This document shows, in pieces, positions 1 through 14,514 of a stretch of DNA of 14,514 nt. The notes beneath the pieces are model-generated. The model saw only the letters and a program-made list of their open reading frames with translations, ran no database searches and had not been told where the DNA came from. Source of the DNA: Candidatus Bathyarchaeota archaeon (GTDB lineage Archaea; Thermoproteota; Bathyarchaeia; TCS64); the NCBI GenBank assembly GCA_043826455.1, contig JBDRQD010000069.1:1-14514 (forward strand), given 5' to 3'. A program made the position numbers and the translations under genes. The number at the start of each line of letters is the position of its first letter. Within the stretch, counting starts at the first letter, position 1.

Positions 1-118
1 GGTTTCACGGTGCCTGAGATCCATTGTCGAGGGTTTCCTGGGGTGTTCTCTGGTTGAACCTGGCTGGGAGGTGGCTTATTTGCTTGTATAGAAGCACGAC
101 GTCAAGCCAGCAACACCT

Positions 119-134
119 AATTATTGAATTCCCC
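119..134 (-). repeat. Orphan IS terminal-inverted-repeat-like end (GGGGAATTCAATAATT on minus strand)
   Basis: Matches the IR at 1778-1793/3901-3916 (GGCAGACTCAATAATT) at 12 of 16 positions and abuts CGCGCGCG at 135-142. Confidence 0.45.
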
Positions 135-142
135 CGCGCGCG

Positions 143-312
143 ACAGGGACAGCTTCAGGTGTACTCGGTGTTCCTACGCTGGGGACGCTGACCACGTCGC
201 CGCTGTTAACATAGCGGCGCGTGCTAACGTCAACAGGCCTATCGTCTCGGGGAGCTTTTTTGGACATCTTGTTCCTCCTCAGGGACAAGCCTCCCTACTT
301 GTAGGGAGGTAG
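143..312 (+). pseudogene. tnpB: 3' fragment of IS200/IS605-family TnpB (zinc-ribbon half and RuvC-III region)
   Basis: Translation FRCTRCSYAGDADHVAAVNIAARANVNRP fits the TnpB C-terminal FxCxxCG..xAD.xAAxNI motif. Begins directly after the CG tract at 135-142. Confidence 0.85.
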
Positions 313-317
313 TTGAC
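284..317 (+). mobile_element. IS200/IS605 right end / omegaRNA 3' hairpin
   Basis: CAAG-CCTCCCTAC-TT-GTAGGGAGG-TAGTTGAC: 9-bp perfect stem (290-298/301-309) followed by a TGAC terminus, the usual right-end layout. Confidence 0.8.
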
Positions 318-325
318 GCTTCTGT

Positions 326-499
326 CTACTTCCTTTCAGGGTCTTTCATGGTGACGGACTTGCCATACTGATCTATGAATTCAATGCGGTTGACCCGAGA
401 ATCAAGCTTAGATATAGCCTCATCCAGTTTCTTCTCATGTTCATATAGCACGTGGATTATCAGGTCCAATACATCAATCTTCGCGGTCAGGTCACTCAT
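326..499 (-). CDS. Small coiled-coil hypothetical protein, 57 aa (not in ORF track)
   Basis: MSDLTAKIDVLDLIIHVLYEHEKKLDEAISKLDSRVNRIEFIDQYGKSVTMKDPERK*. Heptad pattern; TATA-like TTCATATAT about 25 bp upstream of the ATG, suggesting a leaderless transcript. Confidence 0.7.
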   Translation of the reverse strand: MSDLTAKIDVLDLIIHVLYEHEKKLDEAISKLDSRVNRIEFIDQYGKSVTMKDPERK

Positions 500-610
500 G
501 CTTTATCGATTAATCCCTTGATATATGAAGAATAGGGAGTACTGATCCATATTCCTTATTTGGAGCGGCTTCACCGCGGGTGAAGAATTCCAGTCCGTAA
601 CCGCGCGCGC

Positions 611-1708
611 CAGCGTGTTGCGATATTCTTGGAGTTAGCATTTCCGTGCAACAAATATCCTGGTTATGTTTAGACTCAGGTGAAGAGGGAGAAACACGAG
701 GATGTGGCATCCATCCTCTCCAAACTGGACCTCCACGACATAGAGGAGATCATCATCCAGCCATACCACCAGGAAGGCCCGGGTAGACCACCCAGAAGCC
801 CCATCGGCATCTTCAAGGCATTAGTTGTGAAGCAGCTGAGGAACATCCCCCGCGACCGGGAGCTATACAGGTGCCTCTGGAACGACGAGGCTCAGAGAGA
901 TCTGCGACATCGAGGAGCACGAGAAACCCCAGCCACCCATCCCAGCTCACAAGGTTCAGGAACCGTGTAGGCCCCGAGAGGCTTGAAGCCGTGATGAATG
1001 GCCTCCTGGAGGAGCTCGTGGAAGGAGGCATCGTTAAGGGCGAGACGCTGGCCCTGGACGCCACCTTCATCGAGGCCTGGAGCAGGCGCGACACGGCGGA
1101 CGACAGCCGCGGCCTCTCTGACCCTGAGGCACGGGTGGGCAGGGACGGCAAATCCTATGACCTGGGGTACAAGGCTCACGTGGCTATGGATGTGGGGTCC
1201 GATATGCCTGTGGCTGTGGTGGGGGCCTCGGCCAACGAGAACGAGAAGAAGCACTTGGAGACGCTTCTGGGCAAGGCTTCCGCGGTGGTTGAGGAGGTTA
1301 AGGCTGTGGCGGCTGATCCTCAGTACAGCAGCAGGCGTGTACGGGACTGCATCATCGGGCACGGGGCTGAGCCGGTCATACCTTACACGTCTAACCAGAG
1401 GGGCGGGGAAAAGGTGCTGAGGGTTGACAGGTGTTTCAGGGTCAGTGGGCCGGTGGAGGAGAGGAGGCTGTATGAGGTTGGTAGGGCTGCGGTGGAGAGG
1501 GTTAACTCCAGGCTAGACTCGGTGGGCTTGGAGTGCCTCAAGCTATGGGGGCTGAGGAACGCGGTGGTTCACACGCTGCTCTGCGTGGTCACGGTGCTGC
1601 TGGTGGCTGTGGCTGCTCTTCGACTGGGCAGGCCCTGGAAGGCTAGATCTTTGTCCTCGTTTTGGTGGTGATGGAGTTGACATAAACATGTAATATCGCA
1701 ACACGCTG
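611..1708 (+). mobile_element. Full-length 1098-bp IS (IS5/IS1182-like DDE) with perfect 17-bp TIRs, flanked by GCGCGCGC
   Basis: CAGCGTGTTGCGATATT (611-627) and AATATCGCAACACGCTG (1692-1708). GCGCGCGC at 603-610 and 1709-1716 may be an 8-bp TSD, but it is palindromic so could instead extend the TIR. Confidence 0.9.
680..1671 (+). pseudogene. DDE transposase (DUF772-like N-terminus plus DDE domain) with two frameshifts
   Basis: GRPPRSPIGIFKAL...DREL, HPSQLTRFRNR, LALDATFI, GYKAH, ADPQYSS, RAAVERVNSRL. Frameshifts near 890 and 930; the bridging frame 891-929 reads LREICDIEEHEKP. Confidence 0.88.
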
Positions 1709-1775
1709 GCGCGCGCCCGCTTCTTCATTTAGATGAAGTGGGCTTCGTGTAAGGTCTGGGTCTCGTGAACCCGGG

Positions 1776-1796
1776 TGAATTATTGAGTCTGCCTGC
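1776..1796 (-). repeat. 21-bp inverted repeat, copy 1 (IS-end-like GGCAGACTCAATAATTCA)
   Basis: TGAATTATTGAGTCTGCCTGC is the exact reverse complement of 3898-3918. Confidence 0.8.
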
Positions 1797-1801
1797 ACGG
1801 A

Positions 1802-2242
1802 TCAAGGGGTATCATAAATGGTAAATGTTTTTCCTCTAAGAGTTTGTAGACTGATCTTGTGTAGTTCATTTGGGACCCATGCGTTCATCAATCGAACTTC
1901 TATTTCTTTATATTGTCCCGGTTTGAGGAAAAGCTCTTCAGGCGTCATTTCTTGAACAAAAACATTGTTCACTAAACAATGGATGATCGTTACATCAACT
2001 TTCCCCGTGTTTCTGATTATAAGAGTAAGGCTTACTTTCTTATCATTAACGCTCTTAAACCATACATCTTCAATGATGAAACGTTCCTTGAAGGTTGGAA
2101 GTTTATCTAGCCTTTGAAGTTCTAGCCATCTATAAGCTGCTACGGTTGCTAACGAGGAGCAGAAAACTATAATGACAAGTAAAAGTAAAACGGAAATGAT
2201 CTCCGATATCGCCATCCTTTTATGGTAACATAGATTGTTCAT
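1802..2242 (-). CDS. Archaeal type IV pilin-like protein
   Basis: Class III signal peptide KRMA/ISEIISVLLLLVII with hydrophobic helix; ERFIIEDVWF and RNTGKVDVTI motifs resemble archaeal pilin globular domains. Confidence 0.75.
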   Translation of the reverse strand: MNNLCYHKRMAISEIISVLLLLVIIVFCSSLATVAAYRWLELQRLDKLPTFKERFIIEDVWFKSVNDKKVSLTLIIRNTGKVDVTIIHCLVNNVFVQEMTPEELFLKPGQYKEIEVRLMNAWVPNELHKISLQTLRGKTFTIYDTP

Positions 2243-2433
2243 GGCTCTGGATTAGGAAAACGTCATCATAGAATATCTGTATATCGGAGAATGGAAAAAT
2301 AATAATCTTTCTGGGGTAGTGTGCGCGCTAAATAGGTACAGGATAGTGATTGATTCACTTGAGCACTTTGGAGAGGCAGCCTCTACTCAACTGGTGCGTG
2401 TGTAAAATACTGGGAAGCTTCTCTAGGTATAGT

Positions 2434-2679
2434 TCACTTGAGGAATAGTTGCCTTGCTGATTCTATTGTGAACCAGATCCCGAAGATCATTAATGTTAAC
2501 CCTAGAACGCCTATGGGGTCTCTAGATAGTCTCAGTGTCTCTGTTGAGATGTTCATGAGGACTTCGAAGAAGGTTTGTGTTACTCCTCCCCAGTTTAGCT
2601 CAGGGTTTTGGTACATGGATAACCCTATTAGACTAATAAGCAAGCCAAAAAAAATCTTGAGGAGAATTTTTGTTTGCAT
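2434..2679 (-). CDS. Small two-TM membrane protein, 81 aa
   Basis: Two hydrophobic segments (ILLKIFFGLLISLIGL; IGVLGLTLMIFGIWF) and an AT-rich upstream region. Confidence 0.6.
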   Translation of the reverse strand: MQTKILLKIFFGLLISLIGLSMYQNPELNWGGVTQTFFEVLMNISTETLRLSRDPIGVLGLTLMIFGIWFTIESARQLFLK

Positions 2680-2770
2680 GTATAATAGGTGAATGATTGG
2701 TTATTTTAGTATTTTGTTTTATGGATTGTTAGGTAAAACTATTATATCCGACTCGACGTTTTTCTAGTCC

Positions 2771-2984
2771 TTGGGGGGTAAAGAGACCGACGAGAAGCTC
2801 GTCAGGCGAGGAGAGCTCACCCTAGACCTAGAATCCCTCAAAACCCCAGATAAGAACACGAAAACAGGGACCAAGGCGAAAGAGGACGCAGCTACCCATA
2901 GCAGACACCACCATCAAGCTCCCCGCAACAGTCCGCTACCTCTACCAGATGCCTGCCGACAGCTAGAAGGATACACCCGAATCT
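2771..2984 (+). pseudogene. Degraded 5' fragment of an archaeal IS5-family transposase
   Basis: Across frames: EKLVRRGELTLDLESL...GERGRSY...DTTIKLPATVRYLYQMP.RQLEGYTR, resembling IS5-family N-termini. Truncated at CGCGCACGCA (2985-2994). Confidence 0.7.
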
Positions 2985-2994
2985 CGCGCACGCA

Positions 2995-3163
2995 GATCCG
3001 TCGTACTCCAGTGCATCCACCTGCTTGACCCGCTTCGCCACTCACCCATCAGCCTCTCAACTAGGCTGTTCGTACAGGGCACGCTTAGGCCTTTCATAAC
3101 CAGCCTGGCGAGGTTCTCCTAGAGCCCGGTGTTCTCCTCTTGGAGCCGGGCGCAGGTCTCCAA
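2995..3163 (-). pseudogene. Internally deleted ISH6-like (Mutator/IS256 superfamily) transposase
   Basis: TTG start just after the DUF2080 stop; a short N-terminus is fused to LARLVMKGLSVPCTNSLVERLMGE/AKRVK/RWMHWST (frameshifted), matching the ISH6-type C-terminal catalytic-E region. Confidence 0.7.
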
Positions 3164-3164
3164 G

Positions 3165-3323
3165 TCATTCCTTGCAGACTACCGGGTATACTGTGCGGTC
3201 CAGGTACTCTTTGCGGCAGTCCACCTTGGCTCCTGTTCCGAAGGGTGTGACCTTCTTCTGTATGAATGCGCGCGCGTCTGTGAGTGTGGTGGTTTCTCTG
3301 GTTAGCTCAACCCCCAAAGGCAT
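3165..3323 (-). CDS. DUF2080-family transposase-associated protein, 52 aa (not in ORF track)
   Basis: MPLGVELTRETTTLTDARAFIQKKVTPFGTGAKVDCRKEYLDRTVYPVVCKE*. The KKVTPFGxxAKVDCxKEY motif is DUF2080-like; lies upstream of the ISH6-like transposase. Confidence 0.8.
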   Translation of the reverse strand: MPLGVELTRETTTLTDARAFIQKKVTPFGTGAKVDCRKEYLDRTVYPVVCKE

Positions 3324-3440
3324 ATGATGTGTTTAAGTTTAACTGCAAGTGAAATACGTATAGATATATTTCGCTTTCTCCCTTTATTATGGATGCGTGA
3401 TGGAGTAGGAAACAATTTGATTCCAGGAGATATTAAAAAT

Positions 3441-3890
3441 GTGCCAACCCGTTCTAAGGGGGAAATTATTATCGGTGTTTTCGTAATTGTGGTAGCGAGT
3501 TATGATCTTTATCTTACCTTCAAGCTGTCTAATTTTTACCAGTTGCAATTACAGGGTTTTCAGGTTTCTATCGCTATCATGGTGGTTACAATTAGTTTAA
3601 TGCTATATGGGCACCTCAAAGTTAGTTATCTGGTTTCGGGTAACTACCTATTAATTTACCAGTCTTTTGGGTCTGAGAAGATTAACCTTCACGATGTGAA
3701 AGGGTTCAATGTTACTAAATTAGGTTTATTACATCAGATACTCTGGGGGTTAATCCCTACCTTTACTGTAGCTAAGGGCGTAATGATCGAGTTAAAACAA
3801 GGTAAACGAGTATTCATATCCCCGAAAGACCCGGAGGTGTTTTTAGAGCAAATTCAAACGTATATCTCCAAATTAGGTACTGATCAGTAG
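3441..3890 (+). CDS. Membrane protein with bacterial PH domain
   Basis: Two N-terminal TM helices, KINLHDVKG, and VMIEL...VFISPKDPEVFLEQI motif. GTG at 3441 with upstream AGGAG preferred over the ORF-track ATG at 3324. Confidence 0.7.
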   Translation: MPTRSKGEIIIGVFVIVVASYDLYLTFKLSNFYQLQLQGFQVSIAIMVVTISLMLYGHLKVSYLVSGNYLLIYQSFGSEKINLHDVKGFNVTKLGLLHQILWGLIPTFTVAKGVMIELKQGKRVFISPKDPEVFLEQIQTYISKLGTDQ

Positions 3891-3897
3891 AGCACGC

Positions 3898-3918
3898 GCA
3901 GGCAGACTCAATAATTCA
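3898..3918 (+). repeat. 21-bp inverted repeat, copy 2
   Basis: GCAGGCAGACTCAATAATTCA, preceded by the alternating tract GCACGCGCA. Confidence 0.8.
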
Positions 3919-4099
3919 TGAGGTTTATTGGGGGCCTCGAATCCGCGGCGTACGCGTGCAAATAGGAGGGTCTTCTTACGACCATCCGATAAACTCCAAA
4001 CCTTACTCATGTAACCAGAAGCCTCAGAGGAGAGTTTGTTTGAGGATGTAGCTTTTCTACGTAGCTTGTGACTCCCAGCGTTGAGTTGAGGCCTCCTGC

Positions 4100-5557
4100 T
4101 TAACATAGGAATAAGAATAGCCAAAGCGGAACAAAGATTAGCCTTCCTTCCAGTTTCAAATCATTTCTTGTAACCACAAAGCCGATGGGGGGCTCGTGCC
4201 TCTCAATGAACTCGTGTACACCGACTAGCTCTGACTCTGAGACCCTTTCCTGATACTTTACCTCAATAGGTATAGGTTTTTTGAAGAGCTCAACCACGAT
4301 ATTCACTTCATTGCTTTTTTTATCGCTCCAGTGGAAGATGGTCGAGTCTAGTTCGTGCTCCAGTTCGAACTTGAGTCTTCTACAATGGTCGGCTACCACG
4401 TTCTCTGTTACTAACCTCATCTGCTCTGGGAGGCTTATGATATTGGGGTTAAGGAACCCTGTTACCGCGTTTCTCAGACCAACATCGTTTATGTATATCT
4501 TTTTTTCCTTCAGCTCCTGGCTTCGACGGCTACGAGTGTAGAACCTGGCCTCTGTAATCAGGAAAGAGTGCTCCAAATAGAGGAGGTAGTCTTTCAGAGT
4601 CTCTTTCCGGATCCCCAGCTCCCTTATCAGAGTTGAGTAGTTTAAACGGCGGGAACACTCACTCGCCAGAACCGTGAAAAGGGTCTCAAAGGACCGGGGG
4701 TCGCGGATCAGGAACGTCTTTACAATATCTCTGTAGATCGTTTGGTCCAGGTAATCTCTTAGGGTGTTTGTGACTTTGTACACGTCTTCTGTTTCTATGA
4801 GCTCAGGGTATCCGCCCTTCATCAGGTATTGCTGAAGATATATGAGCAGTTGGTCTCTCTCTGACGCTAACCTTTGGTTTAATAGGTTAAAAGCCTGATA
4901 AATTAAGCTAGGAGACCCGCTTCTAATTGAGGCGACCAGCGCTCCTGTAAGGGCCCTGTTAATCTCATCGTATTTCTCGTGGTCTTTCTCTTTGAACCTT
5001 ACAACTTCAAGGTACTTCATTGGGCGGATGATTTGAGGGTGGAAGCATCCTGCAAGGGTTTCAGTGTTTTCCCGCCGTAGGGTGACGCTTGATGAACTGG
5101 ATACCGTGAACTTTATCTTGTAGCCGAAGTCGAGCCACTGCTTCATGGTATCCCCCCATTCAGGTAGGCTTTGTATCTCGTCGAGGAATATGTAGATTGG
5201 TTCATCTAGTTTCTCTAGAGGTGTTCTTAGAATGTTTGTCGAGTATAATTCGAATATTCTTTTAATGCTTTCTTCATCTACTTTGAGGTAGTAGTCGTCG
5301 ACCTTCAGGAACATCACTCTTGAGGAATCGACTCTTTCTAGGAGGTGCTGGACTAGTTGATACATCAAGGTGCTTTTTCCGGTCCTTCTAGCGCCGATGA
5401 GTCCCAGGATATCTTTTGTGTTTAGACTCTCTTTGAGGACATGAAAATCTCTTCTTCGATGGCTTGGCGCCAGGGTTTCAGGGACTTTCTCTGTGGTCCA
5501 CCATGGGTTATGTTGTCTCAATATTCTAAGCAAGTCAGCGTCAGTTATCATGGACAT
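4100..5557 (-). CDS. AAA_14 ATPase with DUF4143 / PD-(D/E)xK-like C-terminus
   Basis: NPWW, Walker A GARRTGKST, Walker B IFLDEIQ, GGYPE, KKIYINDVGLRN, PIEVKY. ATG at 5557 preferred over TTG at 5641. Confidence 0.9.
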   Translation of the reverse strand: MSMITDADLLRILRQHNPWWTTEKVPETLAPSHRRRDFHVLKESLNTKDILGLIGARRTGKSTLMYQLVQHLLERVDSSRVMFLKVDDYYLKVDEESIKRIFELYSTNILRTPLEKLDEPIYIFLDEIQSLPEWGDTMKQWLDFGYKIKFTVSSSSSVTLRRENTETLAGCFHPQIIRPMKYLEVVRFKEKDHEKYDEINRALTGALVASIRSGSPSLIYQAFNLLNQRLASERDQLLIYLQQYLMKGGYPELIETEDVYKVTNTLRDYLDQTIYRDIVKTFLIRDPRSFETLFTVLASECSRRLNYSTLIRELGIRKETLKDYLLYLEHSFLITEARFYTRSRRSQELKEKKIYINDVGLRNAVTGFLNPNIISLPEQMRLVTENVVADHCRRLKFELEHELDSTIFHWSDKKSNEVNIVVELFKKPIPIEVKYQERVSESELVGVHEFIERHEPPIGFVVTRNDLKLEGRLIFVPLWLFLFLC

Positions 5558-5718
5558 GGTCCATCCTTGGCTATCATAGCAGCCAAACAACCATATAATT
5601 TTGGCTACTATAATAGCTAGGTGGGTGGATGAATTGGGCAATCATGATAGCCTACTATTTGAATATGTTTTGATGGGTACAGCCTGCTCGGGAGAACGGT
5701 GTCTACGCGCGCGCGTAC

Positions 5719-5808
5719 TTGAGGACACACCGGTGCCCCATGTGTGGCTTAACCGTTGGCAGGGATGTTGACGCGGCGCTCAACGTCCTCAGGCGGAGGC
5801 TTGGGTAG
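5719..5808 (+). pseudogene. tnpB: Second TnpB 3' fragment (not in ORF track)
   Basis: LRTHRCPMCGLTVGRDVDAALNVLRRRLG* fits RxHxCPxCG..DRDxNAAxNIL. Starts just after (CG)5 at 5706-5715. Confidence 0.85.
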
Positions 5809-5924
5809 GCTTAGCGAGCCGAGTATACGCCTGTAGGAGAGGTGGCCGCTACCCAACTAAGCGAAGCTGGGCAAGTCGCCTCGGTGAGTCAGGAAGCCAC
5901 CAAGTCTGTTGGGTGGTGGTTCAC
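5809..5924 (+). ncRNA. Putative omegaRNA (reRNA) scaffold / IS605 right end
   Basis: GCCGAGTATACGCCTGTAGGAG...CTCGGTGAGTCAGGAAGCCACC-hairpin-GGTGGTGGTTCAC, with a TCAC terminus, following the tnpB fragment. Confidence 0.7.
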
Positions 5925-6009
5925 CAAAACGATATTAGCCAGTGTTCCCCATCTCTAACGGAGGGTTGCTGGCTGATCCTCGACATACTGGGGCTGGGAT
6001 GATTCGTTT

Positions 6010-6231
6010 ATGCCTAGGATAAGGAGAAAGAAGAGGACGGTCTCTATGAACATCAGGGTGACTCCGGAGATCAAGGACGCGATCGACAACGCCTCGGCAC
6101 GGGAGTGGCTGTCTGTCTCCGATTGGATCAGGAGCACCGTCGTCAAGGCGCTCCGAGCCAGGGACCTGCTGCCGGCGACGTATTTTCTACCGGAGATCGA
6201 TGAGACGGGCAGCGGAAACGATAGATTGTAG
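6010..6231 (+). CDS. Ribbon-helix-helix DNA-binding protein
   Basis: RTVSMNIRVTPEIKDAIDNAS...LSVSDWIRSTV beta-alpha-alpha pattern. Confidence 0.75.
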   Translation: MPRIRRKKRTVSMNIRVTPEIKDAIDNASAREWLSVSDWIRSTVVKALRARDLLPATYFLPEIDETGSGNDRL

Positions 6232-6321
6232 CTTCTCTGCGGCTGGTTTCACTTGTTTCTAGTTAAGTGGCAGGTGAACGGGTTTCATATTCTTATTAAA
6301 TGATTTATCATTCTTTTAGCA

Positions 6322-6329
6322 TTTTTAAC
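6322..6329 (+). promoter_or_regulatory. Putative TATA box of the pilin gene
   Basis: TTTTTAAC in an AT-rich tract, predicting a TSS near 6350. Confidence 0.5.
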
Positions 6330-6350
6330 ATATCCATGGCAAAAATAAGT

Positions 6351-6455
6351 GCCTGTATCTCTTGACCGCCACTTGTATGCCATATTACCCACAGTTGGGG
6401 GTCAAGTGATGCCTCGATAGAGGGAAGTGTGGGGGACGGCCCCCTATTATACAGG
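6351..6455 (+). ncRNA. Candidate structured 5'-leader RNA of the pilin mRNA
   Basis: Closing stem GCCTGTAT/ATACAGGC, inner stem CTTGACC/GGTCAAG with extension, and hairpins CCTC-GATA-GAGG and GGGG-ACGG-CCCC. Confidence 0.55.
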
Positions 6456-6463
6456 CGAAAAAA

Positions 6464-7366
6464 ATGAAAAATAGAGTAACAAACAGAAAAGCCGTAAGCC
6501 CAGTGATAGCCACGCTGCTGATGATCGCCGTCGCAGTCGCGGCTTCAGTGGTCATGTACTCATGGGTTAACTCCATGGTAAAAAGCCAGGCAACACAATC
6601 GCAGACAGCGATAAGGATAGACCAGGTACAGTTCTTCAACTACAAAGACACCATGCAGATATCAGTTTCTGTTAGAAACACGGGCACAACTGGGGCCGTA
6701 ATACAGACACTCTACATATACAGAGCGGACGCCCAGATTGCGAAAGTGGACAAAGTTAACATGGCTGTCCCGGCCGGAGTGTTAAGCACCTTCGGATTCA
6801 CCACAGCCCAAGCGGTTGGTGGAGCGCAGCAATGGTATGCTGAACCCGTAGATGCTACTAACCAGATCACGTTGCCGGCTGGGGAGCTTAAAACCTCATC
6901 TGCCTACATGATTCGAATGGTGACGGATAATGGCTTCTCAGTCGAAGGAACCTACTACACGCCAAACAACTTCCCAGGCGCACTACACCACTTCACCTTT
7001 GCCGCAGACGGGCAACCAAGTACATATACGATAAACGACCGCGCCGCCCTTTGGAGTTTCAAAGTAACTGCTATGGACTATTACGAGAAACCCGTCGTAT
7101 TGTGGACCGGCACACTCCCCACAACCAAATCCGTCAGTGTAATACTAAATCCACCGACTGGTGCATCACTAGCCGCTCAGACAATAACTGCTTCTGAACG
7201 TACTTGGACTTGGCTAGATGGTGTTGGCACATTCACGGTCGCAGCTACTATAAGGTTGAGCCCTGAGCCTGCAGCTGGAACTGGCTACACTATAACGGTA
7301 GTCTCCAGTGCAGACACTGGCAACAGAGGTAGTCAGAACTGCGCGACCTTTAAAGTCCTAAGCTAG
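6464..7366 (+). CDS. Archaeal type IV pilin with C-terminal beta-rich extension
   Basis: RKA/VSPVIATLLMIAVAVAASVVMY class III signal; VRNTG and TDNGF..EGTYY motifs, followed by about 130 aa of Thr-rich extra domain. Confidence 0.9.
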   Translation: MKNRVTNRKAVSPVIATLLMIAVAVAASVVMYSWVNSMVKSQATQSQTAIRIDQVQFFNYKDTMQISVSVRNTGTTGAVIQTLYIYRADAQIAKVDKVNMAVPAGVLSTFGFTTAQAVGGAQQWYAEPVDATNQITLPAGELKTSSAYMIRMVTDNGFSVEGTYYTPNNFPGALHHFTFAADGQPSTYTINDRAALWSFKVTAMDYYEKPVVLWTGTLPTTKSVSVILNPPTGASLAAQTITASERTWTWLDGVGTFTVAATIRLSPEPAAGTGYTITVVSSADTGNRGSQNCATFKVLS

Positions 7367-7385
7367 GCTTACGGATTAACCGTGA

Positions 7386-7402
7386 CTCTTTCCCCCTTTT
7401 TT
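7386..7402 (+). terminator. Pyrimidine/U-rich archaeal terminator-like tract
   Basis: CTCTTTCCCCCTTTTTT about 20 bp after the pilin stop; GGTGAGGTGA Shine-Dalgarno follows for the next gene. Confidence 0.5.
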
Positions 7403-7436
7403 AAAAAAATATCAAACTCAGGTGAGGTGAGAACAA

Positions 7437-8327
7437 GTGTCGGATAACAGGAGACGAAGGGAGACCAGCGACGCCATAGAGGAAACCTTCAGCAGGTACG
7501 CCTCCGAGGACAGGCAGCCACAGCTCCCAACCATCGAATCCGACGAACCCACCCCACAGGGCAAACCCTCAGCGCCCCTCAAGGAACAGGAAAAACCGGG
7601 CCAACCATCCCACTACCCCACGAACATACCTGGACTGGATGACCTCCTGGGAGGCGGCCTGCCCAACGGCGGCCTAATACAGATCATAGGCACCATAGGG
7701 TCAGGGTACACCACCTTCATCAACCAGATCCTCATCAACCACCTAAACAACGGCGGAAAAGCCGCGTACTACACCACCGAGACATCCAGCTACAACGTGC
7801 AGCAGGAGATGGCCGTCTACGGCTGGAGCCTGAACAGGTTCATCCAGAACGGAAACCTCGTATTCATCAACGTCCTCACCCCCGACCTCCAGCAGCTGGC
7901 GGAGCTGGCTCCTGAGAGCTTCAGCAAGCTACGCGTCACCCTCAGCGAATCCCTGACGGCGCTGAAGACGGATCTGCTGGGTAAGATCAAGGAGAACCGG
8001 TGGGCGGTGCTTGACCTGAGCCACATCCTTCACACATATAGTTTGAATGAGGTGGTGGGGCTGATGATGTACTGGAGGGCGACGGTACGCGCCTTCGGCG
8101 GCGTAGGCTTCGCTGTATTGCCCAGCGGCGTTCACGATGACAAGCTTGTGAATGCTTTGAAGAACATCGTGGACGGTGTCCTGGAGTTTGGTCTCCGTGA
8201 GGGCACCTTGGAGTATGGTGGCTCGTTGATAGTGCAGAAGCTTCTGGGTATGCGGTCCGCTAAGAGGGTCTCGTACAGTCTGCGGGAAGAAGGAATAATA
8301 GTAGAAACCGCCATGAGAATAAGATAA
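7437..8327 (+). CDS. KaiC/RAD55-like RecA-fold protein with degenerate Walker motifs
   Basis: PTNIPGLDDLLGGGLP, GTIGSGYTT, YYTTE, VDGVLEF, IVQKL, GIIVETAMRI; Pro/Glu-rich N-terminal extension. Confidence 0.88.
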   Translation: MSDNRRRRETSDAIEETFSRYASEDRQPQLPTIESDEPTPQGKPSAPLKEQEKPGQPSHYPTNIPGLDDLLGGGLPNGGLIQIIGTIGSGYTTFINQILINHLNNGGKAAYYTTETSSYNVQQEMAVYGWSLNRFIQNGNLVFINVLTPDLQQLAELAPESFSKLRVTLSESLTALKTDLLGKIKENRWAVLDLSHILHTYSLNEVVGLMMYWRATVRAFGGVGFAVLPSGVHDDKLVNALKNIVDGVLEFGLREGTLEYGGSLIVQKLLGMRSAKRVSYSLREEGIIVETAMRIR

Positions 8328-8330
8328 ACC
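8062..8330 (+). repeat. Direct repeat copy 1 (kaiC-like 3' end)
   Basis: About 95% identical to 10120-10388 (about 13 differences counted by eye, no indels). Confidence 0.95.
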
Positions 8331-8407
8331 CCCCCTTTAGAAGGTTTCAACTACGCCTTCACTCAGCTTGCTCATCGGATGATATTTCGAGGTCGCCCTC
8401 AATGACC

Positions 8408-9343
8408 TTACCCGAGACCGTTAACTACTTTCAAGATGAACTCGTTAAATGATTCCAAGAACTCGTAGAACTCGGTCTCATCGATTTCTTCGAGTAAAAG
8501 CCCACGCTCCTCTCCCCACGTGAAAGGCTCTGCCCCGAGGACGGCTTTCCTAGCATCCAGGTTACGGCGGTACTTTTCATACAGCCCGAGCGTGAACTGT
8601 ATCTTCTCCATTGCCTGGTCAAGCACATCGTCAGGCTTAACTCCGAACCGCTTTCCGATGACATATACGTCCACATAATCACGCGCCTTGACGCCACTGC
8701 GCGTGAGAATCGAACGTATCTTCTCGGCAAGCATCTCCCGAACCTCATATGCCTTGAAAGGGATTGCCTGAAGATAATCGGACTGCTCAGGGAAGAGAAG
8801 CCCCATCTCTCGCTTCGTACGAGCATCCGCACCTGTCAACAGGCTCTGCAACATAATCGTTTCAGGGGGGTACAGCAGCTTCTCCACGAAGTTGACCTGA
8901 ACCTTGATGAAGCTCCTCCATCTAAGGGCCTCGGAGTCGTACCACAGCTTGAAGGTGCATATCTTGTCGCTCCCGCCTAGCTCAACATAGTTCCTGTCGC
9001 GCTTGGCACACCTGAAGTCGAAGCCGCGCCGAGCCGATATCTCCTCGAATAACCCTCCCGCATCGTCTATGAGGGTGGACAGGTACCGGCGCATCTCCTT
9101 CCCGGATTTGCCTTCGTAGACGGACTGGTCGCGCCACGTAAAGTCGACGTCCTCGGAGAAGCGGAAGTAGCCGATGTAGCCTTTGATCAGGCATGTCCCG
9201 CCCTTGAACAGGAAGCTATCCGAGAAGAAGAGGTCTGATGAAAGGTCGGCAAGTATCTGGTGCAGCAGCAGGTCCTTCTCGATCAGGTCGGCCCTCTTGA
9301 CGCCTGTCCTCTTCGATACCTCGTTGACGAAAGGCAGCCTCAA
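8408..9343 (-). CDS. abiEii: AbiEii/AbiGii-family nucleotidyltransferase toxin (type IV TA)
   Basis: LIEKD, FKGGTCL, RFSEDVDF, EKIRSIL, KARDYVD motifs. Probable TTG start at 9343 overlapping the antitoxin TGA, with GGAGG upstream. Confidence 0.92.
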   Translation of the reverse strand: MRLPFVNEVSKRTGVKRADLIEKDLLLHQILADLSSDLFFSDSFLFKGGTCLIKGYIGYFRFSEDVDFTWRDQSVYEGKSGKEMRRYLSTLIDDAGGLFEEISARRGFDFRCAKRDRNYVELGGSDKICTFKLWYDSEALRWRSFIKVQVNFVEKLLYPPETIMLQSLLTGADARTKREMGLLFPEQSDYLQAIPFKAYEVREMLAEKIRSILTRSGVKARDYVDVYVIGKRFGVKPDDVLDQAMEKIQFTLGLYEKYRRNLDARKAVLGAEPFTWGEERGLLLEEIDETEFYEFLESFNEFILKVVNGLG

Positions 9344-9969
9344 CTCATCGCCTCCACTATGCCGCGCACCGTCTTCGGGTAGTAGCCAGAGTACTCGCGT
9401 AAACGGTCCTTCGACAGTCTTTCCGACCATTCCGTAAGATCCAGCAGGATTCTCTCTCTCGGTACCCCGTTGTACCGCCAAGTATAAACAAAGTCGAGCA
9501 CGGTCTTCTCCGGGTCAGAGTACCGTATACCCTCAGCCTTAATTCCGAACCCGAAGAGCCTCGGCGCAAGTTTCAGGAACCTGAACCTGTAGCCGGCTAT
9601 GTTGATGGGCTTCGCCCTGAACATGCTGTCGCTGACTACATAGTCTACGGAGAAGTGCTCGTGGGTCATGTTGTTCAGCTTCAGAGCGGTGTATAGACCA
9701 AAGTACCAGTTCTCTACGCCTTTCAGCCCCAGCCCCTTCGCCACAAGCTCAAGATGCGTGTAACGGGACTTTCCAAGCTCCTCCTCTTCCAGCGATTTTA
9801 AGTAGAATACGCCTCGGAATACTCGAACCAGGTGACTGTGAGCGGTGAGATACCTGACTGTGGCTGTGTAGTCGACGCCCATCGCTTCGCAATAGCGTTT
9901 GAGCTCGTCGTTCTTAACGAATTCTTTCCCGTCGATGCGGAGCTTTTTCAGCAGCAGAGGCACCGTCAT
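9340..9969 (-). CDS. abiEi: AbiEi-like antitoxin / transcriptional regulator
   Basis: wHTH-like LVRVFRGVFY, WYFGLYTAL, YSDPEKTVLD motifs; translationally coupled to abiEii. Confidence 0.85.
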   Translation of the reverse strand: MTVPLLLKKLRIDGKEFVKNDELKRYCEAMGVDYTATVRYLTAHSHLVRVFRGVFYLKSLEEEELGKSRYTHLELVAKGLGLKGVENWYFGLYTALKLNNMTHEHFSVDYVVSDSMFRAKPINIAGYRFRFLKLAPRLFGFGIKAEGIRYSDPEKTVLDFVYTWRYNGVPRERILLDLTEWSERLSKDRLREYSGYYPKTVRGIVEAMS

Positions 9970-9970
9970 T

Positions 9971-10015
9971 TATATCACATTATACCACATTTTGGTATAT
10001 TATGATATATATCAT
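9971..10015 (-). promoter_or_regulatory. AbiE promoter/operator inverted repeat
   Basis: TATATCA-CAT-TATACCA-CATTT-TGGTATA-TTA-TGATATA (9971-10009) plus overlapping palindrome ATGATATATATCAT (10002-10015). Confidence 0.7.
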
Positions 10016-10119
10016 TTTATACACGCGCGCGGGGTTTATCCGCCGGGCCATGGCCCTTAAGCCACTGCCTGTAGAGCCTGTCCCGCACCTGGTTGCAGAG
10101 GGCTAGGCCCGCGCGCGGT

Positions 10120-10385
10120 TGATGATGTACTGGAGGGCGACGATACGCGCCTTCGGCGGCGTAGGCTTCGCCGTACTGCCCAGCGGCGTTCACGATGACA
10201 AGCTTGTGAATGCCTTGAAGAACATCGGGGACGGTGTCCTAGAGTTCGGTCTCCGTGAGGGCACCTTGGAGTATGGTGGCTCGTTGATCGTGCAGAAGCT
10301 TCCGGGTATGAGGTCCGCTAAGAGGGTCTCGTACAGTCTGCGGGAAGAGGGAATAATAGTAGAAACCGCCATGAGAATAAAGTAA
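10120..10385 (+). pseudogene. Duplicated 3' fragment of the kaiC-like gene (direct repeat copy 2)
   Basis: Matches 8062-8327; starts just after CGCGCGCG (10110-10117); substitutions V>I, V>G, L>P, R>K. Confidence 0.92.
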
Positions 10386-10605
10386 ACCTGCTGACGCTCC
10401 TATGGACCGGTGACGAAAAGCTCATCCCGTACAACTTCAGGGTCTACGACAAGCCCATGGGAGGATCGACGAAGAGCGAAGGCTTCAGGGAGATGCTCAT
10501 GGAGGCTGAGGAGCGGGGCTTCAACCCCGACTGCGTCCTCTCCGACTGCTGGTACCCGGCCTAGACAACCTTAAGCTGCTGAGGGGCCTCGGGTGGCGGT
10601 GGCTG
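10383..10605 (+). pseudogene. Internal fragment of an IS701-family transposase (not in ORF track)
   Basis: NLLTLLWTGDEKLIPYNFRVYDKPMGGSTKSEGFREMLMEAEERGFNPDCVLSDCWY, frameshift, then GLDNLKLLRGLGWRWL. Confidence 0.8.
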
Positions 10606-10698
10606 CTCTTCGGCTGAGTAGGCCCTGGAAGGCTAGATCGTTGTCGTCATTCTGGTGGTGAGGGAGTTGACATAAACATGCAATAAAGCAACAGGCTG
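10592..10698 (+). mobile_element. Second, diverged copy of the right end of the IS at 611-1708
   Basis: Aligns without gaps to 1602-1708; TIR variant AATAAAGCAACAGGCTG, followed by GCGCGCG (10699-10705). Confidence 0.9.
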
Positions 10699-10845
10699 GC
10701 GCGCGTAGCCCCCGACCCTCGCCAGACCCCTCAACGTGTTCCTCCACCACACCCTTCTGAGGTTCATCTCGAAGTCCTCCGAACAGATAACTGAGAGGGT
10801 CTAACACATATTCTATACGTGAATGAATGTTATGACCCTCGGAAC

Positions 10846-10873
10846 GTTTTTTAACAGGTAAGACAAATCTTAC
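10846..10873 (+). promoter_or_regulatory. TA promoter with operator palindrome
   Basis: T-rich TATA-like TTTTTTAAC then GTAAGA-CAAA-TCTTAC (10858-10873) just before the ATG. Confidence 0.65.
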
Positions 10874-10878
10874 ATGAC

Positions 10879-11133
10879 ATGCTCGACGTAACCAAGATAA
10901 GCTCCAAGGGACAGATCGTCATACCCAAGCCTATAAGAGAGAGCCTGAACCTGACGGAGGGCGACAGGCTCATCGCATACGCCAGAGGAGACCTCATCAT
11001 ATTAAAAAGATTGAATGGCGGGGAGAGCATCCTCAGCCTCCTATCACAACCCACGAGGAAGAAGATGGAAGAGCTAGACATAACGAGGAAGGACGTAGAC
11101 GATGCCATCGAGTGGGCGAGAGAGCGGCCTTAA
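10879..11133 (+). CDS. vapB: AbrB/MazE/SpoVT-family antitoxin
   Basis: TKISSKGQIVIPKPIRESLNLTEGD motif, upstream of a PIN gene. Confidence 0.9.
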   Translation: MLDVTKISSKGQIVIPKPIRESLNLTEGDRLIAYARGDLIILKRLNGGESILSLLSQPTRKKMEELDITRKDVDDAIEWARERP

Positions 11134-11533
11134 AGCAGTCTTCGACACAAACATACTCGTCTCAGCTTGGTTCTGGGAGGGAAACGAGTCAAAGCTCATA
11201 GAATCCGTGGAGGAAGGCTTCATCCACGGGTACAGCTCAAAACAACTCATCGAAGAACTCTGCAGAACCCTCAGATACCCAAAATTTAATCTATCACAGG
11301 ACGAAGTAGAAATGGTACGCAGTTACTACCTGCTCTTATTCAAAATAGTCAGTCCCAAGCAAGCCATCGACATAATGCTGGAAGACCCAAGCGACAACAT
11401 GGTCCTAGAATGTGCCCTCGAAGCCGAAGCTGATTACATCGTTTCAGGGGACCATCACCTTTTAAATGTGGGTGAATTCAGAGAGGTCAAGATCGTAACG
11501 GCAGCGGAGCTACTGAAGACACTATCCGCTTGA
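11102..11533 (+). CDS. vapC: PIN-domain toxin (VapC-like)
   Basis: AVFDTNILVSA, EEL, DPSDNMVLECA, YIVSGDHHLL acidic PIN motifs. Start position uncertain. Confidence 0.92.
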   Translation: MPSSGRESGLKAVFDTNILVSAWFWEGNESKLIESVEEGFIHGYSSKQLIEELCRTLRYPKFNLSQDEVEMVRSYYLLLFKIVSPKQAIDIMLEDPSDNMVLECALEAEADYIVSGDHHLLNVGEFREVKIVTAAELLKTLSA

Positions 11534-12183
11534 ATAGTATCGCGTAACACCACATGAGATCCATTATACATACTAATATGGTGTGGGAGACACACGCATC
11601 ACGGACAGCCTCATAGGCGGAAACGTCACCAAGTCACGAAAACAACCTCCTCAAAGGCAGAGATTCATAATCGGTGACCAATCAAAGGTAACAATATGAC
11701 GAGGATAGAGCCCAAACTATACGACGAGATAAAGAAATCGAGTATGTATTTAGACGGTATGTTGAAAAGATGAAAAAGGTTTCCTGCTAGAGTATGTCCT
11801 GAGTGGTGGTTGGCTTGCCCTTAGAAACATTGGTTCTTGAGACCTACCCGTTGAATGGGCTTCTCCCGAGCTACTCTCCCGGTGTCAGTACAACCCTCGG
11901 ATTTTACCAGTAAATTTGTGTTCGATCCCCGCCGCCCTCACCCTGAGTTCAAATTGACAAAACAGAAAACATATAGTCGAAAAGAATAGCATATTCTACT
12001 TCAAGTTACTTAATTTTGACTATATCAAAGATGTTCTATAGATCTCCTAGCTGGCTAGCCCGCCACATAACATGGTCCAGGAGACCGTAATTTTGACTGG
12101 GCGAACCCGAACTGCCATGGATGTGGTCCATGAAACCGGATATGTGATTGCAGCCCGAAGCCGGCGCGCATGCTGAAAGACAT

Positions 12184-13107
12184 TTACAGCAGGACGGTGA
12201 ACTCCATTCGCTGAGCCAGCTCCTTGTACCTGTTCCTGATGGTGACCTCGGTGACCTGGGCCTCCTTCGCTATCTCCCCCTGAGTCCGCCTCTCGCTGGT
12301 CAACTGGCTGCTGATGTAGACGCAGGCCGCGGCTATCCCAGAGGGACCCCTGCCGACGGTGAGCTTCATATCCGACGCCTGGTTCAGAATCAGTATCGCC
12401 AGCCTCTCCGTCCTCCCCGTCAAGGCCAGCCTATTCACGATCTTACTGATATAGCCCTGGGGGTCCACCTGAGGCACAGTGGGCTTCAGCTCCCTGAGCA
12501 GGAACCTGTAGTTCCGGGCCGCCTCCTTCTTAGTGATGTCGGCGGCGTCCGCCACCTCCTCCAGTGTCCTGATGACCCCGCACTGCCTGCAGGCCATGTA
12601 GATGCTGGCCACAGCCACACTCTGGATGGTCCTCCCACGGATGAGCTGCTTCTGGACGGCAAGGCGGTAGATCATGCTCGAGGTCTCCACCACGTTCCTG
12701 GGCAGGTTAAGCTTGTAGCTTATCTTGATCATCTCGCTCAAGGCGTGAGCCAGGTTACGCTGCGTCGAGTCCGAGACCTTGCTACGCTGGTGCCACCTCC
12801 TGAGCCGGTATAGCCGGGCCCGCACCTCCGGGCCCAGCCTCCTCCCCATCGCGTCACGGTCCCGCCACCCCATGGTGGTGCTCAATCCCTTATCGTGGAG
12901 GGTCCACGTCGCGGGGGCTCCGACCCTGGGGAGCTTGTCCTGCTGTTCCTGGTCGAAGGCTCTCCACTCTGGCTCTCTGCTTAATGGTGTGGACGAGATC
13001 ACGAGGCCGCATGTCCGGCACACCAGCTCACCCGCCTCAGGGTCCTGGAGGAAGCTGGATCCGCCGCACTCTGGGCAAGCTACTTTTGTTCGCAGTTTGA
13101 CTGTCAA
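12184..13107 (-). CDS. tfb: Transcription initiation factor IIB (TFB)
   Basis: Zn ribbon CPECG...CRTCG, B-reader EWRAF/RVGAP/HDKGLST, two cyclin repeats, VTEVTIRNRYKEL. Confidence 0.97.
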   Translation of the reverse strand: MTVKLRTKVACPECGGSSFLQDPEAGELVCRTCGLVISSTPLSREPEWRAFDQEQQDKLPRVGAPATWTLHDKGLSTTMGWRDRDAMGRRLGPEVRARLYRLRRWHQRSKVSDSTQRNLAHALSEMIKISYKLNLPRNVVETSSMIYRLAVQKQLIRGRTIQSVAVASIYMACRQCGVIRTLEEVADAADITKKEAARNYRFLLRELKPTVPQVDPQGYISKIVNRLALTGRTERLAILILNQASDMKLTVGRGPSGIAAACVYISSQLTSERRTQGEIAKEAQVTEVTIRNRYKELAQRMEFTVLL

Positions 13108-13403
13108 GGAACCTCAAGGACCATATGTTAGGGAATAGCTGGTCATATAACTCTGTTTGTGGTTCCCTGAGGCCGGCTTGAAACGGGTTTTTACCCTAGC
13201 TGCGGTAGCGTCTATACCTTGGAGTCAGAGTGGACTCAGTTAACACTGATCATACTAGATAATCCGCGTTTGAGTCCCATATCTATCCCAGGGGAGTTGA
13301 CTTGGGTGGAAGAATCCATTGGGTTCCACTCTAAACCCCGGTTGTTCCTATCAATTAGAGAAAGATATAACTTAAATATCTGATCTGGCTGATATTGACA
13401 TCC

Positions 13404-13763
13404 ATGTCACTAGAAATGGATCTGTCAAAGACGGGCTACGAGATGTCCTTCAAACCCTACCAGGCACTCACCCTAAGATACCTATGGACCGTCAAGAATG
13501 GCGCTAAAAGCTTAGAGGTGTGGAACCACGTCAAAACGCAGCCAGGGGGCTCCATCAGCAGAGCCAGCATCATCAACAGCCTCAACGCCATGGTAGACAA
13601 CGGCATACTGGACTACGATGAGAAAACGGGAAAAGGAGGCCACCATCGAGTATACCACCACAGGTACAGTGAAGCAGAACTCAAGGAATACCTTGCATCC
13701 TGTATCATAAGGAAGCTGCTGAAAGAGTTCCCCGAGGAGACGAGAAAAGCGTTAAGGGTATAG
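13404..13763 (+). CDS. Winged-helix transcriptional regulator (BlaI/MecI/CopY-like)
   Basis: LRYLW...ISRASIINSLNAMVDNGIL...TGKGGHHRVY; AAAGATATAACTTAAAT promoter-like sequence upstream. ATG 13404 preferred over TTG 13395. Confidence 0.8.
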   Translation: MSLEMDLSKTGYEMSFKPYQALTLRYLWTVKNGAKSLEVWNHVKTQPGGSISRASIINSLNAMVDNGILDYDEKTGKGGHHRVYHHRYSEAELKEYLASCIIRKLLKEFPEETRKALRV

Positions 13764-13922
13764 CCCCGTTTTATAGGTTTGTACGGTGGCCTGGCCTCTA
13801 GATGTGTAGGCCTCGCCCAAGAAACGTGAAGGCTGGAAACGATACCGTTTCCACGGTGCAGATACAAGCAGGATGGACCCCAGACCCCGCCATTCACGTT
13901 TCAAGCGACACCCCCATCCAGC

Positions 13923-14111
13923 CTAACTATATTCTCCGCGGCGTAGTGGAGAAAAAACCGGATGAGTTCCAGAGAGCCCTATGCTCATGGGTGAAAAGAG
14001 GAACCCATAAGATGAGTGAAAACACCATAAAGTGGCCATTATAGCGGCGATGCCCGTGGCAAGCCCAATGCGAATAGGCCCATCACGCAGCCGGGTCGTC
14101 CGAGTTTCCAT
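13923..14111 (-). CDS. Small hydrophobic hypothetical protein, possibly frameshifted
   Basis: GAGG upstream of the ATG, overlaps the previous gene, hydrophobic stretch IGLATGIAAIMATL. Confidence 0.35.
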   Translation of the reverse strand: METRTTRLRDGPIRIGLATGIAAIMATLWCFHSSYGFLFSPMSIGLSGTHPVFSPLRRGEYS

Positions 14112-14400
14112 ATTTAACCTCGTCCTCCTTTACACGTTTCCCGTCTAGCTTAGCATCGAGCTCTTCTCTCGTAGTTACCCTTTCAATGGATGCAGTATAA
14201 TCGTGGATGGGTGCAGCCCTCTTGCTTGTCCGTTCCTTTAGTTGAGCGTCGAGATACGCCTTGTCCATGACGTAGCCCCGACACTGCGATCTCCTAACAT
14301 AAATCTTTGAGTCCGGGCCTCCTGTGCAGAAGCTCCTCGTTCCTTTATCGATCTTAGCACAGTCATCGGCATCACACTGGACCGTTATTTTGGCGGTCAC
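14083..14400 (-). CDS. Hypothetical protein with four Cys (possible Zn-binding)
   Basis: GTG start in a GTGA overlap with the upstream stop; CDADDC...C...C. Confidence 0.6.
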   Translation of the reverse strand: MTAKITVQCDADDCAKIDKGTRSFCTGGPDSKIYVRRSQCRGYVMDKAYLDAQLKERTSKRAAPIHDYTASIERVTTREELDAKLDGKRVKEDEVKYGNSDDPAA

Positions 14401-14513
14401 TTCCCAGCCTCAGCCTCCAAGAGGCCGTCAAGCTCTTTTCTCGCTTTTTCAATGCATTCCTCGCAGATCCGCCCCACCGTTTTGTGCCCGCTCCCAGGAC
14501 TTTTCTTCCTCAA
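14397..14513 (-). CDS. 3' part of a CxxC-containing hypothetical protein (runs off the window)
   Basis: LRKKSPGSGHKTVGRICEECIEKARKELDGLLEAEAGK*; stop overlaps the next GTG. Confidence 0.55.
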   Translation of the reverse strand: MRKKSPGSGHKTVGRICEECIEKARKELDGLLEAEAGK

Positions 14514-14514
14514 T

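What the first reader, a model, noticed from the sequence alone, without database searches (positions are those of the whole stretch)
135..12169. Alternating (CG)n tracts mark most module junctions: candidate shared insertion/recombination signal
Seen: pure CG-alternating tracts at 135-142, 602-610, 1709-1716, 2323-2328, 3268-3276, 5706-5715, 10024-10031, 10110-10117, 10699-10705 and 12164-12169, plus purine-pyrimidine variants at 1794-1799, 2985-2994, 3892-3900 and 3948-3960. Seven pure tracts are at least 8 nt, against under one expected by a rough equal-frequency estimate. I saw none of 6 nt or more inside the long intact genes. They coincide with both ends of the IS5-like element, its second right end, the 5' breakpoints of both tnpB fragments, the start of the kaiC duplicate, the IS5/ISH6 fragment junction and a second TIR type. 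Inference: either several unrelated transposases share a preference for alternating purine-pyrimidine (Z-DNA-prone) targets, or a host pathway (HIP1-like recombination motif, cut-and-rejoin, or scar addition) shuffles DNA at this motif.
Basis: partly seen in the sequence, partly recalled or inferred. Interest (0 to 1): 0.85.

Follow-up and report, generated by a model that had tools for sequence, protein, structure and literature searches.

The report
GC-tipped jumping genes and their scars
The short GCGCGC runs in this archaeal DNA are real: they are the outermost letters of one family of jumping genes and the eight-letter scars left where such elements were lost or DNA was deleted, not a target shared by unrelated transposases.

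Summary
All ten pure tracts lie at the stated coordinates; 7 are ≥8 nt against 0.17 expected. The 'second TIR type' belongs to the same clade: 112 of 118 element ends carry the hexamer within one mismatch despite very different inner TIRs, and no target duplication lies outside it. Other families' ends lack it. In sister genomes 17 of 59 alignment breakpoints carry a tract (1.0 expected), nearly always in one allele only; 7 of 20 simple indels read left parent + GCGCGCGC + right parent, with no element left. Window sites 2986, 10023 and 10109 fit that register against a parent; 5707 and 3268 probably; 2323 and 12164 show no junction. So 'scar addition' is supported; shared Z-DNA targeting and a HIP1-like host motif are not. 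The chemistry (staggered cut, end joining; this genome has Ku/LigD) is inferred. The scan reported this system before in seven other windows; my paper searches listed no description.

The parts
1..141 (+). Right end of a type-2 element of the clade (inner TIR ends at 135; GCGCGC tip 136-141)
   Evidence: Identical to G000 C67 and C34 contig ends; C34 holds the transposase
142..312 (+). tnpB 3' fragment joined directly to the tip
   Evidence: PF07282, E 3.5e-5
603..1716 (+). Complete but frameshifted type-1 element: inner TIRs 611 and 1708, tips 605-610 and 1709-1714, each extended by GC; transposase pieces 680-970 and 871-1671
   Evidence: 25-nt perfect inverted repeat; PF05598 and PF01609; alignment A1
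1717..1800 (-). Remnant of a type-2 element: left inner TIR (to 1794) fused to a piece of its transposase; degenerate tip 1795-1800
   Evidence: match to L009 transposase interior
1801..3893 (.). Segment between two type-2 left ends, inverted relative to a related organism
   Evidence: I3; joints 1802-3992 and 2444-3895 on opposite strands in run X4
2321..2328 (.). Degenerate 8-mer (GTGCGCGC); possible scar, no junction shown
2986..2993 (.). 8-mer scar with one change (GCGCACGC) between fragments of two unrelated transposase genes; in neither parent
   Evidence: parents L288/L294/L289 (left) and L293/L296 (right); register
3268..3275 (.). 8-mer inside a 52-codon DUF2080 ORF (3168-3323, minus strand); probable in-frame scar
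   Evidence: PF09853; the one homologue found (50% identity) lacks it
3894..3943 (+). Type-2 left end: tip 3894-3899 (ACGCGC), inner TIR from 3900, truncated at 3943
   Evidence: L295
3944..3960 (.). Degenerate purine-pyrimidine tract at the truncation point; not in the left parent; register unclear
5707..5714 (.). 8-mer at the 5' break of the second tnpB fragment (tract 5706-5715); probable scar, no close parent found
10023..10030 (.). 8-mer scar (ACGCGCGC) where similarity to G020 stops
   Evidence: G020 aligns to 10022 and has no tract
10109..10116 (.). 8-mer scar (CCGCGCGC) in front of the kaiC-like duplicate (10117-10388); the intact copy has no tract there
10592..10704 (+). Second type-1 right end; tip 10699-10704 joined into the coding region of another element whose relatives lack the tract
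   Evidence: (L046), loose ends at 10704 in X2 and X4
12164..12169 (.). Six-nt tract 15 bases past the TFB stop codon; probably chance
   Evidence: 610 GCGCGC matches over both strands in the genome; no junction shown

Best explanation
One clade of about 1.1-1.3 kb DDE insertion sequences of Bathyarchaeia (330-aa transposase, Tn5/piggyBac-like fold), with 120-470 bp miniature derivatives, ends on both sides in GCGCGC outside a variable inner TIR (shown). The hexamer arrives with the element whatever the target was, with no target duplication outside it (shown for the junctions that could be compared). When an element is lost, alone or with neighbouring DNA, the flanks are rejoined with GCGCGCGC between them (8-bp joints without an element are shown; that an element once stood there is inferred). 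Most likely the transposase cuts the two strands at staggered positions so that tip letters stay on the donor flanks as self-complementary overhangs, which anneal through four bases and are sealed by end joining (inferred, by analogy with Tc1/mariner footprints). Old tracts are re-used as insertion sites, so mobile junk accumulates as a mosaic punctuated by tracts, as in this window (inferred).
For: Ends: in protein-selected loci plus a scan of G000, 91 of 118 ends have exact GCGCGC and 112 of 118 are within one mismatch, found with patterns that do not contain those bases. No direct repeat outside the hexamer in 97 paired elements. Tips persist in genomes with almost no scars (G063, G065, G078). 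Breakpoints: 17 of 59 (G050/G059), 17 of 39 and 12 of 38 (with G053) carry a tract, 0.7-1.0 expected; in both alleles only 0, 1 and 1 times; GCGCGC is the top hexamer. Seven of 20 distinct simple indels read left parent, 8-mer, right parent; the long allele is shared by two genomes or keeps an ORF of 160-400 codons across a breakpoint in six of them. The base next to (GC)4+ runs (A 94, C 27, T 26, G 15) matches that next to element tips (63, 19, 17, 10). Length bump at 8 in G000 (230, 50, 32, 8 for 6-9 nt). Transposase found in 7 of 10 scar-rich against 9 of 51 other genomes. G000 has Ku, LigD ligase and primase-polymerase.
Against: No clean pre-insertion allele of a simple insertion was found, so tip versus converted target is not proven. 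Three junctions keep target-like letters inside the hexamer (L043, G000 C29, L065), and several sister alleles already hold a tract (L034/C75, L365/L378, L363/L387). Abutting ends are separated by one hexamer, not two. One excision-like site has a 14-bp remnant and one a 7-bp remnant. Ku is neither necessary nor sufficient: not found in 3 of 10 scar-rich genomes, present in 4 genomes with at most one match; G078 has both Ku and transposase but one match. Those genomes are kin and incomplete. The compared regions were partly chosen for holding elements, which inflates the breakpoint share. In G000 the base next to 8-mers does not show the A bias.
Confidence: 0.72

Rival explanations
1. piggyBac-like chemistry: the element ends at the inner TIR, prefers GCGCGCGC targets, duplicates the central GCGC and carries the donor's flank as an overhang; mismatched targets are converted over repeated rounds, and excision restores an 8-mer.
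For: Fold closest to Tn5 (Z 16.6) and piggyBac (Z 14.2); 6+6-4 = 8 fits cohesive 4-nt rejoining; target-like letters kept at L043, C29 and L065; existing 8-mers re-used; mechanism in PMC7351741 (passages).
Against: Parents at many junctions share little with GCGCGC, yet 105 of 118 ends have exact CGCGC; variants are not copied as direct repeats (34 one-sided, 3 two-sided and unlike); position -6 varies (18 of 118) far more than -3 or -1 (5 and 4), against symmetric heteroduplex segregation.
Confidence: 0.15
2. A host end-joining polymerase writes GC-alternating filler at any double-strand break, including those made by transposases.
For: Complete Ku/LigD set in G000; Ku in 7 of 10 scar-rich against 5 of 51 other genomes; tracts far outnumber elements (35 orphan runs against 10 tips of 6 nt or more in a 140-kb sample of G050).
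Against: Fixed phase and length at element ends across hosts with and without Ku; seven ends of an unrelated element type and a 754-bp insertion with a 9-bp duplication carry no tract; 13 of 20 simple indels lack the 8-mer; Ku-positive genomes with 0-1 matches exist.
Confidence: 0.08
3. Several unrelated transposases share a Z-DNA-prone target, or a HIP1-like host recombination motif shuffles DNA.
For: Tracts border fragments of tnpB, kaiC-like and other transposase genes in the window.
Against: Those fragments are victims: their parents lack the tract; both TIR types are one clade; tract present in both alleles at only 2 of 136 breakpoint comparisons.
Confidence: 0.03
4. Chance or assembly artefact.
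For: Short-read MAG with 7% contamination; 2323 and 12164 may be chance.
Against: 7 against 0.17; bridged by contigs of run X1; same ends and 8-mers on single-contig chromosomes.
Confidence: 0.02

Closest known systems
IS1182-family elements, notably IS1272 of Staphylococcus (PMC5678879, passages seen)
   Same: Best NCBIfam match is NF033551; DUF772 plus DDE_Tnp_1 domains; no target duplication; target letters lost at some sites.
   Different: Below the cut-off (best 166 of 270 bits), 330 aa against a 488-position model; IS1272 replaces 21-85 bp stem-loops of unrelated sequence, whereas here a fixed hexamer marks every end and an 8-mer stays behind.
IS5-family elements (NF033581; plasmid hits annotated IS5 family at 23-33% identity)
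   Same: Size about 1.1 kb, single ORF of about 330 aa, short TIRs, miniature derivatives.
   Different: Below all IS5 cut-offs (best 121 of 140); no duplication outside the hexamer.
Tc1/mariner excision footprints (PMC6943129, passages seen)
   Same: Footprint made of terminal letters of the element, sealed by end joining: the proposed working model.
   Different: Different transposase (Mos1 Z 7.3 against Tn5 16.6); no fixed TA duplication (23 of 97 against 17.6 expected); here the overhangs would be self-complementary.
piggyBac (PMC7351741, passages seen)
   Same: Related fold; short palindrome at both ends; cohesive rejoining could give the 8-mer.
   Different: piggyBac restores a pre-existing TTAA; here the motif is mostly absent from the parent alleles.
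HIP1 of cyanobacteria (recalled; only listings seen)
   Same: An 8-bp palindrome that can become very abundant (114 AGCGCGCGCT against 3 controls in G050).
   Different: Mostly non-coding, allele-specific, patchy between related genomes and tied to a transposon.

Membership tests
IS1182 family | NCBIfam NF033551 above cut-off | tested here: not met
   0 of 10 clade proteins; best 166.4 against 270
IS1182 family | DUF772 N-terminus plus DDE_Tnp_1 catalytic domain | tested here: met
   invariant D126 and D213, E273 in at least 90%
IS1182 family | Transposase of about 450-490 aa (model length 488) | tested here: not met
   328-338 aa in intact copies
IS1182 family | Palindromic target replaced without duplication (IS1272 type) | tested here: inconclusive
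   No duplication and re-use of old 8-mers, but no clean pre-insertion allele
IS5 family | NCBIfam IS5 models above cut-off | tested here: not met
   best 121.4 against 140 for NF033581
IS5 family | Short TIRs around a single DDE ORF, about 1-1.3 kb | tested here: met
IS5 family | Target duplication of 2-9 bp (recalled) | tested here: inconclusive
   None outside the hexamer; a duplication hidden inside the invariant GC run cannot be excluded
Tc1/mariner-IS630 | TA target duplication | tested here: not met
   matching dinucleotide at both sides in 23 of 97, 17.6 by shuffling
Tc1/mariner-IS630 | Non-transferred strand cut inside the element | not testable with these tools
   needs in vitro cleavage mapping
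piggyBac-type | Motif present in the target before insertion | tested here: inconclusive
   present at some sister alleles, absent at most
HIP1-like host repeat | Spread through coding and non-coding DNA and conserved between relatives (recalled) | tested here: not met
   25 of 32 outside long ORFs; in both alleles at 2 of 136 breakpoint comparisons

The most novel reading that the evidence does not exclude
An undescribed prokaryotic IS clade writes a fixed 8-bp palindrome into DNA that never had it, at excision and deletion joints, and re-uses it as a landing site. This ratchet would turn a transposon footprint into a highly iterated palindrome (hundreds per genome in one lineage), a worked example of how such motifs can arise, and each scar would date and locate a past rearrangement.
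Probability: 0.45. Interest if true: 0.75.

Novelty: new variant of a known kind. Interest (0 to 1): 0.55.

Why it matters
Fixed, element-derived footprints are familiar in eukaryotic cut-and-paste transposons (PMC6943129) but I found no description for an archaeal IS. Here they would be a sequence-readable record of deletions and rearrangements: about 30-45% of breakpoints in the element-rich regions compared. The system offers a testable route to highly iterated palindromes, a testable role for the Ku/LigD genes of these Bathyarchaeia, and a small (330 aa) transposase with unusual end chemistry. For this window it explains the mosaic without invoking a new host recombination system.

Tried and rejected
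Metagenome scan for the type-1 end: mostly unrelated records and selected on the motif; L105-L225 were left out of all end counts. Frame test across joined flanks: 13 elements, no consistent phase. Translated flank search for empty sites: none. Loci L227 and L092 gave no empty allele in G053/G059/G062. Early models were dropped: pure target-site duplication (variants not copied; parents lack the motif) and blunt insertion in the middle of GCGCGC (fails at junctions whose parents lack both halves). TAGCGCGCGC counts over 41 genomes near G000 were too low to judge. No solved structure by sequence. The 161-end census was partly selected on CGC and was redone on protein-selected loci. No laid contig showed the empty site of the window's element. 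A GCGC-specific methyltransferase or nuclease was not searched for. Paper searches (listings only, except five papers read as passages) listed no account of these ends or scars; ISfinder and subscription journals were not searchable, and no supplements were read.
Full report
Setting. The window is the whole contig C69 of a 2.95-Mb, 81-contig archaeal MAG; relatives of its transposase come almost all from Bathyarchaeia records. It is a mosaic of IS fragments, tnpB pieces, toxin-antitoxin pairs, a kaiC-like gene with a 3' duplicate and TFB.

Observation. All ten pure tracts are at the stated positions. Seven are 8 nt or longer; 300 Markov simulations gave 0.17 on average, at most 2. The genome has 44 such tracts, 7 here; 31 of 44 lie in low-GC context that makes up 20% of the genome, and 25 of 32 (GC)4+ runs lie outside ORFs of 150 codons or more, which cover 82%. 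GCGCGCGC is seen 68 times over both strands against 9.6-30 by third- and fourth-order models, while GCGCG is depleted. Contigs of run X1 bridge 13 of the 14 sites without a difference; X1 may be the source.

One clade, not several families. The element at 603-1716 has a 25-nt inverted repeat. The 'second TIR type' sits on elements whose transposases are 31-40% identical to it; at least four further inner-TIR types exist. The proteins align with invariant D126 and D213 and a near-invariant E273, score below every NCBIfam cut-off with IS1182 then IS5 best, and fold like Tn5 (Z 16.6, rmsd 4.3, 281 aligned) and piggyBac (Z 14.2). Using inner-TIR patterns that do not include the outer bases, on loci chosen by protein plus G000, 118 distinct ends gave C/G/C/G/C at positions -5 to -1 in 113-115 cases each and G at -6 in 100. 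In 97 paired elements and miniatures there is no direct repeat outside the hexamer (best: 2-bp match 23 against 17.6, p 0.05, one of 72 tests), and variants are one-sided (34) or unlike (3).

Sister genomes. G050, G053 and G059 are about 90% identical. In 140-kb samples of G050 and G059, 17 of 59 alignment breakpoints have a tract of 6 nt or more within 10 bases (1.0 expected), never in both alleles; with G053 17 of 39 and 12 of 38. GCGCGC ranks first among all hexamers. These regions were partly chosen because they held elements. Among 20 distinct simple indels, seven read left parent, GCGCGCGC (two with one change), right parent, with no element in the short allele; the long allele is shared by two genomes or keeps a long ORF across a breakpoint in six, so the short, tract-bearing allele is derived. 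Thirteen lack the 8-mer; several of these show ordinary microhomology or a 9-bp duplication. Element ends are also joined, hexamer included, to DNA whose sister alleles lack any tract (L362 against both G050 and G059; L361, L365 against G050). The base adjoining (GC)4+ runs has the same distribution as that adjoining element tips (58% A, 17% C, 16% T, 9% G in both). AGCGCGCGCT occurs 0-114 times in 61 genomes (controls 0-8); the transposase was found in 7 of 10 genomes with 20 or more matches and 9 of 51 others, Ku in 7 of 10 and 5 of 51; these are kin and incomplete, so the association is only suggestive.

Back to the window. Six sites are tips: 136-141, 605-610, 1709-1714, 1795-1800, 3894-3899, 10699-10704. 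At 10704 the allele in G044 and in runs X2 and X4 has no tract. Three orphan sites fit the 8-mer register against a parent: 2986-2993 (neither parent has it), 10023-10030 (G020 aligns to 10022) and 10109-10116 (intact kaiC-like copy lacks it). 5707-5714 is a perfect 8-mer without a close parent; 3268-3275 lies in a DUF2080 ORF whose single homologue lacks it; 3944-3960 begins exactly where the type-2 end stops; 2323 and 12164 show no junction. The segment 1801-3893 lies between two type-2 left ends and is inverted in a relative.

Mechanism. Shown: hexamer at the ends, no outside duplication, motif absent from most parents, 8-mer joints. Inferred: a staggered cut leaves tip letters on the donor flanks, as in Tc1/mariner, whose footprints consist of terminal transposon letters sealed by end joining (PMC6943129, passages); two GCGCGC tips overlapping by four give eight. 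G000 encodes Ku, a LigD ligase-phosphoesterase and a primase-polymerase, but Ku was not found in three scar-rich genomes. Against a pure tip model: three junctions keep target-like letters, some sister alleles already hold tracts, abutting ends share one hexamer, and two excision-like sites have 7- and 14-bp remnants. A piggyBac-like carried overhang (PMC7351741, passages) remains the main rival. IS1272 of the IS1182 family replaces palindromic targets without duplication (PMC5678879, passages); IS insertions without duplication at deletions are known (10.1101/2024.06.02.596822, passages); the PrimPol IEE promotes IS excision and deletions (10.1101/2023.06.07.543989, passages).

Novelty. Nine paper searches listed no description of GCGCGC-tipped elements or their scars; ISfinder was not available. 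Seven earlier notes of this scan describe the same system in other Bathyarchaeia genomes (consulted); they are not independent support. I rate it a new variant of a known kind: the window is one more, clear instance.

Noticed in passing
G000:C48 168000-180000 (L428): Complete Ku, LigD ligase-phosphoesterase and separate primase-polymerase genes; Ku in 12 of 41 genomes searched near G000, all in its genus.
   Followed up: partly
window 8059-8330 and 10117-10388: The 3' 272 bp of the kaiC-like gene is duplicated (95%) around an AbiEi/AbiEii pair, like the repeated gene end of an integrated element.
   Followed up: no
window 1801-3893: Segment inverted relative to an organism in run X4, between two type-2 left ends.
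   Followed up: partly
L065 1038-1237 and 2336-2534: A type-1 element flanked by a 200-bp direct repeat (97.5%); its right end lacks the hexamer; the locus also begins with a 1.1-kb palindrome that may be an assembly artefact.
   Followed up: partly
G050, G048, G053, G059 (L227-L284, one search hits): Dozens of 120-470 bp miniature elements with the clade's ends.
   Followed up: partly
window 890 and 932: Other contigs in runs X1-X4 carry an insertion at 890 and a deletion at 932 relative to the window's frameshifted transposase, so other alleles of the element exist in those communities.
   Followed up: no
G000 genome-wide: Six-base palindromes (CGGCCG, AGATCT, CTCGAG, GTCGAC, CGATCG) and GCGCG are under-represented, as expected from restriction-site avoidance.
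   Followed up: no
L050, L053: Clade elements at 60-76% protein identity in contigs binned as a Patescibacteria genome: mis-binning or transfer.
   Followed up: no
window 11735-12013: A repeat shared with contigs C31, C25, C44 and others, without tracts at its ends; identity unknown.
   Followed up: no
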